A stretch of 64,000 bases of DNA, from the NCBI GenBank assembly GCA_964106915.2, contig OZ066914.1; one strand, 5' to 3'. Positions 1 to 64,000 of the stretch are shown piece after piece (positions within the stretch are counted from its first letter, which is position 1; the number at the start of each line of letters is the position of its first letter). A model generated the notes under the pieces. It ran no database searches, was not told the DNA's origin, and saw only the letters and a list, made by a program, of their open reading frames with translations. The position numbers were made by a program, and so were the translations under genes. This DNA comes from Podarcis gaigeae. Lineage: Eukaryota.

Positions 1-17
1 CTGGTAATAAATGCTAT

Positions 18-3000
18 AATAATAATAATAATAATAATAAATTTTATTTATATCCCGCCCTCCCCAGCCGAAGCCGGGCTCAGGGCGGCTAACAACACTA
101 AAACAGTACAACATTATAAAACATTATAAAAATGAATTAAAATCAAAATTAATGGCAACCATAAACTAAAGTCTTGTAAGGTTGCCAAAGGAGGGAGTCA
201 GGCTGCGCCCTGACCAAAGGCCAGGTGGAACAGCTCTGTCTTGCAGGCCCTGCGGAAAGATGTCAAGTCCTGCAGGGCCCTTGTCTCTTGTGACAGAGCG
301 TTCCACCAGGTTGGAGCCGCAGCCGAAAAAGCCCTGGCTCTAGTTGAGGCCAGCCTAACCTCTCTGTGGCTTGGGACCTTCAAGGTGTTTTTATTTGAAG
401 ACCGTAAGTTCCTCTGTGGGGCATACCAAGAGAGGCGGTCCCGTAGGTACGAGGGCCCTAGGCCGTATAGGGCTTTGAAGGTTAAAACCAGCACCTTAAA
501 CCTGATCCTGTACTCCACCGGGAGCCAGTGCAGCTTATATAGCACCGGATGAATGTGATCTCTAAGCGAAGACCCCGTAAGGAGTCTCACTGCGGCATTC
601 TGCACCCGCTGGAGTTTCTGGGTCAGTCTCAAGGGCAGCCCCACGTAGAGCGAGTTACAATAATCCAGTCTGGAGGTGACCGTCGCGTGGATCACAGTGG
701 CTAGGTCAGGGCGAGAGAGGTAAGGAGCCAACTGCTTAGCTTGGCGGAGATGAAAAAATGCCGCCTTTGTTATAGCTGCAATCTGCGCCTCCACGGAGAG
801 GGAGGTATCGAAGATTACACCCAAACTCTTAACGGACGGTGCTGGCACTAATTGCACCCCCGCAAGAGATGGGAGTTGCCCCCTCAGTCCCATGTCGTCC
901 CGTCCCAGCCAGAGGACCTCTGTCTTCGAAGGATTTAACTTCAACCGGCTCCCACGAAACCATCCAGCCACAGCCTCCAAGCATCTGATCAGTGTGTCTG
1001 GGGCCAAGTCTGGGTGGCCGTCCATCAACAGATAGAGTTGGGTGTCATCAGCATACTGATGGCAGCCCAGCCCAAAACTCCGGACAAGCTGGGCGAGGGG
1101 GCGCATAAAGATGTTAAAAAGCATCGGGGAGAGTATTGCACCCTGGGGCACACCACACACCAAGGAGTGACGGGATGACAATTCCCCCCCAAGCGCCACC
1201 CTCTGTCCCCGACCAGAGAGAAACGAGTGCAGCCATTGAAGGACTGTGCCCTGGATCCCCACGTCGGCAAGGCGGTGGTCCAGGAGTTCGTGATCGACCA
1301 TGTCGAAGGCTGCTGACAGGTCTAGAAGAATCAGCAGCCCCGACCCGCCTCGATCCAGCTGCCTGCGGAGATCATCTGTTAGGGCGACCAGAGCCGTCTC
1401 GGTCCCATGACCAGCACGGAAGCCGGACTGGAATGGATCCAGAGCTGATGTTTCATCCAGAAACCTACCAAGCTGTTCAGCAACCGCTCTCTCAATCACC
1501 TTACCCAGGAATGGAAGATTCGAAACTGGGCAGTAATTAGATAGATCTAAAGGATCTAATAATGTTTTCTTTAAGAGCGGGCGCACCACTGCCTCCTTCA
1601 GTTCCCCTGGGAATGTCCCGGTGCCAAGGGACAGATTGATGATATCCCCCAGGGGGGCCCGCACCTCGTCTGGACACGCTCTAATCAGCCAGGACGGGCA
1701 CGGGTCGAGAGGACAGGTGGTGGGCTTTCCAGCTTGGAGGAGTCTGTCCACATCGGCTGGGGATATCCAGTCAAAGTGGTCTAATACTGAACCCGAAGAC
1801 AGTCGAGGGGCCTCCAGTTCCTTTATTGTATCCAAATTGGCAGGGAGGTCATGGCGGAGCAACAAGACCTTCTCCGCAAAAAAGCTCGCGAATGCCTCAC
1901 AGCTGTGTGTCAAATTGTTATTTAAATTTGGCTGTCCTTCAAGGGACGTTAAAGACCGAATTATACTAAATAATTGCGCCGGGCGAGAGCTAGCGGATGC
2001 AATGGAGGCCGAGAAGTAGGACTTCTTAGCGGCCTTCACTGCCATCTCGTAGGTTTTCATAAAAACCCTATAAGATGTTCTTGAAGCTCCGTCACGGGCA
2101 CCCCGCCATACTCGCTCTAGCCGTCTGAGGTCCCGCTTCATTTTCCGGAGCTCCTCGGTAAACCAGGGAGCCCGGTTTCTGCGGGGTCGCAGAGGGCGCT
2201 TAGGTGCGATCTCATTGATGGCTGCTAGGAGCTGGGTATTCCAGGCCTCAACAAGCTCAGTCAATGAGTCGCCAGGGGGAGAAAGGTCCCGCAAGACTTG
2301 ACGGAATCTATCAGGGTCCATCAGCCTCTGCGGGCGAGCCCAAATTGGCTCGCCACCCAAGCAGGGTGGGGGTGGAACGTCAATCCTGGCTTTCAGAGCA
2401 TGGCACCTTCATCGAAGGAAACATGATCACATCTATACCGATGCCAAAGATCAAATCCAGCGTGTGGCCTGCTTGATGTGTGGGGCCCGAAACAAACTGG
2501 GAGAGCCCTAGTGTCGCCATGGAAGACACCAGGTCCAGAGCCTGTGAGGAGGGAGTGGCATCAGCATGGATGTTGAAGTCCCCCAATACCAATAGGTTAG
2601 GGAACTCCAAGGCCCAGCCGGCCACCGCCTCCAGCAGGCCTGACAGGGTGGCTGCTGGTGCGCTAGGTGGCCGGTACACCAGCCAGACAGCCAAGCTCAC
2701 CTCGGAGACCCACACTAGGCCAACACATTCAATGCCGGGGATCGATGGCGATGGTAGAGCCCTGAAAGAACAATCTTCCCGGATTAATAACGCCACCCCT
2801 CCCCCCCCGGCCCACAGTCTGCGACTGGTGAAGGACGGAGAAACCCGGGGGCACCATCTCTCGTAAGGTAACAGTATCCCCTTCGCGCACCCAGGTCTCA
2901 GTCACACATGCCAGGTCAACCCCCTGCGAGGTGAAGAAATCTCGCAGGGTGGCGGTTTTGTTGCCTATAGACCTGGCATTGCACAACACCAGTGACGGAG

Positions 3001-3500
3001 GTGAGTAATCCTTGCTCACCCTACCCTCGTCTCTCGGGATGGGGCGCAGATTGGAAGGGGTACGAGCATATCCGTATCTCGATCCCCTTCGCCTATGACA
3101 TCTGCCCCCACCGCCATACCTCCCTCGCCCCTCCACAGTAGGAATCCCAAGCCTAATATTCGCCTCCATTTACAGAATATAAAAGCAAACAAATAAAAAA
3201 CAATTACATGAAAACAAAACCAATCCCCACCCCACTCCACAACCACCCAACCCCAACCCAAAATAAACCAAACCAAAATAAAAATACATAGATAAAAGCC
3301 ACCGCTTATGGTGGTACAACAAAGCAAAAATAAAAACAGTTTAAAACATATAAAAACACTTCAAACAACCGCTGCAGCAGCACTAGTGTCCCCAAAGCTG
3401 CGGCAGTGGTGAGCGTGGGCCCCGCCCCCTGGCCTGATGGAGAGTGGGCCTGCAGGGGGAAGAGCCCTCCCCACAAACACACGGCAAAGCGGCTATTGAA
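18..3500 (-). mobile_element. Near full-length L2-clade LINE (APE endonuclease + reverse transcriptase), endonuclease disrupted
   Basis: EN motifs LCNARSIGNK, VTETW, VLGDFNIH, GPTHQAGHTLDLIF in ORFs 2729..3169 and 2380..2796. RT motifs LDLSAAFD, GVPQGAILSP, YADDTQLY, SRLDYCNS, LHWLPV in ORF 198..2360. (TTA)n 3' tail at ~18-40. The 5' boundary is approximate. Confidence 0.93.
198..2360 (-). CDS. L2 ORF2 reverse transcriptase portion (720 aa open; the annotated start is not the true start)
   Basis: Uninterrupted non-LTR RT domain with YADD; the frame continues upstream as ALKARIDVPPPPCL up to a deletion near 2400. Confidence 0.85.
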   Translation of the reverse strand: MGGEPIWARPQRLMDPDRFRQVLRDLSPPGDSLTELVEAWNTQLLAAINEIAPKRPLRPRRNRAPWFTEELRKMKRDLRRLERVWRGARDGASRTSYRVFMKTYEMAVKAAKKSYFSASIASASSRPAQLFSIIRSLTSLEGQPNLNNNLTHSCEAFASFFAEKVLLLRHDLPANLDTIKELEAPRLSSGSVLDHFDWISPADVDRLLQAGKPTTCPLDPCPSWLIRACPDEVRAPLGDIINLSLGTGTFPGELKEAVVRPLLKKTLLDPLDLSNYCPVSNLPFLGKVIERAVAEQLGRFLDETSALDPFQSGFRAGHGTETALVALTDDLRRQLDRGGSGLLILLDLSAAFDMVDHELLDHRLADVGIQGTVLQWLHSFLSGRGQRVALGGELSSRHSLVCGVPQGAILSPMLFNIFMRPLAQLVRSFGLGCHQYADDTQLYLLMDGHPDLAPDTLIRCLEAVAGWFRGSRLKLNPSKTEVLWLGRDDMGLRGQLPSLAGVQLVPAPSVKSLGVIFDTSLSVEAQIAAITKAAFFHLRQAKQLAPYLSRPDLATVIHATVTSRLDYCNSLYVGLPLRLTQKLQRVQNAAVRLLTGSSLRDHIHPVLYKLHWLPVEYRIRFKVLVLTFKALYGLGPSYLRDRLSWYAPQRNLRSSNKNTLKVPSHREVRLASTRARAFSAAAPTWWNALSQETRALQDLTSFRRACKTELFHLAFGQGAA

Positions 3501-4293
3501 TAACTTACACTGTTTCATGTGATAAGGAAGAGAACTGGACAAGAGATTGTGACAGAGATGCTCCTTAGCTTCATAATTTCTTGGCTGATAATACAAATCT
3601 CAGCAAACTCTGATTTACCTCTGAGTGGCTAGAAATAAACCTGTATTTTCTCAAGTTTTGAGAAAATATTTTGGCTTATTGCTAGTCAAACCAAGCCAAG
3701 GAAAACCCAAGTGGGTGGAAATAGGTTTTATCAACTTGATAGCATGGTGCAGTAAAACCCATTCAGCACTATGGTTAACCCAGAACTGCTCACTTATGTG
3801 AAATGCATGGCACTAATATTCTAAATTTTATGAGCAGTTAAAACAGTCAAGATAATTTAAACATGAAGTAGTTGCAAAACACAAAATCGGTCAATTTTTG
3901 GTCTTAGTGACTAGCATGGTAGCCTCAATTGTTGATTCCTCTGTATCAAAATAAATAGCTTAATAAAATTGAGAGGAAACCTGCCTAACCAGCTTAAGAA
4001 AAAGATATGCAAAAGTAAGTTTAACTTAAAGCCATCTTATCAGTATTTAGGAGATGGGACTGGGTTGTGACAACAACCTAAATCCTTGTATTTGGATTAC
4101 ATGATCACTGTGAACCTCAATTTTAGTATTCAATTATTTATGAGACTGCATAGAAAACTCTTTGTTCTTTTTGCTACCATATTCTACCTTATTTTTATCA
4201 TGTTTATAGAAATACATCCAAAGTTGTGCTTATTTTTTTACAAGTCTATCTTAAAAAATTAAAAGAGGGGCAAGAGTAGAAGACAATACTTAC

Positions 4294-4358
4294 TTTATCT
4301 AGGTCTGGAATGTCAAGGAAGAATTCAGGATAAGTATATGACATACCCACATTATTTA
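4294..4358 (-). CDS. HSD17B12: HSD17B12 exon 5 ([22 protein letters not shown]); gene continues beyond the left edge
   Basis: 65 nt; acceptor ttccccccccag, donor AAA|gtaagt. SDR NNAG-like motif (NNVG). No exon 6 found in 1-4293. Confidence 0.96.
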
Positions 4359-4597
4359 CTGGGGGGGGAATAGAAGGAAAAGTTCACACAAGGTATTACA
4401 TTCTGAAATGAAATGTGTACATCACTATATTCAGCTTTTAAATAATCTGAATTCACTTGATGCCTAGACTCTCAGTTCCTGGTGGGAAAACTCTTTATAG
4501 TTCAGATTATAAATTCATCTGCGTTTCTTACAATATCAACAATGTGGACACAGAAGATCACTGAACAACGGCAAAGGAGAGGCAACATAACTTATTC

Positions 4598-4855
4598 CAG
4601 GGGTCAGCAAGGTTTATCTTGCCTGGGCCAGATCAGTCCCACTGAGATCCCTCCAAGGGCCAGATTGCGTGAGCGCCTGTGTTTTTTGGCATCTGTGCAG
4701 ATGCGATTTTCGGCGCCATGGAAATGAGTCCCCGCGCAGCGCTGGTTTAACGCAGTGCGCAAGAGGGTAGCTTGGTTTGGGGGGTGGCTTGTGGGCCGGT
4801 CAAACGATCTCCGTGGGTCACTTCCAGCCCATGGGCCTTAGGTTGCTGACCCCTA
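4598..4855. mobile_element. hAT-type MITE
   Basis: Terminal inverted repeats CAGGGGTCAGCAA ... TTGCTGACCCCTA; perfect 8-bp TSD ACTTATTC at 4590-4597 and 4856-4863. Confidence 0.9.
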
Positions 4856-4889
4856 ACTTATTCTGTTAAAGGCAACTCCAGTATGCTGG

Positions 4890-5420
4890 TGACATACTTC
4901 TCCATAACATCTGAATCAGGAGGGGCTGTGAAAGCTTTTAATTGGTGTCTAGATGCAGTGATGGACTGGATAAGGGCCAATAAACTGTGTTTGAATCCTG
5001 GAAAGACAGATGCTAAAGAGGACTCAGAAACTTCAACTGGTCCAAAATGCAAAGCCAGATTACTGGCTGGGGTTCGATTTAGAACTCATATAATCCTTAT
5101 TTTAGATCAGCTGCATTGACTACCAGACATTTTGGAACCCATTTCAAGGTGCTCATTTTAGTATTCAAAACCCCTAAACAACATGTTCCAAATATCTCAA
5201 AGACTACCTCCTTCCCTACAGGCCCTCTTGGATGTTGAGCAGGAAATGGGCCCTTCTTGGTAATTCCAGTGCCCTCAGCGGTTCAGGATGGCGGTGGCTC
5301 GGGAGAGGGAAGGAATTCTGTGTGGCTAAGTTGTGGAATTCCCCACAGAGATGCATCTATTTTATAGTTATTATATAGTTCCCATTGACTGCTGAAGATG
5401 CACCTTTGGCACTCAATATA
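4890..5420 (+). mobile_element. Degraded L2 LINE 3' fragment
   Basis: Translates as WCLDAVMDWIRANKLCLNPGKT; downstream LHWLP/FKVL-like remnants. Confidence 0.7.
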
Positions 5421-7292
5421 GATATTTTCAGCACCCACCGTACTCCTGTGAGTGCAATTTTTTAGAATGTTTTTATGATGGAGGGTAAGAGATTTAAATA
5501 TTATTAATAATAGGCTGTCAGAAGAGTTGATCTCTACTTTTTTGACTCCATTTTGCAAAGTTTTCTTCATAGAATACCTTTATCTTTGTTTTGCCTTTTT
5601 GTGTGCATTACGTCCAATGCCAATAAACTTTCCACTCGACACTTGCAAGGATACCAAGCGATAGTTTATTTCATTATCAGAAATTAACATTCCAAGTTTC
5701 TGATCATAAACTGTATCACAGCATCCACTGTGATTCTGTTCATTAGAAATGACTGCGGAAGAGTAGGTATTTATGACACAGTGAGTCATTTCGGGAAGAA
5801 AGTAACCTGCAAAGGGACAGTATTCTTACATCAGTCCCAAGTCAGATCATCATCAGTACATTAGATGGCAGTATAAACCAACACACCACACTAGTTCTTT
5901 GAAAACCGTTCATAAAGAATTTTGGGGGGTAGATGAAGAGGTAGAGTGAAAGAATAATGCAGGAGAAACCTCATTAATGGCGTTCTTATTACATTAAGCA
6001 TTCTACGTTTTCAGCAACAATTACTGGCTTTTTGAATAGGTTTGCTTGCTCCTGTGCTATTTCGAGGTACATTATACACAGATTCAACAAATGAAAGCAT
6101 TCCATAAAGCTGCTTTCATACCCTTCATATCTGTGAAATTGTACCCCTCCTTCCACCCCCAATCAATTGGCAGCATATGAAATTTACTGAGCATAGTTTA
6201 AATCTAATTTTTCAATGGCACAGTATAGTGTCCCCAGGTTTTATTATCAGACTTACTGCTTACACTAAAGTAGACACTCCAATGTATCAGGGAAAACCTC
6301 CCATCATCTCCCAAAGTGCAGAGAGAATTGGTAAAATCTAAATTAATTTTAATTGCTAGTGTGAGCTTCTCTTGCTTCGTTTACTGGTGCTTTATTCCTA
6401 AATTCAATATGCATATACTGTCTGACAGTATGGTATAGGACCACTCCATGTGGCGTTGCACTTAACTTTGTGTGAAGCAACTGAAATCTGTACTGGTCTG
6501 CTATGGCTTCCATTTGCCATGCAGTCAAGTGGGGGACCAGTTTGGGCATTGCAGGAGAAAGTTGCATGGTATGAATACAATGAATCGCTCAGAAAAATAG
6601 TCTTATGAATACACATCCTCAAAGAGGAGATCCTGCACTTGGCGAGTCCTGGTTTAAGCTGATAATCCTACTGAATTGAAAGTATCCCCCAAACAGTTGC
6701 CATTTGCTCCTGGTATGTTCTCACACTGTAGGTGGGCAAGTTAATCTTTAATGATCTCAGAGCAACATGTGGGGCATTATCCCATTTTAATGTCCCTATG
6801 ACATAGGCTGGGCTCAGAAGAAGTGTCTTGGAAGTAGTCCAAGTCTAGAACTCCAGTCAATATGGCATAGCAACTTTCCAGCGTATTACGATGAACTATT
6901 TAAGTAGCCAAATGTCAGCAAAACAAATGAGTGGAAGATATGGAAATTGATTTCAGCTAGTGTAAGCAGGGCACTTCTCACTTCAGGCACCTTGTGGTGG
7001 CAGGGCAGAAACAGATCAATCAATGCCCAAAGGAAGAGGAGTACCAACTTATTTTTCCCCAGTCTTTCCTCCAGTTGGTGAACAATATAAACTAGTTTGC
7101 TGTTCCTCAGTAATATTATTTCTGCAGTTGCAGTCTCCAATGCAACAAATTAATAACTTATGAATCTGGGATCACCTATATTTGACCATACTCTGCAAAA
7201 TGCTTCATTTCCAGAAGCAAAAATCTAGCCTATAACACTGAGTGAATACGTGGGTGCAGATTTACATATATTCTACCACTCATACAACCACT

Positions 7293-7438
7293 GGATAACT
7301 CAGTTGGTTTTAGAGCGTGGTGCTGATAATACCAAGGTCACAGGTTCGATCCCCATAAGGGATTCCTGCACAGCAGGAGGTTAGACTAGATGATCCTCGG
7401 TGTCCCTTTCCAGTTCTAAAATTCTATAATTCTATGAT
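7293..7438 (+). mobile_element. tRNA(Ile)-derived SINE with CR1 3' tail
   Basis: Head resembles tRNA-Ile (ACTCAGTTGG..TAGAGCGTGGTGCTGATAA..CCAAGGTC.CAGGTTCGATCCCC). Tail GACTAGATGATCC..TTCTATGAT is shared with CR1 3' ends elsewhere in the window. Confidence 0.75.
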
Positions 7439-8051
7439 ATATTCTAGTCAGAAAGGAGATGCAACACATTACTGGAATTCAAATGTATCTGAAGAGATTT
7501 CCTTAATATGGCTGAGAATAAAGAGTACAAGACAAGCAGGAGCCTGAACAATAAGAAAGACTTCTTTGAAAGTCCTCCAAATCCTAAAGGAACCATCTAA
7601 CCCACTAAACAAGAATACTAATCTCTGACTGAGGAGGTGAAAAAAATGTCTGGGGCCTAAACTCTATATTATTAGACATATTTAAGCAATCACACATGCA
7701 GTAGAAGGAAGGGGCAAAATGGAAGAGGTTAAGCTTTGAAGCTGCTTTAGCCTCAATACTTGAACTTCACCACGCTGGAAAATACAAGAAAACTACTACA
7801 AAGGTATCTAGATAGATGTCTGAAGCATGAAGGACATAAGAGAAGAGGTGACCTTTTTCGTAGGATAAGCTACTCTTGATAACAGTGCAAATTCTTCCAC
7901 TTCTGAACAACTGTTTTATGAAGCACAGAGGCTTCAAAGTTTATTCCAAAATGACTTGTTGCTATGAACTGAGTAATTTTATCTACTTTCCTTGGGAGCA
8001 AAGATTCCCAGAACATAGCAAATAACATGGAAATAAGAGTAAGATACAAAC

Positions 8052-8162
8052 CTAGGACACCAATCTCAAGACCTTCCAGGCCTGCTTTTATGTTTCTGTA
8101 AATAGATTCACGATCTTCAAAGTCAGCAGGAATGGTTTTCGTTTCCACCTTGAACCGCTCTC
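8052..8162 (-). CDS. HSD17B12: HSD17B12 exon 4 (R-ERFKVETKTIPADFEDRESIYRNIKAGLEGLEIGVL + 1 nt)
   Basis: 111 nt; acceptor tatttcag, donor G|gtttgt. Lies within track ORF 7870..8184; phases consistent with exons 3 and 5. Confidence 0.95.
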
Positions 8163-11100
8163 CTGAAATAAAGCACACACACAAATATAAGCATGGATTC
8201 TTTTACAACAAACATGGAAAACTTTAAAATCCCAATACAAACCTCTTCTGTTAAGTCCTAATGGGTCAAATAAACTAATCATCAACACATGGCATGCATT
8301 TAAAGTTGTTCTTACCAGAATGAAACCACCAGTCTTTTGCCATTAAGACCAATTTTAAATGATCCATCTGACATACTGGATCAAACGAAGTTCCAACATG
8401 AGTATCCTTGTGAAGGAATAGTTTGTCCTGTCCAATGGGAGCAAAATACTGTCCAATGGGAGCAAAATATTCAGCTGCTTGGGACACTGAAAGTAGTTTC
8501 CTAGTGTTTGTTAGTGACAGGAATAAGAGTATGTCACTCTTAAGTATGTTCACACAATCCAAAGCTCCTCCAAACAACATGGCTTAAGCATTCTGAAGGA
8601 CTTAAGTGTATGTAAGGAGAGATCCAACACATTGTTACAGAAAGCTGTACCTTATCACAGTCATTTCAACTTGGGGAGGATCAAAAATGTTAAGTGTTGA
8701 TTACAGAAACTGCTTGCAAGAAGGTGCAACCTTATTTGGAGGACATACTGCATCGTATGCCAAATCTTCCATACAACCGCAGTCTTATGAAGACCTAAGA
8801 CATATCGCATAGAAAAGCTTTATGCATGGGGTGGGTTTTTTTTTTTTAATGTTAAGGGCCGCATTCCCTTGGAAGTAATCTGTCAAGAGCTACATGCTGG
8901 CGATAGACTGAGTCAAAGTCATAAACGAGAAAGACCATCATTTTTCGCTCCCAGCCCCCACCCCTCAGCAAAGTCTGAACTAAGGGCTTCCTCCTTTTCC
9001 TATCACTCCACCCATTTCAACTCCACCTGCTCAGCTTCTCTGGCTCCTCACACCTCAATGAAATTAAATTTGTTAGTAACTTTATCTTGTCCACGGCAAC
9101 CCAAAGACACTTAGAACCAACCAACCAACCAAACAGACTTGTCAGACCACCTTATGAAATAAATGAATCTCTCCATTTTGTAGACTGAACAAAATGGTAC
9201 AAAATTGAGACAGCTGTCCACAATTCTTATAAGTAGAATGTAATTCTTGCCTTGTTTTCTTGGGTCTCAACTGAACAGTCTGAATCAATTCTGAAACTGA
9301 AGGGACGAAAATCTAAACTTCTCCTTTATGGTGTAGGCCACTGAGAAACTGTGCTTAGCGGGTTCTCTTCCTCCCTGTGTCACTATTCATTCATGTATCC
9401 ATCATCTAACCAAGAAAAAAGTTTTATCTGCTTTCCTCCCTGCCTCAGTTGCAGCCACAAAAGACAACGATTCTGTGTTTTCTGTGGCTGCCACTGAAAG
9501 ACTAGCAAATTCTTTGACTTTCGGTACCACTAATACACAGGTCACCAAGTTCTGCTTCTATCCCATACTTTCCCCCACTCAACCCTTCTTCATGGACAGA
9601 TGGATGGCTCACTATTGCCTCAAACACAAAATAATCCATCACTGAACTTATTTTCTTCTAAGTATTCCTCTCACTCTGTATCCTCCATATTCTCTGGTAC
9701 CACCATTGTTTTATTGCTGACACCCCCCTTTGTTTCCTCTATTCAGGAAGCTGAGTTATTCCTCACTGAAACATTTTTAGGCATTGAAGAAACTATGGTA
9801 TTACCTTCATACAACAGTAGGGTATGTATTTTAGTTTTTCAGGTGTTACACACCTCATGTTTTTGTTGCAAACATACTAGTTTCCTGTAGTATAAATATG
9901 TGGCCCAGAGCACACTATATCATGGTTTGTTTGAAGAGAAAAAGTTGTGAGTGCTAGTTCTTTTTTAACAAAGGATTGTAGTTTATTGCTCCCACAGATG
10001 CTAGGGGGAAAGTGCAGCCGGAGCAATTCAGCAGTGTGCACTAACAAGTTGCTCTTTTATGGTAAGCCCTGGTTTATGGCTTACTAAGTTGTCAGCGTGT
10101 GGCCTTTGTCAAATGATGCATGCTCTAGAAATCATCCGATTTGACCGCAAGCTTATTCTCTATCATTTTCACTTCAGTCTTTTCACCTTGATCCAGACCT
10201 CTGCTGATAAAATAACCCACCTCTCTCATTGTACAGACCATGCAACACCCCTTTAATCATTATGCACTCTTCTTGTCCACACTCTCTCTCCCAACAAACT
10301 CACTGTTCTTGCCTTCAGTGCCTCCATGGTCTTTCCCCCTCCAATTTCCCCCACCACTCAACTCCAAAGGGGTTTTTTAGAGGCACATGGGGGCAGTGGC
10401 AGATCAGTTATGCAAACTGTTGAATGGAATTCATAGTATTATAAAATCATAAAAGATGCAATAACCCTACACATTACTTCATTCTAAGTTATTGTTTTAA
10501 CAGACACTGGTAAGGTAAAATACTTCAAGTAATTCATAAAAATAGTTGTGAGTTTAAAGGACAAAGTCATTCCTAGGTTTTTCCCGAGAAAAACAATTGC
10601 TTATGCATTCATGCAGACTTGTGAGCCTAATTGTATTCCATTGCTTGCTTCCCCCTCCCCCTCCTAATATCCCTAATGGCAGATGCAACTGTTTGCTTCC
10701 TACTTCATCTTTCAGAACAGCTGCATTGTTTATAAATCCCCAGGGATATGCTGCTATGCAAAATAACGACGTAAATAGCATTAAGTCCCTACTGCAGCAG
10801 TGGTCTTGTGATCACGTCAGAAGAAAATCAAGTTCAACATCTCTGTGAAGGGAGGTGGAGGCTTGCTATTTTTAGCAACATCTGCTCGATCACTACACAT
10901 TCATGTTTGAAATCTTGCGGTCAGGGTATTTGCAGATAAATGTATCAATGGACACTACCCATTCTCCTTTCTTTGTTATGAAATACTTGAGGTTTTTACT
11001 GCTAGCAAAAGTAATAACCAAAGATTTAGAAATAATCCAGGATTTAGAAAAAGAGTAACATTAATATGCACTGCTACATAGCTGTTTCTGCCATGAATGC

Positions 11101-11260
11101 ACAATTTATCAATGGCTTGGTTAAAAAATCCCACATGTACTGCAGTGAGGAAAGTTGCCAAGTTGAGTGAGAGAAACAAATATTTCATATCATTTACTGG
11201 GATGATCAGCCCAAAGGAGCTACACAATGGACATTGGGCATGCTCAGGATTTAACATATT

Positions 11261-11418
11261 CCTATTTATCTACTTGCACTGGTGTGCTTTTGAATTGCTA
11301 GGTTGGCAAAAGCTGGGACAGAGCAATGGAACTCACTCCGTCATGGGGATTTGAACCGCCGACCTTCCTATCAGCACACCCAAGACGCTCAGTGGTTTAG
11401 ACCACAGCACCATCCACT
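11261..11418 (-). mobile_element. Sauria-type SINE, 5' part
   Basis: Reverse complement matches the SINE copies at 43048 and 47152 (GTGGTCTAAACCACTGAG..CAACCTAGCA.TTCAAAAGCAC..GCAAGTAGATAAATAGG). Confidence 0.75.
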
Positions 11419-13189
11419 CAGTAGCTGGAGCAGGGAGCTCCACCAGTCATGTGACAAAGGTGTCACTCTGTGGGCAAGAGCCAGTGGAAAGTTGAGAGGC
11501 CTAAGCGTAGGTACGCCTCTGTCCAATCCAGCACCCACTCCAGCAAATATACTCCTAGACTAGCAACTCTTTAAAAACTCAATAGCACCGCATATGTATT
11601 ATGCTGTGTTTTATCATACCTGACAGGATACAACTGCTTCAATTCTACAGACTTGGAATGGGGTAAGCAGAGAGAAGGAATCACCCTCCCTTCAATCCAC
11701 TGAAAACATGGCAAAAACCTTGATTTTGACAGGTGGGAAAATTAATTTCATTCAAGTAGTTTACACCAGTTTGAATGATTTGGCACTGGAAAGAAAAATA
11801 CTGTGTTCATTTCCAAGTTCTCCCACAAGGTTATCGTGATGCTGCTCATGTCTGAGTGTGTTCCTCATGCTTATGGTAATGAATGCTATTTTTAGCCTTG
11901 TTGAAAGGCAAACACCTGCCCAGAGGTTCCTGCACAGATTGCACCATATATACAATCTAGTGGATTGCTAAACTCAGTTTTAAACCTGGATACTTTATTC
12001 AAACACTGCATTTTAAAATCATCATTACTTATAGCAACAGTTGTTGAAACTGTCCATTAGTAGCTAGACAAGCTCTTTTTATAATAAAAATTCAAACTAT
12101 GGTATGAATAAATGTGCACCCATTTACTAGCACTTAATAAGACTTAGGGGATATATTTACTACAACAATGACAGACCCAATGCAAACCAAGTTCCCTTTA
12201 GTAAACATGTTGAACTCTTAAGTAATACCACATTAAACAGATTTGTTACCACCACTATAATTATACTAATGTTGTTTTGTAATATTTTGTCTGATTCTGT
12301 TCTGATCATAATCTCCAATCTGTTTTGTTACTTGATTTCATTGTTTTATTGGTTTCTACTGTTGTTAAGACTTAAACAAGATATGGGATATGTATCAATA
12401 AAGTGTGAGGTCTCATCATATTTTTCAAGAAATTGCATACTCTTGATGGTTCACACAATTTAGGAAAAGCACGAACTACAAGACATCTCCTACTTCTATT
12501 CTATCACTTGCAAACATGACAGAAAATTTCTTCCTGAACCCAAATTTATACAATTTTGACATGAAATAAAATACTAATCTACTCAGAGTAGATTTTTTTG
12601 TTTAAAAAAATCTGCCAGCAGGGCCTTTCTCTATTTCAGCCACCACCTCTCACCATGGAAATAGTACACGGCAGAGGGGAAAGGGTGGCTACAAAGCTTT
12701 GCAGCATCAATAGGCGACAATGATGGTTTCAGATCTTTCATAAATGTAGACATTGCTGCTTGTAAAACAGAGTTCTCCATCCCCAAACCTGTTTATAGTA
12801 TTCCAGAATTGTAAAACTCTTATTCTGGGTTGTTTTTAAAGGTTGGCCAGCTCATAGATATTAATGCTTATATATTTGAAACACACACACACACACAGCT
12901 TGAGTGCGGTCCATAGACCCAAAATACACAGTACAACAATACTTAAGCTCTTTAACAACTTTCCCCGCTCTATTTCAAAAAGCTCTCATGATATGAATTT
13001 GATGTGAATGCATCCCTTTTCACCTTCTGCCTAGAATTATCAAGCGTGGGTCCCCCATTTCCTATTATAAATACAAATTATACGCATAATAAATTATCAC
13101 AGAGAATTCAAGCCGGTCTTCCCTGAATAGCTGTAGGATAAGATGTAAGAATTTCTGGACATCCAAAGAAAACAAATACTGGAAGATTC

Positions 13190-13405
13190 AAAACAGACAA
13201 AAGAAAAGCTGTTCTTCACGCAACACATAAGTTAAATTCTGGAATTCACTCCCACAAGAAATAATGATGATCACCAACTTGGATGGTTAAAAAGAAAGTA
13301 GACAAATTCATGAAGGCTAAGGCTATCAATAGCTAGTAGCCAGACTGGCTATGTTCTCCTCCTACTGTCAGACATAGTATGCCTCTGAATGCCAGGTGCT
13401 GGGAA
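13190..13405 (+). mobile_element. CR1 LINE 3' fragment
   Basis: ACAGACAAAAGAAAA..TTCTTCACGCAAC..AGACAAATTCATG, typical of CR1 ORF2 end and 3' UTR. Confidence 0.65.
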
Positions 13406-14219
13406 CACCATCTTCCAATATCGTTTTCGTTTTTTTGTTTTTACAAAGAAATCAACAACTACTTCCAAACTCAACAACATGCTAATTAGTTTATTCTATT
13501 TCAGAAGCTTTTAATTCTTGTCAATTTATGTTTTTAACTTTGTTTTATGGTTTGCATTATGTTTTCTATTGTATTTTGTACACTGCTTGGGTATTTTTTT
13601 AAAATTTAGAATGGTTACAAATCGGGGAGGGGGGGGGGATTCCAAGCACCCAGGTTCTTGGTAGTTCTAGAAAACGTGTTGATCATAGTATATATAACAG
13701 TATGTGTGATTTGAGTATTTGATCGTTTTAACATTGCTATTTAACCTTTATTTAACTGCTGTTTTATTAAAGCTGGCAAACTGATTATTCCTGCAGAGTA
13801 AAAGTGTTTCCTGGTGGTGTGTCAAGTATGTTTTGAATATAATTTTGGAAATAAACTTAACCTGCCATAAACTAGCTAATATTTTCTACCACCTTATTTC
13901 TGGCACTGGTCTCCTGCCAACTACATTCTAGGGGAGACTGTAACTTATATTCATTTTCAGCTACTTACAATGATGATTACATGGTATTTTTACTGTGCTT
14001 TTAGGTTTTAGCGTATTTATGGAGAAGGAACAAAAGCAGAGCACTTGTGACATGTACATGCGAAAACTGATGAAAAATATATACAGGTGCAATACTGTTC
14101 AATTCTTAAATTTTCCAGTAGGACCTTCTACTAGTTCTAAGGTCCATCCACAAATGGGCAGCTTTAAATGCAAAACTATATTTTCAATTAGTCTTATTCA
14201 ACTCTATCATGTGCTCTCT

Positions 14220-14500
14220 TTCTTTCAATTAAAACGCTGAAGCCTTTCTTCATAGGGGAATTGCTCCAGCTCCCTATTGTTGCCCCTTTCTACATTTTTT
14301 CCAGCTCCACAATATAATTTTTGAGGTGTGGTGTCCAGAACTGCCAACCCTGCATTATATAACTCCACTGGGAGAACTGTCAATTTATATCTACTCTCTG
14401 CTTTAACCAGTTTTTACTTCATAAGAGGACCTGAGCTGTGAAAAGGCTTTTTGGAAGCTTGTGCTTGCACGATGTCTACTAGATCCACCCGATGTAAATG
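14220..14500 (-). mobile_element. Degraded CR1 fragments
   Basis: Reverse-complement CR1-like blocks (TTCTGGACACCACACCTCAAAAA..GAGCTGGAAAA). Confidence 0.5.
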
Positions 14501-14736
14501 CTGACTAACCTCCTTTCAAATGTTTGAAAGCCTCCAGCTTTCAAATGTTGCTTAACCTTTAACTCCCATAATCCCATTGACCATAATAGTTAAGTTCAGC
14601 AACATCTGGAGGGGCAGATGAAAGGCAGGGAAGCCATGAATAGGACTTCTGCTGATGAGGCTCATTGGTTGAATCCCATCATCCCTTGTTTTAGCTCTCA
14701 ATAATCTAGTTGAGAAAAGACCAGAAAACTACTTAC

Positions 14737-14812
14737 TTATTTCCTTGGCAACCTGATCCAATTTTTCCTGAGATCTGCTGATAAGAACCACCTTCATTCC
14801 ACGCCTTGCTAA
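14737..14812 (-). CDS. HSD17B12: HSD17B12 exon 3 (LARRGMKVVLISRSQEKLDQVAKEI + 1 nt)
   Basis: 76 nt; acceptor tttttcag, donor A|gtaagt. In frame with exon 2 and matches the known HSD17B12 peptide. Confidence 0.97.
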
Positions 14813-15137
14813 CTGAAAAAATAAGGGCAAAGGTCTAAGAGTGCTAGTTACAACTCTATGGTAGCATTTTATTGATCAACACCACTATTTATACAAGAAA
14901 TTCAATTACAGAATTAGATCTAAAGATATCTCCTCTCCATCAGGAGGAAGTATTTGGCTCAAATTGGATTAACAAATAACAGAAAAAAGGAATTACAAAT
15001 ATAGATTTGACAAAGAGTAGGAAATTAGTAATCTATGGTAACTGAGCAAAGATTCATAATTAAGATGGACACTGAGCTAGATCTCTTCAAAGACACCAAT
15101 CCACTGATCTAACCAGATCACTTGTGAATGTGTGAGC

Positions 15138-15522
15138 CAGGATAGGGAAACTGAACTGGCCAATCGAGCAAATCCTTATCTCACAAGGACCAAACTGGTC
15201 AGGTTGGAAGGGCCACCCATCTACCATCAGGTGTCAACTGTTAGAACTTTTTACAAAGAACCCTCCTTAGTGCTTCGAATTGCTGCTGATCAGCAGGCTT
15301 GAAATTACTACCTATCAGTTGATAGTGACTTCAAGCCTACTTTCTGCTGGGATTAGGGAACTCCAACATGAGTTCCACAGGGAACCTGGTGGTGCAGCAG
15401 ATCCTTCTGCATCTCTACCTGCCCCACATCTGACATCACATATATCAGATCGGCCTTGGGGGCCAAACTGGGACCAGTGCTTAGTCAAATGTGGCCATTG
15501 GGCCAGGAGTTCTCCACTCCTA
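15138..15522. mobile_element. Older hAT-type MITE
   Basis: Degenerate TIRs CAGGATAGGGAAAC ... GTTCTCCACTCCTA; TSD GTGTGAGC / GTGTAAAC (6/8). Related partial copy at ~22647-22790. Confidence 0.55.
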
Positions 15523-15772
15523 GTGTAAACACAGGCATTAATCCTCAGATGAGGTGTTAGGTATCCAGAGGTACAAATATTACCTGACTTGGCTGCCAAA
15601 CCTTAACACTGAATCCAAAGTACTATGTGTAAGCAGACACTGTGCCTAGCACAAATGAAGACATTGGAAAGGATGTCAAACTGTTAATGGGTCATGTTTT
15701 AAGGATCAAAGTTCTTTTTTTCTTTCGCTTTATGCAATATGCTTGTCTTGCAAATATGGGTGGAATCATACA

Positions 15773-15989
15773 CAGTCATACCTCGGGTTACAAGTGCTTC
15801 AGGTTGCGTTTTTTCAGGTTGCGGACCACCGAAACCCGGAAGTACTGGAACGGGTTACTTCCGGGTTTCAGTGGTCATGCATGCACAGAAGTGCTAAACT
15901 GTGCTTTGCGCATAAGCACTGAATCGCAACCCACGCGTGCACAGTCGCGGGTTGCGAACGTGCATCCCACACGGATCAAGCATCCACTG
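15773..15989. mobile_element. Tc1/mariner (Tigger/pogo-like) MITE, variant family
   Basis: Starts CAGTCATACCTCGGGTTACA and ends CCACTG followed by TA; internal palindrome AAACCCGGAAGTA..TACTTCCGGGTTT. Confidence 0.7.
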
Positions 15990-16489
15990 TATTCATATGA
16001 TAGCCAGACAACAAGGCAGGAGTCTTCGTAGAGCAAACTATAACGCACATTATATATAATCAGGGCTTTTTTCAGCCAGAATTCACCAGAACTCAGTTCT
16101 GGTACCTCTCAGGTGGGCACCCTTGTCATTATAAGAGAACAAGGGAGGAGTTCATAGTGAGTTGTGGCACCTTTTGTTTTATAGAAGAATAGCACTGTAA
16201 TGAACTATAATACACATCTGACCAGAATAACGGATACTGTAACATGCACCAGAGCCATCTCAGAATTCATTTAGATTGTTAGACTGCCATGCTAAGTTAG
16301 CTCTCTTACAAAACAGTATTTCCATGCAGGTTATACTTTGCCACATTATCCCTGTTAAACAACAATTTGCCTTATCATTCAGGCAAAACAAGAACATGAC
16401 ATACATACAGCACAGGATACAGACTCCAATTTGTTGTATGCATGTCAAAATGCACAAAGGTACAATATGTTACATGAATCACAACTTAC

Positions 16490-16536
16490 CTCTTCTGCAT
16501 ATGCCTTTCCAATTCCATCAGTAGCTCCCGTGATAA
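16490..16536 (-). CDS. HSD17B12: HSD17B12 exon 2 (V-ITGATDGIGKAYAEE)
   Basis: 47 nt; acceptor ttttatag, donor GAG|gtaagt. Encodes the SDR Rossmann motif TGxxxGxG. Confidence 0.97.
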
Positions 16537-18759
16537 CTATAAAACATGAAAGGCAGAAGAACAGAGATGTTATTGTGTTTCCAAAGCTTATGTCATAATG
16601 TCATAAATTCTTCGTCTTCTAGAAGTGATATAAATTTTCTGGAAAAGTTGACTTAGGATTTTTTTTTAATGTTGTCTATCAATTCAAATCCAATTTAGCA
16701 TGTATGTCTTATGAACAATTAATGAAAGCTTTACAACACACAACGTTAATTTTACTTGTTATGTTGTAATGGCACCTCCAATTCGCTCCTTCAATCCAAG
16801 CATTATACTGATTCAGCATTTCTTCATCTGAAAAATAATGCTTGCCTCCTTTGGATTAGGATTCACGACTACTGTGAATAAATTAGTATTTTTATAGTAT
16901 TGAACAGGAAGAAAACAGCACAAAGGAGAGTGATGTAAGAATAAATAAGACAGTATTCGATAGAAGCAATTCAGCTATGTCACCACTCAAATATGAAGAC
17001 TGCAGAGTAGTCTTGGGTAAACTGCTTTCATGAAAATTATCAGTGCTGCTTTATTCAGGGAGAGGCTGTTCCAGCTATATATTTGAATCCACACCCTGCC
17101 CTCTATTCCCCAGATGGAGAAGTAGACAGAAAACTCTAAGTGACGTTTCGTTTTGGGATTGAGAGGGTGAAATCTTATAATATGTGAAGAAAAATGCAGG
17201 GCAAGATTTCTGGAAAAGTTGATAAATCTAGTGTTGGAAGAATAGCAGTAGTCTTGCAGAAGTCACATGGTTTTACATGTAATCAAAATTTCAACAATAC
17301 TTCCACTCACTTTCTTGTGAAATAACTGCTAATAAATAGATAACTAACAGATTATGTTGCAAATGTGGGAAATCAGCATTTCTCTTCTCAGTTATAAGTA
17401 GCTGCAAGTAATATTCCAATATTACTTAATGAGAATCTATATTAAATGCAGCTTTTAGCAAGAGTTAACAAAACAGTCTTCCAAATCAAGGCATGTAACA
17501 GAAAATGGTAACACTGAATAGGTGTGAATTATGTAAAACGGGGGGGGGGGGGCGCTGCTATTTCCACTACATTACAAGAAGCTTATGAAAGGCAAACAAG
17601 TCATACTAGCCCTTCAACACAACAAAAACTGGAAAGAATAAAGACAAGTCCTGGTTGGCATCAAATAATGCCTCATTTAACAGAGATTATATAAACACTG
17701 GCGTCTGACCAACACTTTCTTCCAAGATTATCTGCAGCCCACTAAAGAATTTTAGTTTGTGTTAGTTAAAAACATTTTACTATGTGTGTGTGTGTGCATG
17801 TGTTGCTAGCCTGGAAGAAACTTATTTTTAGTAAGAGCCCAATCAACCTTATCAAAATCAAGTATCAAAAATAGACTGGAGGAACACTTGAAGCAAATAC
17901 TATTTTTAGATGCTCTGCCTATTACCTGCCGTTACCCACCAAAGAGAATGCTTAGTTATTCCAGACAGGTTCTCCCCATGACCCGTTTTCCCCTCAGAAC
18001 ACCTGAATGCAGAAAACACTCAATTGATTAAAGATTAATACTGCCGCAAACTGTGACAGCTGCCTTTTGTCTGAGGGTTTTTGAGGAGGGGCGAGTATAT
18101 GCAATGACAGAGAGCTTGCATCAGTATTCCTCTTGGGATCTATTGCATGGAAAGAAAATTGCTATTTCAATTCCCCTTTGTTACTAAAAATAGCTACCCC
18201 AATTGATTCAAGCAAACAGGGCACCAGCTTAGCAATGCCAAATTTAGAAGGCACTGAAGTCCCTAGAAGTGAACGCTAATGCAGTCTAACACATGCCAGC
18301 TCATATTTTAACAAGAACAAAGAAGATAAGCATGCAGACTCCGCAAGTTAATAAGACAGCAGCAACACAATACATTTACTGAACGGAAAATCTGGTGCCG
18401 AAAATGAGACAAATGTGTGCTTCTAAACCTCCTATTTCTCACTCAAATTGCAACCACAAATGTTCAGATTTTGCATATTCTCACTTCTCTTTGGCACCCA
18501 CAGTGCATTTCATATGATAGATTATAAGCATGATAATATGTGGAAGTCAGATCTTGTGGCAAGCCACTGAAGGTTCAGGAACTGTCTAGAATAGTGTGGG
18601 TTGGGGCACTGGGAACTATAATGAAAGGGGATCCTTGGCATGAGAAACTTTGCAAGAGAACCCTTATGCTCACTTTTCTTCGGATTCGGAGCACACTGTT
18701 TTTAAAAAAAATGAACGGTGATAGAATATGTACAATCATGTTGGAGTGCTGTGGGTTAG

Positions 18760-20100
18760 AGTCGTAGAGTTGGAAGAGATCCTGAGGGTCATCTAATCCA
18801 ATCCCCTGCAATGAAAGAATCTCAACCAGAGCATCCATGGCAGATGGCCATCCAACTTCTGCTTAAAAACCTCTAATGAAGGAGAGTCCACAGCCTCCCA
18901 AGGGAGTCAATTATGGAAAGAATAAGAAAGCAGTGTTAAGGAGTGGAATTTGCCACCACAAGATGAGGTGATGACCACCAACCTGGAGGGCTCTAAAAGG
19001 GGTTTAAACATATTCATGGATCCATGGCTACTGGTCATCTACAGCTACTACCTCAATTATTTGAGGCAGTATACTTCTGAAGACCAGTTGCTGGAGAAAA
19101 AGTGAGGGCTAATGCTGTAATCCTCATGTCGTGCTTACAGGCTTTCCACAGGCACCTGATTGGCCAGAGGGTGAAAAGGATGCTGAATGAAATTGGTCTT
19201 TAATTTGAACCAGCTGAGCTTCTTTGAGGTTCTTATGTACACTCGCCCCTTGGTGAAAGATCAGAGAATTGTAGAATTGGAAGGGACAGAAAGGTCATCT
19301 AATCCCCCTACAATGCAGGAATCTCAACTAAAGCATCCATGACAGATGGTCATCCAACCTCTGCTTAAAAACCTCCAAGAAAGAAGAGTCCACCACCTTC
19401 TGAGGGAGTGTGGTCCACTGTTGAAAAGCTCTTACTGTCAGAAAATTCTTACAGATGTTTAGTTGGAATCTCCTTTCTTGTACAGTGGTACCAAGGGTTA
19501 CAGACGCTTCAGGTTACAGACTCCGCTAACCCAGAAATAGTACTTTGTTAAGAACTTTGCTTCAGGATGAGAACAGAAATCGTGCGGCGGCAGCAGCAGG
19601 AGGCCCCATTAGCTAAAGTGGTGCTTCAGGTTAAGAACAGTTTCAGGTTTAGAATGGACCTCCAGAACGAATTAAGTTCTTAACCAGAGGTACCACTGTA
19701 ACTTGAAGCCGTTGGTTTGAGTCCTACCCTCCAGAGCAGGAGAACACAAGCTTACTTCATCTTCCATGTGATAGCCCTTTATATATTTGGCTATTATATC
19801 TCCTCTCAGTCTTCTCTTCTCCTGGCTAAACATACCCAACTCCCTCAACCATTCCTCATATGGCTTGTTTTCCAGACCGTTGATCATCTTGGTTGACCTC
19901 CTCTGCACACGTTACAGCTTGTCAATATCTTTCTTAACTGTGGTTCCCAGGAACTGAAAGCAGTACTTTAGGGGGAGTTTGACAGAATAGAGCAGTACTA
20001 TTATATCCCTTGATCTGGACACTATACTTCTGTTGATGCAGCCTAAACTAGCATTAGTTGGTTTTGTTTGTTTGTTTGTTTTTGCTACTGCATCACTCTG
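18760..20100. mobile_element. Cluster of CR1 3' fragments in both orientations
   Basis: Two similar minus-strand CR1 tails (~18760-18910 and ~19262-20100; ORFs 19672..19908 and 19912..20160 give CR1 RT C-terminal peptides such as [20 protein letters not shown] and LGCINRSI). One plus-strand fragment at ~18930-19240. Confidence 0.8.
19483..19698. mobile_element. Tc1/mariner-type MITE (CAGTGGTACC family) nested in CR1
   Basis: TIR CAGTGGTACC...GGTACCACTG with TA on both sides; removing it restores the CR1 sequence TTTCTTGTAACTTGAAGCC. Confidence 0.92.
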
Positions 20101-20264
20101 GCATGAGCCAGGAAACATTTTATTTGGAGATTCCATGTCACAAAGGCAAGAAATAAACAAAAGGAAGTTAAATAGATTCTTTTTTAGTTTTTCATAGGAA
20201 GTAAATAGATTTTTTTAAAAAAATTCAGAACTAAGTCTTCGAATTTGACTGAGTTCACCAGTAA

Positions 20265-20523
20265 CCGTATTTTTTGCTCTATAAGACTCACTTTTTCCCT
20301 CCTAAAAAGTAAGGGGAAATGTGTGTGCGTCTTATGGAGCGAATGCAGGCTGCGCAGCTATCCCAGAAGCCAGAACAGCAAGAGGGATTGCTGCTTTCAC
20401 TGCGCAGCGATCCCTCTTGCTGTTCTGGCTTCTGAGATTCAGATTTTTTTTCCTCTTGTTTTCCTCCTCCAAAAACTAGGCGCATCTTGTGGTCTGGTGC
20501 GTCTTATAGAGCGAAAAATACGG
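20265..20523. mobile_element. Tc2-like (CCGTATTTT TIR) non-autonomous DNA transposon
   Basis: TIR CCGTATTTTTTGCTCTATAAGAC ... GTCTTATAGAGCGAAAAATACGG followed by TA. Confidence 0.85.
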
Positions 20524-22471
20524 TAATTACAACTGCCCGTACCCATGTTCAACTCCCAAGTATTACAACTATTACAATTCTTTGTTCAGTACCCAAGTGT
20601 TGCATTGTCTTTCTCTCTGCGTGTCACAATATACTGCAGAAATGCAAAATGATGAGATGAGTACGAACACACAAGTATTAAGGAGGTTCTTTAGTACTAT
20701 ACAAATGGGGTTAGGGTTATATTTAACATGCAACATGACTAGATTTTGAGAATTTGAGTATCTACGACCGGCCATTGTAAAACTCCAGTGTGCCAAGGTA
20801 ACAAGCCTATAAAAATGCAAGTAACCTCCTCTCTCAATTATGTTCATTTATTAAGTTACATTTATCCAGCAAGTGATTAAAACACATTTCTATAAATTAC
20901 TGCCCACTGTTCTTAGAGTTGGGGTTCAATCAACCTACCTATACATTTCAATGTACATCTGTTTGTATGGTTTTTGAGGAAAAATGTAGACTGATCTATT
21001 GCTCTACAAGCTACATTACGTGATACATAACTTTTGTCTGCCCTTTGTCAGAGAAGGGACAGAAACCACAAAACAAGCATCAGGTGTGTCTTGACTACCA
21101 TGCCTTTGTTGGTTGCAGATCTCCTCAAAGGAAACCCTGAGGATTGTTATCAATCACTCTGAAAACGTCTTTCTGCATGCTAAGTATACATTAAACTGCA
21201 CAATCAACTTGTGTATTAGGTCAATAAGATTGTAAAAACTTAAAAAATGAGGGCATGACTTGCTCAAGGCTACTGAGAATTTTCATTCCCAAACAGGAAC
21301 TGGAACTTGGGACTCATTGCTGAAGCACAACCAATCTAATACAACCCACCAACCCATATTGATTTCAGGAGAATCTCCCCATACTACTGTATTTGCTCTG
21401 AGAAAAAGAGAATACCTTACCCACAGTACCAATGTGGTTTTAAATTTAGTGCTTTGTGGCTGCAGTTGAAGAATGTCAGGAGAGAGACTAGATTGGAAAT
21501 TATAGAAAGGCATCTAAATCCATTAATCCCCCCCCCCAGCACGCTTACTTTTGTGCACTGTAACAGTTCAGCCATAATAGACAATAAGCAGAGATGCGTA
21601 AGCAGCTGTGTATAGAAAAAGATGAATGAAGTGCATGACGTTAAAGATCTGTGAACTGAGGAGTTTAATGCATGAATTGAAATCCAAAGTAACCACCTCC
21701 CCCTACTCCAAACTACACACTGCAAAGCATAAAACAGAGAAGATAGGTAGAAGGGGAAATGTGGTCTCTACCACATTTACAAAAACTGATGGCCTGTCAC
21801 CCAGACACTGATGAATATTTTTACAGGATAAAAATGGCAACCTAAAGTCTAAAAATAGACCAGTGTGCTGCAGACCTGTCTGGTTTGGCAATGCTTCTAG
21901 AATACCAATGCAATTCCTTGCTGATATGCTGCCACCATTTCACAATGCAAGAAGAGGGGAAATGGTTATTGAAAACATTCTATTTGCAAGAAAGAGGAAC
22001 ATACAGAAATCTAGATTTATGATGTGCATTTACTTTCAAATTTGTAGACTGCAGAAATGCCAATTTCTGTAAAGGAATATTCCTCTTTACACTGTAGGCA
22101 ACAGATCAATGTCCTTAATTTTTAATATCTGCAACTCATGACAGAATGCTCTCATTATTTAAAAATTAAGATATAATGTAGCCTATTGCAACCTCCATGA
22201 AAACAATTTTTGTCTATGTCTATTTGGGATGCAAGTAAGCTATTTTATACATCACAACATCTATTCTTAGCTAAAATGATGTAACATCCATAAAGTCTTT
22301 CCGAAAAGCTGCCTTATAGCACCTTATAAGAAAGTACATAAGCCCGTTAAAAGATGACTTGCCACCTCTCTATTTTATACTATGGTGTCAGAAAGGAGAT
22401 ACACTAAAGCTGATTGTATGTACAATGGGAAAACTAAAATTTCCATGTTTTATTTCCTCTTCCATCTTGGA

Positions 22472-22473
<2 letters not shown>

Positions 22474-22510
<37 letters not shown>
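22474..22510. repeat. (CA)n microsatellite
   Basis: About 18 CA units. Confidence 0.95.
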
Positions 22511-22512
<2 letters not shown>

Positions 22513-24207
22513 TTTGCTTGATATATATATTTGCTTTGCATATTCATCAAATATAAATTTCAATATGGTGGAATGCTAAACATTATATTTACATTTAACA
22601 TGTCTTCATTTTGGTTCACATTTCTACCCTCTCGCATTATTTTTATCAGGGGTGGGGAAATTCTGGCCAGGGGGTCAAATTTGGCCCAGCCCAGGTCTCA
22701 GTTTTGCCCACATGTTAATTTCCCCAAACCTGCCCCACACCTGATGTCACTTGTGATGTACACCTGTGTGAAAGGTAGGGATTAGACAATGAACATCTAG
22801 TGAGCTACATGGCTAAGCGAGATCTGAAGTCAGATCTCCTTAGTACCATTCCAACAACCTATTGGCGTTATGAAAAACAGCCTGGAATGAGCACTGGCCT
22901 CTCATACTTTCTCCTACCCTCACATGATAAGATTCTCTCCACTCTTGGTTCACAGCAAACCACCATTTGCCATCATGAACCTAATAGCAAACCAGGAAGG
23001 GGAAACTGCAGAACACCAGATAGAGAACATAAAAGTCTATTTAGCCTAGGCTTCTACACCATGGTTTGCCATTATGTATGAACTTAACCATTAGGATAAA
23101 TACTTATTTGATTTATCTGAGACTTTCTTGGAGGAAGTTCTGCAATTGTTCATTTGTGGCTGAGTAAGTGTAAGTTACTTTTGTTTCGAAATGCCATGAA
23201 GGAAGCCAAAATGCTTTCTTAAAATACTATTCAATACTGAGCATTAATAGGAAGGCTGTTTTAGTTACAGAATAGTTACAGAAGTGTAACTATCCAGCTT
23301 CTTTAAGCATTTGTTACAGTTTGTTTGATGTATCTTATTTTCCCTGAAAGAACAAAAAGGACACTATATAGGCATCAGAATGCTATGCTCAGCACCATAG
23401 CAATCCCTCACCCCAGATAAGAACACATGGATTTTGAGCATGTCCTTGTCACATGGCATTTCTCCCCTTTGGGGTTCAGTCACACCTATTCACCAAACAA
23501 GCAGTTGAGTCCCACTGCTCACTGGGAACACAGCACATTCATGTGACAGCATAAGATGATGAAAGGTGCAACTGAATACAAAGACTGGTCATTCACAATG
23601 TTCAGTTTACTGAAGAAGTTAAACACAATATATGTTGTGTTCCAACACCAATAATTCAGTCTCCCTCACAAGTTAAAAGAGAGATCTATTTCCTTGTTTC
23701 CACAATTCAGTGTCCTTTCTGTACAGACATTCACATGTCAGCGAATACACTATAAATACGCTATTAGGAGCCCTACTCAATCATGAGTTCCAGAGGTTCA
23801 CACTGCATGTTTGAAAGCATGCAGGAAAGGAGTGCCAAAAGATAAAAAAGATCCACAGCAGAAATGTGGGGAAAGCAACCCTTAAATTGGCTTAAACATA
23901 GCTTCCGGAGCTTAAAGGATGTGTACATCAAATTTCTGTATAGGAAAGGAAGCAATGTATAACCCTATGTGTTGTTTACCACATACAGTTATCTACAAGC
24001 ATGAGGAGTGCTAGAGCAAATGCTTTCCATCAAGAAGGTCTGAGGTTCAAATCCCAAATCTTCACTGAAAAGATCAGGTAATAAATAGGTGATGGAAGAG
24101 ACCTCTGTCCACGATCCCAAAGAGCTGCTGACATTCAAAATAGACAATCTTGGACTAAATGGACCAATGATGTGATAATAGAACGGCTTCATATGTAATA
24201 ATAATAA

Positions 24208-24439
24208 TTTTTTATTTGTATCCCGCCCTCCCCAGCCAAAGAGCGGCTAACAACAGGTAAAAATAGCACAGTGTACCTAAAATCGCAGTCAATTAATTAA
24301 AATACATTCTAGAATCAATTCAGAATCAAATTAATGGCAACCATTGGATTAGAGTTCTATGAATTTTACAGAGGGGGGTGGGTCAGACTGTGCCTTTGCC
24401 AAAGGCCTGGTGGAACAGCTCTGTCTTGCAGGCCCTGCA
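24208..24439 (-). mobile_element. 5'-truncated 3' end of the same L2 family as 18-3500
   Basis: Matches 45-252 (TATCCCGCCCTCCCCAGCC, AATGGCAACCAT, GGTGGAACAGCTCTGTCTTGCAGGCCCTGC); flanked on both sides by GTAATAATAATAA. Confidence 0.85.
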
Positions 24440-24929
24440 GTAATAATAATAAATAAACTGCATTTTATTGCTTACACGAGAGTATTTCTCATGTATACAA
24501 GGTATGAAGTAGTCCAAGTTATGGTGGAAGATGAACTTAACATAAGACACTGAATTTTCCTTTCTATACAAGAAACAGTTCAAACTGACTACATCTGATT
24601 TCATGAACTAACAAACGTAACAGGCCAAAATACAGAAAACTAGACAGCAAAATCTGTTGATGGATCTCAACCAAAACTCTTGCTACCAGCTGCCAAATCG
24701 TACAATTCTAGGATGACGGACAGGAACGGAACTTGCTTGACTAGTAACTTGATTTTTAGTTAGCTTTATTATATACAGCAGAGTAAAGCACAGCTTTGTA
24801 CAAGTTACCATATACAGTGGTGAAGCTAATGCATTTTAGCTAATGAATCCTTGAGGAAAGAATTTGGGACGTTTGGGGGCCCGGTTTGGGTAACTACTGG
24901 ATAGTCAGGTTTGGGTAACCTGTTCCTTG

Positions 24930-25090
24930 AGCGGTACCTCGGGTTAAGTACTTAATTTGTTCTGGAGGTCCATTCTTAACCTGAAACTGTTCTTAACCCG
25001 AGGTACCACTTTAGCTAATGGGGCCTCCTGCTGCCGCCGCTGCACAATTTCTGTTCACATCCTGAAGCAAAGTTCTTAACCCGAGGTACT
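24930..25090. mobile_element. Partial CAGTGGTACC-family MITE
   Basis: Matches internal sequence of the copy at 44466-44691; one end missing. Confidence 0.85.
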
Positions 25091-26907
25091 CAAACTTCTT
25101 TCCAAACTTCAGCACTCCAATACTCCAACAAGAAAACTGCTTTGTCATTCTGCTTATAAGAACTTAGTCAATCACCACCTGCTGCTAGGCTTCCTTATCT
25201 CCAAGCAGACTTTCTCACTACTCCATTTAACTTGGCTTGTTACCAACCCACTAACTGTTCACTCCAAAAGCTACTAGAAAACCAAAGTCTCAACAAAATC
25301 ATGCAACATATTCCCCACACATAAGAGCACCAATACCTGCATCTGTGTGGAGGGCTTGTCATTCTGGTGGCAACTGGCTGAGGTGCCCTGCTGACTCTGC
25401 CACCCACTGCTAAAATGGCTAGCCCCTATCTCCTTGCCCCAAACTAGGTGGGGAGTGCAAAAATAATTATGTTAGCACAAACATGCAAGAGGACATTTTC
25501 AGAATTAAATCAAAGTGGTATTACCCAAACCCCATCCCTCATTAATTTCAAACAGGGCTTAAGACTTGTTTTACCATGGCCTTTGCGATCTGTAAGTTGT
25601 ATGCTGTGTTTTTACATCGTTATATTATTTCTTTTCTTTTATGGTATTCTGCTTTATATTTGGATGGACCGTGGATGTTTTAAATGTTAATGGTTTGATG
25701 ATATTTTTAATGGGAAATTTAACATGGTTGTAAACCACTTTGGGAGGCATTTCACAGATATTAAGGGATGAACAGGAAAAGTTGGGAATGCTTTCCAACT
25801 CAGATCAAAAACCAAGCTCTAAGAGGACTCAGGGATTTGAAAGCTTGCTTCTTGCTTGAGGTGGTCTTCTATGAGCCTGCCTCAGGAGAACTTTGTTGAC
25901 ATCTTTGCCTGCATGTGCAATAACTCTTAACAAAGAAAGCCACCCCACAGTAAGTATTTCCTTCTATAGGTGGAGTGCCTGACTCTCCATCAAGGAAGTA
26001 CATTCAAGATCTGAGTAAATCTGAAATTATATACGAGCCAAATAGGGTTAATTTAGTTGGGACACCAGTGGAAACACAAGCAAGGAGCAGCATAGATGTT
26101 TATTACAATACATTTTAAACTAATGCATCAACATTGTTCAGTGGAGGTTCCTACATTAGAGATATATATGATACACATGCCAGCCTTCAATGTTGTGTTG
26201 AACTGTTTGGCAGTACAGTAATTACATAACTGAAGAGAATGCTGTATTTTTAAAGGAATGCTACAGTTGTAGGCATAAAAATAGGAAGGTCGATTCACAA
26301 GTTAGCCAACAGAGGATGCTGTGTAGCAATATATAAAAAACTTCATTCTACAGCTAAAACACTCTCAAAGGCACAATCAATTTCAAACCAAAATGTTTTC
26401 CCAACAAACATGACCATGAAGCAACTTCTTCATTACACTACTCACTCTTCAAGTTCCTTTAGAAAACTGCCAGAGGGGTTTACTTGAACAGTTAAGTAAG
26501 AAGCAACTGCATATAACTCAACATTTTACATGCTTTAAAAATTGCACAGGATCTCTATTAATTGTATGGCTTATATGCATCAGATCTGCATTTACTGGAC
26601 AGCTTTAAAAAATCATTGTTCCTTCTGGTTAAGTAAAGGGCAACAACAATTATGAGAACATGCAATGTAAAGGTAAACACTTCTAACTTCACCAAGAAAC
26701 TTCCTTCTGACTAAAGAAGGAGCTGAGCAACAATGTGCTCACTTTTGCATGTGCCAAATATCAAGTCAGGTCTGTCCCAGCAAAACCAGAATGGATGGTT
26801 TGCTTTTATTTTTAAAAAGCTGTCCAAGATTCTTAATAAAAGAAAGAAAAAAACCCAGTAAGTACAAGTTTACAAGGTGGTCCAAGGACTGAAATTTAAG
26901 TGAAGTA

Positions 26908-27796
26908 CCGTATTTTTCGCTCTATAACACGCACCTGACCATAACACGCACATCGTTTTTAGGAAAACAAGGGGGGGGGGGAATTCTGAATGAAACAATG
27001 GATGTATCATTTTTGTGCTTCATGCTGTGGCCACAGACATGTGATCTGATGGTGAATTTGGGGTGACCCAATGCAAAACTCCTGAGAATCCCTGTGGATC
27101 CATGCTTTGTAACCACGTTTTTGCACCATTGTGGCCCCAGGCAACAGTGGGTGCGTGATTTTTTTGGTGCAGGCTGTAGCCATGGACATGCTATGTGATC
27201 TGATGGTGAATTTGGGGTGACCCAATGCAAAGATCCTGAGGATCCATGTGGATCCATGCTTTGTAACTACATTTTAAGTGGGAAGGGAAGGAAAAACACA
27301 GAAGGGACAAGGAGCATGAGAGGGGTGTGCAGAGAAGCAGCTGGCTAAGAATGCAGGAGAGGGATTTAACAGGAGGGAGGAAAGAAAGGCAAAAGTTCCC
27401 CTCCACACACACCCAAGCCAGCCCTCTCTCTCTCTCTCCCTCTCTCCCACCTGCATGTTTTCTGGCTGCCTGCGAGGAGCAGGGAGAGGAATTAGAAGGA
27501 AGGATGCTCTGCTTGCCTGGAGGGGATTTGCCTGCTCTTTGTTCCGTTTGAGCAAACACAGCAACGAAACACAAGTGGGTGGGCAGTAAGACCCTGAGGC
27601 AGAATGCAGGAAAGCAGCAACTTCCTCTTTTCATGTTTCCCTTCTCCAACACGCAATTTGATTTTTGCCTGATTTTTGTTCCTGCGCTTGCCCTAGTCGG
27701 CTCCAGGGACCACACATTCGCTCAATAACACGCACAGACATTTCCCCTTCCTTTTTAGGAGAAAAAAATCTGCGTGTTATAGAGAGAAAAATATGG
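26908..27796. mobile_element. Tc2-like non-autonomous DNA transposon, longer form
   Basis: TA + CCGTATTTTTCGCTCTATAACACGCA ... TGCGTGTTATAGAGAGAAAAATATGG + TA; internal direct duplication of ~90 bp. Confidence 0.88.
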
Positions 27797-27949
27797 TAAG
27801 TCCCTGCATCCCTTCCTTCATTGTCTCCCCTCCTTTCTTTAGCAGCACAATGGAAAGCATGGAATCTGCCTTGCAGGTTTCAAAGGGGGCCAAATACCCC
27901 CAGAAAGGATGGTACACGATGAACTACCAATCCTTACAGAACACTTATG

Positions 27950-28283
27950 CAGGAGTCAGCAAACTTACCGTGCCTTGGGCCAGTGTCTCCAGCGCCAAAC
28001 GAGCGGCGGGCCGGAGGAGTGCGTGCCCTCATGCGTGTGCACATACTATTTCTGGTGCACTTCCGGGTCGGAAGAGCACCGGAAATAGCTTGTGCACATG
28101 CCTCCTCCGACCCAGATGTGCACCAGAAAGAACGCTTGTGCATACGCAAATAACGCTTGCACATGCGCACAAGCTATTTCCGGTGCTCCTCCGACCCGGA
28201 AGTGGGCAGCCACGCAGCGCAGTGCCATATAAACGAGTCCCTCGGGCCTTACCCAGCCCACAGGCCTTAGTTTGGGGACCCTG
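27950..28283. mobile_element. hAT-type MITE with palindromic interior
   Basis: TIR CAGGAGTCAGCAAACT ... AGTTTGGGGACCCTG; perfect 8-bp TSD CACTTATG at 27942-27949 and 28284-28291. Confidence 0.9.
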
Positions 28284-29213
28284 CACTTATGCAATAAATA
28301 GGACAACTATTTTTCCTACTTGCTATCCTCTAAGGTTCAGGCTGGAGCTTGAGGGTGCTGTTAGAGCTGGCCCCATCTGTGGAAACCCAAGTGGATTCTG
28401 TCGCTGAAATTATGTTCCACCAACAACAGCTGTTGCACTAGTTCCAACCCCATAGAGAAAGTTTTGCCAGTTATTCATGTACTAGTGGCAATCCATTTAG
28501 ACTATTTTAATGAGCCAGTGTGCATTTGAAGACTACAAGGAAACTTCAACTAAAACAACAAACAGCAGCTAGATTTCTAACTGGGATTCGTCAAATGGAA
28601 TCCCTCTCAAAACTATGAAACTTCACTGGCTACTAGTACATTTACAGACACAAGTTAACGAGCTGGTCCTCATATTTAAAGCCTCAAATGGCTTAAGATC
28701 CAGATACTTAGCGGACTGCCTCCCCCACATGAACTTGCCAATCTAAACACCATCTTTGTAGGCCCTTTGAGGCTTCTCCCTGCCTTCTAAGGTAAGTGAT
28801 GATCACAAAGGGGACCTTCTGTTGTGCATACCTATTGAGGAATGTTCTTCCCCAGGGAGATCTGACTGTCCTCAATTATGATGTGTTTTCACTGCAACAC
28901 AAATAGATTAAATTTACCCAAAAATTTTGTTTTGCGTTTTTCTGGTTTGTTTGTTTTTGTTTACTTAGATTATGTCGAAGCAGCCCTTAATTATCTGGTT
29001 TTATACTTTTATCCTCTTAAATGCTAAGCCACTCTTAAACACTACAATGGAAGAGCAGAATAATATTGTAAGTATTGATTAATAACTATCAAACAAAAAG
29101 TATGGATGAGGGTGAAAGGCATCTGGGAAAATTTACAGGCACTGTGAGACATGGAAGTGTCAGGCCTGCTGGTCCATCCTACATCTCTATCTCAGTTGTG
29201 TCTGTGTGGCTTC

Positions 29214-29306
29214 TTCTCATCCTGAAGCAAAGTTCTTAATCCGAGGTACTATCTCTTGGTTAGCGGAGTCTGTAACCCAAAGTGTATGTAACCCAAGGTA
29301 CCACTG
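29214..29306. mobile_element. Partial CAGTGGTACC-family MITE
   Basis: One TIR (GGTACCACTG + TA) plus adjacent family sequence. Confidence 0.8.
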
Positions 29307-29708
29307 TATAGGTACAACTTGGCAACCCTAACACTTGTTTTTATAAGTTTGTTATTTTTTAATTTCTAATATGAAGAATAAAAATCCATTTCCAATATAT
29401 ATTTATAGATTGCACAAGTCAGAGGAAATAGTGGTAAGTTCTTGCAAGATAAGCTTTGTAAGAAAAACATTACAAAACTAATACTTAGGCTTGTAAAAAA
29501 TATTTTAACTAGTTGCAGAATCCTCCATTATTCTCTCAGCTGCTCTACTACCCCACCTATGTAAACAACAGAATATGTGCAAATAAGTTCTACAAGGATG
29601 GCAACAGAGAGGTTACTCCAGACTCCCTGTCTGGACAGGGGGGGGGGGATATTTGCCTTCTACATCACAGCCTTTCAGGTATTTGAAGAGGGCTATACTG
29701 TCTCCTTA

Positions 29709-30201
29709 TAGGTCCGTATAGTTAAAGCTATGTTTTTCCCAGTAGTGATGTATGGAAGTGAGAGCTGGACCATAAAGAAGGCTGATCGCCGAAGAATTGA
29801 TGCTTTTGAATTATGGTGCTAGAGGAGTCTCTTGAGAGTCCCATGGACTGCTAGAAGATCACACCTATCCATTCTTTTCAGGAAATCAGCCCTGAGTGCT
29901 CACTGGAAGGACAGATCATGAAGCTGAGGCTCCAATACTCTGGCCACCTCATGCAGAAGAGAAGACTACCTGGAAAAGACCTCTTCTCATGAGAAGAGAA
30001 GACTACCTGGAAAAGACCCTGATGTTGGGAAAGATTGAGGGCACAAGGAGAAGGGGACGACAGAGGATGAGATGGTTGGACAGTGTTCTCGAAGCTACCA
30101 GCATGAGTTTGACCAAACTACAGGAGGCTATAGAAGACAGGAGTGCCTGGCGTGCTCTGGTCCATGGGGTCATGAAGAGTCAGACACGACTAAACAACAA
30201 C
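29709..30201 (+). mobile_element. 5'-truncated BovB-like RTE LINE
   Basis: Peptide LMRREDYLEKTLMLGKIEGTRRRGRQRMRWLDSV; (CAA)n tail; TSD ATACTGTCTCCT / ATACTCTCTCCT. Confidence 0.92.
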
Positions 30202-30214
30202 ATACTCTCTCCTA

Positions 30215-30534
30215 GGGATGCGGGTGGTGCTGTGGATTAAACTACAGAGCCTAGGACTTGCCGAACAGAAGGTTGGTGGTTCGAATCCCCATGACAGGGT
30301 GAGCTCCTGTTGCTCACCCTGCTCCTGCCAACCTAGCAGTTCAAAAGCACGTCCCAGCGGGAAGGTAAACGCTGTTTCCGTGCGCTGTTCTGGTTCGCCA
30401 TAAGTGGCTTAGTCATGCTGGCCACATGACCCAGAAGCTGTACGCCGGCTCCCTCGGCCAATAAAGCAAGATGAGCACCGCAAACCCAGAGTCGGCCACG
30501 ACTGGACCTAATGGTCAGGGGTCCCTTTACCTTT
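30215..30534 (+). mobile_element. Sauria-type SINE
   Basis: GGGATGCGGGTGG head with B box GGTTCGAATCC; ends in the (ACCTTT)-type tail; similar to 43048-43402. Confidence 0.9.
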
Positions 30535-30777
30535 ATACTTTCTCTCCCCACCCCACTCTTTTCCAGACAAAACATACCCAGCTCCTTCTTCAACCTTTCC
30601 TCACAGGACTTCTTTCCCATGTTATAAACCTCATTGAAAGCATATTTTGCCTCGAAAGGGTATTTCCATGTATAACCACGCACAAAAGCTTCAATCTATT
30701 CAGGCCATACTTCATATTCTGGCCCAGCATCATGTGACAATTGCTATGGCGAGACTGGAACAACTGATGACCTATGC

Positions 30778-31234
30778 CAGTGGTTTTCAATCAGTGTGCC
30801 ATGGCACCCTGGGGTGCCTTGAATGATGGTCAGGGGTACCACGGGCAACACTTGCCTCTGTCCCTCTTTCCTTCCCTCCCTCCTCTGATGCCCTCTCATG
30901 TCTCTGCCTCCCAAAGGCTTGCACAGCTTTTTATTACAGCCCTGGCTGTAAACTCTGCAGGCAAAAGGTGCCTCTGGGAGCCACCTTTCTTTGGGGCAGA
31001 GAGTGGGGCAGCTCAGAGACCAGGGGCAGCAGCAGGACTCCCATGGAGAGGGGAGAGGAGAAGAGGCTGAGGGAACACTCCACAAGGGAGGGTGTTTACA
31101 AAAAGGTGAGAGGAAGCCAGCTCTGCAGGCAAGGGGTGACATAACTGGGTTCCTGAGCCCCACAGGGGTGCCACAGAAAGAGTGTACGGTAGTTGGTTAA
31201 AGGAGTTGTGGACTGAAAAGGTTGGAAACCTCTG
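30778..31234. mobile_element. hAT-type MITE
   Basis: TIR CAGTGGTTTTCAA ... TTGGAAACCTCTG; TSD ACCTATGC / CCTTATGC (6/8). Confidence 0.75.
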
Positions 31235-31261
31235 CCTTATGCTGTGGGATGAATATCTCCT

Positions 31262-31532
31262 AAAGGTAAAGGTAAAGGTACCCCTGCCCGTACGGGCCAG
31301 TCTTGACAGACTCTGGGGTTGTGCGCCCATCTCACTTAAGAGGCCAGGGGCCAGCGCTGTCCGGAGACACTTCCGGGTCACGTGGCCAGCGTGACATCGC
31401 TGCTCTGGCGAGCCAGAGCCGCACACGGAAACGCCGTTTACCTTCCCGCTGGTAAGCGGTCCCTATTTAACTACTTGCACCCGGAGGTGCTTTCGAACTG
31501 CTAGGTTGGCAGGCGCTGGGACCGAGCAGCGG
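31262..31532 (-). mobile_element. 5'-truncated Sauria-type SINE, CpG-rich subfamily
   Basis: (AAAGGT)3 tail on the + strand; flanking ATCTCCTA duplication; CpGs largely retained, suggesting a young copy. Confidence 0.85.
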
Positions 31533-31604
31533 GTACACATCTCCTAGAGGTACACAATTTGTGTATTTTGTGCATGGGTGTAGACAGATTGGGGATTTTA
31601 TTTA

Positions 31605-31810
31605 TTATTACATTTATAGCCCACCTTTTATTCCCAAAGAGCTAAAGAATAGAAAACACTTCTTCCCCTCTCTATTTTATCCTCACAATAACCATGTGAC
31701 GTATGTTAGGCTAAGAGACAATGACTAGCCTAAAGTCTCACCCAGTAGGCTTCAAAGCTGAGTAGGGACCTGAATCCTGGCCTCCTAGGTCCTAGCTCAA
31801 CACTCCAACA
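31605..31810 (-). mobile_element. Old MIR-like / L2-tailed SINE
   Basis: TTTATCCTCACAA.AACC.TGTGA..TA.GTTAGG core, with a tRNA-like end on the minus strand. Confidence 0.6.
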
Positions 31811-32193
31811 ACTTCTTCACAATGGCTTTGTGCTGTCCAGCACTCCTGATTGAGGAACAAGAGACAGCTGTGTAGAGGAAAACTACATTGTTTTTTCCAG
31901 GATAGTAAGATTTTATCTGGATTAACATGTCCAGTTCCCAAATGTTAAAACTGAGAGGTACTTTTCTGTAAGACAGGTACAGGTACAAGTTTCCAAACTA
32001 GCTGTGTTTCAACACACAGGAACCACCTCAAAGCATGTATTAAAGGAGTGGAATTTTGACTTACCTATATGGACAAACCACAATGTTATTGGAAACAAAG
32101 ATGGTTTTATTTATCTATCTTAAATAATGAGAGAGGTATATGGATAGGCTATCTCAGGCTGAAGTAATTCTTACAAGTTTTAATTTTAATATA

Positions 32194-32366
32194 CAGTGGT
32201 ACCTCGGGTTACATACACTTCAGGTTACATATGCTTCAGGTTACAGACTCCGCAAACCCAGAAATAGTGCTTCAGGTTAAGAACTTTGCTTCAGGATGAG
32301 AACAGAAATCGGGCTCCAGCGGTGGACCTCTGGAACGAATTAAGTACTTAACCCGAGGTACCACTG
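32194..32366. mobile_element. Internally deleted CAGTGGTACC-family MITE
   Basis: TIR CAGTGGTACCTCGGGTTA ... TAACCCGAGGTACCACTG; TA TSD. Confidence 0.92.
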
Positions 32367-34499
32367 TAGTTGCCTGATGTTTTTTGTTAATGTAAATATA
32401 ACCCCGAGGACCTTTAGTGGCCAATATGAGCAAGATCAAATCATAGTGCAAGCAGACATCCTGCACATCTGGGCTTCGTCTTCCTCTCCACACACCCATG
32501 TGCCCCTAAAATCTGTTCAGGAAGGGAAAATAGAAGACAGAAGATCTGCTGGGCAAACTGGTGGACATCACTAGATGTTACTTTTACATACAGCAGGCTA
32601 GTAGTAAGGAGGTAAAGAAACTAAAGGTGGTATTCAGCTATTTTTTATGCAGAGAAGACTCATAAAAATGAAAGTGACAAAAATAGGTTGATTAATTTCT
32701 CTGGGTTTACTCGGAGTAAACCTTAGTTGAATACCACCCTTGGTTAACTTGGAAAAGTGCTCTGTTTTACTCTAGGTTGCTCTCAACTATAATCTCAAGT
32801 ATGTGGCTACATGTGTAGAATGAGCAATTTGCCTAAGGCACTAAACATGTCACATTATCTGAGAAAGTGAGAAGCAGCTTGTGGACTGTCAACAGCATGA
32901 GCAAAGTCCAGAAATAATGTCTGTAGCGTATCTCTTAAGCCCATGGACAATATGCCCATGTTTCAGTACTCTCTGATAATCATTTACCTAGACTGGGGGT
33001 TCCCAAACGGTGGTCCACAGACCATCAGCTTTGTTTGTGTGGTCCACAGCATGCCTGTGAAGAACGCTTACAATTTGAATTCTGCAGAATTCTGTGGAAT
33101 TCAAATTGTACTACAATAAAATAGCGTGTAAGATATAAAAAGCCATTTTTTTTTTAATCTTAAGGCTTATAGCACAGTGCATTACCACTGCTATAAAAGG
33201 CAAAAGAAAAAAGGAGCAAAGAGTGCTCTGCCAATTCCCTAAGCATTTTTAAAGAGGGGGTGGGATTTGGGAACAACTGATCAAGATTATGCAGTTTTCA
33301 CAAGATGTAATCTCCTAGGTAGAGCTACAGACAGGCACATCCACACATTATCTGACAGGTTGATGGAATTATCAGGTCAGTGATAATCAGGATGAAGGTT
33401 GTTTTGGTGTGGCAGAAAAGAACTAATGGAAAAATATTATGTAATTTGATTGCAAAAGTTGGAAAGTCTTGGGAGCTGTCCAATGGAACTGATTATAAAA
33501 TTAAATTAGTATGTCTATACTCAGCCATCAAGCTGTATGTTTTTTCCTCAGAAACTTATATTTAAATTTTTAAGAATGGATTAAAAAGTGGTTCATCTGA
33601 TTCCTAGAGTTGTATTAAGACAATTAACATAACACCGTTTGTGAACTGTTTAAAATTTTGCACTTTTGTACAAGTATCTAAGCGTCTTTTTAGCACACAA
33701 CATGCTTGTGTTCCCAAAATGTTATCTATGAAAAAAATACGTAAAACATATTTTTATTTGGACCTTTTACTGTATGAAAACAAAAACATTACATTAGCAC
33801 AAGCCTGTTCAAGGTAAGGCCCAAGCGCAGACCATTGTCCTCTTCCTAACTATGTGCAGCTTCAGCCATACATAGCCTTTTCCTATCTCTCTCTCTGCAA
33901 ATCTGCAGGCCAAACAGGTTTCCCAGTATTGGGGGATGAAGGGATGGGAGCTTATCTAGTACGTTCTGTCACTGCTTCTTACCATGAGGATCTGATGGAG
34001 TTAGAACTAGTTTTTCCAGTCTGTTGGAACCTGACTAATCTGATTGAGACAGTGAGAATTACTAATTAATAATGAAAACTAGTTGTGAAACTCCAGCTAC
34101 TGAACTCAGAAGAAATAAAGATGGGGTGGGGATGAGAAAGAGACAAGAAAAAAGGGGAAAGATAGGGATACAGAATATGTACTACTGCAGAAAGACAAGA
34201 ATGAATATTATGGGATACAGAGAGGGGTAAAGAGTTGTGGAGAGTGGTGTGAACTTAGGGTTCTTGTTCCTTTTGCATTTTACACACTGACCGCATCAAC
34301 CATTTTGGAATGATTCTTTTGGAATATCACACTTCTATATCTTCCACAAGTGATACTAGGCAAAGATACACTCTGGGACAAAACAAGAATTTCAGTTAAC
34401 ATAAATGAGTATGGTCGTAATGCATGCATCACTGCACAAAGAGCATGGGGTTGCGTACTGAAATTCCCAGTGCCAGTAAAACTTCTCCTCTTATCTTAC

Positions 34500-34987
34500 T
34501 GTTGCACACCACCCCAATCTCCACAGCAGTGCCAGATTTCAGGGGTCAGGCACTTACCCAGGGTTTGTGTTTCCTTTTGGAAATAAGGCACAGTAGAGAC
34601 TGTGGTGTCTTTAAGATACATGGTTTATTTATACATACTGTATATACAACCTAAACCTTCCAGGATTACAGTCCCAAGAGGGTTTCATTTCTTCCATTTC
34701 TGCAGCCTTGGAGTCACACTGTCTGCCCCCATTGTGCTCTCTCCCCACTTTCACCAGCCTGCTGCAACTTACAACTATGTTCCCTCCAGTTTACATCATT
34801 TCCCACTGCAATCCTGAAACTCCCTTCTAAAAACTCTGGCAATGTCGTCTGGTAACTACCCACAGCTCAGAGTGAAGCTCCACCCATTTGCTGTCCAGCA
34901 CAGAGAGTCTCTGTTAATGGCTCATATTCCCTGCCTTTGTTTGCTTAACAAACCAGCCATTATCAGGCTGGCCTGTATTTTTACACA
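34500..34987 (-). mobile_element. Probable solo LTR, same family as 41604-42105
   Basis: Shares TGTTG..ACCCCAAT start and TTTCCTTTTGGAA..AGAGACTGTGGTGTCTTT with the second copy; AATAAA on the minus strand. TSD not resolved. Confidence 0.55.
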
Positions 34988-35027
34988 GCTAAATGCAGCA
35001 AAGCACTGATGAAATTATAGCACTTAA

Positions 35028-36153
35028 GGGGGCCACTAGGGGCGCATCAGAAGATGGCTGACAATAACATCTCTCTGACCCACACGAGGTAATTTGGAGG
35101 CTGTGATGGGAGTAAATAGCCTCCCTACCCCCCCCAGGATTGTGGGGGAGGACTGCCCTTGCCTGCTGTGCCCTATACCACCCCCGAATTTGTGGGGATG
35201 GGGGCACTAGTCACAATGCCCTCCTGTGGGATTTCGGCGCTCCTGGACGCCGTCTCTGATCCGCGCCACTAGCTGCAAGAACTTCAAAAGAAACAATTTG
35301 GATGAAGCGAATGCACATATTTCAAGGAAGGAGGGGGAGTAAAGACTGCTAACAGAAGAGATCTCTGATAAAACAAGACGAGTAGGAGGAACAAGTATAA
35401 ATCATGAGAAGATATGCCAAGACTCGGTATGGCAAGGGGACTGATGGGGGAGGGGGGGAAACTTTCCTTTCTTTCCTTTATGTGATTAAACAAGAATCGG
35501 CCCCCCTCACAAGTCAGAAATGTCGTTTTAAGGACTTAAGCTGTGGATTTAAAGCTGTGTGGAGATAAACTTTCGAACCAAAGCATGTTTTAAGAAGAGC
35601 GTGGAATGCATAAGGGCTTTGGAATGACGCAGTTAAAAGTGCCGTCGCCATATTGGGAAGTTCTGTCAGAGGACTTAAGTCTGGGAGGAGAAATAGAGAA
35701 ATAGAGCTGTTTTTATATTGTGGGTGAAACTCCTCAGAGGGACTTAAGAGCGACAGTTCTGTAATTAATGATGGAAAGAGCGATGTTATCTATGAAGGTG
35801 ATGATATATGGAAACCATCTCGATTTGAGGATTGGAAGAATGGAAAAATTCACACAGGATTATTATTGGTGTTTATTGGCTTAAGGAGACTATCAGAAGA
35901 GATCATAAACAAAAAAGAGAAAATATATGAACAAGATGTGATGTGGAAACAACAAGATAAGACTGGATAGAATTATGAACTTTGTTTGGACTGATTTGGA
36001 CATTAACGCAGCAGCAAGAAGATGATCAGAACCCCCCCTTCGGATCTTGAAATATGGGTCCCCTCAACAAAATTTAAAATTCGGCTTTGTAATTCGGAAT
36101 TTATGTGATGTGATTTGATTTGATTGGCTGGTTAATAAAAATTATTTTTAAAA
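35028..36153 (+). mobile_element. ORF-less poly(A) retroposon with 16-bp TSD
   Basis: AAATTATAGCACTTAA at 35012-35027 and 36154-36169; GC-rich 5' end with AAGATGGC; AATAAA at 36134 followed by an A-rich tail. Confidence 0.85.
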
Positions 36154-37599
36154 AAATTATAGCACTTAATTTACGGCACCCAAAACCCCATAAAATCACA
36201 ATATAAACTGCCCCAGGCCACTACACAAGTCAGTACTGCCATCAGGATTTCTGTGTCAGCACTACAGAACAACGTGCCCATAATATGAAAGTGTATCACA
36301 AGAGTACTATAGAAGAGCAAGAAAGACAAGGCTAGGAATATCTTAAATGAAACCAGAGCAAAATATGCCAACAAAAGTGTATATCAAGGGCACTTGGAGT
36401 TGTTACTAGAAGCATATGTGGCAGAGTTAAACAAGTAATGCCTATTTGCCTCCACAGGATGCTATTTTAGCTATTGTGGGAGATGAATCTGTGCATAGTT
36501 CAGCGAATGGGATGGAGATGTAGGATTAATTAAATTTTAAAGGTACTATTGGTGAAGAATTCCAAATAAATCAAGAGCTACTAGCTGGCATATACTGACA
36601 TGAACAGAAGCTGGTTTAATAAAAGCAATTCTACATGGCTTTTTAATTTCTTAAGGGGAAAATCTACGTTATTCATGACCCAAGATGCATATATTATAAT
36701 ACACTGGCAGTTCACTAGGGCCAAGAATTAAATCTATTGATTACATTAACATAAAAGAGAGCATGTTTCAAAAACTTATACAGGTCAGTTGCAGAGCAAT
36801 CAAACAAAAGCATAACTTATTTTTTTTACTTAGCTCCTAATGAGATCCTTTACATTATACAAAAGCTCTAAAAACTTTCTGCTTTATGTTCTTTTAATTC
36901 TGCTTTAAATTTCCATTTCTGAAGCTTTAGCTTTATTATTGCTTTTTCCTTTAAAAAAAATCTTGTAAGCTATGTCAGGTTGTAGAAAATTTGTAGAAAT
37001 TGTAGAAAATTGGGGTACATATAAGATAACCTCGGTATACCATAGGCATCCTAACCCTTAAGGGATCCAAGCACAGGATAAAACTATTCTAGTAAGCTCC
37101 ATTCTACCAGTAAGATGTCTTACATGAATTTAATAATGACCCTAAATAAATATTTATTGGGAGAAAGGGCCAAAAAGCAGACAGATACAAAGGATTATCC
37201 CCACTTTCCTTGGATCAAAAAAATCTATAATGACTACCAATTCCTGCTTCTGAACTCTCAATCTCTATGATTGAACCGAAGCACAACACTTAACAAGATA
37301 ATGTCTCCCCCCACTCCAATGCATGTGGCCAGAAAACCATCCACATCAATAACCAACATCACTAAAAACATTACCTCTAGAAGTATACATCAGGAAAGAG
37401 GTTTTTTTAAAACCCTGACTACAACTATAAAAGAAAGAACTACCGGTAATCTTATCAATCTTACTGCGCAGCTGAAGCTTTCGCTGGGCAGAGAAATTTA
37501 AATAATTCAAGTACAGCCTTACTCTCCCCGCCCCAAATCTGCCACAGCGCCGATTACAGAAAAGCAGCATCAGCAGAATGTGAAGTGATAGGCTAATCC

Positions 37600-38620
37600 G
37601 TGGCGAGCGACCTTGAGTGTGTACCGCACTTTATTCCCATCCAATACCCGTTAAGGAGGAGGGGTGAGCCAGGAGGGCTCCTTTCAAAACAAGGGGAAAC
37701 GCTCGAAAGTTATCACCCGCCAACATAAAAGGGGAAGACACAAACACACTTGCGCAGGAGGGAAAAGGCGTGCGCGAGTTTGACGAAGTGGGGAGAAGAA
37801 GCGAAGGCAGCCGAGAACTGCTGGGGCTGAACAGAGGCCTAGCAGGGGAAGGCACCGGCCGGACTGAGCGGAGGGAGCAAGAGAGGAAAACGGGGGCTGG
37901 CTGCCAAGGCCACCACTGGAGAATTCCGAGCCAAGGGGCACCGGCGCGGCGGAGGGCGGGTAGACTCACCTGCCCACGCGCCCAGGTGCGGGCCCACCGC
38001 CGCCGGGTTGCCCAGCACCCACAGGCGGACGGCATAAACTACGCGCTGAAGCTGCAGCCACACGAAGTAGGCGACGCTCGACACCCCGACCCAGTAGAAG
38101 AGGCCGGCGTAGGAAGACAAGAAAGAATCTGAGGCCCCCATAGCGCCGCCGCAGCTCCTGCGACCACAGCGACGAGACGGCTGAGGCGAGAATGAGCCCG
38201 CCCGGTTTCCGCCGGGCCTGTCCCATGGAACAGCCCCGCCCCCGCGGCGTAGCCATTGGCTGGCCGCTTCCCCCGCGCGCCCTCCCATTGGACGTTTTGC
38301 AGCTCGCGGGGAGTTCACGCTCGCAGAGGCCTACTCAAGTCATTCTTTCTCCCCGAAACCGCCCTCTTCCACACAGAGGAGCCTGTCCCTTCGCGCGTGC
38401 GCACTCAGGGGTGGAGTGGGGTGGAGCTTATTCCTTTGCCTCTTATTGGCCGAGGCCGCCTTCATTCATGTGGTGGCCACGCAGTGAACAGGTGGGCGGT
38501 TTTTTCCCCGGCCGGTAAATTGAAGGCGGGGAGCAATCGGGCGGCTCGCGCGTGGAGTCCAACGTCCACGCTCAAGGCCGGCCCACCCATGAGGCAAAGG
38601 TGAGGCGACTGCATCGGGAA
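37600..38620 (-). promoter_or_regulatory. CpG-island promoter of HSD17B12 with GC box, CCAAT boxes and an SRE-like site
   Basis: Sharp rise in GC and CpG. GC box 38234-38243. CCAAT (minus strand) at 38255-38259, 38287-38291 and 38445-38449. TCCACCCCAC (minus) at 38416-38425. Confidence 0.85.
37970..38141 (-). CDS. HSD17B12: HSD17B12 coding exon 1 (MGASDSFLSSYAGLFYWVGVSSVAYFVWLQLQRVVYAVRLWVLGNPAAVGPHLGAWA + 1 nt)
   Basis: ATG at 38141 in GCTATGG context inside a CpG island. Hydrophobic N-terminal anchor followed by GNPAAVGPHLGAWA, resembling human GNEAGVGPGLGEWA. Donor G|GTGAGT, phase 1, which joins exon 2 in frame. Confidence 0.95.
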
Positions 38621-40119
38621 GCAAGATCCACAGGGGCAGCAGATCCCAATGTAGATATTTACGTGCTGGATGAAAAGAGGCTCGTGGGACCTTCATGCCT
38701 GAAGTCTTGCTACTGCTGAGATGTTGCCCCGCTGAGTTCTTCTTCCACTCTTAGAGATATTTGTGTGTGGTTGTCCTCCACAGTGTTTTTCCCTCTTTGG
38801 GGCATAACTCAGGAAATGAGACAGTAGCTCGTAATAAAACTAATCTTCCCTCCCCCGTAGATGGTTGTGCAAGCAGGCTCTGTGCCCTAGTGGGGAAATC
38901 TATGCTCCCCAGGAGGAGGTATCTCTTCAGAAATGATGTTATCAGCAAGCAACAAGTGCCTTGCAAGGCAGACGGTATCTGTTTAAGATCTGTACGGGCA
39001 TGTTCGCAACTTTTCATGTGCATTGGCAAATACTTTTGAACCACCCAAATTTCTTGCAGGCATGCAGCCAGCTATGTGACTTTTCCTGCATGGTGTATCT
39101 GCTATAGGTCCCAAGACATTTCACTTCATCTCTTTGTTCATGTGTCTATAAATCATTTGGCTGAAGGTTGCATTGGATCTTTCAGCTTTTTGCATATAAG
39201 GGGGAAAGCCCCATTTTATAGCTTTGGGCACCAGGCAAAAGCCTTTCTCTATAACCAGGGCTTTGGCTGATTGACATTCTTAGGCCTTTAAAATGTGTTT
39301 GTGGAAAGAGGCTTATTGGTTTTGTTTCTGTTTTATTAAGTATTTTGTGTTCTCATTTTGGTTTTTTGTGTGTGTTGTGAACTACCTGTGATCTTCGGAT
39401 GAAAGGCAGCATACAAATTTAATAAAATAAATAAGATACTGTCTGTTCTTTCTTGAGAAAGTTATTAGTATACACAAATACCTTCTTGTCATGAGGTCTG
39501 TTCCATATGATAGAGAAATTGGGATCTTAGCTTCACTTTGAAGCTAACTTCTGTTACTTTTGCTGTTCCTTTTCCAGCAACACTTTTAATTGGATATATT
39601 TATCCCAGTTTGTATCTGTAGTGGACTTCTAATTGCTTTTAAATACACTTTTATTGTTGGCGATTGACTACTTAGAGTAAGCATTTGATTGCAGATATTT
39701 TGGTTATAGGCACATTTGACTTGATTTCTTTATAGAAAACTTCTATACCCAGCTATCATCTTTGGATGTCCATCTCTTACAGCACCTTCATATTGTATCA
39801 GTGCACATTCAGTTTATCCAGTGTAAGAGATGGTGGGTAGGCTTTCACCATAAGAAAATGTACACAAGGAGGTTTGTGAGGTATCCTGCGACTCAAGGAA
39901 TAAACCTATAGGATTATAGAGGATTATCTCAACCATTACACACTATATGAAATTACAGGACTTGGTAATGCCCAGTTGTGTGGGAGTTAAACTTTAGCAA
40001 TGATTGAAAAAGCAGGATTATCTCATTGTTTCATCATTGTTATCATCATTGTTTGGAGTGTCAGTTGTAGCAATGAACACATTACGTGCCACCCCAGTCA
40101 CTTGGAGAGACTATCTGGA

Positions 40120-41110
40120 AAAAATTAAGAGGCCAACTGGATCAGGCTCATCTAAGTCCAGCATCCTGTTCTCACAGTAGCCAGCTGGATGGCAATGGGA
40201 AGCCTGCAGCAGGACACGAGCACCATCCTTACTTGCAGCCCTGGTATTGACACATACCGTATTGACTTCAACAATGGAGGATGTACTGTAACATCAAGTA
40301 AACACCATTGATAGCTTTATCATCTGTGAATTTGTCTAATTTTTTCAAGTCTTCCAAGCTGGTGGCTATCACTACTTCTTGTAGGAGCAGGATAAATACT
40401 CTGTACTTTCGCCTGTCCTGAATCTTCCAACTTTCAGCTTTATTGCATTGCCCCAGGTTCTAACATGGAGAGGGAGAGAAACTACTCTCTATCCACTCTC
40501 CACACCGTGTATAATTTTATATATTTGTCATGTCCCGTGTGCCTTTTCGCTGAAGTAAAATAAAAAATCCAAATGCTGTAACCTTTCCTCATAGGGAAGT
40601 CACTTTGTCCCCTTTGATCATTTTGGTTGCCCTTTTTCAGTTATACAATACAGTGGTACCTCATGTTACAGACGCTTCAGGTTACAGACTCCGCTAACCC
40701 CGAAATAGTACCTCAGGTTAAGAACTTTGCTTCAGGATGAGAACAGAAATTACACGGAGGCGGAGTGGCGGCAGCGGGAGGCTCCATTAGCTAAAGTGGT
40801 ACCTCAGGTTAAGAACAGACCTCCAGAATGAATTAAATTCTTAATTCGAGGTACCACTGTATCCATTTTGGAGTGGGGCTACAAGAACTTTACGCAAATT
40901 TCCAATCATGGTTAATCCATAGATTTGTTGAATGGCAGGAGATTGGCAGTTTTATTTTCAATCCTTTTCCTAATGATCCCTTACATGAAATTTGTCTTTA
41001 TCATAGCTGCCACATGCTGGGTCACCACCTTACTGAGCTATTAACCACAAACTCAAGGTTTCCTTCTTGGTCTGTCACCACCAGCTCAGACTCCATTAGC
41101 AATTGTTTTG
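40120..41110 (-). mobile_element. Degraded CR1 fragment interrupted by a MITE
   Basis: CR1-like blocks (GTCCAGCATCCTGTTCTCACAG; TTGATCATTTTGGTTGCCCTT). Confidence 0.6.
40651..40859. mobile_element. CAGTGGTACC-family MITE nested in CR1
   Basis: TIR CAGTGGTACCTC...GAGGTACCACTG; TA TSD. Confidence 0.92.
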
Positions 41111-41603
41111 CCCCAATGTGTATCACTTCATTTGTGACCTGTAGCTTTGGTGCAAATGAATGGATAGTTTTCATCTTGCTGTCTTTCTGACAATTTTCTA
41201 CTCTCTTTTAAGCTCTTATCTGCATTGCTCCATTTGTTAACTAGCAAGTAGGAATGTCAAAAAAAATTAAAAATCATTTTAAACACCTTGCTCTCATTTC
41301 ACCTACTTTTATATCTCTCATAATTAATGCCAGTGTATGATAGTGGTGTTTGATACCTTGGTTGTTTTCATGTCTTAAAGTACCAGCTCCAGTTTGCTTT
41401 TTTTATTGTCCTATTCAGAAGAATTAGGGAGCCTTGGTTTATAATCTGAAAATGGCTATTACTTGTCTGAACAAATATCTATTGCTTACTTAAAAGTAAA
41501 AGCCTTTATCCACATGTTTTGGACAGGAGCCAGGACATAACCTATAGATGTGGCAACAACACAAAAGGTAAATTTGTGTAGGGCACCCTGTGGACTAAAA
41601 TAC

Positions 41604-42105
41604 TGTTGACTACCCCAATTTCTGAGCAAGCTTCCAGGGATTCCAGGGACTCACTCAGGGTCCATGTTTCCTTTTGGAATTGAGGGACAGCAGAGACTGT
41701 GGTGTCTTTCTGATATATAGTTCATTTACAACCAGAACCTACAGCATCAGCACCCTAAAAGGGTCTTGTTTCTCTAATAGCTGCAGCCTTAGATTCAATC
41801 AGAAATCAAAATTGCTCTCTGATGCTCTGCTTGCTGCTTTTTTCCAGCTTCTAGCTCACATAACACAAACTCTGCTTTCAAACTGAGGCTTTTGTCCTTC
41901 TCTACCAGAGAGCTGGAAGAGGGCCCCCACACATTTGCCATCTGGCACAGAACCCCATTTCCTCTGTTCTCTTAATGACCCATTGTCTTTTGTTCTTAAT
42001 AGCCCACCATCCCAGGCGATGACCTCTTGAGGAAGCTAGCCTGCCTTATAGGATTGATTAGAAAGGATGGTTTAGGAAACTGGTGTCAAGAACTCTCTCT
42101 GTGCA
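41604..42105 (-). mobile_element. Solo LTR
   Basis: TG...CA termini with 4-bp TSD ATAC on both sides; homologous to 34500-34987. Confidence 0.65.
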
Positions 42106-42400
42106 ATACTAATGTGTGGGCAGCTTTCCCAGCCCCACCAGGTGAAGCCATATGCCTCTAGTGTCGCAATTGCATAATAGAGTTTCTACAGGTGTTGTCA
42201 GTTTGTTCACATTCCCTTCCTTCCTTAGGCAAAAACTTTCTAAATGCCAAACTAGTAAAGCAGGATGAACTTAGGACTTATTGTGTTGAGTAGGCCATTT
42301 TGAAAGTCGTTCTTTTAACACAGAGGTGAGGAACTGCTGGAATGAGCTGGAACTGACCTGACAACCTTTGCTATTTGGCCTGTCAGTCTCTTGCTAAATT

Positions 42401-43016
42401 TGTCATGACATTATGCTGAAGATGGGAAAAACCCTGTGAACCACTCTGAATCATGTGGGATCAGTAGTCGCAGTAGTCCTGGTAGAACTGGTGATACAGC
42501 TGCTGAAGAAGAAAAACCAAATCGAGCCACAAGAAGTCTGGAATCCACAGGCGCTCTCTGGGGTATTGAGGAGTGGTGGTCATCTGTGTGATAGCACCCA
42601 CACCCACACCTGAGTGCTGGGAGTGCCGGAGTGTGCAGAGATCACTAGAGAAGCATCTGAACAAATTGGCAGTGATGACTTTCCTACATTTCCCTTCCAG
42701 GTGCCCCATCTAAGAGATGCTCCTCCTATCCGAAGTCTTTCTTCCCAGCAGCTACATACAGTACTCACAGTGAAATTGAAAAGTGCATCACTTGAAAAGC
42801 GCTGCCTTGAAACCAACTTTAAAAGAGCATTACTGTATTAGTTTTCAGCGAACAGCTTCATTTGCATTAATAAGGGAGATGTCCCTATTCTCGACTGCTG
42901 CTCTGAAACTAGACCCCTGCCTATGCATCTGCTTCTGACCGCTTTGACAGACAGACAGCTTCCTCTAGTTCCCAGAACCCAACTATTTGGATGCAGACTT
43001 TTGTCAACGCCTGATA
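42401..43016 (+). mobile_element. Possible solo LTR (Gypsy-like)
   Basis: TGTCA...TGATA termini and composition distinct from the flanks; TSD not clear. Confidence 0.35.
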
Positions 43017-43047
43017 TTTATTTATTTGGTGCATTTATATACCACTT

Positions 43048-43402
43048 GGGACGCGGGTGGCACTGTGGGTTAAACCACAGAGCCTAGGACTTGCTAATCA
43101 GAAGGTCGGCAGTTCGAATCCCCGCGATGGGGTGAGCTCCCGTTGCTCGGTCCCTGCTCCTGCCCACCTAGCAGTTCAAAAGCACGTCAAAGTGCAAGTA
43201 GATAAATAGGTACCGCTCCGGCGGGAAGGTGTACGGTGTTTCTGTGCGCTGCTCTGGTTCACCAGAAGCGGCTTAGTCATGCTGGCCACATGACCCGGAA
43301 GCTGTACGCCAGCTCCTTCGGCCAATAAAGCGAGATGAGCACCGCAATCCCAGAGTCGGCCACAACTGGACCTAATGGTCAGGGGTCGCTTTACTTTACC
43401 TT
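43048..43402 (+). mobile_element. Full-length Sauria-type SINE
   Basis: GGGACGCGGGTGGC head, B box GTTCGAATCC, TTTACTTTACCTTT tail. Confidence 0.92.
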
Positions 43403-43539
43403 TATATAACAATCATTAGCAATTTGGTGTGCATAAAAATAAACCACACAGAGAATAAAACAGTAAGAATTCATCATTAAACCAAACAGAAACCCAAACA
43501 CTACCATAAAATGGCTGCTGGAATAAGAAAATACTGGTC

Positions 43540-43835
43540 ATGCACCTGAGGTTCAACAAGGATGGTGCCAGTGTCTCATCACAGCTGGGAGGACATTCCA
43601 CAGGCTGGGGAGCACAGCAACGAATGCATGGATTCTAGTAGTAATGAGCTGTGCAGCTGAGTCATGAAGGACCACCAACAAAGACTCCCCTAAGGATCTC
43701 GGTGATTGGGTAATGACAGAAGGGATCAGGCAGTCCTTAAAATATCTTGGATCCAAATGGTTACGGAGTTTGCAAATTAACACAAGAACTTTGAATCTAG
43801 CCTGGTAACCAACGGGCAGCCAGTGTAAGCTTTTA
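43540..43835 (-). mobile_element. Degraded L2 3' fragment
   Basis: ORF 43553..43870 contains LHWLPVGYQARFKVLVL ... LWNVLP. Confidence 0.75.
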
Positions 43836-44384
43836 AAACCCACCCACACAAGGCACTTCAGTATGTCCACAGCTGGGTAACATGCAATTTTATGTTGGAT
43901 TTCCCCATTCCCCCTTACCTCATTAGCTGTTTCTCTTTATTTAATATGGGGTTTACTGATAAAGTGTGGGCTGCTGGACTACCATCTCACTTGGATGAGT
44001 ACAACATTATGTGGACAACATGAAAACATACCCACGAGTGATGCATGAAATCCTCTTTAAACTGGCATGTGTACAAAGCCTTGGTTGCCACAACTATTGT
44101 AGGGATTATTCAACTGCGAGAAGCTGTTCTTGTGAGTGCTTATTTGGCAAGATGAAATCAATTTAGAAATAGTGCATCAATTCCCAGGCTTGCTGTTAAT
44201 TAGTTACTATATGAAGTGGCTCCTGCTTGTCAGCAGGAAGGTACAATATGCATGTGTGGATTTAAATTGCCCAGAATTTGTTAATTAGAAGTGCACCAAC
44301 ATACCACTATTACTTACCCTTGTTGTTTGTGCCAAGTAATTTTGTTAGTTACCATTTTTTAATTATAACTTTATGCCTAGTTAT

Positions 44385-45040
44385 AGTGTCCTGATCAAGG
44401 GAAGTAATAGTAGACCACAGCTGAGTACTGTGTCCAGCTCTGGGCACTGCAATTTAAGAAGGATACAGTGGTACCTTGGGTTAAATACTTAATTCGTTCC
44501 AGAGGTCCGTTCTTAACCTGAAACTGTTCTTAACCTGAAGCACCACTTTAGCTAATGGGGCCTCCCGCTGCTGCTGCACCACCGAAGCACGATTTCTGTT
44601 CTCATCCTGAAGCAAAGTTCTTAACCCAAGGTACTATTTCTGGGTTAGCGGAGTCTGTAACCTGAAGTGTATGTAACCCGAGGTACCACTGTATTTACAA
44701 GCTGGAATGTGTGCAGAGGAAGGCAACCAAGATGATTAACAGTCTGGAAACCAACCTATGAGGAATAGTTGAGGGAGTTGGGTGTGGAGCAAGCTTGTTT
44801 TCTCCTGCTCCAGAGAGCAGGACCCAAACCAATGGCTTCAAGTTACAAGAAATGAGATTCTGACATCAGGAAGAACTTTCTGAAAGTAAGAGCTGTTTGA
44901 CAGTGAAACAGACTTCCTTGGAAGGTGGCGGGCTCTCCTTTTTTGGAGGTTTTCAAGCAGAGGTTGGATGGCCATCTGCCATGGATGCTTTAATTGAGAA
45001 ACCTGCATTGCAGGGGGTTGGACTAGTTCTGTGGTTCTAT
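44385..45040 (+). mobile_element. CR1 3' fragment interrupted by a MITE
   Basis: GAGTACTGTGTCCAG.TCTGGGCAC, CAAGCTGGAATGTGTGCAGAGG, GCAGGGGGTTGGACTAG tail. Confidence 0.8.
44466..44691. mobile_element. CAGTGGTACC-family MITE nested in CR1
   Basis: TIRs and TA TSD; removal restores AAGAAGGATATT.ACAAGCTGG. Confidence 0.92.
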
Positions 45041-47151
45041 GTCAAAGTTTATTTAAACTCGGAAGCACTACTTCTGTTCCAAATGATTTGCAGTCTAGCA
45101 GCACATTCCTAACCGTGTTTACTCAGATGTAAGTCCAATTGAGTTCAAGGGTGCTCGCTCCCAGGTAAATGGCAGTGGAATGAGAGAAAATCAAGCTGCT
45201 CCAAGCCCATTTGTATATCTTAGACTGGAAAGCATAGAAGAAACATGGAATAGAGCAGAATGTGAATGGCATGCCCACTTGTAGGGATTTACTAGGATAC
45301 CCCCATAAATTTTTACATAGGATTTGCTACAATTCATGTAAGTTATGCTGCACTTTTAAGGAGATTCCAACCTGCTAGACTGCCAAAACCAGATGGTGGC
45401 TTGCTGAATTCACGAGCACCTGAGTAGTTCTGCCTTCCCCTCTGGCAACATCCCTGCCTGTACATGACTTATGTAACCCATTCTCAGAGCAATACTTAAT
45501 GAGGGAGGCTCACCCTGACTTCAGGAATAGTATAAATGGTCTACTTATTACCAGCTTAGCAATGCTACTCTCATAAATCAAAATCAGGTGACTACAGAAC
45601 TGCAGTACAGCAGACTACATATAAGAGCAGAGAAAGAACACTTCCCTCCCTGACACCTCCAAACAAAGCCTGGTCAGAGGGCTTAGGGACTGCAGGGTGA
45701 ATAAGGATGCTCATTTTAAAGCATCACATAGCACAGTAACGAGGGGGAGTTGTGCCCAGTCACAAGGGGATTGCAACAAAATGGTCAGGTGGAACCAAAT
45801 GCCCAAATATGGCTGGTGGGCTACAGCTTTTGACAAGAGTCTGTCCTTTTATTCTGCGACTACAACTGGATACAGAAAAGGAGAGGCAGAGAAGGAAGAC
45901 CTCTAGGCTACCAAACCAGAAGTAACAATCAAATAATTGTTGTAGAATATAATTGCATATACTGTAGTGCTGTTTCAGGCCAGAAAATAAATCAACAAAA
46001 AACAAATACCAGGAAACTGATATATTGGATGAAATAAAGCTGGAGGTAGACAGAATGTGTGTTTTTTTAAAAATGTGAAGTTGAATGTGTGAGTAGCCAT
46101 GATTAGGAGTGAGACTGTAAGACCTGCCTGGCCAGTCTTGTAGGAGTTCGACAAAAATACACATTCAAGCAAAATGACTGCCAAACCTTTATTGAAGATA
46201 CAGTGTACGGTAAGAAGGCAATGCAAAATTACATTTTCAGGTCATAAAATTACCCTGTGCACCCACACCCAGTGCTATTTCTGTTTATGCCTGACAGTTG
46301 GGCTGAATCTTTTAGAATTCAGACCATAGCAAACCACCCCAATAGGTGTGTTGCTATCTTTTCTCTTGCAACTTGAGATTCTACATATGTAAGTTCAGTA
46401 ATTTAACTGAGTTATGTGGGTCTTCTAGATGAATGTGCACAGAAAAATAACAAAAGGAACGTAAGGGGCCCAGTTTGAAAGTTCTAGTGCAAACCAGACC
46501 TCTTTCTGCTCATTGCTACCAGTAAAGAGCATACCACTATCTAATCTTGGCTAGTCTTTGCTGGATTGCATACCCCTTAACTGTCCCAATTAAATCAGGA
46601 CATCCTGTTTTTTTTGGGGGGGGGCATGTTCTCATGTGGGTCACATGATTCACACAACAACATGGATCCAGAAGGCATCATCCTGGTTTTCTGCTGCATC
46701 ATAGAGGGTATGGGCTTGGCATTTTTGAGACAAAATAATGTGCTACTCCACAAGCACAGGGAAACAGAGTACTCAGAAAATAGAAGCTACTTACACTTAG
46801 TTTCTTCAGGTCCACAGTCCTTGATTAGAAATGATATCTGTTTAAAAGAAGAGACCAGCAGTGTTAAACATTTGGATCAAAGAAAGGTAGGCTGGGGTGG
46901 GGACATGCTAACACACATAAAAATACTTTTAAATCTACCATTTATTTGGATAGACTGGGAAGAGGTACTGGGAGGCAGGTAATCTAAATTAAGAGTTTAA
47001 GAGGATTAAGTAAATGTAGGTAATGTATAAACAAAGAAACAGTATTCTAAAGGAAGTGTAGGGAAAGGAAAAGAGCCGATAAAAGAATTGAGGAATGTGG
47101 ATAGCCCTGCTTTTTGCAGGATTCCCATTTATGTACACAATGTGTACATAG

Positions 47152-47532
47152 AGATGTGGGTGGCACTGTGGTCTAAACCACTGAGCCTCTTGGGCTTGCC
47201 AACTGGACGGTCAGCGGTTCGAATCCATGCAACAGGGTGAGCTTCCATTGCTCTGTCCAAGCTTCTACCAACCTAGCAGTTCAAAAGCACACTAGAGCAA
47301 GTAGATAAATAGGTACCGCTGCAGTGAAAAGGTAAACGGCGTTTCCGTGTGTTCTGGCTTCCCTCACGGTGTCCTGTTGCACCACAAGCAGTTTAGTCAT
47401 GCTGGCCACATGACCTGGAAAGCTGTCTGTGGTCAAATGCCGGCTCCCTCAGCCTGAAGTGAGATGAGTGCCGTCCCCTATAGTCGCTTTTGACTGGACT
47501 TAACCGACCAGGGGTCATTTACCTTTACCTTT
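47152..47532 (+). mobile_element. Sauria-type SINE, older copy
   Basis: Same architecture as 43048-43402; TTTACCTTTACCTTT tail. Confidence 0.85.
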
Positions 47533-48304
47533 TATTTTTACACAAATTGTGCAAACACTGGTCTGAATGCATTATGGTTGAGAGTGGGGCTGGACGTCAT
47601 GCAAAACCTGAGCAGTTGCACTATGCTACGGCTCCTGTAACCCATATGTCACTGTATAGGTTTACTGCTTGATGGAAGACAAATGTTCCATATGCCTGAT
47701 TTCTATCTGCTGCTGTGGCTGAGTGGGTAAGAAACTGCTCTGTGGGCTGAAATATCTTCAGATTTATTTACAGACCATTCTCAACTTACACAGGGGTTAC
47801 GTTCTGGGGATAGTGCATAAAGCCAAAACAGCATATCGTCAAAATATGGTGGGTGGGATTACCAAAGTCTCCCCCCAGACAATCACCCCCTTTCTAACTT
47901 GTTTTGCCAACCATGTAAAGCTGAATGCACTAAAGTTAAATGTGCATAAGCTGCAAGTTACCCGTATTTTTAAAGTAAAAAATGGCACAAGGCCCTTACA
48001 TCCCTAACCATCATGGCCCCCTGGTGCTGGATAGAGGCTAACAGAAGTACAGAAGTAAGCAGATTCTTTAATTTTTTGTATGTGTTATTACCTCAAAAAG
48101 CCCTTAAGGGTTTGACTGAATGTAAAAAGTAGCATTTCTGAATTTTTCAAATAATTTATCCATATATTTAACAATTGTTAGAATTTTCCTAAAATAATGA
48201 ATTTATACAATATTCAGTGTGTCTTGATGTACTTCACATTTTAATTCCATTCCAATATAATACAAAAGGTATCCAATTGTTTACCCGTGTGGATTTTTAT
48301 CCGT

Positions 48305-48996
48305 GTGAAGTTGAATCCTGACAAGACAGAAGTACTGTTTTTGGGGGACAGGGGGCGGGCTGGTGTGGAGGACTCCCTGGTCCTGAATAGGGTAACTGTG
48401 CCCCTGAAGGACCAGGTGTGCAGCCTAGGAGTCATTTTGGATCCACAGCTGTCCATGGAGGCGCAGGTCAATTCTGTATCCAGGGCAGCTGTCTACCAAC
48501 TCCAACTGGTACGCAGGCTGAGACCCTACCTGCCCGCGGACTGTCTCGCCAGAGTGGTGCATGCTCTAGTTATCTCCCGCTTGGACTACTGCAATGTGCT
48601 CTACGTGGGGCTACCTTTGAAGGTGACTCAGAAACTACAACTAATCCAGAATGCGGCAGCTAGACTGGTGACTAGGGGTGGCCGCCGAGACCACATAACA
48701 CCGGTCTTGAAAGACCTACATTGGCTCCCAGTACGTTTCCGAGCACAATTCAAAGTGCTGGTGTTGACCTTTAAAGCCCTAAACGGCCTCTGCCCAGTAT
48801 ACCTGAAGGAGCATCTCCACCCCCATCGTTCTGCCTGGACGCTGAGGTCCAGCGCCGAGGGCCTTCTGGCGGTTCCCTCATTGCGAGAAGCAAAGCTACA
48901 GGGAACCAGGCAGAGGGCCTTCTCGGTAGTGGCGCCTGCCCTGTGGAACGCCCTCCCATAAATGTCAAAGCGATAAATAACTACCTGACATTCAGA
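48305..48996 (+). mobile_element. L2 LINE ORF2 C-terminal fragment
   Basis: ORF 48287..48961: KLNPDKTEVL, SRLDYCN, QNAAARL, LHWLPVRFRAQFKVL, LWNALP. Confidence 0.92.
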
Positions 48997-48998
48997 AC

Positions 48999-49100
48999 AA
49001 AAAAAAAATTCCTTCCAGTAGCACCTTAAAGACCAACTAAGTCAGTTCTTGGTATGAGCTTTCGTGTGCATGCACACTTCTTCAGATATTCTTCAGATAC
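48999..49100 (-). mobile_element. Penelope-like element terminal-repeat fragment
   Basis: TCCAGTAGCACCTTAAAGACCAACTAAG..GAGCTTTCGTG..CACTTCTTCAGAT resembles reptile Penelope-like termini as I recall them; contains a hammerhead core on the minus strand. Confidence 0.7.
49052..49088 (-). ncRNA. Minimal type I hammerhead ribozyme motif
   Basis: Minus strand reads UAU-CUGAAGA-A-GUGUG(CAUG)CACAC-GAAA-GC-UC^AUAC: both core boxes, a perfect 5-bp stem II, a palindromic AGCU minimal stem III and a short stem I. Confidence 0.7.
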
Positions 49101-49161
49101 TTCATTAAGGTGAACTTGATTCCTTTCTTTGACCCCTTAGCTGTTGAGGTACCAAATAACA

Positions 49162-49162
<1 letters not shown>

Positions 49163-49208
<46 letters not shown>
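49163..49208. repeat. (TTAG)n microsatellite
   Basis: About 11 tandem AGTT units. Confidence 0.95.
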
Positions 49209-50802
49209 TGATGTATACTGTCATCAATTTAGTTTGGTTCTTTATATCAGCTGTTATTATATGAACACATTTAAATGGCATTGGCCAATTTTCTCCAATT
49301 TTTTAATGTGTCTCATCTGCAGAAGGGTTTGCAATTTCCTTTCTATGGAGGATGAACAAATTCCCTCTCTTCTAAAGCTTTCCAAGTTCTTTGGCAACTT
49401 GCAAATGCTATGTTGATAATGTAGCCTTATGTTTCAGATAAAGTGGGATCCAGCATGCATAATTATATGGTCAAATGCAAAAACAAAAAACGGTATATGT
49501 GTGAGAGAGTTACATTAACGCATCCAGATACACAAAGAAACATTCTCACAGAAAGTGCATGTAGACTTATGCCAAGCACAGTATTTTTGCCATCACAATT
49601 GCCCAGTATTGAAACCAATGGCTACTATGTCTTCGGTCTTCAAAACATGCTTGAAACCTCAAAGTAGCTAATTTCCTGTTTCTTAAAGTTACCATAGGCA
49701 GGGTGCAACAGCATGTATAAAATTGCCACTGGGATTTAGGGTGGTATTCTTATGCATGCTACATGGGCTGTTTGGGAAAATAAGCTTGCATTTCCTACTG
49801 TTGCTATTCCTTGTACCAAGGCCTGGGTCCAACCACCTTCCCAACCATGATCACAAATTCATCTTCATACTTCCTAGGCAACGTCCATCTAATCTAAGCT
49901 GGTGTTTGTCTCAACTTCAGATATACAGCAATACTTTTCAATGTATTCGTTGTGTATCAGATCATAGCTACTGTGTGGGCCTTATGATGAAACTATTGAA
50001 GAATGGCAGTACACTTGGGACTCTCTATCACGTGAAATTTCAAGAATGTGTCTTGTACCTGCCACTCCTCCCCCACTTTTTGTCCAAATTCGTCCTGTTC
50101 ATAGATGTTACACATTAAGGGGACAAAGATAAGTCTTTGACATTAGAGGCAACCTGTCTACGAGGCCTTTCTTACAGGGTTGTGCAGGCAACATCAGTCC
50201 AATTGGAACAGACATCTCCCAAGCAGCATGTGTATCCATGTGTTTGTGACTGTTGCACCTGTTCATTCGTTTGGTTGTTGATGCTGTGGCCTCCTAAAAC
50301 CACGTTAGCTAGAACCAGCTAACCATCCACATCACAAATGCAGGTTACAACAGAGTCTCTTTGGAAATGGACCCAAGACTTCACAGTCCCATTAGAATAC
50401 CCATAACAACAAACTCATACATGTAACTGAACAGCGTTTCTGCCTAAGAACATGACAGAAATGAAACTGGATGGACCGACCTCAATAAACAAAACAATTC
50501 AGAGGTAGCACACAGCCAGTTACATGGTAGAGAAATCCAGGCATGAAGAGTCCATGAATAAAGGCAGGATAAACAAATCATGCCTCCCTAACTTGCTCTG
50601 ATCTGCTCCCTTGTGGCTGTGGGAAAGAATGTCAGAAGTGCAACAAGGCTAACCTTCCATGCACTGCTCTGTGCTCTGATGAGAAAGCTCCAGCAACAAT
50701 CTTACTCAGAAGAGATGTTCATTAAATCAAAAACTATCCACTTTTTAACAGCCCATGGCCCAATTTCCGCTTGATTTCTAAGCAATTTTGTATGTGGCTA
50801 AC

Positions 50803-51445
50803 ATGTTGTTGTTTAGTCATTTAGTCGTGTGGCTCTTCGTGATCCTATGGACCAGAGCATGCCAGGCACTTCTGTCTTCCACTGCCTCCCGCAGTTTGGT
50901 CAAACTCATGCTAGTAGCTTCAAGAACACTGTCCAACCATCTCGTCCCCTGTCGTCTCCTTCTCCTTGTGCCCTCATTCTTTCCCAACATCAGGGTCTTT
51001 TCCAGGGCGTCTTCTCTTCTCATGAGGTGGCCAAAGTATTGGAGCCTCAGCTTCACGATCTGTCCTTCCAGTGAGCACTCAGGGCTGATTTCCTTAAGAA
51101 TGGAGAGGTTTGATTTTCTTGCAGTCCATGGGACTCTCAAGAGTCTCCTCCAACACCATAATTCAAAAGCATCAATTCTTCGGCGATCAGCCTTCTTTAT
51201 GGTCCAGCTCTCACTTCCATACATCACTACTGGGAAAACCATAGCTTTAACTATACGGACCTTTGTTGGCAAGGTGATGTCTCTGCTTTTAAAGATGCTG
51301 TCTAGGTTTGTCATTGCTTTCCTCCCAAGAAGCAGGCGTCTTTTAATTTCGTGACTGCTGTCACCATCTGCAGTGATCATGGAGCCCAAGAAAGTAAAAT
51401 CTCTCACTGCCTCCATTTCTTCCCCTTCTATTTGCCAGGAGATGA
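50803..51445 (-). mobile_element. 5'-truncated BovB-like RTE LINE
   Basis: ORF 50817..51416: FLGSMITADGDSSHEIKRRLLLGRKAMTNLDSIFKSRDITLPTKVRIVKAMVFPVVMYGSESWT..AFELWCWRRLLRVPW; (CAA)n tail. Confidence 0.95.
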
Positions 51446-52404
51446 TGAAGTTGTTCCTTTTTACTCTAGTTGAATTTGCTTATCTGTGATGCATTTTAAG
51501 ATCAAGGTATAAAAGAAAGAGCATCCATATAATGTGACCTGATGGTAGGCCTAAAACTGGGCAGATTTCACCTCTGGTCAGCTGCAATTTTAATAGTGAT
51601 TGATTTCTATTGGGCAGCATTTCCCAATCCTGAAAGCCCTTTGATAGCGGAAGCCACATCCAAGTGAGGAGGAATAAAGCTCCAGTAAATAACATTTATC
51701 ACTAGAACCTAAATTTGTTAGCAGCGTAAGTTTGATTCAACAAGGACTTGATCGTGTATTCTGCACCGCACAGGATGTGCTTGATGAATAACCAATTTTA
51801 CTTTCTCACTTTACATATTCTAGGAGAAAATAACTCTTAACTATTGGTGGTCACATACAAAAATCTGATGAAGCACAGCATTTAAGAATCCCTGCCTTTT
51901 GCTTGTGCTCACAATCCAGTGTCTGAACCCACACTTCCTGGATTTCATAGTCACATTTTTGTCTATTTGAAACACGAAACAGTACCCACCTCTTGAATCA
52001 CAATCTCTGATTTTGCAAGCAACAGTGACTTGTCTCTCCCCTGAGGTATCCTCAAAGTTGTTGTTGTTGGTTTTTTTAAAAAAGACTTTCTGCCAGTGTT
52101 GAGATAGGCAGAGACAAACCCACATCATCATGGATCCCAATTTTCCCTACAGAGAAGGAACTTATCATGGTTAAGTAGCAACATTCACTCCTCCAATCTG
52201 TTAAGGTCATTTTGAATTCTGAGTCTGTCTTCTGCGGCCACCAGGAAAAGGACCTTCCAGCTCAAAAACCCTAGGGGGACAGAGTGCAGCTGCGTGAAGA
52301 GATGTCCTGTGAGTGCCTTCAGTACCCTGTGGAGGTTCCAAGAGGGGAACCTGTGTACCATGGGTGGTTTTAGCTGCGCTGCTCCCTTCAGAAAGCGTCT
52401 TACC

Positions 52405-52626
52405 GATTAAATTTAATTTAATCATTACAGACAACCAGTGATATGAGGAATAAAGATCCACATGGAGTTAGTTGGAAGTCACTTTTTTTCTTTTTCTGGT
52501 TGTAGTTTATGTTATTGTTTATATCCTTGTAATTTTTTTTTGAATTTTCTTGTGTTTTTGTATTATTTGTTCATTTTATTCAATGTCTGTATGATGTACA
52601 AGTATAAATATTCTTTTAAAAAACAA
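52405..52626 (+). mobile_element. Short 5'-truncated L1-like 3' end inserted in the DIRS relic
   Basis: 16-bp TSD CAGAAAGCGTCTTACC at 52389-52404 and 52627-52642; T-rich body and A-rich tail. Confidence 0.8.
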
Positions 52627-55153
52627 CAGAAAGCGTCTTACCAGGGAGAGGGACCCCAGAGGAGTTCCTGCTGATCTGAGAACTGATCCCAAGGCTGCCA
52701 CCTGCCTGCGGAGGGTGTTTGGTCGTAGCCCATTCCAAGCCCTCCTGTAGGAAAGCTAGAATGTCTGGTACCTGTCCTTCTAGGGGATCCAACTTATTTC
52801 TACGTGCCCACCTGACAAAGACCCGCCAGGTGAATTTGTAGATTCGCTGAGTGGACTCTGCCAGAAGCTAGGATGGTGGAGGTTACTAGTCAGTCAACCC
52901 CAACTTCCTTAGGCATTCCCTCTCAACAGCTAAGCATGAAGTTGTAGCCAATCTGAGTCTGGGTGGTGGACCTCTCCCGACAACAGACTGCTCCTTTGAG
53001 GTAGGGGCCAAGGGTCTGTTACTGATGAGGCCCTCAGATCTGCAAATCAAGGCCTCCTTGGCCAAAAGGGAGCCACAACAATGATCTCTCCAGGCTGGAC
53101 CTGACCCACCTGAGCAGTCTCTGGATCAGGGCCATTGGAGGGAAGACATATAGAAGTCCCCCTGGCCGCTGGTCAAGGCATCCATGCCCATTGCTCCCCT
53201 CATCATGAACCGGGAGAAGAGCCCCACCTTTCAGTTCTCTGAACTTGCAAACAGGTCCACCCTAGGGAAGCCGAAGCGGTCCACTATTTGTTGGAACACC
53301 TGTGGATGAAGGCTCCATTCTGCTTGAGATACCTGGTGATGGAGCACAATACGTGCTCTGCCAATAGGGATTCTAGATGTCGTTCTGCCCAAGACAGGAG
53401 AATGGTGGCCTCCTACATGAGGGCCTGGGATCTGGCCCTCCATGCATATATATGATTTGGTAGCCAGGTTGTCTGAATGCATCAGCACGTTTCCCCTCCA
53501 CCAACTTCTTGAAGCAGAGGAGGGCCAGTCTGACTGCTCTGAGCTCCAAACAGTTTATCGGTTGGTATGCTTTCTCCTTGGACCAGGTCTCTTGGGCATA
53601 ATGATCACCTGTGTGTGTTCCCCACCCCGAAAGACTTGTGTCCGTGGTTATCTGGACCTGTGGCTGCTCCCTGAAAGAACACCCCTTCTCTAAAACTGGG
53701 GAAAGCCAGCTCTAGGGACCTCCTGGTCTCCCTGCTCAACTGCAGCCTGACATGCCTCCGCTGTATGATGTCCATCTGATAGGGATGGAGAGCCCACTGC
53801 AGGGGTCTGGCATGAAATCACGCCCATGGCACACAGGTCATGGAGGCGATCGTGTGCCCCTGCAGTTTGGCCAGCTGGAAGGTGTCTGCCCTCTTTGCCC
53901 CCAGGACCTGGCGGACCGAGGTCCGAATCTTGTCCACACGCTCTGAGGAGAGGCTCACCAAGCCCTGCTTGGTGTCTTTCAAGTTTCCTAGGGTAACATG
54001 ACCTGCACTGGAAACAGCTTGCTTTTCTCCATGTTCACTAAGAATCTGTGCTGCTGCAGGCAGTCTAGGGTCTCTGCTACATCGCTCCTGGCTTGATGGA
54101 GTGAGTCTGACCTGATCAGAATATTGCCCAAGTATGGAAAAAGATGAATGGCCTTCTTCTGTAGATGGACCACCAGTTATCAACACCTTTGAAAACATTC
54201 TCGGACTTTGGGCCAAGCCAAAAGCCAAACAGGTGTACTGATAATGATTTTTCTGGAATGCAAAATGCAGAAACTGGTTATGTCCTGGGTAAACTAGGCT
54301 GTGGAGGTAAGCATCCATCAGGTCTAGAGAAGCCATGAAGTCTCCAGGCCTGAGACCCTTTAGAATGGTCTTCAAGGTTTCCATTCTGAATTTATTTCAG
54401 GTCAGGTACTGATAGACCCTCTTGAGATCTAGAATGACCCTTCATTTTCCTGATTGCTTTCGGACCATAAAGAGACTAGAGTAGCAGCCAAATCCCTGCT
54501 GTGGTTTTGGCACAGGCTCTATCGCTCTGATCTCCAGTGGATGCTGGATTGCTTGAAGCATGGGGAGGTGTTTCTGTGTTTTTTTGGAGCATGGGGAGGA
54601 AATGAATTTGGCGGGGGGGGGGGGGACTGGTCAAACTCTATCTTGTAACTCTCCTGGATAATGCTGAGCACCCACTGTTCTGTGATCAAGGCTTCCCGCT
54701 GCCGCCGCCTCTTGCCTCCCCTGTAATTGCTGCCTTGAGGCTGCTTGAGGGAGCTCTGGCTACATGAGGATCTATTTGGGAAACCCTGCCCTCCCCAGGA
54801 GGGTTTGTAGCTCTTGAAATCTCTAGCGCTGAATAAGCCCCTGTTGGAACGAAAGGAAGAATAATTTCCCTTCCCTTCCTGTGCACTGACACGACTGCTG
54901 CCACGGCCCTTGCTGCAAATTGCAAGGCATCCGGCTGGACATGGACAAACCCTGGTGGGACCTCTGAAAGGCCTGAGCCCAGATGAAGGAAGCTGCAGCT
55001 GAGACCTTAATGCCTAGTGTGACCTGTATAACAGAACCTCTGCCCTTTTGTACTCAGGGTTCCTGGGGTAATCCTGCCATCCTGGATCCATGAGTAAGGG
55101 AACATACGGGGGGCATCTCAGAAATCCCACTCTATACTTATCAAATGGATATC

Positions 55154-55393
55154 CAGTGGTACCTCAGGTTACATACGCTTCAGGTTACATACACTTCAAG
55201 TTACAGATTCCGCTAACCCAGAAATAGTGCTTCAGGTTAAGAACTCTGCTTCAGGATGAACAGAAATCGTGCTCTGGCAGTGCAGCGGCAGCAGAAGGCC
55301 CCATGAGCTAAAGTGGTGCTTCAGGTTAAGAACAGTTTCAGGTTAAGAACGGACCTCTGGAACAAATTAAGTACTTAACCCAAGGTACCTCTG
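55154..55393. mobile_element. CAGTGGTACC-family MITE nested in DIRS gag region
   Basis: TIRs CAGTGGTACCT...AGGTACCTCTG followed by TA. Confidence 0.9.
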
Positions 55394-56695
55394 TAGCCAA
55401 TTTACGAGAGAGTTTGTTGCCTTGGAGGCCCCAGATGTCTGCCATTCCTGCAAGATGCTCTCAAACTCTACTGGAAAGGGGAAAGCCCTCTTGGGGGCCT
55501 TGCGCTTGGGGGAGGTCTTGGAGGCATTGCTGGCTGCCTGGGGTTGCTTCTTGGCTTGCCGGGCTTCCTCAGGGAGAATGACTGCCTTCACAGCCTTTCC
55601 CAAGAGCTGCTTGATGTCTGGGCTCATAAAGAGGGGGGGGATGCTCCCCCTCCTCCTCATCTGGGGAAAGCTCACCCTCCTCCCTGTCTGAAGAGGTGCA
55701 TGTAAGCCTGGATGATGAAGGCTTGAGGGCATGAGGCATCCTCTGAACTGGCTGCCCATGGGGAAAGGGAAGGTTCAGTTCTCCTGTAGGTCCTTCTGCC
55801 AGGGCCCCTTTCTCCCTGCTCAGCACCCAGCATCACTTGTGCTGGGGCCCCTTTGAGGGGACAAGGAGCTGCTCCAAGAAGAGTAGTATTCTGAGGGGGA
55901 AGGGGAGGGATCAGCTCTCCTCCTCCTGGCACCCTGCCAGTTCCCAGCCCTGCTTGAACCATGGGTGCTTTCCTGAGGCCCACCCCCTAGTGCTGCCCTT
56001 GGCTGAAGGGACCCTGATGGGTCTGTGGCAAGTGGGGATGGGGGTGGAGCATGGAAGCCGCAGGTAGGCCCAAAGCCTGTCCTAGCCAGGCAATCCACTC
56101 ATGGGTAACTGGAGGCCCAACTCCCCTTCTTACCAGAACCTCCAGAATTGCTGGAGCTGATGGATCAGGCCTTTGCAGGTCGCCCAAAACTTCCTCAGCC
56201 TGGGCTGCTGCTAAATTCAAGGGAATTCCAGGCCCCTTTGCGCAGGCAGCTTGGGTTCCCACAGATCCTGCTGATGAATTCGGAGAAAGCTCCATCTCAC
56301 AGAAAAGAAAGTCTCCTCCTGAGAAGGAAAACCCCTTCTGCTGGGTTTCAGTCCTTTCCTTTTTTGTTTTCAATGCATGATTTTGGGTTTCAGTCCTTTC
56401 CTAGCCTTCCTTCCCAGGTCCAGAGGCCTCCAAAGACTGTAGGCCCAAAGGGAGGCCTAGTCAAAAGTACGGTAGATCCGAGAGAAGAAAAACCTGGTAT
56501 GGATAACAGAAGGGAGCTGAAAGAGTGGATCCAAGAAATGAAGATAAAGAAAGAACAAAGGAAAGAAAAATCCCTTCCAAGATGGCATTCCCATCTTTTT
56601 CTTTTACCGGGCCTAGAGCAGGTAAGAGACCTCCTACCAGCGGTGAAGGCAGGAAATGGAACTGGAGCAAGAGGCTTGTCTCTTGTAACTATGAT

Positions 56696-57445
56696 GCAGA
56701 AGACAGACTCAGAATTCAAAATGGCCTTAACAAATTGAAGAACGGGGCCAAAACAAAATGAATCTCAGTAGGGACAAATGTAAGGTTCTACACTTTAGGC
56801 AGGAATAACCAGGTGCAAAAACGTAAGATGGAGGACACCGGGCTTGCCAGTAGTACATGTGAAACAGATCTAGAGGTCTTAGTAGACCACAAGCTTAACA
56901 TGAGTCAGCAATGTGGTGCATCAACAGAAAAGCTCATACTATTCTAGGCTGCATCAACAGAAGCAGAGTGTCCCAAATCAAAGGAAGTAATAGTACAGTA
57001 CTGCTCTATTCTGGCTTGTGAGACCATACTTAGAGTACTGTGTCCAGTTCTGGAGCCATAATTTAAGAAGTATATTGACAAGCTGGAGCATGTACAGAGG
57101 GCAACCAAGATGATCAAGGGTCTGGAAACCAAGCCTTATGAGGAATGATTGAGGTTGCTGGGTAAGCCTGGATAAGAGGAAACTGAGAGGAGGTATGATA
57201 GCCATTCCTCATGGAATATGGAGTAAGCTTATTTTCTCCTGCTCCAGAGGTTAGGACCCAAATCATGGCTAGGACCCTAACCAATGGACTCTCTTGGAAG
57301 GTGGTAGATAGACTCTCCTTTCTTGGGAGGTTAAAAGCAGTGGTTACATGGCCATCTGTCATGGACACTTTAGTTGAGATTCCTACATTGCAAGGGGTTG
57401 GACTGAATAACCCTAGGGGTCCCTTCCAACTCTACAATTCTATGG
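56696..57445 (+). mobile_element. 5'-truncated CR1 LINE
   Basis: Begins in RT (EDRLRIQNGLNKL); LGCINRS-like and GAGTACTGTGTCCAGTTCTGG blocks; tail GGTCCCTTCCAACTCTACAATTCTATG. Confidence 0.88.
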
Positions 57446-57489
57446 TATCCTGCCTGCCTTTAATCATGGAACTCAAGGCAACATACATG

Positions 57490-57580
57490 TGTCCAGGCTC
57501 TCACCCATCCAGACACTGATCAAATCCAGACATGCACAGATTCAGCAAGGTGGTAGCCTCATGCGCCTTCAGACCATACC
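57490..57580 (-). mobile_element. Possible 5S rRNA-derived SINE fragment
   Basis: Minus strand TGATCAGTGTCTGGATGGGTGAGAGCCTGG loosely resembles the 5S internal control region TGGTTAGTACTTGGATGGGAGACCGCCTGG. Confidence 0.35.
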
Positions 57581-58399
57581 CCATATTTATAGAGGTTTGT
57601 AGAAAACTGTTATCAAACCAGATGGACAGGGTATACATAATAAAATTATTATTATTAAACAGGAGTGGTCAGAAAAATAATGATTTTGACATTTCAATTT
57701 ATTTTCTGCTTTTACCAATTCCCAAATGTTAACATACACTTAACCCTTTTTGATAAAGTTTAATGCAATTCATGCACAAATTTGCCTATACAACTGCCTA
57801 TAATGAACAGTAAAAAATTTAAATCAAAGAAATTACTGTTTGGACATTGCTAAACTGGCTTCCACAGAATGATTCTGTTAAACCTTGTCTTCTTTTATGC
57901 CATGTCATTACCTATTCTAACCAAAATCACATAATATTCTAAAAGGGTAACTTAGCTTTTACCACATTCTCTCATCTCAAGTAAGCTTCCTTCTGCCTTA
58001 GATATAATATCTGAACAGTTTATGTGCCATAAGAAAATTCCTAACTGAATTTAAATGTAACACACACACACAGTTTTTGCTGCGCAATTGCTTATTAAGT
58101 CATTGTGATTGTATAGGAAGGTTTTAAGCAGCAATGTCAGAAAATCGGCCATTGCCTGGTATCTCTCTACCGGCACAAAAAAGGTGTCATGTATTAAAGG
58201 AAAGCGCAAACATGAAATCACATAGGCAAAAGACGTGGAATAACACAAGGCTAATAATTCCACCCTCCCAGCAGCAAGCTGTTTAGCTAATGCGCCCGAA
58301 TCCTAGCAAGTCAGATTTAACAACCTGTTTATTTCAAGCAAAACCTGTTGCAGCAATGCAGAATTCCTCCCCCACCCCATCCCCCGAGGAGAAGCACAA

Positions 58400-58955
58400 A
58401 CACACAGAGAGAGCCTCAGTCAGCAGAAACTGAAACGGCGCTGTGACACGCAGCCAACGAAGCGACCGGAATCACGACATTTTCATCAATACTGGAGACA
58501 ACGATCAAGAGGCCCCTAAAGCAAGCAATCTTCTCCGCCTTCGGACATTCTTGGGCACTTAATCAGCCGCTGCATATCCCGAGACACCCATAATTTGGGC
58601 GAGCTCCGCATTTGCATTCGGATCGGTGAAAATCGGGCTTTTGCCGGAGATGAAAAACCCCTCTGCAGCATCCCTGAAATCGGCCATTACAGGAAGAAGC
58701 CGGAGCGGGTTTTACGACATCTCCCAGCATCCTTACTGCCTACAATTCCCACACTGCACATGCCCAGCAACTCCAGAGTTAACCCCTTGGTTGCCCAGAG
58801 GCAACAACTTTGTGTCATCGGGCTCGACTCTTGTTTCCTCGACTTTCCCCTCACATCCCTGTTCACAAAAAATAGGCAACACACGCGACGCGTTAAAAAC
58901 ACTCAGAGTGTCAAGAGAAAGTGAAAAGGGGAGACCACACGCGGAGAGCTTCTAA
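58400..58955. promoter_or_regulatory. CpG-rich non-repetitive patch, candidate promoter or enhancer
   Basis: Locally retained CpGs (e.g. ACGCGACGCG, GCGACCGG) in an AT-rich background; no transposon hallmarks seen. Confidence 0.45.
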
Positions 58956-61900
58956 AGGGAAGCCTGGAATATTTTTTTTAGCATAAGAATATTCTTTTAA
59001 AATTCTCCATAACAGTAACAAATCTGCATCTGCAGTCATCCTCAGGTGTTTACTATAAACGTTTTCGGTTTAAAGTCTACTGTTCTTTGTTTTCCTGCAC
59101 GCTTCTAGAGACTACAGTTTCTTTGTATCAATAATAATCAATATTTTTGCTTTGTACCTTAGACAGCAGGTGGAATTTATTCTCCCATCTGAGTACCTCT
59201 TAATTTTTTTTTAATGAATGCACTATTTGTTCTTAAAATCCCCAGGTCTCTTCCCAAGATCTCAGAATACATATAGACATACAGATAGATAAACAGATAA
59301 GAAAAATAAAGCAGATTTAGAAAACCCTTGCTATTCTACTTTTCTCCTTACAAATATGCATTCAGGTATATATCAGTATTACTATACTACGCTCCAGCTT
59401 TTCAGTTCCTATAGTCTTTCAAGAGCCAACAAACTACATCTATAAACAAAACCAACCACAATTTAAAACAGATTAAACAGTATCTAATTTGAAAGAGGAA
59501 AACAAAGCCTCATGGCAAGCCTTCCTAGACTTAACTGAAATGGGCATTGTGTGTACACACTTCTTACTATTTATTATTAATTGCATTTGAAATAACTGCC
59601 CTCAAAAATAATTGCCAAAGAAAAATCAGTCTAATTATTCTAATTTGTACTGCCATGTTAATTGTTACATGGCTAGGAATTCTAGAGACCATCTGCTTCC
59701 CAGACAACACAGAAACCTAGCTGGTGCTACAACCCCTAAAAGAAATCCAAATCTCTCAGAAATCTGTTACACATAATAAAAAAACAGACAAAATATGGTC
59801 ACTTACAGTCATGTTGTCGCTGTAATCCCCCCTCCTTTATAATTTATTTTAGACCATGGAAACAGCAGAAAAAGTGGTCATGCTTCTTTCAAAGAAGCTG
59901 ACCTATAACGTACTCCCACACATTTTTACAAAGTTTAATTCCCAACAAAATATTTTGAACATCAAAGCGGTTTTCAAAGTGATACCTGGCTAAAACAATG
60001 ACAGAAAAAACTTCCCTTTGTGACTTTACAGACACACTTTGTATATCTCCCAAGCCAATACAAGCCAAAGTCATTTCAAATAATGCCCATACGCTTATTT
60101 ACAATTTATTTTTTGGTGCATTGATTTTTGCTAGTTTTTCACCCCAGAAAATTCTACAGGAATCTCAACTCTTTAACAGCCAGCACTACATAATTGTCCA
60201 TCAACATTTCCATTGAAAAACCAAATCCTTCAACAGTCAGGCGTGCAGAGCTCTACCTTTTTCATTTACAAACAAGCCACAATCATTTTACAAGCATTTT
60301 AATACATAGATTAAAGCCACAACGGACAACATGGGACAAAGACTGTGTGAAAAGAAACGTGAAATATAACAGGCCTCCCCTAATAACCCATATTTAACTA
60401 TAGAACTGCTCAGCTGTATATATTTCTATGTCTCAAAGAAAAGATGGACAGTTTATGTAGTTTGCACTATTTGAATTAAAGTTTATAAAGCTGGCCTATT
60501 TAAAAGGCCTTGTTTTTAGGATTTCAATTAATTTTTACATTTTTGTCTTATTAAGATTATTTATCTATTTCAAGTCAATGAAGAATTTCAGAGTAACATT
60601 ATTAAGTAATTTTAACCCTGGTACAGAAAGCTTTATTTAATAATAAAAGTTGCATGAGTAATGGAATGTTGACTTATTGCATACATTTCTAGATATTAAC
60701 AAAAGCACTTGAGGAAAAATACGCCTCAGGTGCTTTAAAATATTGACAATTTTTCTGGCAATAGTTTAAATCTGAAATTAAGAAGTAGAAATATTTTGAC
60801 AGGATCCAACCATACCATTTCAGAATGGTATATGTCTTTCTGGCTTCAAGCAGAACTATTTCTCTGTCTCCTCACAAAGGCAAAACACACACACAAACTG
60901 TAAACCTTCATTACTTTTTTATAGGTATTTTTTTTTATCATAGGGAACTGCAGACAGAATCACTTTTCTGCAGCTTTCAGTCAGTGTGCAATTATTTTAC
61001 CAAAAGGTAAGAAGGCTTTGCTTTTGCCTTTAAAAGATTTCACAATAGCATGGAGCTTTTACTGTCCTAAACCTTTGTTGTTGTTTTTAAACATTACCAT
61101 GAACATCAAATTTTAGTAACCAGAATTTAATAATGAGTAATAGAAGTGAAATATACAACTGATTTGGAGCAGGTGTGTGTTTTACAACAGCATACCTTAC
61201 ACTTTTAACAGGTCTTATCCCACAATGTTAGCTATTACATGAAATTATCTAAGGTACAGATTAGGTCAGAAAAATAATATCCCCAATGCCGTCCCCCTCA
61301 CTCCACCCTGCCACCTCCACACACAGCTCTTTATGTCCTCTAAATCACATAACTTTTTTAAATTGACAATTTGGTCTTAAGAAACACCATTGCAACCAAA
61401 GCCAGTAAACCCAAAATTTTATTACACAACAGCCTATTTTTAATTAACTAGCCTTTTTAAAAAATCGTACTTTGGGGCTCAGTCCACTGGGAGCTTTCCA
61501 AGCACATGTCCAAAGAAAAGAATGACATTTGCAGCAAAGGCCTTCTACGACTACCATTTCAGCAGGGGTTGTTTGGCAAATATATCTTGTGGGACAGTCC
61601 TGCTTATTAAGACAGACTGCTTTATTTTTAAAATGTTTACCAAATCACTCTGGTTGAGAAATACTGTTTTTAGAATTTAATTATTGCATAACCAAAATAA
61701 AACCACCTTTCACCTGGAATTGTGTTTTTGCATTTTCTCATATGGATCTGGCTCACATACATACTAAGCATTACATACTGAATGTTACGTTATTCTTAGG
61801 CTTTTCATGGGGTAACTCAATGTCTGCTTAACCATCCTTTCACACTTTGCTAGATGCTAGAACAACCTTAACTCGTTTTTTTCTGTATACAATACCTTAC

Positions 61901-62024
61901 ACAAAAATAACAGTCAGGGTTTACATGGTTTATTAGTCTAAAGGCCAAATAATATATTATGGAACTATGGTGTAACTATTTTCTTATCCCATCAAAAAAA
62001 TTAGGTAATAAACCAATGCCTTAC

Positions 62025-62101
62025 CAGTAAAAGGAGGCTCATTTCTTTAATCCATCACTGGCATTTACTGAAACAAGGATTTCCCAACAGTCTCTGTAAA
62101 A
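62025..62101 (-). ncRNA. Candidate non-coding exon (77 nt)
   Basis: Acceptor atttatttttctctctctttAG and donor CTG|GTAAGG; stop codons in all three frames. Confidence 0.5.
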
Positions 62102-64000
62102 CTAAAGAGAGAGAAAAATAAATCTACCAGACAATCAGTTGCAATTACAAAAACTACTTTTTGTATTTTTAAAAACAGTCAGGACCCTTGAACTACAAAA
62201 GTTTGTATTACTATACCTGAAATATATATTTTTTGAAATGTGGGGCCTATGTTCTTCATCACTATAATCTGTGGGGGGGGGGTTGTTTAAACTATATACA
62301 CTGCACTTTCCTCCTTTTTTGAAAAATAGAAAAATTGAAATCCTATATAATCTTTGTGTCTAGAAAATAAAAATAATATGAGTTGTAAGTAGTGGTTTGT
62401 TTTGAGGGGAGAGGAAATTGGAAGATACTGCTCCTTATTGCCTTTCCTATATCCTATTATAAGCATTCATTTCAAAATAAAACAGTTTTACTCTTATTTT
62501 TCCTTTGATTTATAATACTGTATATGTTATACAATAATACTGCTTGAATGCTTACATATATAGTGCATAATTTGTTCCTGCAAGGTGTTCGCATTTTTTC
62601 TTGTACCCCTCTTTTGTCCGCAAGGTATTTCACAAATAAAATATCTGCAGATCCACTATTTTCATGGTTTGTTCATTTTTAATTTTTTTCCCCATTCACC
62701 ATCTCAAACACATCCGTTATTAAGGCAATGAATGTGCACTGTATCCAGAATAAGACCCTTTAAAGGCTTTCATTTTATGGAGAATAAGTGGCATCCTTTT
62801 TAGTTTTCAAATGGAAAACTTAGGATGTAAGCTAAACCAGTTACTTGAAATCACTTTTTTCGGACTTTAATCTTCCAGAATTAATGTTGGTATAAATGTT
62901 GCCTAACACCCGCCCTTCCAATGGAGCTTCAGCTCCGTCAAACTGTTGCAATTCACATGCTCCTCCCTGATTTCGAAGGTGATCTCAAAGGTAGTGAGAA
63001 CGAAGGAAACAGTTGGACATAACACTAACTAGGAAACACTTCCCATCAGTTTTTTGTTTCTACTTTTGCTGTGTATACTTTGGGCTAGTTATTAGCATTT
63101 TATATATAAAAACTATTTCCTGCCTAATTTTATTTTGTATCTTTAACTCGTCCTATGAAGAAAAAACCAGAATGAACTGAATGAGTAGTGCTCACAGATT
63201 TTGTACAATATCTCAGGCGGGGGTGTTTAATAGGAAAATTGTAACCCTTGAAAATTGATTCAATATGTATCCCTTGATTCAAAAAACAAACCAACACAAT
63301 TTCTGTAACAACCTGTTGGTCTACAAAAACCTATCTATTGGCACAAAACAAGCATAGGCTCCAATAATGCACTCCCCCCCCCCGATTTATATTATTGTAT
63401 ACAGCAGAAATTTGGGGTACAGCCATTTCCTAGAAGCAGCAGACTAAGAATAACTGAAAATGCCTTTTGAAGATTATAGCATGGTGCTCAAAGAGCCTGA
63501 TGTTTTACAAAAACCTCTTTGCTTGGGACTCCTACTAACACTTTTCAGGCTTCTTAAAAACATAGAGGATTTTGAAAATCTGCTTTAATACCTACAAAGT
63601 ATTTTGTTTTCCCCATCTTAAGTCTGTGAGAGTACCTGCATTGGTTTCACTTTTGCTCCTGCCACTTTTGTCCTTGTTCCTTAATGGCCCAGAGTCTCTT
63701 AGGGCTTTGTGGGGTGGGGTGGGGTAGGGTGTTCACCTACTCTTACAGGTGCACACTTTAAAAATAAATTATTCTAAAGATATAAATGATGCTGATACAT
63801 GTATATAATGACATTTTATTGGCCGCTCACTAATATAGTTAACTGGGTAGCTCACAAATATGAAACAATAAAATACAATATGTAAAATAGCATAAAAAGA
63901 ATCAGAGCATTAAAAATCCAGTTTTTAAGAAAACATAATTTTGGGGATGAGATGAGCTTAAAGAAATTGAAAGAATAATTACGTCATGTAAATCTAAAGC

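Follow-up and report, generated by a model that had tools for sequence, protein, structure and literature searches.

The window analysed here, a 64,000-nucleotide stretch of Podarcis gaigeae DNA, carries a ~100-bp stub that is very probably a dead end of a very abundant Penelope-like element (PLE) of the Neptune type, whose reverse transcriptase (RT) most likely copied the first ~95 nt of an uncut RNA onto one nicked strand of an L2 element. The hammerhead ribozyme in this stub is in every testable feature a minimal type I hammerhead of the kind found in PLE pLTRs; its cleavage is predicted, and as a lone copy it is predicted to be inactive. The window copy itself matters little; the family, with more than 11,000 identical ribozymes and intact full-length copies, is a large natural record of the sites at which a PLE RT of the Neptune clade starts and stops.

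Anatomy of the hammerhead motif

Read on the minus strand, the motif (49052 to 49088) opens with the 5' strand of stem I (UAU, 49088-49086) and continues through the CUGAAGA box (49085-49079), an extra A after A9 (49078), stem II (GUGUG, 49077-49073, and CACAC, 49068-49064, separated by a CAUG loop) and the GAAA box (49063-49060) to GCUC, in which C17 is 49056, with the predicted cut at 49056/49055 and AUAC on its 3' side. Both the CUGANGA and the GAAA box are present, the NUH triplet is CUC and the G10.1-C11.1 pair is G49077-C49064; this pair and a nucleotide after A9 are among the features that PMC4209133 lists for PLE minimal hammerheads, and the whole motif fits the metazoan minimal hammerhead consensus in its supplementary Figure S3. 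The AGCU palindrome at 49057 to 49060 (A15.1-G-C-U16.1) makes a stem III without a loop, which pairs only in a dimer, as set out in the main text of the same paper.

The first-pass annotation had read a minus-strand hammerhead with these boxes, stems and cut site, and had singled out the loop-less palindromic AGCU. Both readings stand on the sequence, and the first also on a minimal-hammerhead descriptor that matched the window once and none of 100 shuffles (2-mer blocks shuffled). An Rfam scan of the window, in contrast, contained no hammerhead among its matches at E <= 10, a miss that we take as a limit of the model and not as a refutation. The window monomer folds with an energy no better than that of shuffles (z -0.1 to -0.8), an uninformative result and the one to be expected if a core has no monomeric stem III; its MFE structure contains stem II alone.

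The parent element and its genome-wide family

The 30-nt ribozyme core is present in 11,465 exact copies in the 1.5-Gb genome (0 for the control), a density of about one exact copy per 130 kb, and the element tail, which the window copy lacks, gave 8,075 matches genome-wide. Longer family copies carry a GIY-YIG domain just upstream, and a protein search then led to full-length copies. In one of these, L143, the order is TATA box, hammerhead, tail, 910-aa ORF, TATA box and hammerhead, which is a pLTR-ORF-pLTR arrangement with the hammerhead in both pLTRs. The L143 ORF matches RVT_1 (E 9.7e-12) and, at its C-terminus, GIY-YIG (E 8e-6), and features a DKG motif and a CX4CXXC linker (CNKPRCQLC, aa 770-778) between the RT and the endonuclease (EN); a PDB search with the element ORF gave no match. 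The endonuclease CxxC reads KCQQR in L143, where one of the two cysteines is R, and KCQQC in L083 and L073. A CX2-5CXXC linker at this position marks Neptune and Nematis elements (PMC8557442). From its sequence the parent element would be Neptune-type, the choice between Neptune and Nematis resting on the unreduced linker and the vertebrate host.

With the ribozyme C3 taken as position 0 of the element, the window stub is a tail-less arm of such a pLTR (48998 to 49088, minus strand), spanning -3 to about +87 and matching the 5' pLTR of L143 at 97.8% over 90 nt by blastn; from C3 to the T tract the two are identical at 78/78 positions, and the arm ends just before the position of the ATG of the element ORF. 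The Penelope-like terminal fragment proposed in the first-pass annotation is thereby matched to the pLTR of a full-length RT/GIY-YIG element, and its assignment of the motif to the minimal type I hammerheads of PLEs holds as well, with the consensus features present and the motif located in a PLE pLTR. A tblastn search found no RT or GIY-YIG coding sequence in the stub.

Within the element, the hammerhead is preceded by a TATA box at -37 and an Inr-like TCAGT whose A is at -7, and is followed by the ORF ATG at about +92, such that the main ORF starts about 60 nt past the predicted cut. A minus-strand ATG in loop II opens a frame of only 9 codons (window 49071-49042) upstream of this main ORF, and a cut at +30 would take away both the cap and the loop-II ATG of the PLE RNA.

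The full-length copies L141, L142 and L143 are intact or nearly so (open frames of 921-966 aa), which makes the family a young one that may still be active. A literature search for a lacertid or gecko Neptune family gave no matching title and no name for this family, which may already be named in Dfam or Repbase. An older subfamily copy, ~78% identical (L061:6350-6740), has a decayed GAAA box and a young two-armed stub inserted in it; this locus was rejected as a tandem unit, since the two proved to be separate insertions. The genome also contains a second, unrelated family of PLE-type minimal hammerheads (CUGAAGA U GACGAG UGAGAC CUCGUC GAAA CG UC), with 6,915 pattern matches genome-wide versus 355 for a control. 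This family is mostly one sequence among the 100 matches listed, and its copies (L151-L160) are inverted pairs, for example at L159:1400-1680, L159 lying in an (AT)n tract.

The stub, its duplication and its target

The stub adjoins the 3' part of a LINE that we take to be L2-like (48245 to 48997, plus strand), the insertion target, for which a Pfam search gave no match. This fragment stops at 48997, while other copies of the repeat continue for ~130 bp (GACATCT...), in agreement with the loss of the L2 3' end at the stub claimed in the first-pass annotation. Neither the missing L2 end nor a partner arm nor a target duplication was found near the stub, and no second ribozyme was found within the window. 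An independent insertion, L081, lies at the matching position in a different L2 copy and has retained its two arms, a 13-bp duplication and the L2 end; because the window has none of the three, the comparison points to their loss from the window by deletion during or after insertion. For an empty allele of the locus, DNA contigs of three relatives were searched, and none bridged it.

The element has entered the 3' end of this L2-like family in several independent events, at window 48997/48998, at L081:903 and in L044, L074 and L116. Two of them (window and L081) lie at the identical base, after ...TAGAA, and this target resembles an internal start site of the element, so the L2-like 3' end is a possible hot spot for microhomology-guided insertion. 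To the right of the stub, a (TTAG)n microsatellite lies 60 bp away (49163-49208), and broken minus-strand reading frames at 50780-51480 and 53200-56800, with no Pfam match, presumably belong to an RTE/BovB-type LINE and a DIRS-type element, which they resemble.

At its other end the window arm carries an 11-nt unit, TTCTTCAGATA, in tandem (49078-49088 and 49089-49099). The extra segment (49089 to 49100, minus strand; GTATCTGAAGAA) reads as a slippage copy of element -4 to +7, and the duplication shortens stem I of the window copy from 4 to 3 bp, as first described; the 4-bp stem I GUAU/AUAC is kept in 89 of 110 family arms. Of 75 short arms, 15 carry a similar same-sense repeat (some entries are two arms or duplicates of a single insertion), and the duplication is a routine junction scar and not a special feature of this copy.

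Arm ends and junctions across the family

Junctions were sampled from the first 90 of the 8,075 tail matches, all of them in the first 9.6 Mb of one contig, with arm ends taken from BLAST and thus blurred by a few bases. The tail-bearing arms have their 3' end at +121 to +125 in 89/90 cases. An inverted arm is present in 62 of these 90 tail-anchored copies and starts at +82 to +94 in 50 of the 62. The majority of short copies consist of two arms placed back to back and flanked by a target duplication, and a duplication of 10-17 bp was found in 38 of the 49 two-armed copies examined. At the other end of the arms, 66 of 152 ends fall at -12 to -1, which is 5.5 per nt versus 0.42 from +9 to +82 and 0.44 from -39 to -13, while the predicted cut (+30) accounts for 3 of 152.

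Given the TATA box at -37 and the Inr-like TCAGT with its A at -7, the pile at -12 to -1 most likely marks the 5' end of the RNA, at about -7. This placing is based on sequence motifs and DNA junctions; the RNA reads, which are from a relative, have no pile of starts there. The TTTCAG at -11 to -6 (L143:4840-4833, minus strand), a pyrimidine tract followed by CAG, can also be read as a splice acceptor whose end lies one base ahead of stem I, and PMC4209133 describes an intron ending at helix I in the Drosophila virilis Penelope. Since so many ends lie just upstream of the ribozyme and so few at the cut, the distribution suggests that integrated copies came mainly from uncut RNA. Two single-cell RNA runs from a relative contain 7 and 12 reads in which the ORF at ~+186 is fused to the predicted start of the RNA (L143:4834/4642; element -7/-6 next to about +186). 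These reads may stem from a partial tandem in the genome, from a template jump or from a small circular RNA.

In our preferred explanation, the pLTR promoter would start the element RNA at about -7 and the RT would prime internally at two sites, one for each nicked target strand, run to the RNA 5' end and often slip back to recopy a few bases, which would produce the 11-nt duplication in the window; the two cDNA ends would then be joined. The window would have retained only the tail-less arm, its partner, the target duplication and the L2 end having gone during or after insertion. Most integrated copies would derive from uncut RNA, and the ribozyme of the parent element would, according to the literature, cut only as a dimer and/or with the element protein.

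Inverted arms could also arise by fold-back self-priming of one cDNA, or on an antisense template, without priming of both nicked strands, and self-priming on an antisense template is how PMC3846280 explains inverted pLTRs. Perfect hairpins in the lizard family do centre on local palindromes (AGCT for 10 of 34 short ones, stem II for several), but among 42 hairpins not one perfect one was centred on the TTAA palindrome. This origin seems unlikely to us, as each of the two arms has a fixed internal start site of its own, either arm may be the longer, and some copies (L026, L029, L042 and L110) have arms that do not overlap; the anole protein, moreover, extends both strands in vitro (PMC11167929).

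Short copies predominate over long ones, the main arm ending downstream of -40 in 74 of 90 cases, as would be expected if units of ~100-250 bp formed a retrozyme- or MITE-like family, non-autonomous but propagating itself as whole units, with the window copy as a broken member; a 2026 preprint (10.64898/2026.07.22.740005) derives vertebrate retrozymes from pLTRs. Such an origin is nevertheless highly improbable, because arm lengths and junctions vary from copy to copy and grade continuously to full length, and because the short copies have no TATA box. The tandem arrangement raised as a check in the first-pass annotation was not seen: the loci examined contain no head-to-tail array of a fixed unit, their arms are inverted and variable, and the window has a single arm.

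Traces of cleavage and dimer models

In PMC4209133 a minimal hammerhead showed no activity as a monomer and weak activity as a dimer, and the anole hammerhead is described in PMC11167929 as cutting only with protein and as dispensable for insertion. In our models, the stem-III dimer of the window copy reaches -6.9 kcal/mol, versus -12.7 for the natural sequence. Stem II with its loop (49064 to 49077) is a perfect 14-nt palindrome, which had escaped the first-pass annotation and could form an intermolecular duplex. This 14-bp duplex, at -28.0 kcal/mol, is used by the dimer MFE and outcompetes both stem-III dimers in the nearest-neighbour model, which ignores core tertiary contacts.

Traces of cleavage were sought in arms truncated near the site and lacking the GAA box, of which 100 listed of 281 were tallied by hand (a few rows being two arms of one locus or duplicated loci). 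Among these 100, junctions fell at +25 (21), +26 (5), +27 (7), +28 (13), +29 (4), +30 (16), +31 (3), +32 (7), +33 (4), +34 (5), +35 (12) and +36 (3), and ATAC microhomology created by stem I explains 10 of the 16 at +30. A hand tally of 34 short hairpins around the cut site comprised 10 centred on AGCT, one apparent chance case and 23 others. In these 23, +30 is the exact position of 21 of the 46 arm ends, and +29 and +28 have one end each. The two downstream control intervals held 75 and 42 hairpins, compared with 34 at the cut site, with their own microhomology spikes and slippage repeats. Some element templates may have been cut at +30, a hint not clearly above controls. RNA reads from a relative cover the pLTR on both strands, mostly within other transcripts, and show no pile of ends at the cut, 5'-OH ends being poorly represented in such libraries.

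A bolder interpretation treats the stubs as a record of RNA ends, in which the transcript begins exactly at the ribozyme, germ-line cleavage at C17 affects a minority of templates and RNAs are copied two at a time, the palindromic stem II serving as a dimerisation signal that loads two templates on a dimeric RT. If true, the hammerhead fold would have a role beyond cutting, in template dimerisation. We consider this rather improbable, and we have lowered our estimate because the loop of the turtle motif described below is not palindromic.

The HSD17B12 neighbourhood

Coding exon 1 of HSD17B12 (37971 to 38141, minus strand) lies in a CpG island; it has its ATG at 38141 and is 96% identical to HSD17B12 of Podarcis muralis (E 2.7e-26). 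Further exons lie at ~16.5, 14.8 and 8.1 kb; Atlas and Pfam searches did not name exon 1 or the neighbouring repeats. The distance from exon 1 to the motif is 10.9 kb and both are in the same sense, in line with the ~11 kb upstream given in the first-pass annotation. The functional link that it implied is unsupported, as the position is expected by chance and the stub has no promoter, no partner ribozyme and a weak stem I. At the family density of about one exact copy per 130 kb (11,465 in total), finding one 11 kb upstream of a gene, whichever its sense, is expected.

One could still picture a co-opted terminator, in which the hammerhead cuts read-through RNA heading toward the HSD17B12 promoter by forming trans-dimers with other transcribed copies. 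Its orientation and distance, its intact catalytic core and the presence of family fragments in RNA on both strands in a relative would all suit this role. As one of more than 11,000 near-identical young copies, with a shortened stem I and a weakened modelled dimer, the window motif is nevertheless extremely unlikely to act in this way; minimal hammerheads are reported as inactive monomers and weak dimers (PMC4209133), and no read of run X23, which is from a relative that possibly lacks the locus, covers the unique right flank. The window stub thus likely does nothing for the neighbouring HSD17B12.

Comparison with known systems

PLE hammerheads of reptiles have been in print since 2014 (Cervera and De la Pena, PMC4209133), and the window motif is of this already known kind. 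The motif shown there for the turtle Chrysemys picta bellii is like that of the window family in having CUGAAGA followed by A, a 5-bp stem II opening with G-C, GAAA, a loop-less AGCU and a 4-bp stem I. Each of the first two stems differs by one compensatory change, GCAU/AUGC in the turtle versus GUAU/AUAC in the lizard family for stem I and GUGGG/CCCAC versus GUGUG/CACAC for stem II. The lizard loop II is CAUG, which completes the 14-nt palindrome, whereas that of the turtle is GUUUUUA; the lizard motif has C17 where the turtle has U17, and the window copy has only 3 bp of stem I. The stem II covariation looked for after the first pass is thus visible between species, in one comparison made by eye, but not within the lizard genome, where the family is too young to show it among the 100 listed of 13,360 matches.

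The lizard family resembles the Neptune PLEs of PMC8557442 in its single ORF with DKG, RT, CX4CXXC linker and C-terminal GIY-YIG, and in its partial pLTR-ORF-pLTR tandem, inverted truncated arm, optional tail (30-40 bp in that account) and variable target duplication; the arm, tail and duplication are all seen in the lizard family, of which the window copy keeps one arm and no duplication. The EN+ Penelope of Adineta vaga (PMC3846280) likewise has an inverted pLTR, a ~31-bp tail at one end and short duplications, and its pLTR shares the TATA box and Inr-like motif of the lizard one and holds the first ORF codons. It is described there in few copies, compared with thousands of minimal two-armed stubs in the lizard.

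The closest mechanistic parallel is the Poseidon element PAc of Anolis carolinensis, a PLE with a pLTR hammerhead; in vitro, its RT initiates internally at two sites ~35 nt apart, which delimit the tail, and extends both strands from an unprocessed RNA template (Frangieh et al. 2024, PMC11167929). Two internal start sites at about this spacing, extension of both strands, an uncut template and the lack of a read pile at the cut are all shared with the lizard family. PAc belongs to a different clade, since Poseidon elements are described without the linker, and its ORF begins at stem II, whereas the long lizard ORF begins about 60 nt past the cut. Our literature search found no biochemical study of reverse transcription in the Neptune clade. 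The lizard family offers material for testing whether PLE hammerheads ever cut in vivo, and it extends the anole Poseidon result, two internal starts on an uncut template, to another clade of PLEs.
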